A DNA stretch of 64,000 nucleotides, taken from a virus (lineage: Duplodnaviria; Caudoviricetes). The notes under the pieces were generated by a model that was given only the letters and a program-made list of their open reading frames with translations, was not told the DNA's origin and made no database searches. Each line of letters begins with the position of its first letter. Positions within the stretch are counted from its first letter, which is position 1. Where the stretch lies: positions 17,322 through 81,321 of IMG/VR virus record IMGVR_UViG_3300027210_000001. One strand, 5' to 3'. Below, one piece after another: positions 1-64,000 of this stretch. A program made the translations under genes and the position numbers.

Positions 1-75
1 TCCTTCACAGAAACAGACATCACCTTCATCCATGATGCTCTCTGCTCACTAGCAGAAGTACTCACTGCAGATGAT

Positions 76-435
76 GTGGTACACCAGCATAAAGACTTGG
101 TTATTGCCAGGCTTGCTGAGGTAACTGACATCATTGATTCTCAGATCAATGCTCCGTCTAAACCTACATCATTCCTCAATGAATACCATAAGCTTGCTGA
201 TGTTCTCGAAGAACTGAAAGCTATCTCTCAACGTGAGAGCAAGCGTCACGAAGTGGATCAACATCTCACTCCCTCCATGCTTGCCATGGTGGATGATGAG
301 ATTATCCCCATGCTTGAGAACGAAATGGACTATGACCCATCAGATGAAGACCTTGGCTATGGCGGTGAGCCGCCTATGACAGCAGACGAAATGCACACAG
401 CTGCATGGCGTCAGCACCAGGAGCTTCATCGCTAA
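76..435 (+). CDS. hypothetical protein
   Basis: 119-aa ORF in a co-oriented run of early genes; acidic C-terminus. Confidence 0.7.
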   Translation: MVHQHKDLVIARLAEVTDIIDSQINAPSKPTSFLNEYHKLADVLEELKAISQRESKRHEVDQHLTPSMLAMVDDEIIPMLENEMDYDPSDEDLGYGGEPPMTADEMHTAAWRQHQELHR

Positions 436-540
436 CAACCCTACCGCAAGGTTAAGGAAACATTAAGACCATTGGTCATGGCTTGACTGCTCTGGTAGAC
501 TTGCCATGACCACACTCAACTCACACTACGCACCAATCAA

Positions 541-744
541 ATGTCTGACAGCCTTCGCATCCCAGACTCAATTGATACTCAACGTCTACAAGCTATGCAG
601 CTTGTAGCCAAGATGAAAGAATCAGCTGACAAACATGGTATTGGTTTCATCGGGGGATTTATCTCCCCCGATGGACAAAAGTTCATCATGACAAATATGG
701 ATGATGATGACACTCAAGCACTCCTGCCTGACAACCTCAAATGA
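541..744 (+). CDS. hypothetical protein
   Basis: 67-aa ORF after an A/C-rich leader; ATGA overlap with next gene. Confidence 0.75.
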   Translation: MSDSLRIPDSIDTQRLQAMQLVAKMKESADKHGIGFIGGFISPDGQKFIMTNMDDDDTQALLPDNLK

Positions 745-1040
745 CTCCTGATCAAAAGGAAATGATCAATGAGATCATTGACAAATTTAATTTCGAGAAA
801 GTATTAATTGCCATGACAGCACTTGACTGGCATTGGCAAACAACAGCAAGTAATGGGTACTCAGTACCAACATTACAAAGACTCAAAGCAATGGCACGTC
901 ATTTATTAAATGAATCCATCAAGGAAACAGTTGTTGGATCTGGTGGATTCGAAGCCAAGTATCACTCCAAAGACAATAGCGATTCGGAGTATTTCGAATT
1001 GAAATTTATTCTTTGCCACGAGGATTCTTACGATGACTGA
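741..1040 (+). CDS. hypothetical protein
   Basis: 99-aa ORF, translationally coupled on both sides. Confidence 0.8.
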   Translation: MTPDQKEMINEIIDKFNFEKVLIAMTALDWHWQTTASNGYSVPTLQRLKAMARHLLNESIKETVVGSGGFEAKYHSKDNSDSEYFELKFILCHEDSYDD

Positions 1041-1407
1041 ATATCCAATCACCCCACCGCCTGAACTAGTGGAGCAGTGGGCTGATGAAGCAGGGAAGGG
1101 ATGGAGAGGAAACGGTACCTACGAGCAAGACATCGCTACCCAAGCCGCCCGCTGGGGCAGTGACCAGGAGCTGGAGGCGTGTTGTGAGTGGCTTGGTGAT
1201 GCTCCTGTTGTGTATAACGACAATGGTGATCTTCATCCAGGTGCATATCTAAGAGATGCCCGCCGTTCCAAATTGCTGAGCTTGAAAGAGCAAGCGCTAA
1301 AAGTGCTGAAGAACGCACGAGGGCAAGACCACCCAAGCCCAGTGTCAGTACTTACTGCTGATGAACACGCACTAATCCGTCGTGCATTAGAACAACTTAA
1401 TGACTGA
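1033..1407 (+). CDS. hypothetical protein, PITPPPELVEQW family (paralog of 6517-6876)
   Basis: Shares N-terminal PITPPPELVEQW and internal SLKEQAL with 6517-6876. Confidence 0.8.
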   Translation: MTEYPITPPPELVEQWADEAGKGWRGNGTYEQDIATQAARWGSDQELEACCEWLGDAPVVYNDNGDLHPGAYLRDARRSKLLSLKEQALKVLKNARGQDHPSPVSVLTADEHALIRRALEQLND

Positions 1408-1597
1408 CAAATCACCTATCAACTTTGATAAGACCATTGCTGGGTTTAACATAACCGAGCATGGTATTAAATCATTCACCAAATCAATTCAACTTGGTCC
1501 GTTCCAAGTAACACTTAACGCCAGAGAATCTGGTGTACGTGGATCTATCTCATTGCCTGGCACAGGCTTGAGTAAACGTAACATCAAGTTGTTTTGA
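1400..1597 (+). CDS. DUF4236-like small protein
   Basis: GPFQVTLN...GVRGSISLPGTGLS resembles the DUF4236 S.G.PGTGLSY signature. Confidence 0.6.
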   Translation: MTDKSPINFDKTIAGFNITEHGIKSFTKSIQLGPFQVTLNARESGVRGSISLPGTGLSKRNIKLF

Positions 1598-1602
1598 TAC
1601 AT

Positions 1603-1629
1603 GGACCTGGGATGTCCTTAAACTCATCC
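1603..1629 (+). promoter_or_regulatory. leader H-type pseudoknot motif, copy 1 (GGAC variant)
   Basis: Stem1 GGAC 1603-1606/GTCC 1614-1617, TTAAAC linker, weaker stem2; 21 nt before ATG 1651. Confidence 0.55.
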
Positions 1630-1650
1630 AGTCCAACTCAACCTAAACTC

Positions 1651-1848
1651 ATGAACTCAACTGAACTTCACGCCATGATTGCCCGCATGGACGGCTATGG
1701 CGGATCATTCGTATCCTCAATTGCACAAGCATTGCGCTTTGCTGATCCAAAGAATCGGCAGCGTTTGCTTGATGTATTCCCTGATCTTGTCCAGAAGTAT
1801 GGACCTGAAGGTCAGTTTGCTAAAGCCAAACAACTCACACAGGTGTAA
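1651..1848 (+). CDS. hypothetical protein
   Basis: Likely start MNSTELH at 1651; motif GGSFVSSIAQALRFADPKNRQRL. Confidence 0.8.
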   Translation: MNSTELHAMIARMDGYGGSFVSSIAQALRFADPKNRQRLLDVFPDLVQKYGPEGQFAKAKQLTQV

Positions 1849-1851
1849 CTC

Positions 1852-2100
1852 ATGAACGTGTTAGCAATTGAACACACAGTCATTGATGGTAACGATGTCA
1901 CAGTTACAGCAGTGGTTGATGACATGCGTCTCATCCATCGGTCAACTTACCTTGACCCTGAAGAATATGCTCCTGCATTGTGCAGAGCTAGCTTCGAACT
2001 GGATGAGGGAGAACAAATCCCTCTTGACGAAGATGGCTTCTGCAGCTATCTTACTGACCTCAACCCTAACTGGGAACTCCTCCCAGTAGATAACGACTGA
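1852..2100 (+). CDS. hypothetical protein
   Basis: 82-aa acidic ORF, 3 nt after previous stop. Confidence 0.8.
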   Translation: MNVLAIEHTVIDGNDVTVTAVVDDMRLIHRSTYLDPEEYAPALCRASFELDEGEQIPLDEDGFCSYLTDLNPNWELLPVDND

Positions 2101-2106
2101 CACTAT

Positions 2107-2135
2107 ACGTCCTGGACATGACGTTAAACTGTCCA
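2107..2135 (+). promoter_or_regulatory. leader H-type pseudoknot motif, copy 2
   Basis: ACGTC/GACGT (5 bp) and TGGACA/TGTCCA (6 bp), TAAAC linker; 28 nt before ATG 2164. Confidence 0.75.
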
Positions 2136-2163
2136 TCAACTCCGAACTTACTCCGAACTCACC

Positions 2164-3903
2164 ATGGAATTCCGTCTTCCCGCTAATCTTCAAACAGAAC
2201 TTCTTGCTTACGATCCCAAGCTTAAGCAACTGCAGCGTGAACAGAATCCTACTGCTAACAAAGCTAAGCCCAAGTTTCCACTTGGCGCAGTCTTTGATCT
2301 TATACCTGCTGATGTTGTTACACCAACAAAGCTTGAAGAAGTAGTAACTGATCTCAACGCCAGAAGTGTGGAACATCGTCACACTCGATTTACCAAGGTG
2401 GTAGATGTTGCTACTGCAACAGCACGCACCATTACTTATGCCATCATCTATTACTATGAGAAGGTATGGCATGCAGCATGGCTGCCGCCCAAAGGACAAG
2501 AAGATGACTACGTATATGGCTATGCTTATGCCTACAAGAATCTTGATTCAGTACGTAAGACAGTTCCGCATACTTTAATTGATAACAACAGTAGAGTAAC
2601 CGTTGACTATGTTAAGTACGGACGCAGTGAGTTCTGCGTTGTACGCCACAAGGTAACCAAGCAAGACATTGCTAATGGTAGAACAAACCGTTGGTGGAAT
2701 CCTACCTACATTTCATACGGCAAGGGTGGACAAATCAAGACAACCATATCAGCATTTGAATCCACACTCAGTGAAACCATACCCAAGTGGATTGATTCAC
2801 GTGGATTCTTTGACCGCATTGTAACTAATAACTGGGCTGCAATCCTGGGCATCAAAGATCGTTCACTTTATTGGAATACATTTGAGGATCCAGAACAAGC
2901 CAAGCGTGATGTAGTTCCATCTGCAGATTTGTTCTATGCATTTGCTGATGTGTACAAAAGCAATAATGATTATCACGCTCAGACTTATTGCATTGCTGAT
3001 CGCATCATGCATGTCATTGGCAAACCATTCTTCCGCAAGTGGATTCAATCCCAGTGTGATGAAGCCATTGCAATGTTTGAGAACGAAGACAACAATCTGT
3101 TTCGCAAGGTAACTCAACCTTGGAATCGTATTGAAAAGCTGGTGCAATCTATTGATTACATTAATAAGATTTGGCAGGATTGCCCTGTTGATTTTTATCA
3201 GACACATATTGAATATCTAATTGGCATCCGTCTTGATCGTCACGTAGCTGATAGTGTACAGCTATGGTTGCGCAATCACATGCAACCAGCTACATTCTTT
3301 CATATACTCAAGAAGCATTACGAAGATCAGGTCAACACTGATTCCAGTAGTTTGTCTTATTACACAAACAGTGAAACTGGCAAGCTGTCATTTTATTTCA
3401 CAGAATGGAATGACACATTGTCAATGGTTAGCGATGTCTTAACAAATCACGGTTCTCTAGAAGCGCCAAGGCGTTGGCGTCTTACTGAATTCCATGATCA
3501 TGTACAAGCAGAAGCATGGAAGATCAAACATCCAAACGCTAGCCTGCCTCAAGATCTATTCCCATCACCTGTCAAGGTTGAGGTGGGTGATGAACGCTGG
3601 TCATTCTTCCAGCCTCATGACACACATCAACTGTCAGCATGGGGCCAGGCCGTACGTAATTGCGTCGGCAATGCTAAGGACTATGCAGATGGTGTACGCA
3701 AGAAGAAGCATTTCATTGTGCTTTGCATGGTTGACAACAAGCCTCAGTTCACTGTTCAACTTAGAGTTGACATGGGTATGATGAGCGTCAGCCAGATCGT
3801 TGGCATGTCCAACCAACGGTTGACGGATGAGCAGAAGGATGCTTACACACAAGCCTTTAGCAAGGCATTGCATTCCCGCAATGATGAGCTAGAGTCTGCG
3901 TAG
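2164..3903 (+). CDS. PcfJ-like domain protein
   Basis: C-terminal QPHDTHQLSAWGQAVRNCVG...FTVQL matches the PcfJ-type L..EG..M.NCV motif. Confidence 0.7.
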   Translation: MEFRLPANLQTELLAYDPKLKQLQREQNPTANKAKPKFPLGAVFDLIPADVVTPTKLEEVVTDLNARSVEHRHTRFTKVVDVATATARTITYAIIYYYEKVWHAAWLPPKGQEDDYVYGYAYAYKNLDSVRKTVPHTLIDNNSRVTVDYVKYGRSEFCVVRHKVTKQDIANGRTNRWWNPTYISYGKGGQIKTTISAFESTLSETIPKWIDSRGFFDRIVTNNWAAILGIKDRSLYWNTFEDPEQAKRDVVPSADLFYAFADVYKSNNDYHAQTYCIADRIMHVIGKPFFRKWIQSQCDEAIAMFENEDNNLFRKVTQPWNRIEKLVQSIDYINKIWQDCPVDFYQTHIEYLIGIRLDRHVADSVQLWLRNHMQPATFFHILKKHYEDQVNTDSSSLSYYTNSETGKLSFYFTEWNDTLSMVSDVLTNHGSLEAPRRWRLTEFHDHVQAEAWKIKHPNASLPQDLFPSPVKVEVGDERWSFFQPHDTHQLSAWGQAVRNCVGNAKDYADGVRKKKHFIVLCMVDNKPQFTVQLRVDMGMMSVSQIVGMSNQRLTDEQKDAYTQAFSKALHSRNDELESA

Positions 3904-4528
3904 CCCGCACAGGCTTGCCAGCTAATTAACATAAAGGCATTGCATTGCATTGCATGTAAGTCCTTTTTATTAAGTCATGCCCACAAAGTTCCATCCAATG
4001 CCAGAGTTAAGTTTTTTAAAGCAACTGCTTTATGTTGATTCTTCTTCTCCTTCTGGATTGAGAAATAGAATAACTAGAAACTCAAAAGCAGTCAAAGATG
4101 CTATTGCTGGCAGAAGTAATGGACAAGGTTATTACCAAGTCCGTATAAAGAATGTATGTTATTCTGCGCATCGACTTGTTTGGTATTTGTCTACTTATTT
4201 AGATCCTGGTCTTGATTGTATTGATCATTCTGATGGCGATCAAACAAACAATGCAATTGAAAATTTACGCATTGCCAATTGGGCAGGCAACTCTTTCAAC
4301 AGAGCTAAGTCTGTTTCTAATACATCAGGTTATAAAGGTGTAAGTTTTAAAAAAGATAAACAGAAATGGTATGCCCAAATAAAAGCAAATGGAAAACATG
4401 TTTACTTGGGAACGTATACAAATCTAGAAGAAGCTGCAGAAGTCTATAATCAAGCAGCTCTTGCACATCATGGCATTTTTGCTCGTTTAAATAAGCTATG
4501 ATGTAGGCGAGCCCGCACAGCTTGCCAG
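3902..4528 (+). mobile_element. HNH-AP2 cassette flanked by ~20-bp imperfect direct repeats
   Basis: AGCCCGCACAGGCTTGCCAG 3902-3921 and AGCCCGCACAGCTTGCCAG 4510-4528; AT-rich interior. Confidence 0.6.
3977..4501 (+). CDS. HNH homing endonuclease with AP2 domain
   Basis: AHRLVW...IDHSDGDQTNNAIENLR (HNH) and NTSGYKGVSF...WYAQI...YLGTY (AP2). Confidence 0.9.
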   Translation: MPTKFHPMPELSFLKQLLYVDSSSPSGLRNRITRNSKAVKDAIAGRSNGQGYYQVRIKNVCYSAHRLVWYLSTYLDPGLDCIDHSDGDQTNNAIENLRIANWAGNSFNRAKSVSNTSGYKGVSFKKDKQKWYAQIKANGKHVYLGTYTNLEEAAEVYNQAALAHHGIFARLNKL

Positions 4529-4561
4529 TCGTGGCCTCGATACTAGGGCTGGCATTCACCT

Positions 4562-4786
4562 ATGACTGAGTACACCGACGACCAACTCCTAGCACAGGCA
4601 CTCTCCAATCTTGGTGAGTACATACATACTCATGGCACACCTGATTATGTGTTAGTTGATTCAGAAGATCCTCGCAATGAAGATGACTATGATACGTGGA
4701 GTTATGGCACTGAGCCATTACCCCATGACCACACTTGGCAGCATGCATCAATTGATGTAAGCATAAGTCCAAGTGAGCCCGAGTAG
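4562..4786 (+). CDS. hypothetical protein
   Basis: 74-aa acidic ORF; its stop codon lies in the first 10 nt of the tRNA gene. Confidence 0.7.
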   Translation: MTEYTDDQLLAQALSNLGEYIHTHGTPDYVLVDSEDPRNEDDYDTWSYGTEPLPHDHTWQHASIDVSISPSEPE

Positions 4787-4852
4787 CCCAGCGGAAGAGG
4801 CAAGCGACTTAAAATCGCTCCAGCGTGAGTTCGAATCTCACCTCGGGTACCA
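4777..4852 (+). tRNA. trnL-UAA: tRNA-Leu (UAA), 76 nt, short variable loop, encoded CCA
   Basis: Acceptor GCCCGAG/CTCGGGT, anticodon arm AGCGA-CTTAAAA-TCGCT, T arm GTGAG-TTCGAAT-CTCAC, A73, CCA. Confidence 0.93.
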
Positions 4853-4876
4853 AACTACACATTGCACATTTGAATT

Positions 4877-5089
4877 ATGTCAGCTCAAAACAATTATCTT
4901 GACATCATTGCTGCTTGCATAGGAGATGTTTCAGACTCCATTGATGCAATTGATACAAAAGACATTGTACTTTCAATCAGTGAACTAGCCAATGTCTTGA
5001 AAGAGACTAATAAACTATTGAAAGAAGTAGCTGATAGCAATAAAGCTATTGCTATGAATGCTTATCAATATGTAACAAACAAAGTTTGA
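4877..5089 (+). CDS. hypothetical coiled-coil protein
   Basis: 70-aa ORF with heptad-like pattern. Confidence 0.7.
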   Translation: MSAQNNYLDIIAACIGDVSDSIDAIDTKDIVLSISELANVLKETNKLLKEVADSNKAIAMNAYQYVTNKV

Positions 5090-5152
5090 TTAAACTTGGG
5101 CATCCGCAAGGTATAAGTCCCAAGTATCACCCATCTACTCAACTCAAACACA

Positions 5153-5515
5153 ATGAACATCTTTGCCTGTTTCAAGCACATCATCCCTGAGTTCCATGCA
5201 TATTCAGATGCCGACCAGCGTTACAACATTGGTGCTACCTGGACAGCTCAGGATGGTCTCCATGACTACCACAACTTAGAGATCAAGTACGTCCACAACT
5301 CTGAGCGGCTTGCGCTCCAGGGCGATCCACAGCCTGATGGCAGCTGGCGGTACGTAGCTCCTGATGGTGGCATCCATGTCATGTCAGCAGAGCGTGCACG
5401 TGCCTTCATGGAGCAGACCCATGCCCATGCCAACATCATGTGCGGCATGCTTGACCGCCTTAAGGAAAACGGAATGCTAGATCAGGTGGTAGACACGCAG
5501 GCCCAAGCAGCGTAG
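5153..5515 (+). CDS. hypothetical protein
   Basis: 120-aa ORF after an ACTCAACTC leader and GCAA hairpin. Confidence 0.8.
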   Translation: MNIFACFKHIIPEFHAYSDADQRYNIGATWTAQDGLHDYHNLEIKYVHNSERLALQGDPQPDGSWRYVAPDGGIHVMSAERARAFMEQTHAHANIMCGMLDRLKENGMLDQVVDTQAQAA

Positions 5516-5533
5516 AATCTATGCGGAATGTTC

Positions 5534-5562
5534 GGACCCCTGCGCAAGCGGGGGTCTTTCTC
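5534..5562 (+). terminator. GC-rich hairpin with GCAA loop, probable terminator or processing site
   Basis: GGACCCCTGC-GCAA-GCGGGGGTCT followed by TTTCTCT. Confidence 0.55.
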
Positions 5563-5563
5563 T

Positions 5564-5905
5564 ATGACTGAACACGACACTATTGATTTAGATCTCATTG
5601 ATCAGATTGTTGTACACATCCCTGATTGGGCATGGGATGCAGTTTGTCAGGTACTTGTACCAGCAATTGTAGATTCAATGCCTGGGTTTGTACTTGAGAA
5701 ATTGACTGGTAAGTATGACGGCTTTGATCGGGCAGAAGAAATTCTGTTTGATTACTACAAACCATTGGAGCGTAAACATGATTTAATTGTTGACTGCTTT
5801 AAGTTTGTTAGCCCGCATGTAACTGTCGACATGCTTGACGCTCTTGACCTAGATCAACTTCAATCCAACGAAACAAATGAAATGCCATCAGTGTCAATCA
5901 ACTAA
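5564..5905 (+). CDS. hypothetical protein
   Basis: Likely start MTEHDT at 5564, after the hairpin. Confidence 0.75.
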   Translation: MTEHDTIDLDLIDQIVVHIPDWAWDAVCQVLVPAIVDSMPGFVLEKLTGKYDGFDRAEEILFDYYKPLERKHDLIVDCFKFVSPHVTVDMLDALDLDQLQSNETNEMPSVSIN

Positions 5906-6215
5906 CACACGTGTCACGTGTACTGATCATCACGAGACATTAACCAAGCGCTACATCCGTTGCTTGGATTGCGGTTGTAAGTTTCGTACTATTGAAAAGT
6001 ATGAAGTGTACAAGCGTGGTCCTAAGAAAAGCGGTAAGCTTCCTGATACACAAGGATCTAAAAATGGATTCTCTGTGTTGACTGAGCAAAACATCTTGGA
6101 CATCCGCAAGTTGAAACAAGAAGGCAAAACTAATTTTGCTATCTCAGTTATCTACGGTATTAACCGTGGACATGTTTCAAAGATTGTCAACCGTAAAGTC
6201 TGGACTCACGTCTAA
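5877..6215 (+). CDS. NrdR-like zinc ribbon plus C-terminal HTH
   Basis: MKCHQCQSTNTRV...RYIRCLDCGCKFRTIE as in the NrdR N-terminus; no ATP-cone; HTH-like ISVIYGINRGHVSKIV. Confidence 0.7.
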   Translation: MKCHQCQSTNTRVTCTDHHETLTKRYIRCLDCGCKFRTIEKYEVYKRGPKKSGKLPDTQGSKNGFSVLTEQNILDIRKLKQEGKTNFAISVIYGINRGHVSKIVNRKVWTHV

Positions 6216-6511
6216 TGTCAAACAGAACCAATCGAATCTTTCAAGTTGGTGACCGTGTTGCCGAACGCCCCAAGACTCATGGCATGGTTGCAGTACGTGC
6301 TGAAGCCAGGGAAGAGGTAGCTAAGTATCGCAGCCAACGGTACGGAACAGTAGTTAACTTTACTTCCAAGAAGATTAAGTCTGGTGGTTACCAAAAGTTT
6401 CTTGTGATCCAATGGGATCATCTGCAAACACCATGCGAACATGCACGTGGTCGCATCTGTCACCTCGATGAGTTTCCGAAACTCATGCGTGAAACAACTG
6501 TTGTTTACTGA
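6215..6511 (+). CDS. hypothetical protein (SH3-like, FQVGDRV start)
   Basis: 98-aa ORF, TAATG coupling. Confidence 0.75.
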   Translation: MSNRTNRIFQVGDRVAERPKTHGMVAVRAEAREEVAKYRSQRYGTVVNFTSKKIKSGGYQKFLVIQWDHLQTPCEHARGRICHLDEFPKLMRETTVVY

Positions 6512-6516
6512 TTACC

Positions 6517-6876
6517 ATGACTGAACACCCGATTACCCCACCGCCTGAGCTGGTGGAGCAGTGGGTTCAAGCCACCGAGTCCAACGACTGTATCGGCGCA
6601 TTGCCGACGAACTTTGAGCAGCGCATCTGCATCGCTGCCGCCCAATGGGGCGCAGACCAACAACTTGCAAAAGATGCAGAGTGGCTAGATTACAATACCT
6701 TGAATGAACCGCATCTAAGAATTACTCCAATGGGTGAATCCTTAAAAGAAGCAATGCGCCCCAAGCCGCCGAGCTTGAAAGAGCAGGCGTTGGAGACACT
6801 CAAGTATCCAAAAGATTTTTGGAGTGAATCCGAGGTAGATACCATTCGTTTAGCACTGGAGCAACTTGATGACTGA
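6517..6876 (+). CDS. hypothetical protein, PITPPPELVEQW family
   Basis: Paralog of 1033-1407 at protein and DNA level. Confidence 0.8.
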   Translation: MTEHPITPPPELVEQWVQATESNDCIGALPTNFEQRICIAAAQWGADQQLAKDAEWLDYNTLNEPHLRITPMGESLKEAMRPKPPSLKEQALETLKYPKDFWSESEVDTIRLALEQLDD

Positions 6877-7060
6877 TCTTTCCCCTGCCAGTCAAGCAAT
6901 CCTTGATGCTATTGCTGAATGGGAAGTAGAACCTGATTCGTATTCCCGTCAAATTGTTATTGCTACTCTTTATGCATTAGCATCACGCATTAAGGGAGCC
7001 GACCATATTCGGCAAGACATTTTAGACATTGCCAACGAACTGGAGAACACTAATGACTGA
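6869..7060 (+). CDS. hypothetical protein (LSPA.QA.LDA family)
   Basis: MTDLSPASQAILDA ... IANELE; paralog of the next gene. Confidence 0.75.
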   Translation: MTDLSPASQAILDAIAEWEVEPDSYSRQIVIATLYALASRIKGADHIRQDILDIANELENTND

Positions 7061-7304
7061 ACTCTCCCCCGCCGCGCAGGCGGTGCTGGATGCGGCGAAT
7101 GGCGCCAACTCTTATGGCCCAGATGACTGCCTAAACGAATCCCGCTGGATTGCTGCCGCCGCCCTGCGAGCTGCTGCGGATCAAGTGGTGCCAGAGACTG
7201 CTCCTCCACTAATCGGCACACCTTTTGTGCGTTGGGACGCTATGGACGAGATCCGCGCCCAACTTCTCGTCATCGCCGCCGAGCTGGAGAACATCAATGG
7301 CTAG
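7053..7304 (+). CDS. hypothetical protein (LSPA.QA.LDA family)
   Basis: MTELSPAAQAVLDA ... IAAELE; GC-rich. Confidence 0.75.
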   Translation: MTELSPAAQAVLDAANGANSYGPDDCLNESRWIAAAALRAAADQVVPETAPPLIGTPFVRWDAMDEIRAQLLVIAAELENING

Positions 7305-7572
7305 TTATCTCACCAGGAAGATGACTGATAAAGACTTCTATCTTTCTCAGGCATCTAGGCCAAGACCTGCTACTGCTTTCAGTCAATACCGTGGTGTAAG
7401 CCGAGGTAACAAAGGGATGTACAGGGCAATGCTGACCTTCAAAGGGAAGCGTTACTACCTTGGCAACCATGTCAATGAGATTGATGCAGCACGTGCTTAC
7501 AACAAAGCAGCGCTTGCAATCATTGGTGACTATGCTTTACTAAACGAAATTCCAGGTGATGACAATGTCTAG
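7297..7572 (+). CDS. stand-alone AP2 domain protein
   Basis: SQYRGVSR...YRAMLTFKGKRYYLG...EIDAARAYNKAA; no HNH domain upstream. Confidence 0.85.
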   Translation: MASYLTRKMTDKDFYLSQASRPRPATAFSQYRGVSRGNKGMYRAMLTFKGKRYYLGNHVNEIDAARAYNKAALAIIGDYALLNEIPGDDNV

Positions 7573-8200
7573 TGCCAAGTTAGTCTGGGTAACTCCCAAT
7601 GCAGAAGAAATGATTGTGAAGATGGCACGCGTAAGTGCGCCATCAAACCAAGGCAACATGGATACAGCGCCACGCCTGTTGAAGTACTTGATTAATCACA
7701 AGCATCATTCACCATTTGAGATGGCCAATCTTTGTGTTGAAATCGAAACAACTCGTGGTATTTCAGCACAGATACTTCGACATAGGTCCTTCAGCTTCCA
7801 GGAATTTAGCCAGCGGTATGCAGACGTAAGTGCATTGGGATCCTCAGTGATTCCACATCTACGTAGGCAAGACATCAAGAATCGTCAGAATAGTATTGAC
7901 GACCTGTCTCCTGATGTAATTGCTGGGTACTACCGACGCATTGGCCATCTGTTTGAAGATGCAGAACATCTGTATCGCGAGATGGTTAGCAGTGGTGTTG
8001 CCAAGGAATGCGCACGTGCTGTACTTCCTATTGCAACCAAGACAAAGATGTATATGAATGGAACACTCCGTTCATGGATCCACTACTTGCAACTGCGTTG
8101 TGATGTAAGCACTCAGCTTGAGCACAGGCAAATTGCAGAAGAAATCAAAGAGATTTTCTGCGAACAATTCCCCATCATTGGTGAGGCTGTATTCGAATGA
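7565..8200 (+). CDS. thyX: FAD-dependent thymidylate synthase ThyX
   Basis: HHSPFE and RHRSFSFQEFSQRY ThyX motif, AKECARAVLP, TQLEHR. Confidence 0.96.
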   Translation: MSSAKLVWVTPNAEEMIVKMARVSAPSNQGNMDTAPRLLKYLINHKHHSPFEMANLCVEIETTRGISAQILRHRSFSFQEFSQRYADVSALGSSVIPHLRRQDIKNRQNSIDDLSPDVIAGYYRRIGHLFEDAEHLYREMVSSGVAKECARAVLPIATKTKMYMNGTLRSWIHYLQLRCDVSTQLEHRQIAEEIKEIFCEQFPIIGEAVFE

Positions 8201-8526
8201 CTGACAAACCTTCTAAGAAATGGATTCGTGATTACGATTATGTCCTGTTTGAAGTGGAGTACGATCAAACATTAGATGAGTACATGGATTATATAAAAGA
8301 ATTAATCAATGAAGGATGGGAGGGTATTGAGTTAGTACCTTATAAATATGGTGAAGGGTATTTCCCATACCTTTATAAAACACGCATGGAAACCGATGTT
8401 GAGTTCCAGGCTCGTTTAGAGCTTGAAGAAAAAAAACAGAAGAAAAAAATTAAAGCTGCAGAAAGGAAACGTAGACAGTACGAAAAACTTAAAAAGGAAT
8501 TTGAACCCAATGGAATACCCAATTAA
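8197..8526 (+). CDS. hypothetical protein
   Basis: 109-aa ORF, AT-rich, charged C-terminus. Confidence 0.7.
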   Translation: MTDKPSKKWIRDYDYVLFEVEYDQTLDEYMDYIKELINEGWEGIELVPYKYGEGYFPYLYKTRMETDVEFQARLELEEKKQKKKIKAAERKRRQYEKLKKEFEPNGIPN

Positions 8527-8656
8527 AGAACTTGCCATTCAGCACTGGGAAGCTCTTGTGCTAGGTGGATTGGATGGACGTGAGTACACAGACTCAATGC
8601 TCTACATCCGCAATGCCTTGAACTTTGTCAAATATATTTTTTTATGGTTACAATGA
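8510..8656 (+). CDS. hypothetical small protein
   Basis: Likely start MEYPIK at 8510. Confidence 0.55.
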   Translation: MEYPIKELAIQHWEALVLGGLDGREYTDSMLYIRNALNFVKYIFLWLQ

Positions 8657-8678
8657 CAATGAATTAACTTTCACGTAA

Positions 8679-9809
8679 ATGCATCCCGAAGAAGCCAGGA
8701 AACTTTTCTTTAAAGAAGTTGACAATTGCTATTGGAATCCAAAGCTAAGTATTAAAGTTGCTCCCAATGGGGATCGTACGGTTGTTACATCAGCTGCATT
8801 GCAGAAAAACGAACCACTTGTTGTTTTAAATAAGAACGCATTTTTTAATGCAGAAAAATGTATTGAACATTCTAAAGAAGATATTTCAAGTATTCGTAAA
8901 ACACTTATTATTCCTGCATATCTTTATCAGTTCTACACAAATCATGGGGCCACAGCACTTGATGGTTACGCTTATTACTTCAATGCATTGCCGACGTATG
9001 AATGGTACGAACAAAACCATGAGGTATTTAAAATTTATTTAAAGCTGACTGGAAAACAAAGAAAAGAACTGCATGATAATTTTTACGTGTTTGAGCAAAT
9101 TGATTCTTTCATTGAATGGGCAAGTCAAATCCCTGGGCATACAGTAGATAAAGAACAAGCTATTCGTAGTGTTCTTGCATCTTTAACCAGGACTTGGTCT
9201 TCTGTTGGTTTAGTGCCATGGATTGATTTTTGTAACCATTCATATGAAGGAAGCTTTCTACAGAGTGAGGGAACTACGATTGTAGCTTCTCATGCTTACA
9301 GCAAAGACGAAGAAGTTAACGTAACCTATGGCGTAAAGGATAGCTTGCAGTTATTGAGTGTGTATGGTTATGCAGCAAAAGATAAAACTGTTGGAATTAA
9401 ATTTCCTCCAATCTCTTCTTTTGCTTTGGCCGTTGATTCAGGTCTTCAAAAGTACGCTGACTCTTCTGTGTCTGCCCCATGCTTACTTGGTAAACAGCTA
9501 AGGAATTTTGATTTTCTTCTTTCGCATATGCGTCTTTGTGTATTCGATAAAGTAGATGCTCTTACTTGTTCTGACCCAGAGGAAGCCTGCCAAACTTTTT
9601 TGAATGCTCAGAATGAATTAAAAGCTTTAAAACTTTTTCTACACATGGTCCAAGTAACACAAAAGAATCTTGAAGAGTTAAAAAACAAAACAGAAAAAGC
9701 GCTAGGGAAAATCCCTGAAGTCCTTGAAGAAGATTTTAAAGGTAAAGATGAAGTGTTTAACAATATAACCAAAAGGATTTACAAACACTGGCTTGACTTA
9801 TTGTCTTAG
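8679..9809 (+). CDS. SET-domain methyltransferase, Rubisco-LSMT/SETD3-like architecture
   Basis: LVPWIDFCNHS (SET motif III), EEVNVTYG...LLSVYGY (post-SET YG..YG), helical C-terminal region with NELKAL. Confidence 0.8.
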   Translation: MHPEEARKLFFKEVDNCYWNPKLSIKVAPNGDRTVVTSAALQKNEPLVVLNKNAFFNAEKCIEHSKEDISSIRKTLIIPAYLYQFYTNHGATALDGYAYYFNALPTYEWYEQNHEVFKIYLKLTGKQRKELHDNFYVFEQIDSFIEWASQIPGHTVDKEQAIRSVLASLTRTWSSVGLVPWIDFCNHSYEGSFLQSEGTTIVASHAYSKDEEVNVTYGVKDSLQLLSVYGYAAKDKTVGIKFPPISSFALAVDSGLQKYADSSVSAPCLLGKQLRNFDFLLSHMRLCVFDKVDALTCSDPEEACQTFLNAQNELKALKLFLHMVQVTQKNLEELKNKTEKALGKIPEVLEEDFKGKDEVFNNITKRIYKHWLDLLS

Positions 9810-9815
9810 CCTATC

Positions 9816-9842
9816 CGTCCTAAGCAAGACGTTAAACTGCTT
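9816..9842 (+). promoter_or_regulatory. leader H-type pseudoknot motif, copy 3
   Basis: CGTC/GACG and AAGCA/TGCTT, TTAAAC linker; followed by GCAA and GCAC hairpins. Confidence 0.7.
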
Positions 9843-9882
9843 GCCCCGCAAGGGGTCTGGTAAAGTTCCCGCACGGGAATAT

Positions 9883-9909
9883 GGACCCGAGATGTCCCTA
9901 AACTCATTC
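9883..9909 (+). promoter_or_regulatory. leader H-type pseudoknot motif, copy 4 (GGAC variant)
   Basis: GGAC/GTCC, GAG/CTC, CTAAAC linker; close in sequence to copy 1. Confidence 0.55.
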
Positions 9910-9942
9910 ATTAGTTCCGCTTATCAATCGCATTCAACACCA

Positions 9943-10704
9943 ATGCAACTCCTCAAATTTTCCAACGGCAACGGCAAACTCAAGAATCGTCTGATCTTCT
10001 CGCTGCCTGCTGGCCACTCATGCCCACACGCTGGTGTCTGTAAGACATTTGCTGACCGTGTCACAGGACTCATCACTGACCTGCCCCAGTACACGGGCAC
10101 AGAAGCAGATGAGTTCCGTTGCTTTGCTGCCATGGCAGAGGTGCGGCCCAACGTTCGTGCGGCACGCTGGCACAACTGGGATCTTATCCGTGAGGTCATC
10201 CATTCCAATGGCAACCAAGCCGTGCTGCTTCGTGACTTGATCGACTTGTCACTCACCATGCAAGCACCTAAGGATCTGGTGCGTGTCCATGAGTCTGGTG
10301 ACTTTTGGACTGAGAACTACATGCGGGCTTGGCTAATGGTTGCTGCCCAGCGACCCAAGCAAAAGTTCTATGCCTACACCAAGTCTCTTGGCATGTGGTA
10401 CAACCTGCGTAACCAGATTCCATCCAACTTCTATCTCACCGCATCTTGCGGTGGGACACTCGACTACTTGATCCCCAAGTACAGCGCTGTGTTCCAGCGA
10501 GTTGCTTACGTTGTGTACACAGAAGAACAGGCAGCAGAGCTGGGTCTTGAGATTGATCATTCTGATGAGTTATGCTTGGGTTCTAAGCCATTTGCTCTTT
10601 TGGTTCATGGATCTCAACGAGCAGGATCAGAAGCAAGCCAAGCAATTTCTACACGGAAAAAAGAAGGAGGATTTATTGGGTATGGACGAACCCACAAAAA
10701 ATAA
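9943..10704 (+). CDS. Gp88-family protein
   Basis: FSLPAGHSCPHAGVC...CFA, VRVHESGDF, FYAYTK; likely start MQLLKFS. Confidence 0.8.
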   Translation: MQLLKFSNGNGKLKNRLIFSLPAGHSCPHAGVCKTFADRVTGLITDLPQYTGTEADEFRCFAAMAEVRPNVRAARWHNWDLIREVIHSNGNQAVLLRDLIDLSLTMQAPKDLVRVHESGDFWTENYMRAWLMVAAQRPKQKFYAYTKSLGMWYNLRNQIPSNFYLTASCGGTLDYLIPKYSAVFQRVAYVVYTEEQAAELGLEIDHSDELCLGSKPFALLVHGSQRAGSEASQAISTRKKEGGFIGYGRTHKK

Positions 10705-11143
10705 ACCCTGCATTAAATGCGGAAGTCTTAGGAGGTATCCTCCTCGCCCCGGTACAAAAACCGGGGCCTGTATTGATTGTTGTAATGCTAGAAATAAAAA
10801 ATGGGAACACAAAAATAAAGAACGCATAAAAGAAATTCAAACTTCTTATAAAACAAAGAACATTGAAACATGGAAAAAAAGTAAACAAAAATCAGCCGAA
10901 AAAGAACGCAGGTTAAATCCTGTTAAAACACAAGCTCGCATGGCCGTTAAGTCGGCAATTGAAAAAGGAATTCTTCCTAAGCTTTCGACTTGTGTCTGTC
11001 TTGATTGCAAAAAACCTGCTAGCGATTATCACCATGAAAACTATGATGAACCTTTAACTGTTATTCCTCTATGTCGTTACTGTCATATAAAAAGACACAG
11101 GCAAATCAAAAAAGAATCTGTAGGATCTTGCGTGCCTAGATAA
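10682..11143 (+). CDS. HNH endonuclease
   Basis: N-terminal CxxC...CxxC; C-terminal CLDC...YHHENYDEPLTVIPLCRYCH; AT-rich. Confidence 0.8.
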   Translation: MDEPTKNKPCIKCGSLRRYPPRPGTKTGACIDCCNARNKKWEHKNKERIKEIQTSYKTKNIETWKKSKQKSAEKERRLNPVKTQARMAVKSAIEKGILPKLSTCVCLDCKKPASDYHHENYDEPLTVIPLCRYCHIKRHRQIKKESVGSCVPR

Positions 11144-11178
11144 ATGCGGTAACATCTGTCAGTCTTCTTGATTGACAG

Positions 11179-11412
11179 ATGTCTTACATGCTTGCTTGCT
11201 GGAGGTGGAACGAACCTTACGGGGTGACTGCCTCCAGTTCTTCTAATAAATTTGAGTTGATTCCGCTAGACTCAGACTCTGCATTATCCAAGGTATTTAG
11301 TCATCCGTACCGCTCGGGTGCACAGAAAATCTTGAGCTGGATCAAAGAGAATGACGACAGCATCAACAGTGAAGAACTCTCAATTCAAGATGTTGCCCGG
11401 TTCCAACGATGA
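11179..11412 (+). CDS. hypothetical protein
   Basis: 77-aa ORF whose ATG lies in the 3' arm of a 10-bp hairpin. Confidence 0.65.
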   Translation: MSYMLACWRWNEPYGVTASSSSNKFELIPLDSDSALSKVFSHPYRSGAQKILSWIKENDDSINSEELSIQDVARFQR

Positions 11413-13216
11413 ACGTTGGTTAATTTTTGACCTGGAGTCCGATGGTCTCTATGATAATGTGACGGTCATCCATTGCATTGTCATATATGACGTTGGACTC
11501 CAACAAACTTTTAGCTATGGGCCTGATCGCATTGCTGACGCTCTTGCTCATCTGGCAACCGCTGATGTTTTAATCGGCCACAACATCTTGTTTTATGACG
11601 TTCCTGTCTTAAGTAAACTGCATCCATCAATCCAACTCAACGGACGAATCATTGACACACTCATCTGCACCAGGCTCATCTGGCCCAAGGAAGTTCTCTA
11701 CGGTCGTGACGAAGAACAATATCCGCAGGTTCCGAAGGGTCTCAAGGGATCTGCATCCCTCAAGGCTTGGGGATGGCGGCTGGCCGATCACAAGATCGAC
11801 TTCAAAGACTTCAGTGAGTATTCCCAGGAGATGCTTGACTACTGCGTCCAAGATGTCAATGTCACTAAGAAACTATGGGAGCACATCGTTAAAGAAAAGT
11901 ATCCAGAGCCTGCGTTATTGCTTGAGCATTCTTTTGCCCTCGCGATTAACAAACAAATTAGATCAGGTATTTCATTTGATGTTGATGCAGCTCTTGATCT
12001 CGTGGATGATTTACGAGCAAAGAAAGAACAACTTGATGGAAAGCTAAAGGAAATTTTTCCACCTATTGAACACAAGAGTTTGTTCACCCCTAAGGTGAAC
12101 AATAAAACTCGTGGCTATGTCAAGGGTGTGCCCTTTGAAAAGGTAAGGACTGAACAGTTCAATCCTGGGTCCCGCCAACAAATTGTTGACCGACTCAAAA
12201 GTAAGTACGGTTGGGAACCAGAGAAGACAACTGAGAAAGGTAATCCAATTCTTGATGACGAAGTATTGGAGAAGCTTCCTTACCCTGAAGCACAAGCATT
12301 GGCTGAGTACATGCTTGTTGCTAAACGTCTAGGTCAACTTAAAGATGGCAACAATGCTTGGCTCAAGTTGGTGAACAATGACAGTGGCCGTATGCACGGT
12401 GATGTCGTTACCAACGGATGCATCACAGGTCGTTGTGCACATCGTTATCCAAACATGGGTCAAGTACCTGCAGGTTATTCACCCTATGGAAAAGAATGCC
12501 GTTCGTTATTTCATGCTCCTGATGGTTGGGATCTTATTGGGATCGACGCTAAAGCTTTGGAGCTTAGGTGTCTTGCTGGGTACCTAGCCCTTTGGGATGA
12601 CGGTGAGTACGCATCAATTGTCACTAACCCTGATATTGATATTCATGTGTACAACCAAGAGAAGTTTAATGTTGAAACACGTGATATCAGTAAACGTTTG
12701 TTGTACGGAATGTTATATGGTTGTGGCGCCGTCAAGGCGGGCACAATTATTGACCCGAATGAAAAAGATGAATTTGTTCTGCGAAAACTAGGAAAGAACG
12801 CAATCGATTCATTCATGACCGGTGTGCCAGCACTGAAGCAACTGAAGGAAAAGATTGAATCTAATATTGCATTCCGCAGTTACTTGATAGGACTAGACCG
12901 TCGCATCTTGTATTGCCGGTCTGCATTCAAAGGGTTGAACGTGTTGTTGCAATCAGCAGGTGCAATTATCATGAAGCAAGTTGTTGTCACGATTCACAAC
13001 AACATTGAACAGAACCTTGGCTTGGTATATGGCCAGGGGTGGGAGCAGGCTCTCATGGTCCACGATGAGATTCAACTTGTGTGTAACCCCGTGAACACTG
13101 AGCAGATCAGGGAGCAGGCTATGCTTGCCTTCCCAGCAGCTGGGGACTTCTTTGATTTTCGTTGCAAAATTGAAGGTGACTCCAGAGTTGGATACACTTG
13201 GGCGGAGACGCACTAG
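11390..13216 (+). CDS. polA: family A DNA polymerase with 3'-5' exonuclease (T7 gp5-like, Tyr762 type)
   Basis: Exo I FDLE, Exo II GHNILFYD, Exo III YCVQD; motif A IDAKALE, motif B KRLLYGMLYG, motif C VHDE. Confidence 0.96.
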   Translation: MLPGSNDERWLIFDLESDGLYDNVTVIHCIVIYDVGLQQTFSYGPDRIADALAHLATADVLIGHNILFYDVPVLSKLHPSIQLNGRIIDTLICTRLIWPKEVLYGRDEEQYPQVPKGLKGSASLKAWGWRLADHKIDFKDFSEYSQEMLDYCVQDVNVTKKLWEHIVKEKYPEPALLLEHSFALAINKQIRSGISFDVDAALDLVDDLRAKKEQLDGKLKEIFPPIEHKSLFTPKVNNKTRGYVKGVPFEKVRTEQFNPGSRQQIVDRLKSKYGWEPEKTTEKGNPILDDEVLEKLPYPEAQALAEYMLVAKRLGQLKDGNNAWLKLVNNDSGRMHGDVVTNGCITGRCAHRYPNMGQVPAGYSPYGKECRSLFHAPDGWDLIGIDAKALELRCLAGYLALWDDGEYASIVTNPDIDIHVYNQEKFNVETRDISKRLLYGMLYGCGAVKAGTIIDPNEKDEFVLRKLGKNAIDSFMTGVPALKQLKEKIESNIAFRSYLIGLDRRILYCRSAFKGLNVLLQSAGAIIMKQVVVTIHNNIEQNLGLVYGQGWEQALMVHDEIQLVCNPVNTEQIREQAMLAFPAAGDFFDFRCKIEGDSRVGYTWAETH

Positions 13217-13227
13217 TAAAATCAATC

Positions 13228-13254
13228 CGTCCTAAGTAAGACGCTAAACTGCTT
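13228..13254 (+). promoter_or_regulatory. leader H-type pseudoknot motif, copy 5
   Basis: CGTC/GACG and AAGTA/TGCTT (one G-U), CTAAAC linker; 21 nt before the SSB-like ATG. Confidence 0.7.
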
Positions 13255-13275
13255 TAACACTTCACATCGGATTTA

Positions 13276-14088
13276 ATGAACTTCGTTGACGTTTGCGCCA
13301 TTCTTTGCGAGGACCCTCGTGAGGTGTACACCAGTGCAACCTCTTCCAACTACTGTGCTGAAGTAACGCTTCCGCCAGTTGGCAACAAAGCTCCAACCCA
13401 TCTCATCTTCAATGTATACGGAAAGTCCTGCGACAAGTTCAAGCAACTTAAGAAGGGACAACGTGTGTACATTCACGGCGCCAAGCTACGGTATGATCTT
13501 GAAGCAAAAGCACACTCACTCCATGGAGGAGTGGTTGCTCAAATTACTGAAGCATTCCCTCTCTTCAACGACGTTATCTTGACTGGTCGCTGTGTCAAAG
13601 ACATTGACCAGAATGATGCACGTGCCTTCAAGACAACAGCTGATGGCTTAATGATCTGTAGCCAAACACTATCAGTTAATACTGGTCGCAACCAGGCTGA
13701 TCTGTTTAACTTCTACGCAATTAACACTGCGCAAGATAAGTTGAACCAAGCTGAACTTCTGCTTAACTTCACCAGGAAAGGCACTGGTCTTACAATCCGT
13801 GGCCGCTTGGCAACAGATGTATGGACCGATAAGGAAACAAAAGAACGTCGTAGCCTTACCAAGATCCAGCTGGTGTCCATGACCTTGGCACCCAAGCAGG
13901 CTGACTCTCAGCCAAAGACAGTGACTACGCAAACAACCGTGGCTGAATCCACGAACGTTGCTAGCCTATGGGGCGGACGTAGCGTTGAAGAGGACTCTGA
14001 TCCTTGGACACGTACCTCTGGTGGCGGCCTGCCTGACCTGCCTGGTCAATATGGCGCAGCACCTACTCTCAGTGAAGAACCCTTTTGA
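13276..14088 (+). CDS. single-stranded DNA-binding protein-like (two OB-like repeats, acidic tail)
   Basis: LKKGQRVYIHG and TRKGTGLTIRGRLATDVWTDKETKE (SSB-like); disordered tail ending EEPF. Confidence 0.7.
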   Translation: MNFVDVCAILCEDPREVYTSATSSNYCAEVTLPPVGNKAPTHLIFNVYGKSCDKFKQLKKGQRVYIHGAKLRYDLEAKAHSLHGGVVAQITEAFPLFNDVILTGRCVKDIDQNDARAFKTTADGLMICSQTLSVNTGRNQADLFNFYAINTAQDKLNQAELLLNFTRKGTGLTIRGRLATDVWTDKETKERRSLTKIQLVSMTLAPKQADSQPKTVTTQTTVAESTNVASLWGGRSVEEDSDPWTRTSGGGLPDLPGQYGAAPTLSEEPF

Positions 14089-14333
14089 TTGCCATGACAA
14101 TTCAAGTTGACTGCTTTGATTCCACTCCTCTTTCTTTTGAGGACGTAGTGGCTTATGAGTTCTTTATGGACAACATAAGCTTTTTTTTCCGAGAGAAAGA
14201 ACAAAGCGGAGAAGAGTTTGCGCAATCAGTTGCAACGCTTGCCAGGTCTGCTTACTTGATTGCAGAAGTTTTTGCTGATGCACGCAAGCTTCGGCTTGAA
14301 TCCAACAGCGAGGAAACCAATGTCGAAAGCTGA
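14085..14333 (+). CDS. hypothetical protein
   Basis: 82-aa ORF coupled to neighbours. Confidence 0.65.
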   Translation: MIAMTIQVDCFDSTPLSFEDVVAYEFFMDNISFFFREKEQSGEEFAQSVATLARSAYLIAEVFADARKLRLESNSEETNVES

Positions 14334-14559
14334 TCAACGGATGAAGTTTACTTTGGAAGAAGAAGATTACACCATCGTATTTCAAAGCGATGGTGTCACC
14401 ACTGATGAAATCCTTGAGCACTTCGTAATGTTTATGAAGGGCTGTGGGTACCAAGAGGACAGCATCTACTCCTCGTTCCAGGAAACCCTGGATGAACGTG
14501 AAGCTTTGTCAAAGGCTCACGCTCTCTATGACGTGGCTGGCTGCAAAGACCTAGTATGA
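14320..14559 (+). CDS. hypothetical protein
   Basis: Likely start MSKADQ; TTDEILEHFVMFMKGCGY motif. Confidence 0.7.
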   Translation: MSKADQRMKFTLEEEDYTIVFQSDGVTTDEILEHFVMFMKGCGYQEDSIYSSFQETLDEREALSKAHALYDVAGCKDLV

Positions 14560-14564
14560 GCACC

Positions 14565-14591
14565 CGCCTCGGGATGGCGTTAAAAGCGTCC
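14565..14591 (+). promoter_or_regulatory. leader H-type pseudoknot motif, copy 6
   Basis: Compensatory stem1 CGCC/GGCG, stem2 GGAT/GTCC, TTAAAAGC linker; 22 nt before ATG 14614. Confidence 0.6.
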
Positions 14592-14613
14592 ACAACCAAA
14601 CCCTGAACAAACT

Positions 14614-15633
14614 ATGACTGCCTCGATGACTACCAAGAAAACCTCTGCGCTTGCAACCCGTGGCCTGGAATCTTTTAAACTTTTTCAATCAAAAGAATTC
14701 GTCTCAGGCTACCAAAACCTCGTTACTATTCAGCCCCTCAACAAATCCAAGACACGAGGTTGGTTCGTGCGGAACTCGGACCTTGACACTTGCGGATGGA
14801 ATGCCACTGAAAGTGACTTTGCTAAGGGTTCAGTTATCTGGAACTACAAGCAAACTTTTGGTATGGCTCCCAACACTTCAATTGAAGAAGGACTCAATTT
14901 TGTTGAGCCTCGTATTCAGATCCTTCTACGTTCTCCCCTTATGGTTGAGGAAACCACAGGGATGAGGCAGACGATTGGCACCTTTGACAATCCTGAAGTC
15001 AAAGAGATGTGGGAAGCTGACAAGATTGCAGCCGAACTGGAAGGCAGCAAGGGCAATCTCTACAAGCGTAAGTACAGTGTACGTACAAAGTACCTGGTGT
15101 ATGTCTTGACCCAAGACAACAAGCGTGCCCATAAGATCCCCATGGTGTTGACACTGAAGGGATTGAATGGCACCGATGTCAGCGACAAAGTCAAGATGTA
15201 TGAAAAGGAAATGTCCAAGTGTCTGAGCAAGGCACTGGATGCTGAAGTACCTCTGAGCTTCAATGAAAAGTTCTACGCAACTACCGTATTTGCTCCAGTA
15301 CTTGCCAACGAAATGCGCGGAGCCAACAACGTTGAGATCTGTGCAATTGAATCTTTTGACATTCCTGGTTACAGCACCCAAGAAGAAGCAGTCGAATCAC
15401 TGAGTCGCATGTCGATTCCTGATGAAGATCGTGAATCTACTTGGAAGTACCAAGAGCTGTTCAATGATTACATCAACATCCATGCCAAGCAGGATGCGCA
15501 AAAGCTTGGCGGTGCCTATGGCATCAAAGAAGGTGTCGAGATCCTTCCGGTGTCTCGCACCATGGATGCAGTCGAAGTGAAAGCTTTGCCTGGCCGTAAT
15601 GAACTCACGGGTGAGGACAATAGCCTCAGCTGA
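14614..15633 (+). CDS. conserved hypothetical protein (possibly DUF5895-like, replication/recombination region)
   Basis: 339-aa ORF with strong codon bias; PRIQILLRSPL motif. Confidence 0.75.
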   Translation: MTASMTTKKTSALATRGLESFKLFQSKEFVSGYQNLVTIQPLNKSKTRGWFVRNSDLDTCGWNATESDFAKGSVIWNYKQTFGMAPNTSIEEGLNFVEPRIQILLRSPLMVEETTGMRQTIGTFDNPEVKEMWEADKIAAELEGSKGNLYKRKYSVRTKYLVYVLTQDNKRAHKIPMVLTLKGLNGTDVSDKVKMYEKEMSKCLSKALDAEVPLSFNEKFYATTVFAPVLANEMRGANNVEICAIESFDIPGYSTQEEAVESLSRMSIPDEDRESTWKYQELFNDYINIHAKQDAQKLGGAYGIKEGVEILPVSRTMDAVEVKALPGRNELTGEDNSLS

Positions 15634-15853
15634 GTGAGTCGGTGATGTCCTTGGCTTTGCTTGAGTAATTCTCATGCATCAAGTTAAGGGCATCATTCAC
15701 TAATCCTTTGATAGCCATTTGTCGTGTTGTTGCAATCTTTGTCAACAGCACGGCAATTTCTTTTAGTTCACTAAGAGATGTACAGTCATTAATTGTTCTG
15801 AACATTTTCTCTTGCCAAAACAGATCCTCTGCAGATGATTCAAATTTCAACAT
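15626..15853 (-). CDS. hypothetical protein
   Basis: 75-aa helical ORF filling the gap on the opposite strand. Confidence 0.65.
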   Translation of the reverse strand: MLKFESSAEDLFWQEKMFRTINDCTSLSELKEIAVLLTKIATTRQMAIKGLVNDALNLMHENYSSKAKDITDSLS

Positions 15854-15933
15854 GAGATTAAATTGTTTAGGTCCATTCTAATTGTTACATTTAAACTGAG
15901 TTCAAACCATTTGATTGTGTTAAGGATTACCAA

Positions 15934-16125
15934 ATGAAACCTGAAGATAGAGCAGCTGTCAAGGCTGCGGGTGTTACGTTTCTTGTAGCGGGTGCTGCCG
16001 CTGCACTCATTGCAAATCCTGTAGCTTGGGGCGTGGCTGCCTTCGGCTCGTATAGGATGGGCAAGTTGGCACGCAAGAATGTCAAGGAGCAGCACCAGGA
16101 GAACGACCAGGACCTCTTCATCTAA
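15934..16125 (+). CDS. small hydrophobic protein
   Basis: Ala/Gly-rich hydrophobic segment. Confidence 0.65.
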   Translation: MKPEDRAAVKAAGVTFLVAGAAAALIANPVAWGVAAFGSYRMGKLARKNVKEQHQENDQDLFI

Positions 16126-16139
16126 CTTAACTCAGACTC

Positions 16140-17081
16140 ATGCAACTCCAAACCGAACTCAACTCAGCTCAAGCCCTCATCTACTCTCGGTCTAATATTG
16201 GTCGTGCGTATGCAGGTTTTGATGACACCGAAATCTCTGGCATTTATCTGCGAGATGACAATTGTATTGTGGTGCGTCGTGATGGTGATGAGCAGGCTTA
16301 CGACCGGACGTTGATCAAGACTGCGTTCCAGCAGTATACTCACCGACTCAAGGACTTCTTTTCTTACCTTGGCCCTAATTACCGTGGCCCTAGCGTATGG
16401 CATAACAATGCTTACGTTATGTTTAAGGGCTGGAACTACTCACACGCACTCGGACACCTGACTTCCAATGCCAAGCTCCAACAACACTGGGCAGACAAGT
16501 TTATCCATCTGTCAGACCCAGGTAAAGTCGTTGCCCTCCTCCAAAATGACCAGACGGATCTGGGACATCTGGTTGCGCCGGATGGGCTTCGGAGTCCGAC
16601 TCGGCCAATTGACTTGGAGTCTGAGCTGGAGGAAAACGCCTCCGGTGTTCAGGCCAGCACTCCTGAACCTTACTGTTCATGTGGGTCCTTTCAGCGTCAA
16701 CTTCTTGATGTTTCGTTATTCCAACAAGAGATTGAAGGATTCAAACCCTGGTGCATCCACCTGACTTGGTTCCATAAGTACCGTGAGTTGTTGTGCAAAC
16801 GGACTGAGGTGCGTAATGCATTGCTCAGTGGTACACCTGACAAGTGTGTGGCATGGTGGTATGCGCCTCCTGTTGATCACCTCAGCGATGGCAAGTTTGT
16901 ACTGCTGCATACCAAGTCTGGTGCTCAGGCTCCACTGACTCACTGGCGTACGTACAAACCTAAGGAGGTGTTCAACCAAACGCATGCCTGGGATCTATTT
17001 TTCAATATGATGGAGGCTGGCTACGTACCATTTCCTGGTACTGCACTGCCACAACTTCAATCTGCAATCAAAAAGAAATGA
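16140..17081 (+). CDS. SWIM zinc-finger protein
   Basis: YCSCGSF...WCIH (CxC...CxH). Confidence 0.75.
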   Translation: MQLQTELNSAQALIYSRSNIGRAYAGFDDTEISGIYLRDDNCIVVRRDGDEQAYDRTLIKTAFQQYTHRLKDFFSYLGPNYRGPSVWHNNAYVMFKGWNYSHALGHLTSNAKLQQHWADKFIHLSDPGKVVALLQNDQTDLGHLVAPDGLRSPTRPIDLESELEENASGVQASTPEPYCSCGSFQRQLLDVSLFQQEIEGFKPWCIHLTWFHKYRELLCKRTEVRNALLSGTPDKCVAWWYAPPVDHLSDGKFVLLHTKSGAQAPLTHWRTYKPKEVFNQTHAWDLFFNMMEAGYVPFPGTALPQLQSAIKKK

Positions 17082-17245
17082 CTGAGCAACCAACTAACTG
17101 CATTACATTCAATGTACCGCCAACAGAAGAGGTCATGCGCCTCGACAAAGAAGGCTTCCACTACCGGGGTCAGTTCATTGCTGATGCTGGTGAAGCATAC
17201 CGATTGATGGTGGAGTTCCTCAAGCAACAAACACAGCTCAAATGA
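17078..17245 (+). CDS. hypothetical protein (55 aa, not in ORF track)
   Basis: MTEQPTNCITF...QTQLK*, ATGA overlaps at both ends. Confidence 0.75.
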   Translation: MTEQPTNCITFNVPPTEEVMRLDKEGFHYRGQFIADAGEAYRLMVEFLKQQTQLK

Positions 17246-17445
17246 CTAATCAAAAACTAACTATGACTTTGATTGAGAAGCTTGAAGTAGAAGTTATTCA
17301 TGAAGAGGATGGTGGTTGCATTATCCGTGTTCATTGGGACAATGAAGATCCAGATCTTGAAGACTGGACAAACCTTGGTGAAGAAGGACAAAAATCCTTT
17401 ATCATTGATGCATTAACCAACGCACTTGCTTGCTATGTCGATTGA
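17242..17445 (+). CDS. hypothetical protein
   Basis: 67-aa acidic ORF. Confidence 0.7.
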   Translation: MTNQKLTMTLIEKLEVEVIHEEDGGCIIRVHWDNEDPDLEDWTNLGEEGQKSFIIDALTNALACYVD

Positions 17446-17830
17446 CACTTACGGCCTTGATGAAGATCGCTACCTTGAGATCTTTGAAGAGAAGTCTACG
17501 TTTCTTTTTAAAACAATGCGTGCACTTATTCGCGCATCAATGGATCAAAATGTAGATCTTAATGGGTGGCCCCATGATGTGATTTGGAGAATGTATGAGA
17601 GTGTTACATACGATGCCAATGATGAGGCTCGTGTGATCCAAAAGACTGAAGACCCTGAGAAAATTGCAGAGCGCTCTTACGATCCAATTACAATGTTTAC
17701 GCGTCAGGATTTGATGGATGAAATTAAATCCGTCGATGCCAAGGTCGAAGCATTGACTGACTACCTTGCTGAGTTGGTTAAGGTCACAACCAATGGACTC
17801 GACGGCATTGCCGAAACCCTGGTAGACTGA
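17426..17830 (+). CDS. hypothetical protein
   Basis: 134-aa ORF with C-terminal coiled coil. Confidence 0.75.
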   Translation: MLAMSIDTYGLDEDRYLEIFEEKSTFLFKTMRALIRASMDQNVDLNGWPHDVIWRMYESVTYDANDEARVIQKTEDPEKIAERSYDPITMFTRQDLMDEIKSVDAKVEALTDYLAELVKVTTNGLDGIAETLVD

Positions 17831-17856
17831 CCAGGTGCCTTAGGGCATGCATGTAC

Positions 17857-17884
17857 CGTCCTGGTCACGACGTAAAACTGACCA
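17857..17884 (+). promoter_or_regulatory. leader H-type pseudoknot motif, copy 7
   Basis: CGTC/GACG and TGGTCA/TGACCA, TAAAAC linker; 19 nt before ATG 17904. Confidence 0.75.
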
Positions 17885-17903
17885 CCCACCTCAACTCAAT
17901 CAC

Positions 17904-18017
17904 ATGTTTGAATCCTTGTTTACCGCCGTACTTCCGGTGATGAAAGATATTCTTTGGGCAGCGGCAGGCATGCTGCTGTCCTATGCCATTAACAAATTTC
18001 AATCCAACTTCAACTAA
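17904..18017 (+). CDS. 37-aa hydrophobic peptide (not in ORF track)
   Basis: MFESLFTAVLPVMKDILWAAAGMLLSYAINKFQSNFN*. Confidence 0.65.
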   Translation: MFESLFTAVLPVMKDILWAAAGMLLSYAINKFQSNFN

Positions 18018-18020
18018 GTC

Positions 18021-18722
18021 ATGACTCAAATCACTCAGGTTAAACTCAAGGATCTAAACATCCTCAAACTCTACGAACACTATGGTGCCCTGGAACGCAG
18101 TATTCCTCTCCTCACTCCTGAGTCCCAGGAACTGGCGCAAGCTGAGCTGGAGGCCTGTGCCTCTCTCCGTTCAGAGAAGGTCGACCGTATCTATTACGCT
18201 ATGGCGGCCCATGAGGATGCTCTTGAACGCATCAAGAAAGAAGGAGATCTCATCACGCAAGCCAAGCGTCACCACGAATCCCAGCTGCGGTCCCTCAAAG
18301 GTTTGTTAAGTTGGTTGCGGCGTTCGCTACCACTTGATTCTAATAAGATCAGTGGGCGTAACTACCAGTTTACCCTTACACGTAAGAAGGATTTAACTGT
18401 TGAGATTACATCGGACCCGGAGTTTTGGCACACTGAAGAGCGAGCAGATTATTGCATTGAAGAAGAAATCACCACAACCAAACGAGTTGTGCTACGTTCA
18501 ATGTCAGGAGAAGTTCTTGACGAAAGAACAGAACCTAAAACCACAACTAAAATCGTCCCTAATCTCGATGCGATACGCACCGCCCATCAAACGGGCCGAC
18601 AACTCCCAAGTGGAGTCAAAGTCATCCAAGAATACAGCGTCCGTTCCAAGCGGATATATGCCGAACCTCGAGTGGAACTGGAAGCATCCGAGTATCCAGG
18701 ACACCTTCTACCTGAAGATTGA
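18021..18722 (+). CDS. Siphovirus Gp157-family protein
   Basis: EKVDRI...ERIKKE...QAKR...SQLRSLKG coiled pattern typical of Gp157. Confidence 0.7.
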   Translation: MTQITQVKLKDLNILKLYEHYGALERSIPLLTPESQELAQAELEACASLRSEKVDRIYYAMAAHEDALERIKKEGDLITQAKRHHESQLRSLKGLLSWLRRSLPLDSNKISGRNYQFTLTRKKDLTVEITSDPEFWHTEERADYCIEEEITTTKRVVLRSMSGEVLDERTEPKTTTKIVPNLDAIRTAHQTGRQLPSGVKVIQEYSVRSKRIYAEPRVELEASEYPGHLLPED

Positions 18723-18975
18723 AGCACCTGCTGATGCAGATGACGCTCGCATCAAGATGAACTGTCATCAACATGCAGTAAAAGATTTTGATCTCCAACT
18801 GGAGATGAACAATCTTGAACTTGACATGATCAAGGATGGCGAAGAAGTGCTGCCTTATAACATCAGCAAGTTTGAGGAGCTTGAACAAAAGAAACTCAAG
18901 CTGCTGGTAGGCAAGCGCTTCCACCAGAACGCAGCTAATGCGTATTGGTTTCATCTTGCCAAATGCGGTAAATAA
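18658..18975 (+). CDS. hypothetical protein
   Basis: Likely start MPNLEW; the longer track ORF from 18400 is probably a spurious extension. Confidence 0.65.
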   Translation: MPNLEWNWKHPSIQDTFYLKIEAPADADDARIKMNCHQHAVKDFDLQLEMNNLELDMIKDGEEVLPYNISKFEELEQKKLKLLVGKRFHQNAANAYWFHLAKCGK

Positions 18976-19009
18976 ACTGCAATACAATAGTTAAAGCAGT
19001 AGGAGTTCC

Positions 19010-19273
19010 ATGGGCGGCGATCCGGTACTAAACAGATTGATTGCTGGATTCACCAATGATGGGACTCCTCTTTCCGCGACTATTGGTTCCAAAATGGAAC
19101 ATGGTGTTGTCATTTTGACGGCATCTATGCTGGCCAACGAAAACTTGGCGGCTAGCATGGATGCCGAAGAAATGGTTGATGCTGCAATTAACTATTACAA
19201 CATCATTCAACAACGTCTTGGTTACTACCAAGAGCACCAAGCTCATTCTCTGGAACGTCTGTTAGGAAGCTAA
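19010..19273 (+). CDS. hypothetical protein
   Basis: 87 aa, AGGAG Shine-Dalgarno. Confidence 0.8.
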   Translation: MGGDPVLNRLIAGFTNDGTPLSATIGSKMEHGVVILTASMLANENLAASMDAEEMVDAAINYYNIIQQRLGYYQEHQAHSLERLLGS

Positions 19274-19309
19274 ATACCTGCTAAGGTATTGAAGCATTTA
19301 CTCCATCAG

Positions 19310-19507
19310 ATGGATCCTGTTTACGTACCAAAACTTACCGTATCTTTTGCGGTAGACCTTGAGGTTGAATACGACAGCTTTGGCGGTCGGACTCCCCAAG
19401 ATATTGCCATTGCTCTTCAAGATGAACTAGACAATCTTCTTTTCGAGACCAGCCCCAGCGTCAAGGGCGTTTTCACATCCATCACCGCAATTGATTCCAA
19501 TGACTAA
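19310..19507 (+). CDS. hypothetical protein
   Basis: Likely start MDPVYV. Confidence 0.7.
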   Translation: MDPVYVPKLTVSFAVDLEVEYDSFGGRTPQDIAIALQDELDNLLFETSPSVKGVFTSITAIDSND

Positions 19508-19802
19508 GGCATCTGCTTCTAAAGAGTTACTCAAGAAACTCAACACGACCGGGGGCTTTGATACTCCTTGGCTTAAGAACCAGCTTGAAACCTGGAACGT
19601 ACCCCTGGAACAAGAGAAGGCTGCTTTTATGGAGCATCTCTACCAGGTCTACAAACCTGCTAGCCACACTTACACAGGTCTTTGGGAACGTTTCTGCGTA
19701 ACCGAAGCTGGCCCTATCATGCGCGAACGGTACTTTGAAGTACTCAAAGCAATTGAGGAATACGAAACATTACAGGCTGCACAGGCCGCAGTTGTTTCTT
19801 AA
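19500..19802 (+). CDS. hypothetical protein
   Basis: Likely start MTKASA; followed by a hairpin near 19831-19858. Confidence 0.75.
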   Translation: MTKASASKELLKKLNTTGGFDTPWLKNQLETWNVPLEQEKAAFMEHLYQVYKPASHTYTGLWERFCVTEAGPIMRERYFEVLKAIEEYETLQAAQAAVVS

Positions 19803-19864
19803 GGTTTACAATAAACATATTGTTTTGCTTGGACGGTCCACAATAGTGGGGCGTCCCTTTAATT

Positions 19865-20281
19865 ATGGAACACCCTCACGAACCCATTAATGTCATCCAA
19901 GATTGGCAGGAATGGTATAAAAAAAACCGAGTTATCGCACAAATAGATAAACCGTTAGTCTCAAAAGACTCACGTGAGAATCTACATGACTCATCCAATG
20001 CTGTTGATACATTGCCAGACTGGCGCACTTTCTACGCAGAACTCATTGACGAACCTCAAACACAAGTGACTGTACCTTCTAATAAACAAAAAGCAATCGA
20101 CTACTTTGCTGATACTCTTGCTGAGTTTAGCGGCATCTTGACAGGGGCAGAACTATTTGAATGCTTCCTGACTGCAGCTGTCGATAGTTTGGACGTTGTA
20201 CAAAAAGAATATGAACAAGCAAAGGATCTAGTAGATCTTTTGCGTTGTAAAAACCATCTCAACAAACCAGGTGAGGATTAA
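19865..20281 (+). CDS. hypothetical protein
   Basis: 138-aa ORF. Confidence 0.75.
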   Translation: MEHPHEPINVIQDWQEWYKKNRVIAQIDKPLVSKDSRENLHDSSNAVDTLPDWRTFYAELIDEPQTQVTVPSNKQKAIDYFADTLAEFSGILTGAELFECFLTAAVDSLDVVQKEYEQAKDLVDLLRCKNHLNKPGED

Positions 20282-20511
20282 TGTCCAGAACAAACAACCC
20301 CGATTATCCCGCCTGGGTTTGCTACGACTGTGGTGAAACTTACGGCACTTGGTTTAAGCGGGGTATCTACATTGGACCGCCTCATCACTGTGCTACACAT
20401 CACATGGGTACATGCGGTTTATGTAAAGCAGTTGATGTCTCTGTCACTCAGCCAAGGGACTATGGCCATCTTCGTTCTGATTGGCATGCTGGATTAAAAA
20501 AACCTAAGTGA
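20281..20511 (+). CDS. small Cys/His-rich (zinc-binding) protein
   Basis: CYDC...HHC..HHMGTCGLC. Confidence 0.7.
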   Translation: MSRTNNPDYPAWVCYDCGETYGTWFKRGIYIGPPHHCATHHMGTCGLCKAVDVSVTQPRDYGHLRSDWHAGLKKPK

Positions 20512-20540
20512 GATAATGGTATTAGCAATTAATACAACCA

Positions 20541-20702
20541 ATGCCTTTATACCGCGATCCAGCTAAACCTAGTAACAGCTACGAAGTAATTAAGGTTCAA
20601 ACGTGTAGTGGTCAACCGTTAGAAGTTACCACTGCAAGTAGTAGTGCACAATCTGGTTCTGATGTACTTGCATCTATGGACTGGGAAGAGGTATCGAGAT
20701 GA
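20541..20702 (+). CDS. 53-aa ORF (not in ORF track)
   Basis: MPLYRDPAKPSN...LASMDWEEVSR*. Confidence 0.6.
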   Translation: MPLYRDPAKPSNSYEVIKVQTCSGQPLEVTTASSSAQSGSDVLASMDWEEVSR

Positions 20703-20745
20703 GCCGTTAAGGCATTAAAGCCTGATAAACTAGTACTATTGCCAT

Positions 20746-21306
20746 GTGACTATGTATACCCCTGCCCCTCAGCAGTACCAAGTAGCTGAAACCCCTCAGG
20801 TTCAACCCGTTCCTCAACCCCAGGACAAACCCAAAGCTCCTGCCAAGTCTAAAGCTGGTGGTGATGTAGGTGCATTCATCCAGCAATGCATCTCTCTGTG
20901 TGCCTACCTCAAAGAGCTGGAGACACAGTCACATCTCATCCACCTGAACTACGAGGGCGGTAACTTCCTTGGTGTCCATGCATTCCTGAAAGATCAATAT
21001 GAAACGCACCTTGAACAGTTTGATACCCTTGCTGAGTTTATTCGCAGCATGGATTATTTACTTCCTATGTGTAGTAGTGGGCTTAAAGATGCAGCTCCTC
21101 CTATCCAAACTGTAACTTCCTACAAGGGAACTGACATGCTTGGGGTATACTATAAGAATCTTGAGGAGCTTGGCATGAAAGCCAAAAAGCTTGAGCCTAT
21201 TGCTGCCAAGGTAGGTGCCATTGATATTCAAAACTACATGGCTGACCTTGTGGGTCAGGCATTTAAAGCTGCTTGGTTTGTTAAAGCTACGCTAAGGAAT
21301 GGCTGA
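20746..21306 (+). CDS. dps: Dps/ferritin-like protein with Pro/Gln-rich N-terminal extension
   Basis: SHLIHLNYEGGNFLGVHAFLKDQYETHLEQFDTLAEFIR aligns with Dps H..HWN.G..F..H..F...Y......D..AE. Confidence 0.8.
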   Translation: MTMYTPAPQQYQVAETPQVQPVPQPQDKPKAPAKSKAGGDVGAFIQQCISLCAYLKELETQSHLIHLNYEGGNFLGVHAFLKDQYETHLEQFDTLAEFIRSMDYLLPMCSSGLKDAAPPIQTVTSYKGTDMLGVYYKNLEELGMKAKKLEPIAAKVGAIDIQNYMADLVGQAFKAAWFVKATLRNG

Positions 21307-22178
21307 TGGATTTATTTCAAAACTTATTAAATAAAGTCCGTCAAGGTTATGGACAAGCAGACAAACAACTCGGCGGTTGGCTGCCTGGAGGTGGTACAGC
21401 TTCGCCTTTGACCAAAATTGTATCTCCTCCTCAAGTTGCTCCAGGGAGAGCAAAAGAACTGGAAAGAATTACTGGAGTAAAAGGAAGGATTGTTAACCCT
21501 GCAAAAACCCCTACTCTTGTTTCAATATTTGCTCCTGTCGTATCTTCTTGGGGTGATAGTCACTATGCCAATCCGCTTTCTAATGAAGTTGGGATCCATG
21601 GCTACACGGGAACTGGCAAAACTGAACTAGAACGACAATTAGAAATACATGAGCTAGGGCATTTAAATCCAGCGGATAAAAAAATCTATTCATATGGAGG
21701 TGTTGCAGGACGAGCATTAACAGGTCTCAGTGAAACATTAGGTAAGCCGGCACCTTTGCAAGTGGCAGGTGGTTTAGCGTTGCAATATTTAGACGCCCCA
21801 GAAGAAGATCGCGCCGAACGTTTTGCTGCTAAATATGCGCAACAATTAAATTATGCAAGTCCTTTCATCGATGAAAAAGGTCAATCCTCATATGGAAACA
21901 ACCTAAGAAAACAAGGCGAAGAAATCGTTCAACAAACATTGGATCCTTTTGGGCTATTTCCCAGGGCGCAAAAAGCCGTTCATGATTTTAGAAATCAAGG
22001 TTTAATCCAAAACTTTAAAGACACTACTCAACAATTAAAAGATTTAAATGCAGTAGGAAAAACAGAAACTACGGAAGGAGTTCTCGATCCTTCGTATGCT
22101 GCAAAAATGAAACAACACGAGCAGCTATACAATCAGTTAGTAAAACAAGGTTATGATCCTTTTGAATTCATGAAATAA
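21306..22178 (+). CDS. putative zinc metallopeptidase (HExxH; ImmA/IrrE-like signature)
   Basis: IHELGH plus downstream EEDRAERFA. Confidence 0.55.
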   Translation: MDLFQNLLNKVRQGYGQADKQLGGWLPGGGTASPLTKIVSPPQVAPGRAKELERITGVKGRIVNPAKTPTLVSIFAPVVSSWGDSHYANPLSNEVGIHGYTGTGKTELERQLEIHELGHLNPADKKIYSYGGVAGRALTGLSETLGKPAPLQVAGGLALQYLDAPEEDRAERFAAKYAQQLNYASPFIDEKGQSSYGNNLRKQGEEIVQQTLDPFGLFPRAQKAVHDFRNQGLIQNFKDTTQQLKDLNAVGKTETTEGVLDPSYAAKMKQHEQLYNQLVKQGYDPFEFMK

Positions 22179-22192
22179 AAAAGCACTAAGCA

Positions 22193-22450
22193 TTAGCCAA
22201 CCCAGTGCTCAAGTCTATGGCAGTTGCAGCATAGTGGAATACATTTCTTTATTTCCTCTTCGATACGGCGCCAGCCGTATCCGTGGTTAACCATATTTGA
22301 TATGTTATGGTCCTTGTCACCAACATGGTGAAACTCAAGGACACGATGATCATCCAACCCACAGTGCTGGCAATTCAAAGTCTTCTTGTACTCAAGAAAC
22401 TTTTGTCTATTGCGCTGGAGCTTTTCTTTGGAAGTTGGCACCAAAGCCAA
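22193..22450 (-). CDS. small HNH endonuclease
   Basis: CQHC...LEFHH...CIPLCCNCH. Confidence 0.8.
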   Translation of the reverse strand: MALVPTSKEKLQRNRQKFLEYKKTLNCQHCGLDDHRVLEFHHVGDKDHNISNMVNHGYGWRRIEEEIKKCIPLCCNCHRLEHWVG

Positions 22451-22478
22451 GCATTACTGCAATAAATATAACAGTAAA

Positions 22479-23114
22479 TCACTGGTCGCTTGTGGTTGTT
22501 GTCTCGTAAATAAAATGATCGGACGTTTCAATCATCCGTGAGTTTTCTACGCTGTACTCAGTTAGGTCAATCTCGTAACCAGGGTTCTTTTCAATACGGT
22601 TCTTTAGCCACGCATCATCGTACCAAATGACCCGGTTGTTGGGATACGCATAGAAGTTGCCATCGTCCATGCGGAAGAAGTGTGCACACTTATGCTCGGG
22701 TGTTTCACTGAAGTTTGTATTAAGAGTTGATTTAGATTCCCATGACCAGTCAAGGGTAAACATGTAGACTCCACCCTTCTTCTCCCCTTTAAAATTGATT
22801 AGCTGGGCACGTAAGTTTGAGAGGCGTGACCGGACTTGCACATCAATATACGGAGAGAAACAATCCCACCACATGCATTCATTAAGCTCAGGCTTAAGGG
22901 CGTCCGGCTTCCAGCAGAGAGCATGTATGGGACGTCTCGTCCAGTTGACACCATTCTCTAGGAAGACCTCAAACAAAGGGACGTGCTTCTCCAGGGAGGC
23001 TACTGAGTGTACATCGCACAACGTAACCTCGCCATGGCCTTGCTTGTGGTTGTATAAGAATTCGTTTCGGATGTAGCACGTAAACGTAGGCAGGTTGTGA
23101 TTGAGGTAACTCAT
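22479..23114 (-). CDS. conserved hypothetical phage protein
   Basis: 211-aa ORF directly downstream of tRNA-like element B. Confidence 0.8.
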   Translation of the reverse strand: MSYLNHNLPTFTCYIRNEFLYNHKQGHGEVTLCDVHSVASLEKHVPLFEVFLENGVNWTRRPIHALCWKPDALKPELNECMWWDCFSPYIDVQVRSRLSNLRAQLINFKGEKKGGVYMFTLDWSWESKSTLNTNFSETPEHKCAHFFRMDDGNFYAYPNNRVIWYDDAWLKNRIEKNPGYEIDLTEYSVENSRMIETSDHFIYETTTTSDQ

Positions 23115-23143
23115 TTGACTTGCTTGAGTCTGCTTACTCTAAA

Positions 23144-23218
23144 GCACCTGGGTAGGATTCGAACCTACATCGCCCTGCAGCGCAGCAGCCGTACTATCCA
23201 ATTGTCTCGGACCAGGCG
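23144..23218 (-). tRNA. tRNA-like element B (non-canonical anticodon arm)
   Basis: Acceptor CGCCTGG/CCAGGTG, T arm GTAGG-TTCGAAT-CCTAC, D-loop-like AATTGGATA; anticodon arm CTGC-TGCGCT-GCAG has a 6-nt loop. Confidence 0.6.
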
Positions 23219-23225
23219 GGCAAGA

Positions 23226-23705
23226 TTAACAATTTGCAAATTCTCCAAAATATGTTCTTGCAGCTTTTTCATAGGCAAGACGAGCAAGTAAAGGACACTC
23301 AAATGTTCCTAAATATTTTTGTTTACCGTTTATTCTAATTTGAGCTGTATATTTCCCATTTAAAAGTTTTCTAAATCCTTTACTATTTTTATTTGCATTG
23401 TTTTGAGAACGAGTTGCTTTTCTTAAATTTAAAATAAAATTCTCAGCGGGATTGCGTGATATATGCTCTATTTCTAAATCTCCTGGGTCTTCTCCATGAA
23501 CGTACATCCACGCAATACGATGTGCTTTATATTTTTTACCATCAATCACAAGCAGCAAGTAACCGCAATCATCTAAATTACCTGCTACTTGTCCTGCTTT
23601 ACCTCTTCCTCGTGAAGTTTTTCTAATAAAAACTCCTGTATTTTCATTGTAATCAAACAATTCATGCAACCGTTTTTGTGGGGGAAGTGTAATTGACTTT
23701 GGCAT
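23226..23705 (-). CDS. HNH homing endonuclease with AP2-like C-terminus
   Basis: AHRIAW...IEHISRNPAENFILNLR and YTAQIRINGKQKYLGTF; AT-rich. Confidence 0.88.
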   Translation of the reverse strand: MPKSITLPPQKRLHELFDYNENTGVFIRKTSRGRGKAGQVAGNLDDCGYLLLVIDGKKYKAHRIAWMYVHGEDPGDLEIEHISRNPAENFILNLRKATRSQNNANKNSKGFRKLLNGKYTAQIRINGKQKYLGTFECPLLARLAYEKAARTYFGEFANC

Positions 23706-23735
23706 TTTAAAATATTAAAGAGTAAGCCAGGTGAA

Positions 23736-23806
23736 TCAACCGTGCTGGAATCGAACCAGCTATCTAACTCCCTTGTCGGGGTGTCCTGCCACTGGACTAC
23801 CGGTTG
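23736..23806 (-). tRNA. tRNA-like element A (non-canonical anticodon arm)
   Basis: Acceptor CAACCG/CGGTTG, T8-A9, D arm GTCC-AGTGGCA-GGAC, T arm GCTGG-TTCGATT-CCAGC; anticodon arm only CCC-CGACAA-GGG. Confidence 0.7.
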
Positions 23807-23811
23807 AGTGA

Positions 23812-24057
23812 CCCCCAGGTTTGTGCATCATCCTTAAACCATATTGTTGGCGCCAACAAAATGGTCTATGTATAGGAGCTAAGCATAGGGGGTGTTACTG
23901 ATTCGTCGCGCTTGCCAAGTGGGTCGAGGGCGCACCAGGGAATCAATCTGCGAAGGTAATTAAACCTCCGGCCTAGAAACCCAGGACTTCGATGATGGAT
24001 CAGGTGTATCGCCTTCTAGGCTATCTGCCTAACGCGCACAGGGACCTGGCCTCTATC
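23812..24057 (-). ncRNA. unidentified multi-helix structured RNA (~245 nt)
   Basis: No ORF; closing helices CCAGGT/ACCTGG and TGTGC/GCACA enclose at least five internal helices; extended -10 promoter upstream. Confidence 0.7.
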
Positions 24058-24064
24058 ACTCAGA

Positions 24065-24073
24065 ATTATAACA
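24065..24073 (-). promoter_or_regulatory. extended -10 promoter TGTTATAAT
   Basis: Perfect TGnTATAAT ~7 nt upstream of the structured RNA. Confidence 0.7.
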
Positions 24074-24089
24074 AACTTATTTAATGTTT

Positions 24090-24377
24090 TTACCATGTAG
24101 GTGCACCGGGTTTACCTTTAACTTTGCCACCGCCGCCGCCAGAGCTAGGTTTGTTAATTGAAGGGGTAGCAGAGCCTTTACCTCTGCCACCGCTGCTAGA
24201 GCTAGGTTTGTTAATTGAAGGGGTAGCAGAGCCTTTACCTCTGCCACCGCTGCTAGAGCTAGGTTTGTTAATTGAAGGGGTAGCAGAGCCTTTACCTTTA
24301 CCTTTGCCGCCGCCACCAGAGCTGGGTTTATTGATTGAAGGTTTGCCAGGGCGGCCACCAAAATTGTCGCGTGTCAT
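24090..24377 (-). CDS. Gly/Lys/Ser-rich repeat protein
   Basis: Start MTRDNF; 19-aa unit GSATPSINKPSSSSGGRGK; TAGAAT -10 box at 24396-24401. Confidence 0.7.
   Translation of the reverse strand: MTRDNFGGRPGKPSINKPSSGGGGKGKGKGSATPSINKPSSSSGGRGKGSATPSINKPSSSSGGRGKGSATPSINKPSSGGGGGKVKGKPGAPTW
24141..24341. repeat. 57-bp tandem repeat (3 units plus a diverged partial)
   Basis: Units begin at 24141, 24198, 24255; diverged partial at 24318. Confidence 0.9.
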
Positions 24378-24402
24378 GTTTATGTTTAAAAACATATTCT
24401 AA

Positions 24403-24435
24403 CAAAAAAAATCTCGGTTGCTCAAGCCGAGATTT
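24403..24435 (-). terminator. intrinsic terminator
   Basis: AAATCTCGG/CCGAGATTT stem followed by a T-run on the - strand. Confidence 0.75.
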
Positions 24436-24510
24436 AAAACTGACTACTTACCGCCAATACCTACGGGGACGAGACGTGTGTATTGAGCACTGAAAGTATA
24501 GCGCGATACC

Positions 24511-24657
24511 TTATTTCTTTTTAGCAGCGGTTGCTTTTTTCTTGGCAATCATTTCTTTAAACTTTTCACGAGCTTCAGCTTGCTTATCAGATACACCAGC
24601 TTTGCCTTTAGCAGAAGACGTAGCTTTCTTGGGGGGAATAGCTTTTTTCTTTTCCAT
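24511..24657 (-). CDS. 48-aa Lys/Ala-rich basic protein (not in ORF track)
   Basis: MEKKKAIPPKKATSSAKGKAG...AAKKK*. Confidence 0.7.
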   Translation of the reverse strand: MEKKKAIPPKKATSSAKGKAGVSDKQAEAREKFKEMIAKKKATAAKKK

Positions 24658-24690
24658 GATGATCGGGAATCTTTATTAAGTATACGTGAG

Positions 24691-24900
24691 CTATTTGTCT
24701 TTATAACGTTTAGATGCACGGGCTGCTTTGCCAGCTTTCTTTGCGGTCTCAGTGTTAGGTACAAATTGTTTTCCTTCTCTACTGCCAGCGCGTTTCTTAC
24801 GGTCAGTCTCCTCACGTTCTTCTTTAGACAATGACGCCCACGCTTTCTCTGGTAGGTAACGCTTGGTATAACCAGATTGAATAGCTTTATCACTCGCCAT
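24691..24900 (-). CDS. small basic protein
   Basis: RYLPEKAWASLSKEEREETDRKKRAG. Confidence 0.75.
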   Translation of the reverse strand: MASDKAIQSGYTKRYLPEKAWASLSKEEREETDRKKRAGSREGKQFVPNTETAKKAGKAARASKRYKDK

Positions 24901-25174
24901 CTTTATACCTCTTGGCTGCAGCCTTAGCCTTACCGCGTTTCTTGTACTCGTCCTTGGTCTGCCACTTTTCTTTACCCCATTTCTCTAGGGACTTTTGCTT
25001 TTCACCCTTGCCACCCTTATATCCACCGCCTGCTTTCTCATATTGCTGAGCAACAAGCTGAGCTTTGCGTGCACTCCATTGGCCTGGCTTGCCACCCTTG
25101 GAGCCGGCCATCACGCGATCTTTGATGCCCTCACGTAACTCCGGTTTGGAATACTTGCTATCGTCTTGTGCCAC
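24890..25174 (-). CDS. small basic protein (DUF5872-like)
   Basis: GGKPGQWSARKAQLVAQQYEKAGGGYKG. Confidence 0.75.
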   Translation of the reverse strand: MAQDDSKYSKPELREGIKDRVMAGSKGGKPGQWSARKAQLVAQQYEKAGGGYKGGKGEKQKSLEKWGKEKWQTKDEYKKRGKAKAAAKRYKDGE

Positions 25175-25358
25175 TCAACTTTGATTCTCTTTCTCTTAAT
25201 ATTTTAAGCCACTTACATTCCTTGGCAGATCGTGCCCAGTCCTTACCAGGATTCGGGATCTTGGCTTCAAGTTCGCAAAAATAATTCTGGAGGCGTTCAG
25301 CCTCCGATGAAAATTTATACTTGGCCAAAATTATTGGGAATGTTGTGTTGCTTGCCAA
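25158..25358 (-). CDS. hypothetical protein
   Basis: 66-aa ORF overlapping both neighbours. Confidence 0.55.
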   Translation of the reverse strand: MASNTTFPIILAKYKFSSEAERLQNYFCELEAKIPNPGKDWARSAKECKWLKILRERESKLSGTRR

Positions 25359-25573
25359 AACTTATCCATAATTTCTTCGATAGTCTCCAGTGCCTCTAGG
25401 TGCATGAGAATATCTGTCAAGGCGTTAATCGTTACGGGATGCTCAGTGCGTGCAGCAAACGCAAGGGCCTCACGTAAATTTACGGTGGCTTCCTCAACAG
25501 CTTGCTTAACCTGATTGGAGAGAGTCATTTCAGAACCTTTGGGCTGTCTTGGTAGAAGAAGTACTTGTCGCAT
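25331..25573 (-). CDS. hypothetical protein
   Basis: Helical ORF; true start may be MTLSNQ. Confidence 0.7.
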   Translation of the reverse strand: MRQVLLLPRQPKGSEMTLSNQVKQAVEEATVNLREALAFAARTEHPVTINALTDILMHLEALETIEEIMDKFWQATQHSQ

Positions 25574-25657
25574 TCTATCCCCACGTTTAATACTTTGTTA
25601 AGTGTGCCGTATCTTTGTGGATATGACTATGGGATAGACCGAAAAAAACAGTAGGGT

Positions 25658-26254
25658 TTACTGCAGTTCTTCCCAGACCCAACCCACTTGATACGCATCA
25701 ATGAAGCAAGGGATACCAAGGGATTCCATTAGTTCATGGATCAAGCGCCCTTTGCCTAAACGCTGACCTTGTGGAGATGTGATGTTGTCATCAACAATGA
25801 TTAAGGTGCCAGGGTTGATGATGTTCTTGGCGGCAAACAATTCCTTGAGGTGATGAGCAGCCGGTGCCCAATCATTGTTCCAATCAGAGATGTTGTACGA
25901 GTCCAGGTACAACAGATCACAGCGTCCCTCTAGGGTGCCAAGGAATTCGACCGAGTCTGACTCGATAACTTCAGTGTTATTGCCGGTGCTTGCAGCGGCT
26001 AACTCACAAGCTTCTGGGTCAATGTCAATGGAGATCAGTTGGCCGCCATGGCAGCTGACGTACGTATCAAAGAGAAGAGTCGAGCAACCGTCGCCCGTGT
26101 AATTATTCTCTTCTCGGTAGGTACCCGTCTCAATAATGATGGGGTTTTGGACCCCATTTAGGTGGTCGAAAATTTTTTGGAACCCGTTGGCACGCGCACC
26201 GAGCTTAAGTTTGATCTCGGAAAAATACGTGGTCCAGTCAGTTGCTTGGGTCAC
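25658..26254 (-). CDS. class I SAM-dependent methyltransferase (Methyltransf_24-like)
   Basis: IIETGT, LISIDID, DSVEFL, DLLYLDS, IIVDDN. Confidence 0.85.
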   Translation of the reverse strand: MTQATDWTTYFSEIKLKLGARANGFQKIFDHLNGVQNPIIIETGTYREENNYTGDGCSTLLFDTYVSCHGGQLISIDIDPEACELAAASTGNNTEVIESDSVEFLGTLEGRCDLLYLDSYNISDWNNDWAPAAHHLKELFAAKNIINPGTLIIVDDNITSPQGQRLGKGRLIHELMESLGIPCFIDAYQVGWVWEELQ

Positions 26255-26412
26255 AGGTCGACTCGAATGTATTCAATGTCTTTGGATTGTAACTCTAGCT
26301 CAAACGCATCGGCTTTAACTGTTTCAACATCATCAAAGATGCTTTGGTTTAAGATGCCGGTGCGTTCTTCGTCATCAATGTCGTAATAAAATCTGGTGAG
26401 ATTAATAGACAC
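26251..26412 (-). CDS. 53-aa acidic protein (not in ORF track)
   Basis: GTG start, SINLTRFYYDIDDEE...YIRVDL*, GTGA overlap. Confidence 0.6.
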   Translation of the reverse strand: MSINLTRFYYDIDDEERTGILNQSIFDDVETVKADAFELELQSKDIEYIRVDL

Positions 26413-26641
26413 CAATGAACTCCCAAATGGATTTGTGGGTTACCAACTCCCATTGAAGGATAAAGATCACGGCAAGCATAGCAGCCCTCCCATTAAAACG
26501 CTCGGCGTACCAGAGGTAATCCTCAGGATGGGTCGGGAAGTTGGTCATGTCAAGATCGGGGCAATACCGACTGACAATTTCTTGGGCGATCCAGGAGAGA
26601 CAGTTGTACCATTCTTGGATCCAGAGCACTGCTTTGTTCAT
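26402..26641 (-). CDS. hli: high-light-inducible protein
   Basis: AERFNGRAAML followed by a TM helix (ExxNGRxAM chlorophyll-binding motif). Confidence 0.93.
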   Translation of the reverse strand: MNKAVLWIQEWYNCLSWIAQEIVSRYCPDLDMTNFPTHPEDYLWYAERFNGRAAMLAVIFILQWELVTHKSIWEFIGVY

Positions 26642-26742
26642 TGGTTTTTGAAGACTTCGGCAATGAACAGGTAGGCGTCAACCCCTACAACAAGAACAAT
26701 AGCGGCAATCAGCCATATAATTGTTTGCCTTTGGTTTTCCAT
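26638..26742 (-). CDS. 34-aa single-TM peptide (not in ORF track)
   Basis: MENQRQTIIWLIAAIVLVVGVDAYLFIAEVFKNQ*, ATGA overlap with hli. Confidence 0.65.
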   Translation of the reverse strand: MENQRQTIIWLIAAIVLVVGVDAYLFIAEVFKNQ

Positions 26743-26794
26743 TGTCAGTCACTAGGTCTATACGCTAGGATAACAGCAATATACAAAACCTTCA

Positions 26795-27649
26795 ATGGTT
26801 GCTAGAATTGAATCAAGCGATCCATGGTCGCTGAAATATCAAGAGCAGCCAGAGTTGATGCGGGAGCTGAACAGCCGCCCCGCCCGTATTACAATTAACG
26901 GAAAGCGACACTACCATACACCGTTTGTAACAGGGCCGGCGCCCAGTGTAACTACAATTATTTCAGAGACAGCCTCCGAAGCTAACAAACGGAAGCTGGA
27001 GATGTGGAGTAAAAACAATCCAGGCGTAAAGGAAGCTGCTGCCGAACGTGGAACTGCTATCCACTATGGCATGGAGTGTTACCTAAAAGGGGATAAGAAC
27101 CCTGAAATTGCTGAAGAGTACCAGGACTTTTGGTCGGGTATGCCAGGGATTCTTGATCAGTTTGATGAGGTGCTATGGGCTGAAACTCCTCTGTTGGACA
27201 AGCATCAATTCACATTATCGGAAGATGGTATTGGTAGGGTATGGGCCCATGATGATGAGGGTCGTGCCTGGGTGGGTTCACCTGACATCATTGGTGTCGT
27301 AGGGAACAAACTGACGCTTGCTGACCTCAAGACCAGTGTCAAACCGTATAGCCGCAAGTGGCCTAAGGACCTGGAGAAGGGGTCGATGGAATGGCGTGAT
27401 CTCTTGGGTGGTCACATGAAATTCAAAAAGACCTGCAAACAACTTGCTGCTTATGACCTAGGTATTGAGCAGACTCTTGGGATGCGGGTCCAGCAGGCAG
27501 CCATCTTGGTGTCAACGCCTGTTCGTACACAAGTATTTAAGATTTCCCGAAAGTTCTTGGATTCCCTGAGGGGTGACTGGCTAAAAGTAGTAGAAGAGTA
27601 CTACAAACAGATTGAACATTGCAATGTGTACGACCCTGATCTGATCTAA
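26795..27649 (+). CDS. PD-(D/E)XK exonuclease
   Basis: PSVTTII, ERGTAIH, VGSPDII...LADLKTS, QLAAY. Confidence 0.88.
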   Translation: MVARIESSDPWSLKYQEQPELMRELNSRPARITINGKRHYHTPFVTGPAPSVTTIISETASEANKRKLEMWSKNNPGVKEAAAERGTAIHYGMECYLKGDKNPEIAEEYQDFWSGMPGILDQFDEVLWAETPLLDKHQFTLSEDGIGRVWAHDDEGRAWVGSPDIIGVVGNKLTLADLKTSVKPYSRKWPKDLEKGSMEWRDLLGGHMKFKKTCKQLAAYDLGIEQTLGMRVQQAAILVSTPVRTQVFKISRKFLDSLRGDWLKVVEEYYKQIEHCNVYDPDLI

Positions 27650-27652
27650 GTC

Positions 27653-27832
27653 ATGCCCTGGAATACTGATGATCCCATGGAACGACGCAAGCGTATCGCA
27701 TGGTCTGTCGCAACCTCGTCTTGTATTGAGACTGGTAAAGATCCTGTAGATGTCTATAACAAGCTAATGGACGACTGGGATGAGGTCGACAAAAACAGTC
27801 ACCTTACCTTGGATGAGTCTCATAAGACTTAG
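27653..27832 (+). CDS. 59-aa hypothetical protein (not in ORF track)
   Basis: MPWNTDDPMERRKRIAW...HKT*. Confidence 0.6.
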   Translation: MPWNTDDPMERRKRIAWSVATSSCIETGKDPVDVYNKLMDDWDEVDKNSHLTLDESHKT

Positions 27833-27907
27833 TGATTTAACGAAATTTTGATGGTGCCCCTAGATTGCCGGCCGTAGGATAAAGAGACACACAAGTCAAG
27901 CCCTCCT

Positions 27908-28096
27908 GTGGAAATTCCGATTTTCATGGGCGAGTGGATAAACACGCTCCAAAGTCGCATGACGAATGCGATGGATGGGGATTGTTTTCTCTTGCCTACA
28001 TACATGCACCTCCATGCATTTACCATCCTCAAGGATGGGATGTTCGCCGAGCGAGACTTTAAAGTAGAACTACAAAACACCAAGGAAGCCCAATGA
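27908..28096 (+). CDS. hypothetical protein
   Basis: 62 aa, ATGA overlap with primase. Confidence 0.65.
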   Translation: MEIPIFMGEWINTLQSRMTNAMDGDCFLLPTYMHLHAFTILKDGMFAERDFKVELQNTKEAQ

Positions 28097-30732
28097 ACGC
28101 AAACCAACAACTCCTGAAACCCGGCGAAATTCGTCTCGACTACATCCCCATCGATTGGCCGTTAACGCCATTAGGCGGTAACAAGGATCCGTATGTCGCA
28201 GGCTGGCAAAACAAACCTTTTAGCGTACGAGAAATTGAAGAAGAACTTACCACGGGAGACTGCAAAGCCATCGGGCTACTGGGCGGGCCTGTCTACAACC
28301 ATCCTTATGGTTTGGTGTGGGTGGATGTTGATGGCCCGAGTGTCTACAAGTTACTCGAAGACATCTCCGGATTACCCCTACAAGACGCACTGCCGCCAAC
28401 ACTGACGATTTTCAGTGGCAAAATCGGACGTGAACGGAAACTGTACCGTTTAGACCGAGAAAAACATAAGCATTTTGCGCGTAACAAATATACGTGGCAC
28501 GCAGAAGGAGACAAAGAAAAGCTTGAGATCTTGTGGAAGAAGCACCAAGGCGTGTTAATGGGTCTGCACCCTGAGACCGATGGTTACTTTACGGGAGAAG
28601 GCTGTGGTTTTGAGTGGTCCCAGGAACTGCCTGAATTCCCGGAATGGTTGCTGGCTGCCATCATTAACAAGAATGTAAAGCATGGTATTCCGTCGACTGA
28701 GATCAGTCGGGTCGTCATGCCAAGCAGCGTTGTTCACAGTGTGATCAGCGTTGACCGTGACATGAAGCTGGCCGTCAAGGCAATGTGGGCTTTACCGCCG
28801 GAAGCTGCGGATGATTATGACATCTGGATCATGATCGGTCAGTCGCTCCACAGCCTGGACGAATCTCTGTTAGATGACTGGGATAACTGGTCGCAACAGT
28901 CGGACAAGTATCGGGAAGGTGAGTGTCACAAGCGTTGGCTGTCCTTTAGTAAAGGCGGTGGTCGTGGCATTGGCACCCTCATCCAGACTGCCCAGGAGCA
29001 TGGCTTTGTCGTGCCCCAGGACTATCGGGCAGAAAGCGTAGATGACGAGACGCTTGAGGCTGCAGCAGCAAAGCTGAAGGCCATTGAAGAAGGCGAAGGT
29101 ATGGTCGTAACAATTCCTAAAGAAAAAGAGGAGCGCTTGATGTCTAGCGTTGGGCATATCGCTAACTCACTTGAGGAAGCCATGAGGATGGGCGAAGATG
29201 TCAGGACGGTAGAAGAAAGCAAACGCAATCCATCTACATCTGAAATTGCTGATGTACTCCTAGGTAAGTACAAAGGCGATGTGCTGTACAGCCTGCCACA
29301 TAACCAGTTCTTTGTTTATGACACTCGTCAACATGTCTGGTTGCCGCTGACAAAAATTGAGGCGATGGGCAAGATTCGCCATGATCTTTCGATGCTTGGC
29401 AAGTTTCTTCCCAAGGGCTTCACGTCGAACATGATGAATGATGTCTTCATTCAGCTCCAGGCGTCCTTGGCATTCAGTGAGTGGTATGACGGCACTGACT
29501 ACCTGCTGTTCACGAACGGCATCTTGAATGTGGCAACGCGTGAACTGCTTCCGTTTAATCGGAACATGTACATGACGCAACAAATGCCCTATGAGTATGA
29601 CCCGTCTGCTACATGCGAAGCCATTGTCCAATGGCTGAAGCACACCCAACACGACAGTTGGAAGCGCACTCAAGTGCTGCGTGCATGGCTGAGGGCAACC
29701 CTTCTGGGTCGCTACGAAACTCAGAAGTTCCTTGAGATTGTTGGACCTGGTAAGTCGGGTAAATCTACCTACGCAAACCTGGCAGTTGCACTGGTTGGTA
29801 AAGCTAACTGCTACTCCACGGACATGGAGAACCTGGAGAAGAACCGATTTGAAGCTGCATATTGCTTCAATAAAAAGTTGCTGCTGTTCCAGGATGCCGA
29901 CCGTTGGGGTGGCTCCGTATCAAAACTTAAGGCCATCACAGGTTGTGACTGGATTCGTGCTGAGCGTAAATATCAGGGCGATGCGATGGATCCCTTCCAG
30001 TACCACGGTGTTGTTATTATTACCGCCAACGAAGCTATTCAGTCAACTGACTACACGTCTGGTCTTGCTCGTCGCCGCCTCACCATTCCGTTCGATCGTC
30101 CATTTGAAGGTGGACAGTCCGAGCAAAAGGAGCTGATTAAGTTTGATACCAAGGGGAATCCGCAGGGTGTGTTTGCGCCACTGCTTCCTGGCCTCGTTAA
30201 CTGGGTCTTGGACATGACTGAGGATGACATGCGGGAACTCCTGATGGAGACCAGTCAACATGTACCGTTCTTCAAAAAGTATGAGAAGGCGCAATCCCTG
30301 CGTTCTAACCCCATGCTTGATTGGTTGGATAGCAAGGTGGTGTTTGAGCCAAATGAATCGACTCCTGTTGGTTACTGCAAAGTAGCTGCAAGCGGTGGGT
30401 CTGGTGTCTACATGAATTGGGGCACCTGGCTGTACCCAAGCTATGCAGAGTTCTGCCGTAGCTGTAACGTCGGCATTATTTCACGTGCTCGTTTTGAAGT
30501 GCTGCTGATGGACATTATCCAACATCAGTTGAAGCTGAATGCCTATAGCATGAAAAACACGCAGGGTCTTCGCATCAACAACGTGGCAATCAGGGACAGT
30601 AACAACAAATACACTGACTACCCTTCGATTGTTGAGCTGGCTGCCAACCCGGAAGAGTACATTCCTTTCTACGGTTCCGTCAAAATTAAGGCTGGTGATG
30701 CGAAGATAGATGATATGCCTGCCGAAATGTGA
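28093..30732 (+). CDS. primase-helicase: Prim-Pol (AEP) + PriCT-2 + D5/P4-like SF3 helicase
   Basis: VWVDVDG, YDIWIMIGQSLH...WDNWS (PriCT-2), LLFTNG, Walker A GPGKSGKST, RLKAITGCD-like SKLKAITGCD, LARRRL. Confidence 0.92.
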   Translation: MNANQQLLKPGEIRLDYIPIDWPLTPLGGNKDPYVAGWQNKPFSVREIEEELTTGDCKAIGLLGGPVYNHPYGLVWVDVDGPSVYKLLEDISGLPLQDALPPTLTIFSGKIGRERKLYRLDREKHKHFARNKYTWHAEGDKEKLEILWKKHQGVLMGLHPETDGYFTGEGCGFEWSQELPEFPEWLLAAIINKNVKHGIPSTEISRVVMPSSVVHSVISVDRDMKLAVKAMWALPPEAADDYDIWIMIGQSLHSLDESLLDDWDNWSQQSDKYREGECHKRWLSFSKGGGRGIGTLIQTAQEHGFVVPQDYRAESVDDETLEAAAAKLKAIEEGEGMVVTIPKEKEERLMSSVGHIANSLEEAMRMGEDVRTVEESKRNPSTSEIADVLLGKYKGDVLYSLPHNQFFVYDTRQHVWLPLTKIEAMGKIRHDLSMLGKFLPKGFTSNMMNDVFIQLQASLAFSEWYDGTDYLLFTNGILNVATRELLPFNRNMYMTQQMPYEYDPSATCEAIVQWLKHTQHDSWKRTQVLRAWLRATLLGRYETQKFLEIVGPGKSGKSTYANLAVALVGKANCYSTDMENLEKNRFEAAYCFNKKLLLFQDADRWGGSVSKLKAITGCDWIRAERKYQGDAMDPFQYHGVVIITANEAIQSTDYTSGLARRRLTIPFDRPFEGGQSEQKELIKFDTKGNPQGVFAPLLPGLVNWVLDMTEDDMRELLMETSQHVPFFKKYEKAQSLRSNPMLDWLDSKVVFEPNESTPVGYCKVAASGGSGVYMNWGTWLYPSYAEFCRSCNVGIISRARFEVLLMDIIQHQLKLNAYSMKNTQGLRINNVAIRDSNNKYTDYPSIVELAANPEEYIPFYGSVKIKAGDAKIDDMPAEM

Positions 30733-31088
30733 GTAACGGACGCCATCTGATTCTGGACCTGTATGACTGTGATCCAGAAGTGTTGAATGACTATGAGGAG
30801 CTTCAGCGATTGCTTGAGGCTTCTCTTGTCATGGCAAAGGCAAATATCTTACGCATCATTGGTGAGAAATTTGAACCGCAAGGAGTGACACTACTGGCAC
30901 TGCTGGCGGAATCACATGCATCTGTTCATACGTGGCCAGAAATTGGGTATGCCGCAATCGATCTCTACACGTGTGGTGACACAACGGAAACGCACCGTGC
31001 AGCTGAGTTCCTAAAAACAAAACTCAAAGCCAAAACATCAGAAGAAAAAGAACTTGTACGGTCGATTACGCCGTCCGTTTCGGTATAG
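30729..31088 (+). CDS. speD: S-adenosylmethionine decarboxylase proenzyme
   Basis: GRHLILDLY, LLAESHASVHTWPE (E-S self-cleavage site), IDLYTCG. Confidence 0.96.
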   Translation: MSNGRHLILDLYDCDPEVLNDYEELQRLLEASLVMAKANILRIIGEKFEPQGVTLLALLAESHASVHTWPEIGYAAIDLYTCGDTTETHRAAEFLKTKLKAKTSEEKELVRSITPSVSV

Positions 31089-31112
31089 TTAAACAAGAAT
31101 ACTTTCTGTTTA

Positions 31113-32384
31113 ATGACTAAAAAACCTAAACTTCTGTGGTCTGGTGACATTGTTGCCATGACTGGCTTTGCACGTGTGACGGAAAATGTCCTGAAGCACC
31201 TAAAAGATAAATTTGACATCGTGGTGCTAGGCAATAACTGGTGGGGAGATCCCTGTGAACAACAGCAGGAGTACAAGATGTATCCTTCATCAAACAGGTT
31301 TCAAGTAGCTCCGTTTGGTGAGCAACGTATCCGCGAAGTGGTTGAAAAAGAACAGCCCGATTTGGTGTTCACTATCAACGATATGTGGATCATCAATAAT
31401 CAATATGAACAGATTAAAGATCTGCATCAGGCTGGCAAATTTAAATTCGTAGGTTATGCACCTATGGACAGCTATGGCTGGACTGGTTGCCTTGCGGATA
31501 CTGCCAATAGCTGGGATGCCGTTGTTTCGTATACAGAATTTGGTGCGTACGAATTTATTCGTGGTGGTATTACCAAGCCCATTGCTGTGGTGCCCCATGG
31601 GGTGACACCTGGGCAGTTCTATCCCCTGGACCGGAATGAATGTCGTAAAAAACTGGGCTTAGATCCGGATGACTTCATTGTATTCAACGGTAACCGTAAT
31701 CAATTCCGTAAACGGATCGACATCACAATCAAAGCATTTGCTCAGTTTGCCGTAGACAAACCTAATGCAAAGCTGTACTTGCACATGGGTCTTAAGGACC
31801 AGGGCTGGGAGATCATGCAAATCTTTGCTCGCGAAATGCAACGCGTTGGCGCCAACCCGAACAACCGGATCATTATGACCACCCAAACGGATGGCCCCCC
31901 AAACGTTTCTGTAGATGCTCTGAACGTCATCTATAACGCCGTTGATGTGGGCGTTAATACCTGCAAGGGTGAGGGCTGGGGCCTTGTCAACTTTGAGCAC
32001 GCTGCCTGCAAGGTGGCTCAGGTGGTGCCAGATCATACGTCCTGTAAGGAGATCTTTGAGGGCTATGGCGAGTTGATTCGCTGTGACCACATCGATTGTG
32101 ATACCAATTACGGAAGGGAAATGCCCTGCCCTTCAGCCGATCACCTGACAGAGATCCTGGAGCGACTTTATGCCATGCCTGAACTCCGCAAGGAAATCGG
32201 CGAACGCTGCTACGAACGAGTGACGGATTCTCAATTCTCATGGGAGACAGTTGCGTCTCAGTTTGGCGGCATCTTCGAGGATGTGCTGCTCCAGGAACAG
32301 GAAACAGTCTCGAGTGAGACACCGGAACCAAAGAAGCCAAGCAAGAAGCGTGGCAAACGTGTTCTTACCGGTAGTGCAACGTAA
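31113..32384 (+). CDS. GT-B glycosyltransferase (GT4-like)
   Basis: NRNQFRKRID, YNAVDVGVNTCKGEGWGLVNFEHAAC. Confidence 0.9.
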   Translation: MTKKPKLLWSGDIVAMTGFARVTENVLKHLKDKFDIVVLGNNWWGDPCEQQQEYKMYPSSNRFQVAPFGEQRIREVVEKEQPDLVFTINDMWIINNQYEQIKDLHQAGKFKFVGYAPMDSYGWTGCLADTANSWDAVVSYTEFGAYEFIRGGITKPIAVVPHGVTPGQFYPLDRNECRKKLGLDPDDFIVFNGNRNQFRKRIDITIKAFAQFAVDKPNAKLYLHMGLKDQGWEIMQIFAREMQRVGANPNNRIIMTTQTDGPPNVSVDALNVIYNAVDVGVNTCKGEGWGLVNFEHAACKVAQVVPDHTSCKEIFEGYGELIRCDHIDCDTNYGREMPCPSADHLTEILERLYAMPELRKEIGERCYERVTDSQFSWETVASQFGGIFEDVLLQEQETVSSETPEPKKPSKKRGKRVLTGSAT

Positions 32385-32406
32385 GTACAGTCGTACTGGT
32401 GCCAAG

Positions 32407-32433
32407 GCCTCCACGTCATGTGGGGGCTTTTTT
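32407..32433 (+). terminator. intrinsic terminator
   Basis: GCCTCCAC-GTCAT-GTGGGGGC followed by TTTTTT. Confidence 0.75.
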
Positions 32434-32509
32434 GTGGTGAAAAGCAGGGTATAGCTGGAAAGTACCCCTTGTTTTTTGCCGCTATAGGCCTGATTCATCT
32501 AGTTTATAG

Positions 32510-32719
32510 GAAAAACGAACTTATGGATAAGTTAGGTTTGGTCAGAAGGTTGGGCATGTATAGGTGGAAAGTTCTACTGATCTGGTCTTAAGATGAGACG
32601 GTGGCGAGAACACCGGGGGTCCGGGGGATACAGATGTACTACACCTGAAAAGTAGAAGTTTACAGCTATACATGCGCAACTTTTCCGGAAAACCTAACTT
32701 ATCCATAAGTTCGTTTTTC
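32510..32719. repeat. 210-bp element with 69-bp inverted arms (outer 30 bp perfect)
   Basis: 32510-32539 is the exact reverse complement of 32690-32719; inner blocks match 12/13 and 10/11; 72-bp spacer. Confidence 0.9.
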
Positions 32720-32839
32720 TCTAGGATAAGTTGAATTAAGCGTATAGCTGTAAAAATATGTAGAATTTTCCCGCTATACCGCACTTTCACGCCCGTTTAC
32801 CGCTATACTTACTGTGTTGAGCGCCCACCAACTCACTTC

Positions 32840-33247
32840 ATGCGCACCTACACGGAACAGATGCCGCTCTGGTACATCCAAGAACGCCTGGCACTGTCGG
32901 ACGAATTCCCCAGTGGCTTGGTCTGGACCATGTCGTTCCAGCGTCACAAGGCTGGAGATGTGGCTGGCAAGCTCGATCGGGTACATGGCGTATACAAGGT
33001 CTGGCTCTGCGGCACTGCCTACGTAGCCCACAGGATTGTGTACTACCTACGCACTGGCGAAGATCCCGGCGCAGCAGACGTAGTTCACGGTGACGACAAC
33101 CCTGATAAAGACAACAGAAAAACGTTGGTTCTGCGCCAAAGGAAAGCACGTAACCCGGTGAAACGCTCTTATTACCGGACTGCAATAAAGGTTGGGCTAT
33201 CCGATGAGGAAGTCATTGCAATGAACAACAAACTTACGGAGGCTTGA
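32840..33247 (+). CDS. degenerate HNH-like protein
   Basis: AGDVAG...AHRIVYYLRTGEDP as in HNH homing endonucleases, but catalytic segment diverged (VVHGDDNPDKDN). Confidence 0.65.
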   Translation: MRTYTEQMPLWYIQERLALSDEFPSGLVWTMSFQRHKAGDVAGKLDRVHGVYKVWLCGTAYVAHRIVYYLRTGEDPGAADVVHGDDNPDKDNRKTLVLRQRKARNPVKRSYYRTAIKVGLSDEEVIAMNNKLTEA

Positions 33248-33250
33248 GCT

Positions 33251-33928
33251 ATGGCAAACACGTTGGACAACCGCAACATACGTCAAGCAGTCCTGGCACC
33301 TTCGGACTACCCTCCCATTCCTGGCATCGAGAAGATGTCAAAGGAAGAACTTGATTCCCATGGTTACTACAAGGGGTACCCGTGCCTTCACAACCATGTC
33401 ATCCGGGAAAAGACAAAGCATTGGTGTTATTACTGCGCACAAAAAATCCGCAGCAATATCTGTGGCTTTGACATCAACTACCTAAGCAGTGACTGTAAGC
33501 ACCAGTACGCCAGGATCTGGAAACAAATCCCTGTACAAGATGTGGAAGATTGCTGGAAAGCACCGAAAGTTGCACGTGGGCGTTATGGGTTACCTTCCTA
33601 CAGAAATCTGACGACCGACAAAACAAACAACAATCAAACAGCACATAAGCTGATCTATCAATGTGCATGGGGAGACGTTGGGTCTATGCGCGTAACACGC
33701 ACCTGTGGTAACAAAGACTGTCTGAATCCATTGCACTTGATTACGAGCTGGAATCGAGTGTTTCCCCCTGGTAATATTCATCCGTTTTTCCCTGAGTTCG
33801 AATACGAGAAGTTAATGCTTTATAGCGAAGCATGTCGTCGTGGCGTACCAACGCTATTGACGGAGCGAGAGTACAAACGCACTATTCAACATCCATTGGC
33901 CCACAAAAATACCCCCGATTATGATTGA
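33251..33928 (+). CDS. His-Me finger (zinc-binding loop) protein
   Basis: AHKLIY...VTRTCGNKDCLNPLHL. Confidence 0.7.
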   Translation: MANTLDNRNIRQAVLAPSDYPPIPGIEKMSKEELDSHGYYKGYPCLHNHVIREKTKHWCYYCAQKIRSNICGFDINYLSSDCKHQYARIWKQIPVQDVEDCWKAPKVARGRYGLPSYRNLTTDKTNNNQTAHKLIYQCAWGDVGSMRVTRTCGNKDCLNPLHLITSWNRVFPPGNIHPFFPEFEYEKLMLYSEACRRGVPTLLTEREYKRTIQHPLAHKNTPDYD

Positions 33929-33954
33929 AGTAATGCATAGTCTCAGCTGTAATA

Positions 33955-34743
33955 ATGTCTCGCAATCAAAACGCACAAGCCCAGCGGAGTGTCCATAACC
34001 CATTGGTACTTGGTACGTTTAGCAATACATCGCTTCGTTACTTAAAGGGCACCCTGGGGCCGCAAAACAAAGTTGTTGGGCGTGCTGATACAAATCAAAA
34101 CTCAAACGGTGGCTTTGGTGGAGGAACTTACAATCATTGGTTCCAGATCAACATCACGTCTCCAGCGTGGATCATTCTTGCAAAAGGACCGCCGCGTCCT
34201 AATTACATCCAAATATCAACCTATGATTTAAACAAAAATCCTATTGAAGGACGCGAAATTTTTAGTAAGGACTCTATCTCGGTAAACAATAATGGCAGTA
34301 CTTATTTTCCGTACATGGATACGGCAATGGGTGCACAGTCTGATTTATACAATACCTTTGATAACTCACGTCTTGACCGTGGAGACGAGCGATACTACCC
34401 ATTGGAAGCTGGTAGTTATCTAGTCTGTGTTGCTACAACACGCAACGAACCTTTGGCTTATGAGCTAGGTGTTGTTATTGAATTTCCAGATACAAGCCTT
34501 TTCTTTGAACTAGAAGATACGGAGGGAGGTGTTTTTCTTCAAGAAGACGCACCTGTGTCACAAAACGCGTTCACAGCAGCCCCAACTTTACAGTATGGTT
34601 TTATTGTGGAAATCGTAGATGATGGGTATTTCAACACCGTGCACGATCACTCGTTATCTGAATGGAAAAGCGCATGGCAGAATGAGCATCAAGACACGGA
34701 TCCTTTCCCTGAAATTTTTGTACCTTTGACAAACAGGTCATGA
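33955..34743 (+). CDS. hypothetical protein (beta-sandwich-like)
   Basis: 262-aa ORF; HWFQINI...LEAGSYLVCV pattern. Confidence 0.75.
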   Translation: MSRNQNAQAQRSVHNPLVLGTFSNTSLRYLKGTLGPQNKVVGRADTNQNSNGGFGGGTYNHWFQINITSPAWIILAKGPPRPNYIQISTYDLNKNPIEGREIFSKDSISVNNNGSTYFPYMDTAMGAQSDLYNTFDNSRLDRGDERYYPLEAGSYLVCVATTRNEPLAYELGVVIEFPDTSLFFELEDTEGGVFLQEDAPVSQNAFTAAPTLQYGFIVEIVDDGYFNTVHDHSLSEWKSAWQNEHQDTDPFPEIFVPLTNRS

Positions 34744-34874
34744 TCAAACAACTTCTTAGGCTAATAACAAAACTAAAATCAACTCAAAAACCAAAGCACT
34801 CACCAACATTGGCCTGGCAAAAGTATTGTGATGACAATCCAGAAGCCCTGGAATGTCGCATGTACGAAGTATAA
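34740..34874 (+). CDS. cp12: minimal CP12-like protein (44 aa, C-terminal Cys pair only; not in ORF track)
   Basis: Ends YCDDNPEALECRMYEV*, the CP12 C-x8-C tail; ATGA overlap with the upstream gene. Confidence 0.8.
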   Translation: MIKQLLRLITKLKSTQKPKHSPTLAWQKYCDDNPEALECRMYEV

Positions 34875-34904
34875 GTCTAAAATAAAAGAAACCGTATCCC
34901 TCTC

Positions 34905-35069
34905 ATGGTACATCTTAACCAGTACTTTGAAGTGGCTCTTGCCATTCACGCTGCATGTTCGGCTATCTGCGCACTGACCCCGACACCAAAAGACGATCGG
35001 GTTGCACGTAAGTTGTACAAGTTGATTGAAATTGGCGGTTTGGTGATTGGCCGTGCCAAACAACGTTGA
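34905..35069 (+). CDS. 54-aa putative holin-like membrane protein (not in ORF track)
   Basis: Two hydrophobic segments around TPTPKDD, basic C-terminus, near the endolysin; TAAAAT box upstream. Confidence 0.55.
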   Translation: MVHLNQYFEVALAIHAACSAICALTPTPKDDRVARKLYKLIEIGGLVIGRAKQR

Positions 35070-35252
35070 TTAATCAGGTAACACCTGAGTCCAGAACACA
35101 ACGCCATCGTTGTCTTCTACCCATTTTTTAGTTGCGTAAGCCTCTTCTTTACTGAGGGTTACGCACTTTTTTTCGTCGCCAACTTCCCAGCACATATTGA
35201 TGCGAATCCTTAAATTTTTATTACGTTTCACTTTGCTACGGTAATTGCCCAA
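35070..35252 (-). CDS. hypothetical protein
   Basis: 60-aa ORF downstream of the endolysin. Confidence 0.6.
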   Translation of the reverse strand: MGNYRSKVKRNKNLRIRINMCWEVGDEKKCVTLSKEEAYATKKWVEDNDGVVFWTQVLPD

Positions 35253-36340
35253 CCTGTATTGTTACCGTCGCATTCCCAACGGCGCAGCCAATTTTTGCGG
35301 CTGTATTTTACATCTTTGCCACGTGCAGCCGAATTGCTGACGTACCCACCGTTTACCATATTTGCCTCGCCGTTTGGGTCGTTGTGCACAAAGTAATCAG
35401 CAGAGAAACCAACGCAGCAAGTCCAGTGCCCGCCACCAGTAGGGTAGTTTACATTGCCCTGGTGCAGCCAACCAACAGCTACGGGCCTGCCATTGCGAAT
35501 CTCATTTTCCAATAATGCGGCATTGCCGTTTGTAAGAAAAGTTGGCTTGAGTCCCAGGGATCGCAACGCTGCTAACTGGGCGTCTTTATCAGTAGTGTCT
35601 CCGTACTTGGCACGGATTTTATTGTACTCATCATCCGACTTAACCAAACCGTAATAAGCTGCGATCATTGCACAACTTGATGAAAAACATTCGCGGTATC
35701 CCGTGCCAGATTGATTGTCAAGTTGATAGAAGTAAGGTACAGACAGAGTTTTGGCAGTTGTTAAATCCGTTGCATTGACGCCTGGCGTACCAAGCTGTCG
35801 ATCCATGATCTGAATTAATTTTGTTGCGTAGCCGGGATCTGTAGCGTATCCTTCGGCAACCAACAAATTGGCACAGCTATTCCTACTTGTGGCACGGTTA
35901 ACACCTTTGTATGTGCCGTAGTCTTTATACCAGCGATCAACTAAGTAACAAGTGCAGGTATAGAGATCTGGAAAGTCAATAAACCTGGCTTTTATTGTTA
36001 CCCATTGACCGTTAATGAATTCTTGAGTATTAACCGTTGTGCCAGATCCTTTAAGGCCGTAGTAGTTGTGTGTGCCTGAAGTATTTTTACCCCAGTTTGA
36101 TTCGAGCGCCCATTGGGCAGTAACACATTCAGGGTATTTTGCACCAGCATCTTTTCCTGCTTTCATGACACCTTCCCAAGTATTGGGGTAAGTGACTACA
36201 GGTTTTGGCTCGGTGCGATACTTAGTAGCAAAAGACTCCAGGGCCTCAGAAGGAATCTGAGCCTGGAGCCAATTCCACGCATCGATTTGATGGGGCTCTT
36301 CTTTGAAATAACGTGCCGCGTCAACAAGTTTAATAGACAT
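35228..36340 (-). CDS. endolysin: glucosaminidase (GH73-like) + C39-like peptidase
   Basis: AQWALESNWG...HNYYGLKG; CFSSSC...GWLH...GGGHWTC...HNDP. Confidence 0.85.
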   Translation of the reverse strand: MSIKLVDAARYFKEEPHQIDAWNWLQAQIPSEALESFATKYRTEPKPVVTYPNTWEGVMKAGKDAGAKYPECVTAQWALESNWGKNTSGTHNYYGLKGSGTTVNTQEFINGQWVTIKARFIDFPDLYTCTCYLVDRWYKDYGTYKGVNRATSRNSCANLLVAEGYATDPGYATKLIQIMDRQLGTPGVNATDLTTAKTLSVPYFYQLDNQSGTGYRECFSSSCAMIAAYYGLVKSDDEYNKIRAKYGDTTDKDAQLAALRSLGLKPTFLTNGNAALLENEIRNGRPVAVGWLHQGNVNYPTGGGHWTCCVGFSADYFVHNDPNGEANMVNGGYVSNSAARGKDVKYSRKNWLRRWECDGNNTGWAITVAK

Positions 36341-36382
36341 CGACCTAGAGCTTTTTATCAACTCTAAGTCAGGTGTACCGAA

Positions 36383-36559
36383 TCACTCGACGACTTCGGT
36401 CTCAGTAGTTTCTACGGGCTCTTCCGGTTCAAACTCAATAGTTTCAAGGAGTTGGCCAACTAAGTTGCCAGCAAAAGCAATAAGGTTACCGTCACCAGTA
36501 ACACGTGCAGAGCTAAAGGAATTAATGGCAGAGACAAGTTCAGACTTTTTGCAGGTCAT
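36383..36559 (-). CDS. hypothetical protein
   Basis: Likely start MTCKKS. Confidence 0.65.
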   Translation of the reverse strand: MTCKKSELVSAINSFSSARVTGDGNLIAFAGNLVGQLLETIEFEPEEPVETTETEVVE

Positions 36560-36594
36560 TTTAAACAAGTGACTTTACAAAGTATAACAAAAAA

Positions 36595-36918
36595 TCACCA
36601 AGGAGTACCAGTTGCGGAGGTAGGGTTTACCTTCTGTTGAATTTGATTGTGAAGTGCTTCTTCAATGGAAACAACTTGATCAATACCAAGGGCAGCAAGA
36701 GTCCAGTTCACTACTTCTTCTTTAGTCAATTCGCTGAACGGAGTAAAGTTTTTAGCCCCAGGTTCACCAAGGCCAACGCTGCCATAGGCACTGGCAGTTT
36801 CACCGTCTTCTTCCAGGGAAGCAGTCCAATGTACGGTGTAAATAGCACCATCAGGACAAGTTTCCCCATCAGGAAGACGACGCTCCAGTTGAGCAATATC
36901 CCAGGTAGTGTTAGCCAT
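36595..36918 (-). CDS. tail-fibre-associated small protein
   Basis: FTPFSELTKEEVVNW motif; follows the fibre gene. Confidence 0.7.
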   Translation of the reverse strand: MANTTWDIAQLERRLPDGETCPDGAIYTVHWTASLEEDGETASAYGSVGLGEPGAKNFTPFSELTKEEVVNWTLAALGIDQVVSIEEALHNQIQQKVNPTSATGTPW

Positions 36919-36963
36919 GGTAAATGTTTTTTCTTATTCTAGTCCTAGACACACAGGAGGCTA

Positions 36964-39900
36964 TTAACTTAAACGATAGCTGGTAAAAGTATTAGCGGCC
37001 GTACGGCGTGTAGCAAAACGTCCTGACGTACCAGTAGCAACAGAACCAGAACCAACAACAGTGTGAGCAGTACCAGCCAACACACGCACCAAGCTGGGAC
37101 CTGTGTTGATGACGCTCCACTCAAAGGTGAAGTTGTCATAGGTGCTACTAAAACCAGCTTGAGTGTCGGTGCCAGTGGGCAGCGTCATGTCGGTTGCTAG
37201 TGCTGACGTACTGGTGATAATGCCTGCTTTAAGGTTTGCGATTGTCAACGTTGCAGTTGCATTGACAGCAGCAGGAGCTGGCTGGTTGCGTGCAATTACA
37301 CCATCGCTTGCAATACGGAAACGCTCAGAGGGACTTGATGCTCCAGATGCAGTGGTACTAAAGATTAACCGCCCTGGCATCACACCAGAAGCAACAGTAC
37401 CGTCTACTTCCGCATTGACAGAAGCAGCTTCAACCATTGCAGTGCCATCAGTGCCTTCAAACAGAATGGCACCGAGAGCGTCATTGGTGACGACTGCTGT
37501 TGCACCAGACAGCGATCCAGAACGAGACTTGCCCAAAACCAAATAGGGTTGAGAAGAACCTGCTTCGTTGCGAATAATAGAGAATGAGGAGGCCGCTGCC
37601 GATAAGCCCTCCAGTTGAAGCTGAGGAATCATCGTTGTACTTGAAACGTCGACAGTTCTGGCACTAGATGTTCCCACTAGCATTCTGCCGCTGGAGTCGA
37701 TGCGGGCTACTTCTGAAGGCCCTTGATTAAAAACAATTGGAGGAGTACTTGCGGCAGCATTGATAGTTAGCGTACCGGCGTGCCCTAAACGCATCGCCTC
37801 GTACATTGTGTTGCCAGTTGTAGCAACGTTATGTGTAAAAAATGCGAGGCCGCACTGGTCTTCATCGGCTGATGTCTGAACAACGCCAATAGCAGCGCCA
37901 GGTCGGAGCAGGCTGTTAATCTTTGTAAAACCTATTGATGCTCCATAGTTATTTTCTCCTACTGTACCTTGGCTGCTTAAGTATAAAGTTGTAGAGCCAG
38001 GGGCGTCGCTAGTGTTAAACGTTGACGAGCTTTTGATAGTTAAATTGCCATAAGCGTCAGCGTTGTTAATTGTTATCTGTCCTGCACTGGTAATCCTCAT
38101 CCGCTCCGTCGGAGAAGCGCCCGGCGTCGTACTGGTCGTGCTGAAAATAAGGCGACCTGGCATGACAGTAGCGCCGGGGGTGCCGTCCACATGAGCAGAA
38201 ATTTCTGCTGCTTGTTGCAGTTGAGTGCCATCCGCCCCTTGAAATTGAATACGTCCAAGGTCATCATTCTGGATAACCGCAGTCATCGATCCTGCAACTG
38301 TTCCTCTGCTCTTGCCGTATCCAATAACAGGGCCGCCAGTGTTGGCTGAATTACGCGCAAGGCCAAACGAAGCCTGCGATACATCTAGCCCTTCAAGTTG
38401 AAGACGAGGTGTAATTAGTGCATTGTTAAAGTTACGCGCAGTAGAAGTCCCCACCAACAACCTGCCAGAGCTGTCGATGCGGGCGTATTCGGACCAAACT
38501 CCAGCAACATCTTTGCCAAAAATAGTCGAAAAGTTTCCATTTACGGCAATAGCAGCATTGCTAGTATCATCGCTGCCAAGTAGCAATGCCCTAGTACTAT
38601 TGTTTTGGCGAGTGATCCCAATGCCCCAAGAAGGTTGTCCGGTCGTCGTATGGTTATTACGAAACCTTGCAATACCCTCTCCTGCCCCCGATTGAGTTCC
38701 TTCTACATGTAACAAGGTGGCAGGACTCGCGGTGCCAATCCCCACCTTTCCATCGGCAGTGATGTTTAAACGCGCAGTGGGAGTGTCGCCAGTGTCTGCA
38801 GTACTGAGCGTTAATGCGCCTGCACCAACAATCTCTCCATTGGTTGTTAAGTTTTGTGCAATGTTAACATTGCCATTAATGTTGGTAGTACCAGTGAGAT
38901 CAATGGTGGCGCTGGGAATAGTGTATTGGTATACAGTGTCGTTGGTGGTCCCGATAATGTAAAACTTAGTGCCGTCGGGTTTAACAAACAAACCATTGGG
39001 CCCAGTCTCTTGAGCTGCAACACTAAATACGGTTACAAACGATGAGGTGGTAACGTCCCAAGGGGTAGTTAAATTGTAGATATTTACATCATCTCCAGTG
39101 GATCCCATAATAAACATGCGGGAACCATCAGCGGTAAAGCTAATTGCATTTACGCTCGTTTCTTGCGCTAAAACACTAAAAGAACCAGATACTACTGCTG
39201 TTGAGACATTCCAGGCAGTGCCTAATGTGTACTGATAAACAGTATCATTTGCGCTGCCTAATACGTATAAAAGCAGGCCGTCAGGCTTTAAAAATACTCC
39301 ATTAGGCGAAATGTCTTGCGTGCCAACTGCAAATGAAATGCTGTCGTAAGATGCGCTTGCAATACTCCAGGGGGTACTTAACGAGTATTGATAAACAGCA
39401 TCATTTGTGCCGCCCATAATGTAAAGCTTTTTCCCGTCATTCCTGAAGTACAAATCCTGCGGACTTGTATCCTGCCCCGACACGGAAAATACAGTGCTAT
39501 AGACAGCCGAAGAAACAAGCCAGGGAGTGGCAAGGTTGTATTCATTAACGTCATCGCCAGTACTTCCAACGACATACATCTTGCGTCCATCTGGACTAAA
39601 GAAAATACCCGTTGGGCTAGTCTCTTCTGTTGCCACAGAGAACGACACGCTGTCGTAGCTGGCATTGGCCAGATCAACGTTGCTGACAATGGTGTTGCCA
39701 GCAATATGAGCGGTCGCAGCAGGTGCGGTTGTGGCAACACCCACTCGACCAGCACTGGTAATACGCAACCGTTCAACGGGAGTCGTGTCGCCATCGGGGG
39801 TCGTGCTCAGTACGATCCGACCTGGCATGCTATCGGCAGCAGCTACGCCATCTATTACCCCTGTAATTAAAGCTGCTGCAACAAATTCGCTGCCATCGTT

Positions 39901-42573
39901 CCCTTGAAATGAAACGCCTCCAACAGTATCGCCCTTCAGGACTAGAACATTGGTGCTAATGGCTCCTCTACTGCGGCCAAGAAACAGGCTCGGGTATGGA
40001 TTGGAGGCAGTCGTGGAACCGTTTGCAATTAAAGCAAGGGAGGAGAAAGATCTTGAAGTTGCCTCTACTTGAACCTGAGGGGAAATAGTGATGTTGTCAA
40101 AATTAGCTCGCGCAAGAGTCGAACCAACTAAGAGCTTGCCACTGGAATCGATGCGAGCTACTTCACTAGCGCCAATATTTGCAATAAAAGGAGCAGTGGA
40201 TGCATCGGAAGTGAGAGTGGTAGTGCCAGTAGCGCCAATGACAATTCTTTCAAGGGCGTTTGTCCTTAATGCAAGCGGATGATTTGTAGTAGTGCCAAAT
40301 GAAATGCCATTACCAGAAACGATGCCTTTGTTGATCGATGCACGTACTAATGCGTCTGGCCGTGCAAAAGCAACAATTTCTTCGACGGCTGTGTTGTTGG
40401 AACCAGAACGCACGTCAAGTGTTACTCCAGGAGTCCAAGTGCCAATGCTGGTGCCAATCCCTACGTTGCCTGCGGAGGTAATACGCAAACGCTCGGTAGT
40501 GCCAGTGCTAAACGCAATGTTGTCAACAGTGCGTGCGCCAGTGGTGCGTGTGACGTTTAACCATGCAGCTGCTGCGTTAAACGCATCGTTGATGCCTTCA
40601 AAACGAAGAATGCTTCCTTCCGCACGAATGCGCCAATATTTTTCATCAGTGCCAGCGTCTGTCTCTTCGAGAAGAACTGCAGGAGTCGTAGAGGCAATAT
40701 GAAGATCATCTTGAGGTACTGCCTTGCCAATGCCCACAAATCCAAAAGGGTCAACAAACAGCCTGCCAGTGCCACTTGTTGTTATTGCTAGTTGATTTGC
40801 ACCAGGAGAGTACACCCCTGTATCAGCGTCTCCAAGAATAGAAATTGAGGGATTAGCGGCTGTACCGGATGCAAATACACCTGACGTGGCGATGTAAGTA
40901 CCACCACTAAAGCTGACAAAGTTGCCGCTAGTGAAGTTTGCCGTGGTGCCAGTAACAGTAACGCCAGTGATGGTTGTGAAACTTGCGGTTACGCCAGTAG
41001 CAGTTGTAAAGTTTGCTGTGTCAGCAGTAATGTTTGTAAACTGCCCACTTGTACCAGTAACCGTGATACCGCTGATTGTGCCTGTTACGGAAACACCAGA
41101 ACCAAAGTAACCAGAGCCTACAACTGTTAAGTTACCGGAGACCGTTGTATTGGTAAAACTTAAGTTAACCGCTTGAAGAGTATTAAATACACCTGTGGTT
41201 GCATTGACAGTTGTACCCGTAATTGTGGTACCGGTCAACGAAGTAAACGTACCGGTTGCACCCGTAACAGTTGTGCTAATTACGGTGGTCCCGGAAACAC
41301 TTGTTGTAAATACGCCTACAATTCCAGTGAGGTTTGTAAACGCACCCGTATCACCAGTGACGGTTGTTCCAGATACACGGACAAAGTTACCAGTGCCAGC
41401 AGTTAAACCAGAGGCTTGAACACTGTCTCCTGTAATAGTTGCACCAGAAAGATCTGTAGTGAATACACCAGACACACCGCTGATGGTTGTAAATTGTGCA
41501 GTGGTTCCGGTTACGGTTACACCTGAGATACGACTGGTAAACACACCAGTCACACCTGTGATGCTAGTAGCGGTAACAATATCTCCAGTGACAGTAGCGC
41601 CAGATAAATTGGTATATACGCCAGATACTCCAGTAATTACTGTAAACCGCCCAGCGTCACCAGTAATTACAGCACCTGAAAGAAACTGAGTGAATACGCC
41701 AGAAATGCCGCTTACGTTTCCAAATGAGCCTGTGTTTCCGGTAACAAGTGCTCCTGAAACCCTAGTCGTAAAGGTACCTGTTGCACCTGTAATAGAAGTA
41801 GCTCGTACAGCGGTACCTGTAATAGTTGTGCCAGAAAGAGTTGTTGTGAATATACCAGTAACACCGGTAACAGTAGTAAATCTTGCCGCAGTACCTGTCA
41901 CTGTTGTGCCAGATAACGTACCTGTTACTTGAACAGTCGAAGTAAATTGTGCAGTCCCGCTTACCGTTAAGCCGCTAGCAACGGAAAGGTTTCCGCTAAT
42001 GTTAAGAACAGGTGTAGAAAGAGTTTGGAATGCACCAGTAGTAGCGGCTACGGTTGTGCCGGTAATTGTGGCGCCGCTTAAATTTACAAACGTCCCAGAG
42101 GTGAAAGAGCCTTGCTCGCCGGTAATTGTTGCGCCCGACAGGGATTGATACTGACCACTGGTAAATAACGCTGTAGTGCCGGTTGCAGTGGTTGTAGTAA
42201 CAGTAGTTGCATTGACGTTGACGCCTTGCAGGTTAGTACCTGTAATCGTGGCGCCACTTACGGTGCCACTAACTACGGCATTATTTTGGACAACAATGCC
42301 ACTGAATGTGCTGAGACCAGAAGAAAGAATTGTACCAAAGCTACCAAGTCCAGAAACGGTTAGGTTCCCAGAGATGGCAATGTTGCCACTAAAGGTAGTG
42401 CCACTAGTAGAGGCGTAGTAGATGTTTAAATAATCTTTAAACTGCTCAAATGTAATCTTCTTATTGCGTAGCGTAGGGTCCACTTCAAAAACATGGACCA
42501 ACGTAAGAAGGTCCTGTTCGTTAATGTCGAGCCCGTTGATGGCCGGGAACTCCGTGATCCTTCTATTTGCCAC
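36964..42573 (-). CDS. long tail fibre / receptor-binding protein (1869 aa)
   Basis: MANRRITEF anchor, 25-26-aa SG.T.TG repeats, repeated ER.RI.S.G.VGIGT fibre modules, five ~51-aa propeller-like blades. Confidence 0.9.
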   Translation of the reverse strand: MANRRITEFPAINGLDINEQDLLTLVHVFEVDPTLRNKKITFEQFKDYLNIYYASTSGTTFSGNIAISGNLTVSGLGSFGTILSSGLSTFSGIVVQNNAVVSGTVSGATITGTNLQGVNVNATTVTTTTATGTTALFTSGQYQSLSGATITGEQGSFTSGTFVNLSGATITGTTVAATTGAFQTLSTPVLNISGNLSVASGLTVSGTAQFTSTVQVTGTLSGTTVTGTAARFTTVTGVTGIFTTTLSGTTITGTAVRATSITGATGTFTTRVSGALVTGNTGSFGNVSGISGVFTQFLSGAVITGDAGRFTVITGVSGVYTNLSGATVTGDIVTATSITGVTGVFTSRISGVTVTGTTAQFTTISGVSGVFTTDLSGATITGDSVQASGLTAGTGNFVRVSGTTVTGDTGAFTNLTGIVGVFTTSVSGTTVISTTVTGATGTFTSLTGTTITGTTVNATTGVFNTLQAVNLSFTNTTVSGNLTVVGSGYFGSGVSVTGTISGITVTGTSGQFTNITADTANFTTATGVTASFTTITGVTVTGTTANFTSGNFVSFSGGTYIATSGVFASGTAANPSISILGDADTGVYSPGANQLAITTSGTGRLFVDPFGFVGIGKAVPQDDLHIASTTPAVLLEETDAGTDEKYWRIRAEGSILRFEGINDAFNAAAAWLNVTRTTGARTVDNIAFSTGTTERLRITSAGNVGIGTSIGTWTPGVTLDVRSGSNNTAVEEIVAFARPDALVRASINKGIVSGNGISFGTTTNHPLALRTNALERIVIGATGTTTLTSDASTAPFIANIGASEVARIDSSGKLLVGSTLARANFDNITISPQVQVEATSRSFSSLALIANGSTTASNPYPSLFLGRSRGAISTNVLVLKGDTVGGVSFQGNDGSEFVAAALITGVIDGVAAADSMPGRIVLSTTPDGDTTPVERLRITSAGRVGVATTAPAATAHIAGNTIVSNVDLANASYDSVSFSVATEETSPTGIFFSPDGRKMYVVGSTGDDVNEYNLATPWLVSSAVYSTVFSVSGQDTSPQDLYFRNDGKKLYIMGGTNDAVYQYSLSTPWSIASASYDSISFAVGTQDISPNGVFLKPDGLLLYVLGSANDTVYQYTLGTAWNVSTAVVSGSFSVLAQETSVNAISFTADGSRMFIMGSTGDDVNIYNLTTPWDVTTSSFVTVFSVAAQETGPNGLFVKPDGTKFYIIGTTNDTVYQYTIPSATIDLTGTTNINGNVNIAQNLTTNGEIVGAGALTLSTADTGDTPTARLNITADGKVGIGTASPATLLHVEGTQSGAGEGIARFRNNHTTTGQPSWGIGITRQNNSTRALLLGSDDTSNAAIAVNGNFSTIFGKDVAGVWSEYARIDSSGRLLVGTSTARNFNNALITPRLQLEGLDVSQASFGLARNSANTGGPVIGYGKSRGTVAGSMTAVIQNDDLGRIQFQGADGTQLQQAAEISAHVDGTPGATVMPGRLIFSTTSTTPGASPTERMRITSAGQITINNADAYGNLTIKSSSTFNTSDAPGSTTLYLSSQGTVGENNYGASIGFTKINSLLRPGAAIGVVQTSADEDQCGLAFFTHNVATTGNTMYEAMRLGHAGTLTINAAASTPPIVFNQGPSEVARIDSSGRMLVGTSSARTVDVSSTTMIPQLQLEGLSAAASSFSIIRNEAGSSQPYLVLGKSRSGSLSGATAVVTNDALGAILFEGTDGTAMVEAASVNAEVDGTVASGVMPGRLIFSTTASGASSPSERFRIASDGVIARNQPAPAAVNATATLTIANLKAGIITSTSALATDMTLPTGTDTQAGFSSTYDNFTFEWSVINTGPSLVRVLAGTAHTVVGSGSVATGTSGRFATRRTAANTFTSYRLS

Positions 42574-42621
42574 CTGCTATTGTTGCGATATATCTATGTT
42601 TTCAATTATAGAGCCTTTTAT

Positions 42622-42936
42622 TCAACGCACCTTTACTTCGATGCGGGGAAGTAAATTAGACACGGTGTTCCAGCCAACTTGAATTCCTGTCACAATTCCA
42701 CAGGAAAGCAAGATTACCAACAGCAGTTCGGCAACTGTCAAATTGCGACGTACATAAACCACTTGAGGTTGCTGCTGGGGCTGTTGCGACAGCGCAGCAC
42801 GTTGTGCCATGGTCTGCTGGATGGCCCGCTCACGGGCAATAGCCTTCATTTCCTCCAGTTGTTCAGGTGTGATCTGGGGACTTGCGGGTGGCTGTACCGG
42901 TACTTGACTAGGTGAAACTTGTTCTTCCATTGTCAC
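42622..42936 (-). CDS. single-TM protein with Gln/Pro-rich N-terminus
   Basis: LTVAELLLVILLSCGIVTGIQVGW hydrophobic helix. Confidence 0.75.
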   Translation of the reverse strand: MTMEEQVSPSQVPVQPPASPQITPEQLEEMKAIARERAIQQTMAQRAALSQQPQQQPQVVYVRRNLTVAELLLVILLSCGIVTGIQVGWNTVSNLLPRIEVKVR

Positions 42937-42983
42937 AGATGGTTTTCCTGACAGACTAACATATAAACAGAACGCCTGTTGCT

Positions 42984-43394
42984 ATGAGTTACGGAATTAG
43001 AAAAGGGCTTGAAGATGTTGCGCAAGAGCTAAAAGGAATTCGAAATATCCTTGCTTCCATGTGGCATAGCCGTTATTCAAACGGAGAAACGGACGCTTTA
43101 TGTCCTGATGCTTATGCAGATGAATATATTTCGACCGAAGAATGTGGTAGACGTCTTGGGGTATCTGACCAGACGGTGCGGAATTGGATTGCAATCGGAA
43201 GGAAAGAACCTGACAAAGGCTGGGTAGAAGGCATTCATTACGTCAATGTTTCCCCTGGCACCCACCGCAAAGCAGTACTGCGGATCCCTTGGAATCAACT
43301 GGTTCAGTCCTTTGCCAAAAACCGAGACCTTGTACCAAGTGATCTGCGAAGTAGGCCACACATGTACAAGTCGACCAACCAGTTTCTTGAGTGA
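42984..43394 (+). CDS. excisionase/MerR-like HTH protein
   Basis: YISTEECGRRLGVSDQTVRNWI. Confidence 0.8.
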   Translation: MSYGIRKGLEDVAQELKGIRNILASMWHSRYSNGETDALCPDAYADEYISTEECGRRLGVSDQTVRNWIAIGRKEPDKGWVEGIHYVNVSPGTHRKAVLRIPWNQLVQSFAKNRDLVPSDLRSRPHMYKSTNQFLE

Positions 43395-43873
43395 TGGCAC
43401 ATCGATTTCAAATTGTGGATATCGATGAAGTCACCATCGATAATTACCAGGAGACATTACCTGAGTCACTGGCCAACCAAGTGGAAATGTTTCTGCCACC
43501 CAGTGGCTCATTTGATGATGGGTGCCTGCGTCGATACCTTGAAAACTTAAAAAAATACGAAGAGGAAGACGCCAATTCAAATATGACCCTGGCAAATCGA
43601 TTGCGGCTTGTGTTCCAAGATTTACAGCCCGATACGATCTGTGGTAAATTCCCACAAGCAGAATTACCTTTGAAGAGACGCCTTCGCTGCGTTGCTGAGT
43701 ATCTGATTCGCTCAGGTGAATTTAACAAGGTACGAGACAACACAGGGCGCCTTGTTAAAAAACGCGGTATCCTTGGCAAGTTGGTTGTGTTGTACCAACC
43801 CACCAAAAAACTCTTAGAATCTTTACAACGCCAGGGGCTACTAGAGAAATGTCAAGTCGACGCGAAAAACTGA
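43391..43873 (+). CDS. hypothetical protein
   Basis: 160-aa coupled ORF. Confidence 0.8.
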   Translation: MMAHRFQIVDIDEVTIDNYQETLPESLANQVEMFLPPSGSFDDGCLRRYLENLKKYEEEDANSNMTLANRLRLVFQDLQPDTICGKFPQAELPLKRRLRCVAEYLIRSGEFNKVRDNTGRLVKKRGILGKLVVLYQPTKKLLESLQRQGLLEKCQVDAKN

Positions 43874-44241
43874 TTGCTTCTGTCATCGGTCCAGAGATGG
43901 ACGATACCAAGGCCAAAGTACTTGAAGGCACTTTGAAGCTGATTCTTGGCGACATGGGCCAGCACTACTGCAAGATGTGGGAAATTGAGGGGCCAGGCGT
44001 CATGGTCTTCCAGCCCCAAAACAAAGAGCGTTCGATGTTCTTTATGACACTTAAAGAGTTGCATTCTGCACAAGAGCAGTGTGAACGTGAGAATGACGGA
44101 GACCTTGCCGAAACATTCCGGCGTGTTCTTGGGGCGGCGCAAAAAATTGATCCGCTAGAAAAAGCTGGTTACCTCATCAATGATCACGAGGGCATGCGTT
44201 ATCTAGAAATTGATTACAACAAGGTGAACGAAAAGAAATGA
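43849..44241 (+). CDS. hypothetical protein
   Basis: 130-aa coupled ORF. Confidence 0.8.
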   Translation: MSSRREKLIASVIGPEMDDTKAKVLEGTLKLILGDMGQHYCKMWEIEGPGVMVFQPQNKERSMFFMTLKELHSAQEQCERENDGDLAETFRRVLGAAQKIDPLEKAGYLINDHEGMRYLEIDYNKVNEKK

Positions 44242-44831
44242 GTGACGGTGTTCGGAAGGTCAAATCTAAAGCCGAGGAAATTGAGTGGATTACCAGCTCT
44301 GACCTTGTGTGTGCAGCTAATGAGCTGATGGGCGGCATCGACTTAGACGTAGCAAGTTCCAGGATTGCTAATGAGTACGTGCAGGCCAAACAGTTTTACA
44401 CGCCGTCAGACGATGCGTTAAATACGCAACTCTGGTATGGGAACGTGTATTTGTTTCCGCCAGCCGGTGCCTACTTCTGGGATAAAAAGAATGAAAAGTG
44501 GAAGATGACCAGAGCTTCGGCCCTGTCGTTAACCTCGTCCCATGCCGTATGGTTTCGACGCCTATACCACGAATGGTTATCGGGTGAGGTAAAGCAAGGT
44601 CTTTATTTCAGCAACTGCCCTGACATGATTCGTTACGAGCCTAAGATCTTCAAATTTCCCATGTGTATTTTGAAGACAATACCAAAGCTCAATCGCCATC
44701 GACAAGGAAAGATTGAAGCTGCCACAACGTGCACTTCTTTTCTTGTGTACCTGCCTCCCATGGACTCCTCAGGTAAAGCGACCGAAAGGTTTATAGACAT
44801 TTACTCGGAACGTGGGCATATCCTTTCTTGA
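44238..44831 (+). CDS. phage Dam-like DNA methyltransferase homolog with altered catalytic motif
   Basis: IDLDVAS...FYTPSDDAL..W.GNVYLFPPAG; FPPA where NPPY is expected. Confidence 0.65.
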   Translation: MSDGVRKVKSKAEEIEWITSSDLVCAANELMGGIDLDVASSRIANEYVQAKQFYTPSDDALNTQLWYGNVYLFPPAGAYFWDKKNEKWKMTRASALSLTSSHAVWFRRLYHEWLSGEVKQGLYFSNCPDMIRYEPKIFKFPMCILKTIPKLNRHRQGKIEAATTCTSFLVYLPPMDSSGKATERFIDIYSERGHILS

Positions 44832-44864
44832 ACCGGGTATACTGAAAGACGATTACAGGAAACC

Positions 44865-45452
44865 ATGAGCGTCCTTGCCGACTGGGAGATCAAGCAACTT
44901 GCCGAAGAAAAGGGGATGATTGAACCCTTTGTTGATCACCTAGTTAACAAGGAAAACGGACGCAAGCTCCTTAGTTATGGTCTTAGCTCATACGGCTATG
45001 ACATCAGGCTTTCCCCTGGTCAATGCTTGATTTTTGGTAAGGTCCAGGCTGGGGACTGTGATCCAAAGAACTTTGATCCTGACATCCTCAAACCTGCAGA
45101 TCTCCTGGAAGACGAACGTGGTCAGTACTTCCTGCTCCCTCCGTACGGCTACTGTCTGGGCGTTGCACAAGAACGTCTGAAGCTGCCACGTGATGTCACT
45201 GTGGTTGCAGTGGGCAAATCTACGTACGCCCGCTCAGGTATCCTGGTCAACATCACGCCTGCTGAAAGCGGCTGGGAAGGTTACCTGACGCTAGAAATCA
45301 GCAACTGCACCGGACTGTTTAATCGCATCTACGCGAACGAGGGGATCACTCAACTTCTCTTCTACCGGGGCAACCCTTGCGAGGTTAGCTACCAGGACCG
45401 GAAGGGCAAGTATCAAGATCAACCACATAACGTGGTGTTCTCTCAGGTTTAA
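44865..45452 (+). CDS. dcd: dCTP deaminase
   Basis: SYGLSSYGYD, GKSTYARSG, PAESGWEGYLTLE, YQDRKGKYQDQ. Confidence 0.95.
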   Translation: MSVLADWEIKQLAEEKGMIEPFVDHLVNKENGRKLLSYGLSSYGYDIRLSPGQCLIFGKVQAGDCDPKNFDPDILKPADLLEDERGQYFLLPPYGYCLGVAQERLKLPRDVTVVAVGKSTYARSGILVNITPAESGWEGYLTLEISNCTGLFNRIYANEGITQLLFYRGNPCEVSYQDRKGKYQDQPHNVVFSQV

Positions 45453-45775
45453 AACGCCTTGCCAAATTGGGACTGTGGTTTACGAGAATATGCCGTACTA
45501 CCTACAGTCCCATAGGCATCGCCATCTTCATTAAAAACGGTAGGTTCAGCAATTTGAGACCTTTGTTGGTATGCACCAGCAGTTTTTGCTGCCCGCATAA
45601 ATTTTTCAACACGGTCTTGTTTGCTGTTGACCGAAGCTGCGGCTGAACGCTCCTGTGGTTCAACACGTCGCATATCTGTGTCATACGCTTGCTCCGGCCT
45701 TAGATCCGATACTTCGGCGCCTGAAGTTCCAGAGTTAACACCTGGATCGTATGTAGGTCTATAAGTGTTTGCCAT
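45449..45775 (-). CDS. hypothetical protein (probably leaderless)
   Basis: TACAAT 6 nt before the ATG. Confidence 0.75.
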   Translation of the reverse strand: MANTYRPTYDPGVNSGTSGAEVSDLRPEQAYDTDMRRVEPQERSAAASVNSKQDRVEKFMRAAKTAGAYQQRSQIAEPTVFNEDGDAYGTVGSTAYSRKPQSQFGKAF

Positions 45776-45811
45776 CTTATCATTGTAAGAGAAGTAAATC
45801 GCTTAAACACC

Positions 45812-46156
45812 GTGATGCATTCCGCCGCAGGGTTCCTGGATAGCTTTGTTCAAGATGAACTGGACTGTCGTTGTCTTACTGAAGAAGATTTCGGTGCGCC
45901 TCTTGACAACGAAGAAAATGATGTACCATTGTATGACATGTATAACAGGGGCTTGACGCTATGCGAGCAGGGACTCGAAAGGAATCCGTTGAATCTCGAG
46001 GGAGCACGGCTTGGAACGACGGGGTACATTCCCTCGATGGAGCAGGGGATGTCAATGGGAGCATCGCCCCGTCCCAAGACCTTAGTGCTGGAGCTACAGG
46101 GTCCAGGGGAATCGGAGAAGTTGCTTTCGGCGAAACGTCGTGGTTTGCTCCGATAG
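45812..46156 (+). CDS. hypothetical protein
   Basis: 114-aa ORF; 3' 196 nt overlap the next ORF. Confidence 0.65.
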   Translation: MMHSAAGFLDSFVQDELDCRCLTEEDFGAPLDNEENDVPLYDMYNRGLTLCEQGLERNPLNLEGARLGTTGYIPSMEQGMSMGASPRPKTLVLELQGPGESEKLLSAKRRGLLR

Positions 46157-46449
46157 ACGATAACGGATGTAAAGATGGTGTGTGCCCAGTGCCCTGGGCC
46201 ACCAAAGAAAAGCCTCCTGTTATCCAGGAGGACTTGGTCAATCATCCCCCGCACTACGCTGACGGAGGGATCGAATGTATCGAAGCAATCGAGGCCCAGC
46301 TAACCGCCGAAGAGTATCGCGGATACCTGAAGGGCAATATCGCCAAGTATGTGTGGCGTGAGAAACATAAAGGCGGGACAGAATCACTGAAGAAAGCACA
46401 GTGGTACCTCTCTCGGCTAGTTGAGTTGGACGAAGTTCAGAAAGGCTGA
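45961..46449 (+). CDS. DUF3310 (SaV-like) protein with N-terminal extension
   Basis: VNHPPHY..GGIECIEAI...GYLKGNIAKYVWR..HKGG.ESLKKAQWYL. Confidence 0.85.
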   Translation: MRAGTRKESVESRGSTAWNDGVHSLDGAGDVNGSIAPSQDLSAGATGSRGIGEVAFGETSWFAPIDDNGCKDGVCPVPWATKEKPPVIQEDLVNHPPHYADGGIECIEAIEAQLTAEEYRGYLKGNIAKYVWREKHKGGTESLKKAQWYLSRLVELDEVQKG

Positions 46450-46727
46450 CAAGTATCTTCGTCCTCATCCTCGTCGTCGTACAAGCATGCGGCGGCGAGT
46501 TCTGCTAGCTCAATGTCGGTTGGGTGATCCCAGTCAATCTCAATGTCTTCAGACGCCATGATGTCCCGAATGGCGTACCATTCCATCAAGCGTTGGTGGT
46601 AAAGGTTCAGCAAAGCGGCGTGAAGCTCGTCCCAGGTCATCTCTTGAGCCTGAAGCTCAGCTTTGCGCATCGCAAACTGGAGTTCTAGGGGAAGTTCAAA
46701 TTCCCTGGGTTCAACTGACCGCTCCAT
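46437..46727 (-). CDS. nblA: NblA-like phycobilisome degradation protein with acidic tail
   Basis: FELPLELQFAMRK...EMTWDEL..ALLNLYHQRL aligns to NblA L..EQQF...(M/I)SRE.L...Q.M. Confidence 0.62.
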   Translation of the reverse strand: MERSVEPREFELPLELQFAMRKAELQAQEMTWDELHAALLNLYHQRLMEWYAIRDIMASEDIEIDWDHPTDIELAELAAACLYDDEDEDEDTCQPF

Positions 46728-46763
46728 TCCGCTTTGCATTTCTTTACTGCAAGTATTCTAAGC

Positions 46764-47423
46764 CTAGCTGCTGAATTCCAAATTGACGGCATCACTGGTG
46801 TAATCGTCCCAGAGATCATCGTCAATTCGAAACTCGTTGGCAAACTGTGCAAGAAGGTACGGGCTAAGTCCCTGCTCCAGGAAGCGAATGGCTTTTACCT
46901 GGTGCGGAGCAGCAGTGTAGTTGCGGAATGCAGCAAGCAGTACATCGGAAGAAGACAAGGTGTTGGCACCAACTTCCCGAAGGAAAAGATGAGATTCTTC
47001 ACGACGCCTGTGGAGCAGGCTCCCAATTACTTGGTGGTCTTCATCAAAGACCCACCGACCGATCTCTTCTGTAGCTGCGCCAAAATCTTCGTGTTCAATG
47101 CAGTCAATCACTCGTCCATACAAAAATGGCTCCCAGCCAATGGAATGAATGAATGAAAGCAAAGCCTGACGCATGCTGTCATCAAGGCCAAGGTTTAGCT
47201 TTGAAAGCTGCGTGTCAATAACAGAGACCTCATGGAAGAGATACTCTAGTGCTTTTTCTTTACTGCAACACTGGCCACGCTTGACGGGAGCACCATCGGG
47301 ATAGAACTGAGTCCCAAACCCGATGGTATATGGCTCACCGCCTGATGACGGATCGGGGTATGCTTTTTCGTTAAACCCTTCGTATTTACGAATTAGGTTA
47401 ACGGCATGCGAAAGATCCGCCAT
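46764..47423 (-). CDS. GH24 phage lysozyme with C-terminal accessory module
   Basis: LIRKYEGF..KAYPD...PYTIGFGT, LLHRRREE. Confidence 0.9.
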   Translation of the reverse strand: MADLSHAVNLIRKYEGFNEKAYPDPSSGGEPYTIGFGTQFYPDGAPVKRGQCCSKEKALEYLFHEVSVIDTQLSKLNLGLDDSMRQALLSFIHSIGWEPFLYGRVIDCIEHEDFGAATEEIGRWVFDEDHQVIGSLLHRRREESHLFLREVGANTLSSSDVLLAAFRNYTAAPHQVKAIRFLEQGLSPYLLAQFANEFRIDDDLWDDYTSDAVNLEFSS

Positions 47424-47458
47424 GGAGGTAACTACAATTACCTCCAATCATACACAAT

Positions 47459-47584
47459 TTACTTACCTTGACCACGAGATAGCTTGCGGCCGTGACTGGG
47501 CTTGGAATGCTTGCCGTCGCCTTGACGGGTGAGCTTAGGCTTGGCTTCAATTTTGACCAATGAGGTTGACTTGGGTTTTGCCAT
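47459..47584 (-). CDS. 41-aa basic peptide (not in ORF track)
   Basis: MAKPKS...KPKLTRQGDGKHSKPSHGRKLSRGQGK*. Confidence 0.7.
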   Translation of the reverse strand: MAKPKSTSLVKIEAKPKLTRQGDGKHSKPSHGRKLSRGQGK

Positions 47585-47620
47585 GGTGTTGAGGTAGCAA
47601 CGTCAGCAGTTTAGCCTAAT

Positions 47621-47893
47621 TCACCAGGCTTTGCACGACCAGTAACCAGCCGTCAACTTGCTCTTGGGTTCGTCGCAGTTGTGTCTGGCACGAAAGTTTT
47701 TGCGACGTTCTGGGTTGTCTCGTTTGATTTCCATGTTGGCGTCACCAAAACGTACGATTTTTTCTTGCCCGTTTTCACATGCTTTTACAACAGACTTTTT
47801 ACCCCCCTGCACGTCTCGCCGAGGCTTGTTGCACTCCATGGAATCCTTGTGAATTTTTGCAGCACTGGCCGCTTTACGTGATTTATCTGACAT
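47621..47893 (-). CDS. small basic protein
   Basis: KIVRFGD...RRKNFRARHNC...AGYWSCKAW. Confidence 0.8.
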   Translation of the reverse strand: MSDKSRKAASAAKIHKDSMECNKPRRDVQGGKKSVVKACENGQEKIVRFGDANMEIKRDNPERRKNFRARHNCDEPKSKLTAGYWSCKAW

Positions 47894-47898
47894 GTTTG

Positions 47899-50106
47899 TT
47901 AACCAAATAAATAGCCGATTCCACCCCCAAAGAAAGAAGGCGCTTCTTCGTCTTCTTCTTCTGTAAAGTATTTGAAATAATTAGACCGACGCGGCTTATA
48001 CGTCTCTTTCTTGTTTATACTATCATCTGAAAGCATTTGATCCAGTGAACCCATTGCTGCAAAAGGATCAGAAAAATCTGGCATACTGAATCCCATTAAT
48101 CCTTGCACGCCTTTAGTTGATCCTGATTTACCTGAGCCTGGAGACATTAAATTCTTATCTTCTTCAGTAGCATCAGGAAAAAACTCAGCGTAAAATTCGC
48201 TTTCGCTTCCGCCATACCCAGCCTTTTGGAAAACATCAAACAATGCACTGCCACCAGCAGGAGCCTGAACTTTCTCGTCTGAGTCCCTTTGGATATAACC
48301 AAATCCTAGTTGCTCTTGCGTTGGTTTAATACGTTGTTCGTTTAATTGCCTAATGCTTTCACGTATTTGAAAAGCAGGATCTGTGCTTAAAAGACCAGTT
48401 AAAACACTTTGCAATTCTGCAACAGAATCTGTACTTGTGTCATAGCCAAGGCCTTCTAATTGTTTTTTTATATCTTCGGGCAAATCAGAAATATTTATTT
48501 TATCGACAAATTCAGCAGCTTTTTGTTCTGCTGAAACAAAATCAAGAAACACCGGATTACCAAAAGAAGCTTTTTTACCTTGCAAAGCTTCTGCAAGAGG
48601 CCCCTGGATAAAAGCGGCAAGATCTTGTCTGTTGTAGGTATCGGCAACCGGGTCGTAGTTTTTATTTTTGCCGATAACAGAATAATGTAATCGAGCAAAA
48701 TCGCTTTTGTTTTCTAGATCAACGCCATATTCATAAGCAAGTTCTTTCCATGATTTGCCGTTTTTTACATCTTCGTCTGTATTGCGTTTGTCCCAAGAAT
48801 CTTGAACATTTTGCTTTTGCTGTTCGTATGCACTTTTTTTGTTTGTTACATCTGTTCCGGACAGCAGCTCTGGATTCCAGTAAAAATTTGGGTCAAATTC
48901 TTTTTGTGTTGCTGCGGCTCCAAGACTAGCAATAAATTCTTTGGCCTTTTCGTTGGCATATTGTTTTAACGCGTTAGAAGCAAGTTGTGTTTGTAGAACG
49001 TTTTGCTCGTCATCCTTTACATCCATATAGCTAACAAATTCAGATATAGATTTTGATGTATCGAATCTAGGCTTTAAATAATCTTCGACAAAAGATTTGG
49101 CAAATTCTTTTTCAAGTTCATATGTTTTAGACGCATCTGTTGGGTCTGTAATTTGAGAACGATCCTCGTATCGTTTTGCCAAGGTTTCATCAAACCACTT
49201 TTGCCAGTTGTACTGGACAGACGAACCCATGCCAAGACTATGATCTAAGCTGTCAGACAAACTTTTGCCGATATTAGAACCGGCTCCAAAATTCATGTAA
49301 CCACCAACGCCACTATCACCAAGGATTGCGTTTTTAATGTCTTGTTTAATGTTGCCAACACTAGGCATGCCCATGCCTTCAAGCATGTCAGACATTTGCT
49401 GTTTTTTAAGTGCGTTTGCATATTCGCTTAAAGTTGCTTTTAATGCATCAGCAGATAAAGCACCAAAGGTTTGTTCTCCTTGTTTATTGATGTAGTTTTG
49501 TGTTGCCATTTCGGCAAGAGATTCTGCGCCTCCGGGTTTTCCAAGTAATGCTTCGCGCAAAATTTGGCGTTCCGCATCGGTGGGCGCCCTTAATGTTTCT
49601 TTGTAAACCTCAAGATCTCTGGGTTCACCCAAAAGACCTGCTGGCGCACCGACAAATGTGTATTCTGAATGCAAAAAAGAATCTAAATCAGGGTATTTTT
49701 TAGTGATATCAATATCTGAAATTTTCTTGCCTCCAAATGAAACCGCAGTGGCAGCCTCGTTCCATTTTTTAACTTCTTCTGGAACCTGTTGCGCGTAAAA
49801 TTTTGCGTTAAAACTATCGAGAGGCACCCCGTGCTTGGAAGAATCCCAGGGAGTTAACCCTGTTGCTTTTTGATAAAAATTCTCAACCGCCGTGATTGTT
49901 TCGGCGTCAATGTAGTCCCGAGCGTTGCTGTTATTCCCTTGAAGTTCTTTGTCAAGAGACTCCATTAAGGTTTTGTAGTTTTCACCAGAGCCTTGAATTT
50001 TGTTTAAACGCTGTGCAATTGTATCCGCTGCTTTGACTTCATCACCTGTCGCATCGGTAGGCAACACAGGCTTTAGTAAGCCGTTGACAGTCTCGAAACG
50101 AATCAT
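47899..50106 (-). CDS. large putative virion (internal/ejection) protein
   Basis: 735-aa helical ORF in the structural region. Confidence 0.75.
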   Translation of the reverse strand: MIRFETVNGLLKPVLPTDATGDEVKAADTIAQRLNKIQGSGENYKTLMESLDKELQGNNSNARDYIDAETITAVENFYQKATGLTPWDSSKHGVPLDSFNAKFYAQQVPEEVKKWNEAATAVSFGGKKISDIDITKKYPDLDSFLHSEYTFVGAPAGLLGEPRDLEVYKETLRAPTDAERQILREALLGKPGGAESLAEMATQNYINKQGEQTFGALSADALKATLSEYANALKKQQMSDMLEGMGMPSVGNIKQDIKNAILGDSGVGGYMNFGAGSNIGKSLSDSLDHSLGMGSSVQYNWQKWFDETLAKRYEDRSQITDPTDASKTYELEKEFAKSFVEDYLKPRFDTSKSISEFVSYMDVKDDEQNVLQTQLASNALKQYANEKAKEFIASLGAAATQKEFDPNFYWNPELLSGTDVTNKKSAYEQQKQNVQDSWDKRNTDEDVKNGKSWKELAYEYGVDLENKSDFARLHYSVIGKNKNYDPVADTYNRQDLAAFIQGPLAEALQGKKASFGNPVFLDFVSAEQKAAEFVDKINISDLPEDIKKQLEGLGYDTSTDSVAELQSVLTGLLSTDPAFQIRESIRQLNEQRIKPTQEQLGFGYIQRDSDEKVQAPAGGSALFDVFQKAGYGGSESEFYAEFFPDATEEDKNLMSPGSGKSGSTKGVQGLMGFSMPDFSDPFAAMGSLDQMLSDDSINKKETYKPRRSNYFKYFTEEEDEEAPSFFGGGIGYLFG

Positions 50107-50459
50107 GAGGCTTCTTTGCGTAGCTGAAGATCAATCAAATTGAAACCGTCTGGTTCCATCCAAGCTTTTATTCTACCCAATTTTTCTTCTGTAAAAAAGG
50201 ACTGCTGACGATACCAAGACTCCATTTCAGCTGATGCCTTGTTTGCATTGCATTTAGTGCATGCTGGAACCAAGTTACTTCTGTTGGAGCACCCGGATTT
50301 AAATCGTGGCACAACGTGATCTAAGCTTGTTGCTTGCTCTTCGCAATAGCCGCATTGATAGTTCCAGGCTTGGTATATACTTTCTCTAAATCTTTTCTTG
50401 GCAAGTTTTGGTGTTAATTCAACTAGCAGGGCAAGGGGCTCGTGCTGGCTGCAAAACAT
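50103..50459 (-). CDS. HNH endonuclease
   Basis: CGYC...TSLDHVVP...NLVPACTKCNANK. Confidence 0.88.
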   Translation of the reverse strand: MFCSQHEPLALLVELTPKLAKKRFRESIYQAWNYQCGYCEEQATSLDHVVPRFKSGCSNRSNLVPACTKCNANKASAEMESWYRQQSFFTEEKLGRIKAWMEPDGFNLIDLQLRKEAS

Positions 50460-50543
50460 GCTCTTCAATTGCCGTTAATTGATTCTAATTTCCCTATGCA
50501 TTCTTCCCCGCAAAGAAACAAGATAAAAATTTGCTTAAGACTG

Positions 50544-50571
50544 TTGACACCATCTTGACTCCGTGTAAGGT
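50544..50571 (+). promoter_or_regulatory. putative sigma70-type promoter
   Basis: TTGACA-16 nt-TAAGGT upstream of the HTH gene. Confidence 0.45.
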
Positions 50572-50595
50572 ACGTAGGTAACCACTGCCGCTTCC

Positions 50596-50814
50596 ATGGC
50601 TAAGCATCCAGGTTGGGTCTCTGCCCAGCAAGTAGGAGAGATCCTTGGCATTGACCGCAAGACGCTCTTCAAGTACCGCGATGACGGTACCCTGAAGCTG
50701 GGACCGCATTTCGCAGCTTTTGACTGCACACGTTCACGGGATAGCTATCTGTGGAACGTAGCCGCAGTACGTAAGCACCTGGCCAAACAAGAGAAGCTCG
50801 CCGCTATGGCGTGA
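50596..50814 (+). CDS. small excisionase-like HTH protein
   Basis: WVSAQQVGEILGIDRKTLFKYR. Confidence 0.8.
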   Translation: MAKHPGWVSAQQVGEILGIDRKTLFKYRDDGTLKLGPHFAAFDCTRSRDSYLWNVAAVRKHLAKQEKLAAMA

Positions 50815-50837
50815 GTTCTGGCAAAGGGTGGGTAATC

Positions 50838-50867
50838 ACAGCTCCGGTAATACGGGGCTGTTTTTTT
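50838..50867 (+). terminator. intrinsic terminator
   Basis: ACAGCTCCG-GTAATA-CGGGGCTGT followed by a T-run. Confidence 0.8.
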
Positions 50868-51087
50868 ATTCAGGCTCAATTCCACTTGCGTAAGCTGCCC
50901 AAGCTAAGCCCACTGCTTCCATTGTGGACAACTCTCCACTGGTGTAAGGAAGATTAACTACGTCTCCAGGGGCATATACAATTGGACTGCCACTGTAGTA
51001 AACGGTGCTATTACCAAAGGCGCTGGCGTTTAGTTGCTCAGCTGACAACACGTATTTAGTTTCTACTACGTCTCCAAAATCAGCCAC
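50866..51087 (-). CDS. hypothetical structural-region protein
   Basis: Likely GTG start (MADFGD) after GGAG. Confidence 0.65.
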   Translation of the reverse strand: MADFGDVVETKYVLSAEQLNASAFGNSTVYYSGSPIVYAPGDVVNLPYTSGELSTMEAVGLAWAAYASGIEPE

Positions 51088-52540
51088 TTGTGAATGCTCC
51101 GTCTTTACGCTGTATCTCAAAGTTAGCACGCTTAATAAAACTGGTCGGCACGTTTAAAAGCTTTTGCATCATTGGAAGCATTTGCGGTGATTGGAAATTA
51201 CTAGGCGGAAGGTCCATATACTTCAAGCCGTTAATTGAATCTACGTATTCCGAATGTTTTTTCATCGTGCTTGATTCATTGACAAGCTTCTGTTCCCAAC
51301 TGACCATTCCCTCGTCCATATCAATAGGTACGTCAGACGGCTCAGGGAGGATAATGCCTTCTTGGAAGCGCAGTGCATAGATGTGTTTGCAGTATCGCAT
51401 CTCATCTAACAACGGCGTCCAGTAGTCATCAAAACTAACAATCTGATTATCAACAGCTTTGTAGTCAACAAATGTACCAGGGCCTTCTGCTGCCCCTACG
51501 CTTGGTACGTTCCGCAAATACCTTCCGCCAAAATCACTGAACACCCCAGGGTTATCAATTGATTCAAACGTAAGTGAAAGCCTGCGGTTTTTATCAATGC
51601 TGGTTTCGGCATTGTTATTGATAGTTCCGTCTGCATCCGTAATTAATTCGTGCCGCCCATACTTTAAAGATGATGGCCTTGTATAAGGAAAGCGCTTTGT
51701 GGAGCTACCTTTCATGTCACGGAAATACGCGTAACTACGGCGGCTGAAATCTTGGCAGGTGCAAGCGTATCTCGTGCCAAGCGTCAGGAACCTGTCGATA
51801 GCAGGCGGACGACTTGCTGGTGTTACATACACACCATCAGGTGTTGACTCAAAGGATCCTGCTTTTTTTAACGTCAGTACTCCTGCTGGACCGTTTACAT
51901 CCACCAGTAATGCCTGAACGTAACCGTATTTTTTATTGGTGGCTGGGTTTAACGTATCGTTTGTTAAAGGCGTCCCACCGGGCTCCAGGAGGCGGTCTTC
52001 AATTACTTCGCCGTTCAGTGGCTTGAGAGCTGCGTTACTGCCCACAGGAGGCACGTAGAGAGGGGCTGGGAGTGGGTTGCTTATGCTCCAGGTACCGGCA
52101 AGCTGTACGTACCAATAATCAGCGTCTTCTGTGACCATGGCAACACTTGCCCTAGTCCCAGTGGAATCAAATACGTTATCGAAGCGCAGCAGTGCACCTA
52201 CACGACAACCAGTCCAATGGATGCCAAATTCCCTGCGTGCTGTAGGAAAGCCTTGTACAACACCAACAATTAACGGTTGGTTACCAGGAGGAATCGTTGT
52301 TCCTGGTGGTGTTGGCATTGTGTAGCGGAAGGGGAATGTTAACCCTCGTTGGATGCCTACCGTTACAGCAAGTTCATACCCACGGCGCCAACGTGCCCAG
52401 GATGATTCCCGATCCATTGCGACAATGGAGTTTGGCACCGCACCAACAGAAAATTCCGTAGAGATTGGTTTAATTGCGCCTAGTTTAAAATCAATCTTTT
52501 GGTTGAAGTTACCAAAGAGATCACCCTTTTTGGGCGACAT
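51080..52540 (-). CDS. structural-region protein with split SWIM-like zinc motif
   Basis: YACTCQD ... YCKHIYAL. Confidence 0.75.
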   Translation of the reverse strand: MSPKKGDLFGNFNQKIDFKLGAIKPISTEFSVGAVPNSIVAMDRESSWARWRRGYELAVTVGIQRGLTFPFRYTMPTPPGTTIPPGNQPLIVGVVQGFPTARREFGIHWTGCRVGALLRFDNVFDSTGTRASVAMVTEDADYWYVQLAGTWSISNPLPAPLYVPPVGSNAALKPLNGEVIEDRLLEPGGTPLTNDTLNPATNKKYGYVQALLVDVNGPAGVLTLKKAGSFESTPDGVYVTPASRPPAIDRFLTLGTRYACTCQDFSRRSYAYFRDMKGSSTKRFPYTRPSSLKYGRHELITDADGTINNNAETSIDKNRRLSLTFESIDNPGVFSDFGGRYLRNVPSVGAAEGPGTFVDYKAVDNQIVSFDDYWTPLLDEMRYCKHIYALRFQEGIILPEPSDVPIDMDEGMVSWEQKLVNESSTMKKHSEYVDSINGLKYMDLPPSNFQSPQMLPMMQKLLNVPTSFIKRANFEIQRKDGAFTSG

Positions 52541-52543
52541 GAC

Positions 52544-53323
52544 TTAGAAGAAGCCGCCTTGTGCGTAGACGTGCGCCCCAGGAATATATCCAGAGATGTT
52601 CGGGCCGTCTGCAAATACGCCAATGTAGAGGCGGTCGCCACGCTCCAGGTAAATGCCTTTGTTACGCAGCGGTGCGGTTTGGCCAAGTCCTGTGGTGTTA
52701 CCTGCGGAAACAACAGGAGCAGCCAGTTGAGGCATCACGTCAGCACAGTCGACTTCTTGTGCATCAGCCGGCACGCGCTTGGCAAAGACAACTTTGTAGT
52801 CGCCAGAGGCAGGGATGGGTGTGGTCGTACCGCGAGTCTGGTAAACAACAAAAGTTACTTCGGGCTGGTATCCGTACTTAATGCCGTTGTAGCTAAAGCC
52901 GCTTCCAATGCCGCCCGAGTAAATCAGGCTGGTGTTAATACCTGTCAGGGTAGTTGCCCCTGTGTAGGTGTAGTAACCATACCCGCTTTGAGCAGGGGTG
53001 GTAAGAACACCAGTCTGAGAGATGAAAACAATTTGACCGCTGGTCAGCGAAATAGGAGTGCCAGAGGTTGCGGTGGCTACTGTGTAGTCCGGATCACGGT
53101 AGTAATCATTGCGGACAATACTGATGGAATCAACAACACCACCGCTGTTATTGTCTTCGCTAAGGTTGGCGTCCATGTCCACCAAGATGGAGGGCGCCTG
53201 GCCCCCCTGGACAAACAGTGTGTTAGCTGAAGCACTGCCTACAGTTTGAGTTGTGACACGCACTGAATCAAACAGTGGGCGATCAACCAACAGGGGCTGC
53301 TTGTTTGTGCTAGTCGAGGCCAA
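52544..53323 (-). CDS. putative virion structural protein
   Basis: 259 aa, beta-rich, in the late region. Confidence 0.75.
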   Translation of the reverse strand: MASTSTNKQPLLVDRPLFDSVRVTTQTVGSASANTLFVQGGQAPSILVDMDANLSEDNNSGGVVDSISIVRNDYYRDPDYTVATATSGTPISLTSGQIVFISQTGVLTTPAQSGYGYYTYTGATTLTGINTSLIYSGGIGSGFSYNGIKYGYQPEVTFVVYQTRGTTTPIPASGDYKVVFAKRVPADAQEVDCADVMPQLAAPVVSAGNTTGLGQTAPLRNKGIYLERGDRLYIGVFADGPNISGYIPGAHVYAQGGFF

Positions 53324-53365
53324 GGTTCTACTGCGCTTTTACTGATTTTCCAATTCTAACGTGAT

Positions 53366-54034
53366 TTAACCATAAGGGTTCATGTTAGTCAAAAAAGCAA
53401 GCGGATCCATTTCTGGCGCAGGAGTTAACAGCTTAGCCATTAACTCTTGTTTTACCAAATCCTGCACAGAGAGTTCCTTGGGTTGATTGCCAGCCATGGC
53501 TGACATAAACCCTTGGAGAAAACTACCGGCAGATACGTCTTGTCCTTTGCCAGGCTGCTGTTGAACCGTTTCCGTATCAGTTGGAATATCACCAAGAACA
53601 CGTTGTGCGTTCTTATAAAGATCTCCACCTTGCTTGAAACGCGGCAAAACACCTGCAACGGAAGTACCAAAAGAATCTTTGGCATTCAACGAAACGTTTG
53701 GATTTCCACCAAGCACTGTTGCATATGCGCGATCAATACCCATTTGACCGGGTTTAAAACCACGGTCTTTAAAGTATTGAAGAACTTTAGGCATTTGGCC
53801 AGCCCTGGTTTGAGGTCCAGAGATGCCATAGAGTTGTTGTTCGTTTTGACCAAATTGAATTAAGCCTTTATGGCGACCGCCCGCACCCCCAACAATATTA
53901 GGGTCCATGTTGGCGCCAGACTCAAGCGATAGGAATGCACCGAACTCATACGGATGCAAGCCAAGCTCCCTGGCACCCCGGATGATTGCCATCCGTTCTT
54001 CATTTGGAAGAATACCAACTTTAGGCGTAGCCAT
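53366..54034 (-). CDS. virion-associated lysozyme-like (transglycosylase-type) protein
   Basis: FLSLESG...P....GG..KGLIQF. Confidence 0.65.
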   Translation of the reverse strand: MATPKVGILPNEERMAIIRGARELGLHPYEFGAFLSLESGANMDPNIVGGAGGRHKGLIQFGQNEQQLYGISGPQTRAGQMPKVLQYFKDRGFKPGQMGIDRAYATVLGGNPNVSLNAKDSFGTSVAGVLPRFKQGGDLYKNAQRVLGDIPTDTETVQQQPGKGQDVSAGSFLQGFMSAMAGNQPKELSVQDLVKQELMAKLLTPAPEMDPLAFLTNMNPYG

Positions 54035-54044
54035 AACGTCTGGT

Positions 54045-54164
54045 TTAACTTTCTCCTACCCAATTTGAACTTGCTTTGAGACCAGGGATAAATACGGTTT
54101 GCAGCGCAAGGGCCGTAGCTAGATAGGTCAAAGTACGTTTAACAAACTTAGGACAGAGAATCAT
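54045..54164 (-). CDS. 39-aa signal-peptide-like ORF (not in ORF track)
   Basis: MILCPKFVKRTLTYLATALALQTVFIPGLKASSNWVGES*. Confidence 0.55.
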   Translation of the reverse strand: MILCPKFVKRTLTYLATALALQTVFIPGLKASSNWVGES

Positions 54165-54182
54165 TGGTTTAAAGCAACTACA

Positions 54183-54245
54183 CTGGCACCCATAGATCAG
54201 AGATCTGTGTCCAGTTGGCTGGGCTTACATGCTGTGCAATGCCAG
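54183..54245 (-). ncRNA. putative four-way-junction RNA element
   Basis: Closing CTGGCA/TGCCAG encloses TTGCA/TGTAA, CCAG/CTGG and AGATC/GATCT hairpins. Confidence 0.45.
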
Positions 54246-54249
54246 ATGG

Positions 54250-55119
54250 TTATTTTGTTACTGAAGAAGCACTGTTGACGGCTGCTTGCTTAAGCAGTTT
54301 TGACTTCATGTCTTCGATCTTTCCAGGTGTTAAACCATATGCTGCGGGATCATATCCTGTTTCAAGAGTAGCTCGTGTACCTAAATCACCTTGGAAGTAA
54401 GGAACTTCTCCGGGAGCAACTGGAATTGGCGCTGCAGTTTGCTGCATCGCGGAAACTTGACCTGGCGCCATTCCGGTTTGATAACCGAATGTAGATTGCA
54501 TTAAAGGATTAAAAGATCCCACTGCACCACCAGGCTGGGCCATTTTGGTGCCGCCATACTTTTCTTGCCAGATCTGCATGCCAATATCACGGGCAGCATT
54601 CATGTCTGCCTGAGTTTTAGCACCTTCCCGTGCTTTTTCATAACGCTGAAGCTCAGGGTCTTGTGCGGTGAGTTGGGCAACGCGTGAAGCTTCTTGCTGG
54701 TACGCACGTTCGGCGCCTGGACGAGATGCTGCCGGAGGCTGTTTTTGTCCACCTGAAAAAAGACTGCCGTATTGACCGCCCACTAAACCAGGTGCCCGTT
54801 TGTAAACCAGATCTTCGCCACTTTGAGCGGGATACCAAGTTTGTCCTCCCACGTTAATTGGACCGCTGCCAGCACGATTTGTACTCCAGCCCCCTCTATT
54901 CATTAAGACTTCTTGACCACCAAGTTGCGCAGCTCCTAACGTAGGAATAGCACCCTTGCCTGCGCCACCAAATAAACTTTGGATACCGCCAATAATAGGA
55001 TTGGCTGGTTGTGCACCAGAAATAACGCCGCCTCCACGCAGCTTATTTAAAACAGCTTGCTGTTCCCTGGAACGCTGTTCTCGAGCAGTGTCTTTGTTTC
55101 GATTAATAGGAACAGGCAT
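54250..55119 (-). CDS. Gly/Gln-rich putative virion protein
   Basis: GGAGG then ATG at 55119. Confidence 0.75.
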   Translation of the reverse strand: MPVPINRNKDTAREQRSREQQAVLNKLRGGGVISGAQPANPIIGGIQSLFGGAGKGAIPTLGAAQLGGQEVLMNRGGWSTNRAGSGPINVGGQTWYPAQSGEDLVYKRAPGLVGGQYGSLFSGGQKQPPAASRPGAERAYQQEASRVAQLTAQDPELQRYEKAREGAKTQADMNAARDIGMQIWQEKYGGTKMAQPGGAVGSFNPLMQSTFGYQTGMAPGQVSAMQQTAAPIPVAPGEVPYFQGDLGTRATLETGYDPAAYGLTPGKIEDMKSKLLKQAAVNSASSVTK

Positions 55120-55121
55120 GA

Positions 55122-55583
55122 TTACCTCCAAACTTCATGTAAATAAAGACGTGAGCCAACTGCAGTGTCGGCAGGTCCAGGTAATGCCTGGATAAATTCA
55201 GCACCAGAGCGTTCGTAACGATAACGAGCTTGGAACGGATCTTTGTAGTTAGGGACGTAAAGAATGCCAGCCAAGCGATTAGTTTCGTAGAGATAAATCT
55301 CGTCCCAAACTTTCAGCGCTTCCTTGGCATTACTCGACCGAATAGTACGGTCAACGTCACCAGCAATACTTTCGAGTCTAGTGGAAGGAGAAGTAGCAAC
55401 TTCAGTTTTCTTTTCAGCCGTATCACAACGGCCAATCTGAATTGCGATCTTGTCGTAAAAATAAGAATCAGGTACTGTGTTAAGAGCTTCTTCTAAACGG
55501 GCGTAGTCACCCGCCGGCACGGAAACCGTGAAGTAGCCCAGGTGGTACCGGACCCTACTTTTGTCAAAATCGCTGAGCTGCAC
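55122..55583 (-). CDS. putative head-tail connector protein
   Basis: LSDFDKSRVRYHLGY N-terminus; position downstream of capsid genes. Confidence 0.55.
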   Translation of the reverse strand: MQLSDFDKSRVRYHLGYFTVSVPAGDYARLEEALNTVPDSYFYDKIAIQIGRCDTAEKKTEVATSPSTRLESIAGDVDRTIRSSNAKEALKVWDEIYLYETNRLAGILYVPNYKDPFQARYRYERSGAEFIQALPGPADTAVGSRLYLHEVWR

Positions 55584-55622
55584 AGCTTACTTCCGTATGT
55601 TTTTAATTATAGATGCAGTAAA

Positions 55623-56291
55623 TTAACCAGCGTACGGATTCGGCATGGACTGAAGTAATTGCATGTACATGTCGGAATTGTCAGCCGGTTGCAATAACTG
55701 CTGTACAAATCCACGTTTCATCTGAGTGGCTGCACTTTCTTTCGGCGTACCTGCAAAACCTGTGCCAAGGAGATAACCAACTAAAAACTCTTTGGGGTCT
55801 ATACCAGAGCCAGATGGATCGGCTACTCTACCTTCAGTAAGGTCAGCTGATTCTCCCAGCGTCTTCATATGGCCGTATCCAAGCTCATACTTACCATCTC
55901 CTGTTGTCCAGGTGGCTAAATTACCATAGCCCCCTTGATTGGGATGGGGCTCAAACTTGATGTCTCCTTCTACAAAAATCTCAGTCCCTTCTGCACCCGC
56001 ATAATCTCTACCCCGGTGGTATGTACTGGCTCCAGGAATTCCTGTATTCCGTGGGCCAAAACCAGAAGTCATCGTAAGGCCGGCTGCCGGATTTAATTGC
56101 AATCCGCCTTTTTCATCCGCAATGTACTTAGGTACTCGATTTGGCCCGACCCTTACACCTAAAAATTTACTTCGATGGGCGCCAGGGTCTTCATATTGAT
56201 TAGTCTCAAGGTTTAATACGTAGCTATGCAAATGTGGGCCGGAAGAAACCCCGGTCGATCCAAGTTGCCCTATGCGTGTTATCTTTGCCAT
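55623..56291 (-). CDS. M23-family peptidase, circularly permuted
   Basis: GSTGVSSGPHLH at the N-terminus precedes HRGRD, GGYGN and YGHM. Confidence 0.8.
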   Translation of the reverse strand: MAKITRIGQLGSTGVSSGPHLHSYVLNLETNQYEDPGAHRSKFLGVRVGPNRVPKYIADEKGGLQLNPAAGLTMTSGFGPRNTGIPGASTYHRGRDYAGAEGTEIFVEGDIKFEPHPNQGGYGNLATWTTGDGKYELGYGHMKTLGESADLTEGRVADPSGSGIDPKEFLVGYLLGTGFAGTPKESAATQMKRGFVQQLLQPADNSDMYMQLLQSMPNPYAG

Positions 56292-56308
56292 GTTCTTATT
56301 TTAAAACT

Positions 56309-56332
56309 AAAAAACCCCTGGTTTCCCAGGGG
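56309..56332 (-). terminator. intrinsic terminator of the capsid operon
   Basis: CCCCTGG-GAAA-CCAGGGG-TTTTTT. Confidence 0.85.
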
Positions 56333-56351
56333 CAGTACTTGGAGATGAGAA

Positions 56352-56780
56352 TTAAACCCTAATTAAATCAGCAGCAAACACTGCGTCCCAATCAATACGT
56401 CCAACCTGTCGCAGTTGTTCGAGGGTATGGAACCTTTCACCCGATAAGGACATTTGAAGGTCTTTAATCTCTCGAGCAGTTTTTAATCCAACACCCTTAA
56501 TATGATCAGCGATCATTTGAGCGGTGGCTGCATTAATGTTTAAACGCACGTCCGGTGGGAAAGTTCGCGGCTCTTCTTGTGCAGCTTTATCTTTTACTTG
56601 AAGAGTTTTTACCTTTTTGGTAGCCTCTTCATCAGGCACAAGCTCAGTTTTGTAAGCAGTGTAAAGGCGACCGTCCTGATCTTCGACCATGTACCAATCG
56701 CCGTTATCCCATTCGCTTACAACTTTGACGCGTGCACCTGTTTTTTTATGCTGATAAAGCATTGTCGCAGTGATTGTCAT
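56352..56780 (-). CDS. SH3-like + helix-hairpin-helix (ComEA-type) protein
   Basis: LNINAAT...IKGVGLKTAREI...FHTLEQL. Confidence 0.8.
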   Translation of the reverse strand: MTITATMLYQHKKTGARVKVVSEWDNGDWYMVEDQDGRLYTAYKTELVPDEEATKKVKTLQVKDKAAQEEPRTFPPDVRLNINAATAQMIADHIKGVGLKTAREIKDLQMSLSGERFHTLEQLRQVGRIDWDAVFAADLIRV

Positions 56781-56815
56781 AGGACCAGTAGTTACCTGGT
56801 CCTAGTTTAACCTAA

Positions 56816-57619
56816 TCAGCTAACGGTGCGACCCAGAAGATAACCTTCGATGTCTTCGTAGCCAGGAGCAATGTCGGGCTGGATGTAGCACACTTCCACA
56901 ACCAGGTAACCAGTGCGGCCGGCAGCAGAGTCACCGCTAGAGATGTAGAAACCACCAGAAGTAGTGGTGCTGTTAGCGGTTTCCTTAGCGAACACCTTGA
57001 GGGTGGTGGCGGCAACAGCGGCGTAGTTGACGGTGCCAGGAGCCACGCCAGTAGCGCCGGTGATGGTCAGGAAGGGGTTGGTGCCATAACCAGCAGTAGC
57101 GCCAGCGAAGTAGATTTCGCCAGCCTGGGTGCCGGAGATGCTAGAAGTCAGGTTGGCCTGAATCACACCTTCGCCCACACCAGAAGCGGCGGTGGGGTTG
57201 TTGGAGGCAACACGACCGAACGAGATCACGTTACCGGTGGCGGCATACACGCCAGAAGCCACGCGGCCATCACCCCAGCCAGAAGCCACGGAGATCGCAG
57301 TGCGATACACGTAAGCAGGAAGGGTGGAGCTACCAGAGATCACCATGCCGGTGATGTCGGTACGGGTGTCGTCCTGGCGGTAAGGCGAGGGAACGATCAC
57401 GTCAGCAGAGGCGACAGGGCCAGAGCCAGAGGTGGCGGTAACAGCCACATAACCACGCTGCTGGAAGTAGCGGTAACCAGGGGTAGCCAGCACAGAAGTG
57501 GGGCCGCCCTTGGAGAAATCATTGGTGCCATCGGGAATGGCATCAATGTTTTTATACCAGCCGTTCAGGGGTTCAGCCCAGTTGCCGGGATAAATTTTCT
57601 TAGCGGACAAATAGGTCAT
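56816..57619 (-). CDS. putative capsid decoration/minor capsid protein
   Basis: Directly after the MCP, with the same strong codon bias. Confidence 0.7.
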   Translation of the reverse strand: MTYLSAKKIYPGNWAEPLNGWYKNIDAIPDGTNDFSKGGPTSVLATPGYRYFQQRGYVAVTATSGSGPVASADVIVPSPYRQDDTRTDITGMVISGSSTLPAYVYRTAISVASGWGDGRVASGVYAATGNVISFGRVASNNPTAASGVGEGVIQANLTSSISGTQAGEIYFAGATAGYGTNPFLTITGATGVAPGTVNYAAVAATTLKVFAKETANSTTTSGGFYISSGDSAAGRTGYLVVEVCYIQPDIAPGYEDIEGYLLGRTVS

Positions 57620-57652
57620 TTATCTTTTCCTATAAATGTGTATGGTTAACTA

Positions 57653-58819
57653 TCAGACCACACCGTCATCAGACACATAGCTGAATGCGGTGGTCACGAA
57701 GTCCTTGTTCAGGATTTCGAAGCCGGCATACAGTTGCCAGATAAGGATGATGAAACGGCTGAAGTCGTCGTTGTTGTTGATCAGAACTTGAGCATTGGGG
57801 CCGCCAATACCCACGCCGATCGACTGAGGACCGAAGAAGTAACCTTGGGCAACTTCTTGGGAAGTGTAGGTGCCGCCGGTGCCGGTGAAAGAAGTGCTGA
57901 TGTTCTTGGTCGGGAAGTTGGTCGACTCGAAGAACTTAACGCCTTCAAACTGCACGCCGGTAGGCATAACAGGTTCGCCAGCCAGGAAATAGCCTTGACC
58001 AGCTTGGGGACCTTGGTAGAAGCTGGCGTTGTTAGGCAGCATGGGGTTACCCATGTACATGCCTTGGCCGGGGTTACCAGCGTAACGAGCAATCTCACGG
58101 AAGTCAGGATCACGACGCAGGTGCATCATGAAAGTGGGATCGCAAATACAGCGATACAGACCATCAGCAAAGGTAGGAACGTTGCGCTTACGCAGGTCCT
58201 TAACAATGTTCAGAAGGTCGGTACGCACCGAGAACTGCTGCACGTCGGCAGTGTACTCGTCAGAGGTATAAGCGATACGACCAGAGGAGTCCTTGGCTTT
58301 GTTACCAGCGAAGTAGTAACCGCCTTGGGTGGTGCTAGCTTGACCATTGGCTTCGGCTTTGGCGAGTTCATCAATGAACACGCGGTCGCGCCAACGACGG
58401 TAGTCATCAAGCAGCGTCAGGCTACCGATGGACTGGTGGAACATGTTCAGGTTGCCGCTATCAAGCAGCAGACGCTGAGCAGTGATCAGAGTTTCGCGAG
58501 CGATCTTGAAGGTCGAAGGCTGGGTCGGATCACCCGGGTCCGCAGGACCGGTGTATTCCTTAAGCACCACCAGAACTTTTTCCTTGGTGATGTTACGGCT
58601 GTTAGCGGTACCGATGGTTTGGTCGGCGATACGCTCACGGCTATCCTTAGTACCAGGGGTACCCCAGAACTTATAGCGGTCTAACTGAACGGTTTGACCA
58701 GGCTGACGGGTGAAGTCGTGGACAACCACGGGCTCCACAGCCATTTCAGTGATATAGGCAGGGTGGGGCCGATATAATTCGGCGCCCAAAATCTTTGGAA
58801 AGTCGTTGTCAATAAACAC
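57653..58819 (-). CDS. major capsid protein
   Basis: 388 aa, GGAGG + GTG start, strongest codon bias; QPGQTVQLDRY...F pattern; follows portal and scaffold genes. Confidence 0.85.
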   Translation of the reverse strand: MFIDNDFPKILGAELYRPHPAYITEMAVEPVVVHDFTRQPGQTVQLDRYKFWGTPGTKDSRERIADQTIGTANSRNITKEKVLVVLKEYTGPADPGDPTQPSTFKIARETLITAQRLLLDSGNLNMFHQSIGSLTLLDDYRRWRDRVFIDELAKAEANGQASTTQGGYYFAGNKAKDSSGRIAYTSDEYTADVQQFSVRTDLLNIVKDLRKRNVPTFADGLYRCICDPTFMMHLRRDPDFREIARYAGNPGQGMYMGNPMLPNNASFYQGPQAGQGYFLAGEPVMPTGVQFEGVKFFESTNFPTKNISTSFTGTGGTYTSQEVAQGYFFGPQSIGVGIGGPNAQVLINNNDDFSRFIILIWQLYAGFEILNKDFVTTAFSYVSDDGVV

Positions 58820-58915
58820 CTTGGTTTATCCTCCAGTGTCAGTGTTTTTATCGGGTGAAAGATAAAGACACATATGTCTTATCTAACACAAATTTTAGCA
58901 GACAGTAAACTTAGA

Positions 58916-59512
58916 TTACATGTACCGCAAAGTTGTCATCGATCCATCGGTGGTTGCAAGTGCACCCATCGTGTTACTCGAGCCATATTGCTCGGGATCC
59001 ATGTACTGCTGTTGCTGGAAACCAGGAATTCCCATTGCACCAGGTACAGCGCCAAGTGCAACACCGCCTAAGCCAGCGGCAAGTGCGCCGGCTGGAGCGG
59101 CAATAGCTCCTAAGCCACGTTTAACATTTAATGCAGTAGCCTCAGGTGAATATACAGCTTCCTGTAATGCATTGGTCAATGCGTTAATTCCACGAGTGGC
59201 TCCACGCATTGCACCCATTCGCATACTGGACGGATTTGCTTTTGCCTTCTCGGGAATTTTGGCCCCAAGAGCTTGTAAAGCACTGCCGCCAGTTTGGCCA
59301 ATTTGATTTGCCAAACCTTGGACAGAATCTGCATATCGTCCAGCAAGTCGAGGTGTAACTGCACGTGCACCAAGTAAACCAGCAGCACCACCAAGAGCGC
59401 CAGCAGTGCCAGCGAGAATTGCAGAGCCTGGATCTTCACCTTGAGAAAGGGCGTACCCACCAGCTGCTAAGCCAGCAGCGGCAGGCACACCGTACTTAAG
59501 AAGAGGGCGCAT
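58916..59512 (-). CDS. Gly/Ala-rich hypothetical protein
   Basis: 198 aa with hydrophobic Gly/Ala segments. Confidence 0.75.
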   Translation of the reverse strand: MRPLLKYGVPAAAGLAAGGYALSQGEDPGSAILAGTAGALGGAAGLLGARAVTPRLAGRYADSVQGLANQIGQTGGSALQALGAKIPEKAKANPSSMRMGAMRGATRGINALTNALQEAVYSPEATALNVKRGLGAIAAPAGALAAGLGGVALGAVPGAMGIPGFQQQQYMDPEQYGSSNTMGALATTDGSMTTLRYM

Positions 59513-59516
59513 GGCC

Positions 59517-60518
59517 TCACTCCATCACAAACAGTTTGTTTGCAACAACTTGAGGTTGGGCTTGGTTCAGAAGACGCCAAGCATTCTCAGGGCTCACATC
59601 CATTTGTTGCTTAAAGCTGCCCCAGAAGTTTTCAGGCTGTTGGGGAGCAGAAGCAGCGGGAGGTGCGGGGAACTGACCCATGTAGTTTTCAATGGATGCA
59701 GTCGGGTAACCACGGGTTCCCAATTCCGACTCATCTTCGTACACGGGGTACGGACCTTCGGGACCGAAGAACTTCAGCGTGTAATCGCTGAGCACATCGG
59801 GGTTGGTCAGGATTTCGTTGTAGGCCAGGTTCTCTTGGTGCTCAGCAACAGAGAAGTCAGCAAAACGATGAAGGACCTCTTGTGCTTTACCGCCCCAAGC
59901 AACAGCGCTATCCAGCATGGCTTCCAGTTGGAGGCCGTAGTTATTGAGGATGGCGGGTGCGTCCCAGCCGTAAGCGTCAATTACGTTTCGGCTTTCGGGA
60001 CTTAGGTGCAGGTAATCGGCGATCGCCGTTTGCACTTCCCCTGTCGGGCTCAGCCCCTCGAGAGCCGAATAAATCCCCGAGGAGATTTGGGAAGAGTTGG
60101 GCGAGTAGCCCTGGTTGGGTGACCAGGTCTGCGGAGCCGATTGTTGCGTAGCTGGGTTGCTGTACTGCTGACCGTAGTTCGCCGGGGCGTACTGTGTCGT
60201 CTGATATGACTGACCCTGGAACGGGGATTGAACTGGACTGCTCAGCAGACCCACCACTTTGTTGAACGCCGACTCCCATGGGTTGGCCTGAGGGGCCGCC
60301 GGTTGGGATTGGGGGGCGTACTGAGTAGGGGCTGATTGGTAATTGGGGGCCGCCTGAGGAACCGCTTGGGGGTAGCTGGTACCCACCTGATACTGAACCG
60401 GCATCCCCACTGGAGCTTGAGGTGCCGGAGCTTGCGCCGGTACCACGTAGCTGCTTGGAGCCACCGCCACTGGTGATTGGCTCGTCTGTGGGATCGATTG
60501 GACGGTAGCGTCCTGCAT
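59517..60518 (-). CDS. putative scaffolding protein
   Basis: Gln/Pro-rich N-terminus, acidic helical C-terminus, between portal and MCP. Confidence 0.7.
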   Translation of the reverse strand: MQDATVQSIPQTSQSPVAVAPSSYVVPAQAPAPQAPVGMPVQYQVGTSYPQAVPQAAPNYQSAPTQYAPQSQPAAPQANPWESAFNKVVGLLSSPVQSPFQGQSYQTTQYAPANYGQQYSNPATQQSAPQTWSPNQGYSPNSSQISSGIYSALEGLSPTGEVQTAIADYLHLSPESRNVIDAYGWDAPAILNNYGLQLEAMLDSAVAWGGKAQEVLHRFADFSVAEHQENLAYNEILTNPDVLSDYTLKFFGPEGPYPVYEDESELGTRGYPTASIENYMGQFPAPPAASAPQQPENFWGSFKQQMDVSPENAWRLLNQAQPQVVANKLFVME

Positions 60519-62265
60519 AACTCATCTCCTTTTGTAGAGCTTCTAATGTTCGATACAGATATGGGGTTAAATCCAATCTTGGATCCGCAGCCATCGGTAA
60601 GTCCGGTGCCTGTGGGTGAGGAGTCTGCATCATGCCCCCCACTAAGCGAGTAAATTGAGAGTAAGCACCCTGCAATTCGTTCACCATCCTGAAAGGGAAC
60701 CCAGATAACATCTCGGCCCTTTCCTCATCCGTCTTAGACGGAAAGAGGTATTTCAGTGCTTCAATGCTATCAACACCTAATTCCTGTAGGTTTCGTACCA
60801 CGATGGAGTTGTTGAGGATGTCTTGTGTAGAGTCCTCATAGACAGGGCCCATCCAACGCCATAACACTGTTACGTCACCGTCAGGAATAAGGCCGATAAC
60901 CTTGGGAGGAATTTGTTGTGTCTCCACACAAGCCATCATAAGTTTTTTCAACATCTCATTGTGTTGCTTCATCGCCTCTTCGTAGGCAGCCTCTTCTTCC
61001 GGACTTGCACCTGGAGCTAAGTCCACTGGCTTCTCAAGGCCGGCTGCCATAGCAAGAGTTGTTTTGAACAACTGCTCTTCTTGGTAGATAATTAATTCAA
61101 GGCAACGAGAGATGCCGTGAGTATAAATTGCGTTTGCTTTCTTTTTAGATGTTGCAGCAACACGACCGAACAAGGATTTGTATTCTGTTGCGGTGACGCC
61201 TGCCGAAATTGAAAGTTCGTCAACACCACCTAAAGCAGTACGAATCTCTTCGCGATACTGACGGGCAAATGCGTTCTGGTCACCTGTGATTGCATCAGGA
61301 ACGATGTAACCAACTCGGTCGTTTGGTTCCAGGTTCGCAATAACACGTGGAACTCGGATCTGACCATCTACACCACGACTAACGGGATCAGCCTTAAAGG
61401 TTGAACGACTCAATGCCGCGGGACTTGTAAAGCCAGAGTTAGCAGCGATTGAAGGGCGCTGGACCACGGAGTCACCACCTGCTTCCATCAAGTCCGTCTT
61501 GGGACGAGAAGAAAGAAGGGTAGGGTTACCAAAGAACGTGATGTTTTTGCGCATGGTGCGCATCAACTCATCATGGGTACAGATATGGTTTGCTACTGCG
61601 TCAAACTCTCCGGAACCCTCGTTAGAGAAACCTTGAGTATTGTTGATGATCTCTACGCAAGGAATAAAGCCAAGGCTATTCTTAAGCTGCTTGGTACTCC
61701 CAGTTAAAGCATAGGTAGGCATGTCGAAAGTCATCTCCGAATCGGAGTGAGTTTCTTCAATTTCCTTTGCCTTAATGGACAGACGAATGTAACGCTTAGC
61801 GCCAGGGTTGTAAGTGCTTTGCGTTCCCGTAAGATTTGTTGTATTCAGCTGATCACCAAAGCCGTTACCTTTACGAACCTTGTAGCTGTAGATGATTACA
61901 ACTTCATCCAGCTCGCCATCAACGTTGTAATAGGCACGATATTCGTGCTCACGAAAATAATAAAGCCTGTAGTTTTGCTTGGTAGGACGGATATAAAAAA
62001 GACCTTTGCCATCACACAGGAAATATTCCCAGATCGAATCAAGGCGTGTATCTAGTTTGTTGTACTTCAGTACACGGTCCAGGAAGTCTTTGCGCTGTGC
62101 ACCAAAGTTATCCTGGGACGGGAAGAATTCAACTCCTTGGCGGATGCCAAAAAGTTTCATCTGAGCAATGTGGGCTGCGACAATGCTAGTGTCGACGACA
62201 ACGTTACTATCCTTGTTGAGATAGGCGTCAATAATTTCGTTAAGTCGTGCCTTAGCGTCAGCCAT
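59977..62265 (-). CDS. portal protein with a ~180-aa extension overlapping the scaffold gene
   Basis: Largest head-module ORF downstream of terminase; FFGNPTL and NSIVVRNLQELGVDSIEAL-type portal-like segments. Confidence 0.75.
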   Translation of the reverse strand: MADAKARLNEIIDAYLNKDSNVVVDTSIVAAHIAQMKLFGIRQGVEFFPSQDNFGAQRKDFLDRVLKYNKLDTRLDSIWEYFLCDGKGLFYIRPTKQNYRLYYFREHEYRAYYNVDGELDEVVIIYSYKVRKGNGFGDQLNTTNLTGTQSTYNPGAKRYIRLSIKAKEIEETHSDSEMTFDMPTYALTGSTKQLKNSLGFIPCVEIINNTQGFSNEGSGEFDAVANHICTHDELMRTMRKNITFFGNPTLLSSRPKTDLMEAGGDSVVQRPSIAANSGFTSPAALSRSTFKADPVSRGVDGQIRVPRVIANLEPNDRVGYIVPDAITGDQNAFARQYREEIRTALGGVDELSISAGVTATEYKSLFGRVAATSKKKANAIYTHGISRCLELIIYQEEQLFKTTLAMAAGLEKPVDLAPGASPEEEAAYEEAMKQHNEMLKKLMMACVETQQIPPKVIGLIPDGDVTVLWRWMGPVYEDSTQDILNNSIVVRNLQELGVDSIEALKYLFPSKTDEERAEMLSGFPFRMVNELQGAYSQFTRLVGGMMQTPHPQAPDLPMAADPRLDLTPYLYRTLEALQKEMSYAGRYRPIDPTDEPITSGGGSKQLRGTGASSGTSSSSGDAGSVSGGYQLPPSGSSGGPQLPISPYSVRPPIPTGGPSGQPMGVGVQQSGGSAEQSSSIPVPGSVISDDTVRPGELRSAVQQPSYATIGSADLVTQPGLLAQLFPNLLGDLFGSRGAEPDRGSANGDRRLPAPKSRKPKRN

Positions 62266-62296
62266 TTACTATTCCTTTCTTTGTAATAGTAACAGC

Positions 62297-62671
62297 TTAG
62301 TAAGAACTAAGCGGATACTGCCACATTTGTTGGCCTCTCATTTTATTACCTTCGGCTGCCGTCATTTGATCTAACATTTGTTGAAACCCGCTAAGATCTT
62401 CTTGTGCAGGAGGCGGTGCCTGTGCAAGCAGTCCTCCCAAGTTACCGATACCGATGCCTGCAGAAGGCAATTGACGTGGAATATTAAATTGCTGCTGTTG
62501 TTCATAGCGTTTTGTGTCTGTACCAGGTAAAAGTGGTGTGGGGTTCCAGGGCTCCCCTCCTTGGATCTTAAACCTTGGATCCATCAAAGGATTGGTATTG
62601 GCACCAATGACTGAATTGTTAAAAACACCTGCGTTTCCAATTCCCACAGGTCCGCCGCCATAGAATCGCAT
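62297..62671 (-). CDS. hypothetical protein
   Basis: 124-aa Gly/Pro/Gln-rich ORF with TAAAAT upstream. Confidence 0.65.
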   Translation of the reverse strand: MRFYGGGPVGIGNAGVFNNSVIGANTNPLMDPRFKIQGGEPWNPTPLLPGTDTKRYEQQQQFNIPRQLPSAGIGIGNLGGLLAQAPPPAQEDLSGFQQMLDQMTAAEGNKMRGQQMWQYPLSSY

Positions 62672-62696
62672 TTTTCTTCTGCTTATTGTTTTTATT

Positions 62697-62879
62697 TTAC
62701 TCTTCTATAACCTCATATCCAGCGGAGTCGTTGACTTTGGTAAGAGAAATACCGGTGCCACGCACGTCCCAGTTGAGCACGTCTCCTTCTTGCCAGCCCA
62801 GCTCCTCGATTACTTCGTCGGGCAATGTGATGTATTGATCACCGTTTTCGTCCTCTTGGACCTCAAGGATGTAACTCAT
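62697..62879 (-). CDS. AbrB/MazE-type DNA-binding protein
   Basis: YITLPDEVIEELGWQEGDVL. Confidence 0.8.
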   Translation of the reverse strand: MSYILEVQEDENGDQYITLPDEVIEELGWQEGDVLNWDVRGTGISLTKVNDSAGYEVIEE

Positions 62880-63169
62880 TTGGACAAAAGCTTTTCCATT
62901 AGCTTATCAAGCTTATTATTGATTTCGCGGAAATTATCATGCATTTCTTTTATCTCCCTAAGGAAGTCAACCTTAAGAACGTACTCCATTGGCATTCGGT
63001 TGATTTGATCTTCCAAAATATCAATCCTGCGCTTTTGTGAGTCAGTATATTTCAGCGTGTTTTGAATACGCTCTTGATGTCGATCTAATATTTTATTGGC
63101 GGTCCAGGAACCGCCTGTAATTGCCGATATCACTGCAGTGATCGCAATCGCTACATACTCTGGTCCCAC
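62876..63169 (-). CDS. N-terminal TM + coiled-coil protein
   Basis: VAIAITAVISAITGG followed by heptads. Confidence 0.7.
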   Translation of the reverse strand: MGPEYVAIAITAVISAITGGSWTANKILDRHQERIQNTLKYTDSQKRRIDILEDQINRMPMEYVLKVDFLREIKEMHDNFREINNKLDKLMEKLLSK

Positions 63170-63200
63170 AGCAGGAAATTCTTTTTTTCAATTCTACAAT

Positions 63201-64000
63201 TCAATAATCCAGTTGAAGTTTGCCTTTACGCATCAAGCCATTGATTAGCCACACAAGAGCGTCAACACAGTCATCGTGACTGCTGACACCAAAGTTAGTC
63301 ATCTCTTCAAACATTGCAGTGAAATTTCGGAAACGATTAAAGATAATTTTGCGATCTTCAAACATACCCATACAACCACGGAATCGAGCCAGTTTATCCG
63401 CTCGGAAACCTTTAACGGCATGCCAGTTAATGTTGTACAAGTTCTCTCCGTTTAAGCAAACACGTTTAAAGTCGGCTTCCAGGGATGCTTGATACTGTAC
63501 GGCTTCTGAGTAAATGTCGCACGTTGAGTAAGTCGGGAAGTAATTACCGTTCTGATCACAACCCAAGATTGACCAATCATTGAGAAGTTCTTTGAGGGCA
63601 TCTAATTTTTCTAGGTTACCCATCACGCGAATACGCCTGTAATCAATGATGTGAATACTGTCGCCAATGCGTCCGCCAAGAACCATCACCGTGTAATCGT
63701 TCTTTTCTTTGGTGCCAGCAGATAGATCGACCCCTACAGCAAGGGTGTCAAACTCCGTTGCAATCTCAGCTTTTACAATTAACTCTGGTGCCAGGGAGAG
63801 TTCATTCTGTCGAACCACCTGGTTCATGTACTGGAAAGAGAAAGCAATTGGCGCCTGTCGTTTCTTTTCCTTCAGGTAGTCCAGTGACCACATATCTGGC
63901 CAGTACGAGACCTCATCCCCTGTCTTGGCATCATTCAAGATTGCCGACAGCACAATCTGCATCCAGTTGTTTTGCGGGTTGAATGTCGTGGAGTGAATGT
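63201..64000 (-). CDS. terL: terminase large subunit, C-terminal nuclease part (5' end outside window)
   Basis: FSFQYMN, AVGVDLS...KNDYT, HDDCVDAL; frame stays open to 64000. Confidence 0.9.
   Translation of the reverse strand, partial: IHSTTFNPQNNWMQIVLSAILNDAKTGDEVSYWPDMWSLDYLKEKKRQAPIAFSFQYMNQVVRQNELSLAPELIVKAEIATEFDTLAVGVDLSAGTKEKNDYTVMVLGGRIGDSIHIIDYRRIRVMGNLEKLDALKELLNDWSILGCDQNGNYFPTYSTCDIYSEAVQYQASLEADFKRVCLNGENLYNINWHAVKGFRADKLARFRGCMGMFEDRKIIFNRFRNFTAMFEEMTNFGVSSHDDCVDALVWLINGLMRKGKLQLDY

Follow-up and report, generated by a model that had tools for sequence, protein, structure and literature searches.

The abiF motif RNA (RF03085; also AbiFr or RCd22) is the antitoxin of AbiF/Abi_2, a HEPN ribonuclease toxin (PMC12373285, PMC12737573). 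That AbiF is a toxin restrained by a small RNA was shown in 2025, and the RNA neutralises it in cis as well as in trans through direct binding (PMC12373285). Cryo-EM places single-stranded bulge bases of the RNA at the AbiF active site (reviewed in PMC12737573), and AbiF has been proposed as the ancestor of Cas13 (PMC12737573). In Pectobacterium phage phiTE, a phage RNA, pseudo-ToxI, mimics ToxI and neutralises ToxN (PMC3594212). Among cyanophages, the genome paper of Synechococcus phage S-CREM1 (OP535465) annotates an abiF sRNA and proposes no function for it (PMC9964418). In the literature that we searched, we found no proposal of a phage-encoded abiF-motif decoy or counter-measure copying the AbiF RNA. 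Camara-Wilpert et al. reportedly described, in 2023, RNA anti-CRISPRs that are solitary repeat units mimicking CRISPR repeats. Like the candidate presented below, these are phage RNAs copying the RNA partner of a defence nuclease; they differ in being directed at Cas effector complexes, not at a toxin-antitoxin pair, and in having no tie to tRNA.

The RNA that we analysed lies on the minus strand of a 64,000-nucleotide stretch of viral DNA (the window), part of an 81-kb IMG/VR viral contig that is kin to the freshwater cyanophage Synechococcus phage S-EIVl. The region at 23812-24057 (minus strand) is non-coding, its sole overlapping open reading frame (ORF) being one of 30 aa on the plus strand, and its minus-strand neighbours are a repeat-rich 101-aa ORF (24395-24090) on one side and a tRNA-like unit (23807-23735) on the other. 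The composite non-coding RNA, of ~320 nt, stands behind a conserved promoter box and is built, in this order, of a 5' hairpin, a domain of two hairpins and a pseudoknot, an abiF-type motif and, starting 3 nt past the end of that motif, a tRNA mimic that lacks an anticodon. Homologues were sought by screening viral contigs for motifs taken from two places, the tRNA-like unit and the first of the conserved hairpins, which yielded S-EIVl itself and more than 20 related viral contigs (given below by L numbers); a metagenome scan, run with a pattern one base off the window's D-loop type, found five loci. In 401 cyanobacterial genomes, a BLAST search with the leader of L008, the largest relative, returned only two marginal 30-nt matches.

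The stretch is a real, conserved, structured and modular phage RNA. An earlier note had described it as one ~245-nt multi-helix RNA, and it is indeed non-coding, structured and conserved; it is not a single closed seven-helix fold, since the proposed closing helices fail in homologues and the modules are gained and lost. As a whole it folds modestly better than shuffled sequences, a check named in that note (z = -2.08; plus strand, z = -1.54). Folded singly, the abiF-type module reaches z = -3.0, with a minimum-energy shape that is exactly that of the motif, and the tRNA mimic z = -3.3, as a cloverleaf; the 5' hairpin has z = -1.6 and the middle domain z = -0.7, so that support for the latter comes from covariation, not from energy.

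The last third of the stretch is an abiF-type motif with an enlarged loop (23811-23893, minus strand). Its outer stem pairs ACCCCC (23893-23888) with GGGGGU (23816-23811), its inner stem pairs UGC (23885-23883) with GCA (23826-23824), and the bulge on the 3' side is CAAACCU (23823-23817). The arrangement ACCCCC-UA-UGC...GCA-CAAACCU-GGGGGU has the layout of RF03085, namely an outer stem of 6-7 bp, a spacer of 1-2 nt, an inner stem of 3 bp and a 3' single-stranded CAAAY bulge. The motif is flanked by 5' GUAAC (23898-23894) and 3' CAC; the flanks of the phage motifs, GUAACA and YACU, are those of cyanobacterial AbiF leaders, and canonical copies occupy the same position in close relatives. Both stems covary among phages and cyanobacteria.

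The window copy departs from the canonical motif in its end loop. The 11-nt loop CUCUCAACGAU, found at the equivalent position in L005, L072 and L039, is absent, and the loop measures 56 nt (UUAGCU[45]AUGAU) against the canonical 11 nt, its central CUCUCAAC being replaced by a hairpin. This inserted hairpin of ~45 nt (23832-23877, minus strand, from folding) contains the 16-bp palindrome TTGTTGGCGCCAACAA (23859-23844). Still present are the two stems, the CAAAC bulge and the flanks, as well as the loop ends CU...GAU; the middle of the loop is lost to the insert. Of the loop bases that do not vary among canonical motifs, half are different here; therefore, AbiF binding is less certain for the window copy than for its relatives. 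Relatives have hairpins at the same point, with loops 12, 15, 45-46 or 62 nt longer than the canonical 11 nt. The long palindrome hairpin, already proposed in the earlier note, is kept in L009, and L055 and L068 keep the stem ACCAUUUU...AAAAUGGU with another 6-nt palindromic tip, GAUAUC or GACGUC replacing GGCGCC.

At the equivalent position in four relatives, RF03085 is matched above its gathering score of 37 bits (L072, 49.7; L039, 47.8; L005, 46.6; L035, 40.9 bits), in L072 directly before the tRNA-like unit. A further model, R1, was built from 54 unrelated abiF motifs from outside this phage group and has 16 invariant columns. It scores canonical relatives at 54, 53 and 53 bits, L120 at 31.6 bits and L010 at 27.5 bits (E 7e-6). 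The latter two share the window's junction sequences, and in L010 the sequence to either side of its shorter insert is the same as in the window. The window's own copy, to which the Rfam model is blind (E <= 10), goes undetected by R1 as well, so its membership rests on position and on this chain of intermediates and not on a direct score. Judged in this way from sequence, the 3' third of the stretch is a derived member of the abiF motif family RF03085.

A loop hairpin is not peculiar to phages. At five cyanobacterial AbiF loci (L271, L273, L274, L276 and L277) the RNA has no Rfam match at E <= 0.1 and takes the shape ACCCGCC-A-AGG-CUA[hairpin]U-CCU-CAAAC-U-GGCGGGU; its flanks, 5' GUAACA and 3' YACU(C) (UACUC), are as in the phage form. 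A model made from those five host RNAs only (R3) finds phage RNAs at the correct place, flanks included, at 31.7, 30.2, 23.0, 20.7 and 20.2 bits, and does not find the window's long-insert copy. Because host AbiF RNAs with a hairpin in the loop exist, an active form of the window copy is plausible. In the sampled cyanobacterial loci with Abi_2, a TGTTATAAT-type promoter is followed by the abiF RNA and then, at a short distance, by the AbiF reading frame. A Tychonema genome with the 20-nt core pattern gave no abiF match in a whole-genome search.

Upstream of the abiF-type motif lies the middle domain (23989-23899, minus strand). It opens with hairpin hp1, CCUGG-GUUU-CUAGG (23972-23985), which is preceded by an invariant AAGU and whose tip pair covaries in the family (G-C, G-U, C-G, U-G, A-U). 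Hairpin hp2, CGGAGGU-UUAAUU-ACCUUCG (23951-23970), has 3 of its 7 pairs changed on both sides and a loop with a short palindrome. Such 4-nt palindromes (UGAUCA, GAUC, GGCC, UUAA) occur in 22 of 26 hp2 loops (p < 5e-5, with no shuffle set matching this) and in none of 26 hp1 loops. The remainder (23899-23950) is a pseudoknotted domain of three helices, defined by covariation: CAG (23950-23948) with CUG (23938-23936), GCGC (23933-23930) with GCGC (23911-23908) and the crossing helix UGAUUC (23945-23940) with GAAUCA (23904-23899), in which 4 of 6 pairs show compensatory change. A single-stranded GGCAA is conserved within it.

We aligned 12 distinct relatives and counted five helices (hp1, hp2, CAG/CUG, UGAUUC/GAAUCA and GCGC/GCGC). 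Across them, 92.5% of cells are paired and 11 of 26 pairs are changed on both sides, and the observed covariation score is reached in 0 of 500 shuffles; when partners were slid by one to three columns as a control, pairing dropped to 32-46%. With this pairing, covariation beyond that of shuffles and collapse of the slid control, the middle domain is a real pseudoknotted structure. It matches no Rfam family and is confined to a subset of loci, 8 of 100 viral abiF loci; a model of it (R2) had no match in 151 cyanobacterial genomes, few candidates being scored. We considered the pseudoknot domain as a second, degenerate abiF motif and rejected this, since R1 found no match and the likeness is limited to CCUC.

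The 5' hairpin module (23997-24051, minus strand) has a stem of GGCCAGGU (24051-24044) with ACCUGAUCC (24005-23997) and encloses an inner hairpin, UAGGC-AGAUA-GCCUA (24031-24017). At the 5' end, YCAGGU pairs with a nearby ACCUGR at 6 of 6 positions in 11 of 12 homologues, including a switch from U-A to C-G, and the inner hairpin shows an A-U to G-C change in L072. The 26-nt loop insert of the 5' hairpin is absent from L004, L005, L010 and L055.

These helices bear directly on the reading that the whole makes up a single large fold, a new class of RNA in which helices between the 5' and 3' parts close the molecule and which would be comparable to GOLLD or ROOL. Such a fold is suggested by the many helices, by the adjoining tRNA-like unit, by the lack of an Rfam match in the window and by the closing helix CCAGGU/ACCUGG (24049-24044 with 23820-23815), which is perfect in this one sequence. 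However, the 5' strand of that helix pairs with the nearer ACCUGA (24005-24000), and the distal ACCUGG reaches only 3-5 of 6 pairs in five homologues, because its changes follow those of the strand with which it pairs in the abiF-type stem. Conserved stem and bulge bases of the abiF-type motif are taken up by UGUGC/GCACA and by CUAUG/CAUAG, whose partners are lacking in relatives. The 8-bp helix GCCUAGAA/UUCUAGGC competes with the covarying hairpins UAGGC-AGAUA-GCCUA and CCUGG-GUUU-CUAGG and is absent or non-complementary in L004, L005, L055 and L072. The homologues do bear out hp2, with its many compensatory changes, and the arm of UGAUUC/GAAUCA plus GCGC/GCGC, which like the closing helices had been listed in the earlier note; the compensatory changes that it asked for are plentiful. 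The CAG/CUG pseudoknot helix and both abiF-type stems had been missed. With the closing and 8-bp helices lost in homologues, modules that come and go independently and a 3' third that falls in a known family, a global fold is very improbable.

Rfam reported no family above threshold for 23812-24057, either with the whole window at gathering thresholds or with 1.8 kb at E <= 10. Covariance models of GOLLD, ROOL, tmRNA, RNase P RNA, 6S RNA, the group I intron, manA and wcaG had no match at E <= 10 in the window and the larger relatives, and ARAGORN called no tmRNA, all in line with the earlier note, in which no match to tmRNA, RNase P RNA, 6S or a group I intron had been seen. Several look-alikes were followed and dropped: GAAGUCC and ACAAACC resemble P4 strands of RNase P RNA, and GGUCAGGUCC resembles SRP RNA, but in both cases the partner strands are not complementary and the Rfam models are silent; a possible tag reading frame brought up tmRNA, for which Rfam and ARAGORN were equally negative. 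The suggestion of a new phage RNA class does not hold for the 3' third; the parts still undescribed are the middle domain and the tRNA mimic, which have no Rfam family. GOLLD and ROOL are similar in being phage-encoded structured RNAs near tRNA genes; the cyanophage RNA differs in matching neither, in being much smaller and in being modular and not one large fold.

An extended -10 box, TGTTATAAT, is read from the sequence at 24065-24073 (minus strand) and is conserved; the transcript is expected to start at about 24059-24057, at GAUAGAGG. The box, in the form TGTTATAAT, TGTATAAT or TGTTATGAT and followed by GATAGAGG, is kept in nearly all homologues, among them L004-L010, L037, L055, L072 and L120, and in relatives it often comes directly after a terminator hairpin. 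For want of a -35 box, TGTTATAAT was passed over by a simple promoter scan, and thus the promoter call draws only on conservation. Short contigs from freshwater RNA libraries (three studies) have their cover confined to this RNA, and where modules meet, at 23989/23993 and 23896/23900 exactly, they contain additional blocks of 72 and 52 letters. Gaps in their cover carry no weight either way. We regard them as no more than a weak sign of expression, since carried-over DNA could also give rise to them.

Whole blocks, gained and lost at fixed junctions, set the relatives apart between the promoter start and the tRNA-like unit. L005 is without the palindrome hairpin, one to three additional blocks are present in L007, L008 and L072, the first two-thirds are missing from L021, L034 and L035, and L037 has a leader of only ~70 nt without the abiF motif. 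No module is common to all relatives, and the presence or absence of one is independent of that of the others.

The tRNA mimic (23735-23807, minus strand) has acceptor, D and T arms, and in place of the anticodon arm a 3-bp stem with an invariant GACAA loop. It has no encoded CCA and no 7-nt anticodon loop, is reported by ARAGORN as 'tRNA-??? (ca)' and scores below the gathering threshold of RF00005; no other Rfam family matches it either. Its mini-stem covaries (CCC/GGG, GCC/GGC, GGC/GCC, and U-A in L005). The unit occurs alone, without an abiF motif, in tRNA clusters of T4-like cyanophages, including S-PM2 and S-RIM8, and may therefore serve a purpose beyond AbiF.

The association of the motif with tRNA extends well beyond this group. 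The canonical 20-nt core was found in upwards of 120 contigs each from viruses and from bacteria, both lower bounds. Among the matches listed, a same-strand tRNA starts 11-17 nt after the core in 51 of 126 viral cases and in 1 of 114 bacterial ones, and 34 of these 51 viral tRNAs are tRNA-Arg(UCU); some other viral cores precede tRNA-like units left uncalled by ARAGORN. In 16 contigs found solely through the hp1 pattern, the canonical core lies 43-143 nt downstream; therefore, the association is not an artefact of the search pattern. S-CREM1 likewise carries an orphan abiF motif in a tRNA cluster, 4 nt upstream of tRNA-Gly; it differs in being a T4-like myovirus whose motif, of 37 nt and 51.6 bits, is canonical and comes without the upstream pseudoknot domain or the loop insert. 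Unlike RF03085 RNAs of bacteria, the window motif precedes a tRNA mimic and not a toxin gene or U-tract, and it is embedded in a longer RNA of several modules.

The constant company of tRNA-like units or tRNAs downstream, the variation of modules between close relatives and the short leader of L037 would all suit a structured leader of a small tRNA-like operon, in which hairpins only stabilise the precursor and guide RNase P and RNase E in processing the tRNA mimics downstream, with no role for AbiF. We consider this rather unlikely. Loop and bulge positions at which AbiF-linked copies do not vary would not be retained by a plain processing hairpin, and relatives found by unrelated patterns do retain them; the phage flanks are the same as those of host AbiF RNAs, and the motif is nearly absent at bacterial tRNAs (the 1 in 114 above, among the matches listed).

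Another possibility is that the abiF-type fold has been re-used as a partner or sponge for some other phage or host protein, such as an RNA-binding defence protein or an RNase, the loop insert marking the switch. The loss of the canonical loop centre in the window points that way, as do the strong conservation of a middle pseudoknot domain with no known partner and the resemblance of the invariant GACAA loop to a protein-binding site. Against this, no candidate protein is linked to the RNA, the neighbouring genes vary among relatives, the short-insert intermediates still match models made from AbiF-linked RNAs, and host RNAs adjacent to AbiF have a loop hairpin too; we find such a change of ligand distinctly unlikely.

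The phage copies are orphans, with no AbiF gene nearby or elsewhere in the phage. No AbiF/Abi_2 gene adjoins the phage motif downstream, and searches for Abi_2 (PF07751) were negative for the contig at E <= 1, for S-EIVl and for four relatives with a completeness rating of 100%. An AbiF profile derived from the ORFs that follow bacterial abiF motifs picked out an AbiF-like ORF at 1 of 261 viral loci, against 12 of 12 cyanobacterial controls. Among cyanobacteria, Abi_2 scores above the Pfam cut-off in 31 of 401 sampled genomes, several of which are of ~2 Mb, a size typical of picocyanobacteria. Likeness to a host RNA, absence of the toxin gene from the phage and presence of the toxin in the host lineage (cyanobacteria at large), the features looked for in an RNA antitoxin mimic, are thus found together.

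An orphan motif with host-like flanks, its loop broken by an insert in the window, might also be what is left, in decay, of an AbiF locus captured from a host, with its toxin lost and its RNA now functionless. Covarying stems and a bulge kept across diverged phages, an intact core in more than 120 viral contigs, a fixed distance from motif to tRNA and a conserved promoter box all speak against decay, and we hold this to be the least probable reading, one that is hard to credit.

Since the last third is a stretched form of an RNA that silences AbiF, the phage probably makes it to disarm AbiF defence. Our preferred reading, which we regard as moderately probable on the sequence comparisons above, is an RNA decoy against host AbiF that is released by tRNA processing. 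Early in infection, the host polymerase would transcribe the unit, and a cut by RNase P at the 5' end of the tRNA mimic would leave the abiF-type RNA with a short, defined tail at its 3' end. Once set free, this RNA would bind the host AbiF dimer in place of the short-lived antitoxin RNA of the host, so that the nuclease is kept off and infection is not aborted, in parallel to the action of phiTE pseudo-ToxI RNA on ToxN. More speculatively, the upstream modules may stabilise the RNA, and two copies of the RNA may be held together through the palindromes in the hp2 loop and in the loop of the inserted hairpin, which would fit a dimeric toxin. Like pseudo-ToxI, the cyanophage RNA copies a host RNA antitoxin in a phage that lacks the toxin, and its expected effect is to block a ribonuclease of abortive infection. 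The two differ in that the phiTE RNA is a 36-nt repeat pseudoknot and acts on ToxN, not on a HEPN AbiF, and in that mimicry was shown at the bench for phiTE and is inferred for the cyanophage.

Besides the silence of every covariance model (Rfam, R1 and R3) on the window's own copy and its replaced loop bases, further points weigh against a decoy: AbiF was found in only ~4-8% of sampled cyanobacterial genomes, neither the middle domain nor the tRNA mimic has a part in the known AbiF system, and the tRNA mimic occurs without an abiF motif in T4-like cyanophages. A broader proposal takes in these modules as an array of decoys. The abiF module would act on AbiF, the middle domain and the tRNA mimic would each capture a different RNA-binding defence protein or RNase of the host, and the palindromic loops (UUAAUU/UGAUCA in hp2; GGCGCC/GAUAUC/GACGUC in the insert) would dimerise the RNAs for dimeric targets, with relatives shuffling modules in the manner of anti-defence genes. 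We offer this as an unlikely, speculative extension of the AbiF decoy.

Among cyanophage-like viral contigs, abiF-type RNAs without a toxin gene are common and, unlike the bacterial copies, are often joined to a tRNA or tRNA mimic, a pattern unreported in the literature that we searched. The analysis also defines new elements, an RNA domain with a pseudoknot and covarying helices and an anticodon-less tRNA mimic that is widespread, and reveals a gap in Rfam, in that the hairpin-in-loop subclass goes unrecognised by the RF03085 model in hosts and phages alike. For the biology of these phages, an AbiF decoy joined to a tRNA-like unit would point to a general route by which phage RNA decoys may be produced, namely through borrowed tRNA-processing machinery.

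The tRNA mimic without an anticodon that follows the modular RNA (window 23735-23807, minus strand) is common across cyanophage tRNA clusters, with other copies at L011:1495-1570 (S-PM2), at L012:1503-1580 (S-RIM8) and in loci L014-L033; it carries no annotation in the S-PM2 and S-RIM8 genomes. Acceptor, D and T arms are all present, whereas the anticodon arm is reduced to a 3-bp stem, which covaries, capped by the invariant loop GACAA. Where T4-like cyanophages carry it, the mimic stands alone, without the abiF motif (the RNA antitoxin of the AbiF toxin), 2-130 nt 3' of tRNA-Thr or tRNA-Gly. An element of ~60 nt, GAUAGAGGGUAAGCCUCUGUUAUAUCCUUGAGGUAUAUUACGCUUACUCC, also adjoins the mimic in T4-like cyanophage tRNA clusters (L012:1652-1710; L014, L016, L022, L023 and L029), and its GAUAGAGG start is common to the modular RNA of the window.

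S-PM2 has a counterpart of the hairpins hp1 and hp2 of the middle domain, CCUAGGGG.../CGGGG-AAUUGAUCGC-CCUCG, followed immediately 5' of the mimic by a third hairpin, GGGGAGU-CCUCUAAC-ACUCCCC (L011:1420-1500 for all three). The loop CCUCUAAC is reminiscent of the abiF loop CCUCUCAAC, whereas the 3' bulge of the abiF motif is absent in S-PM2.

In the window, a 159-aa HNH_3 + AP2 homing-endonuclease ORF (23226-23705, minus strand) separates the first mimic from a second tRNA-like unit (23145-23218, minus strand), whose "anticodon" loop has 6 nt (CUGC-UGCGCU-GCAG). Since the two mimics abut directly in the viral relatives L004-L009, this gene is an insertion; both of its borders carry a CCUGG duplicate. 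The segment directly 3' of the first mimic, GCUUACUCU, is complementary to that directly 3' of the second, AGAGUAAGC (23719-23727 and 23132-23140, minus strand), and their pairing would bridge the inserted gene. In one published case, a homing endonuclease encoded within the tRNA region of a phage has been tied to amplification of anti-defence loci (PMC13096335).

An optional module in which the motif CCUGAAGC recurs, as in UGCAUGAAACGCCCUGAAGCAAGUAAAGCCCUGAAGCUUUGCAUCAUGC, is seen in five viral loci (L048, L088, L120, L068 and L008). It follows the pseudoknot domain and precedes the abiF motif, exactly where freshwater RNA-library contigs spanning the RNA carry 52 extra letters. Upstream, a 101-aa ORF (window 24090-24395, minus strand) consists of ~20-aa near-identical repeats with a high content of Gly, Ser, Lys and Pro; the repetition can also be seen in the DNA. 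The ORF has no match in Pfam, and relatives have a different lysine-rich protein in its place. Several tRNAs 3' of the viral abiF core (L309, L310, L313, L341, L366 and L396) are split by a long, intron-like insert (...gccttaaacataaatggagcgtcataaaggaaactttatg...) lying beyond the anticodon-loop position.

On the host side, AT-rich cyanobacterial genomes of ~1.9 Mb (L281:1300-1400 and L282:1300-1400) show the promoter arrangement TGTTATAAT-N6-7-GATAGTA, then the abiF motif and then AbiF, and the promoter-to-GAUAG spacing equals that of the phage RNA (TGTTATAAT-N7-GATAGAGG). Upstream of five other cyanobacterial AbiF genes, the abiF-type RNA contains a small hairpin within its loop (L271:2163-2217, minus strand; L273:1332-1385; L274:1325-1378; L276:1332-1388; L277:120-176). 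None of these five RNAs matches the Rfam model RF03085 at E <= 0.1; the abiF family is therefore wider than the present model.
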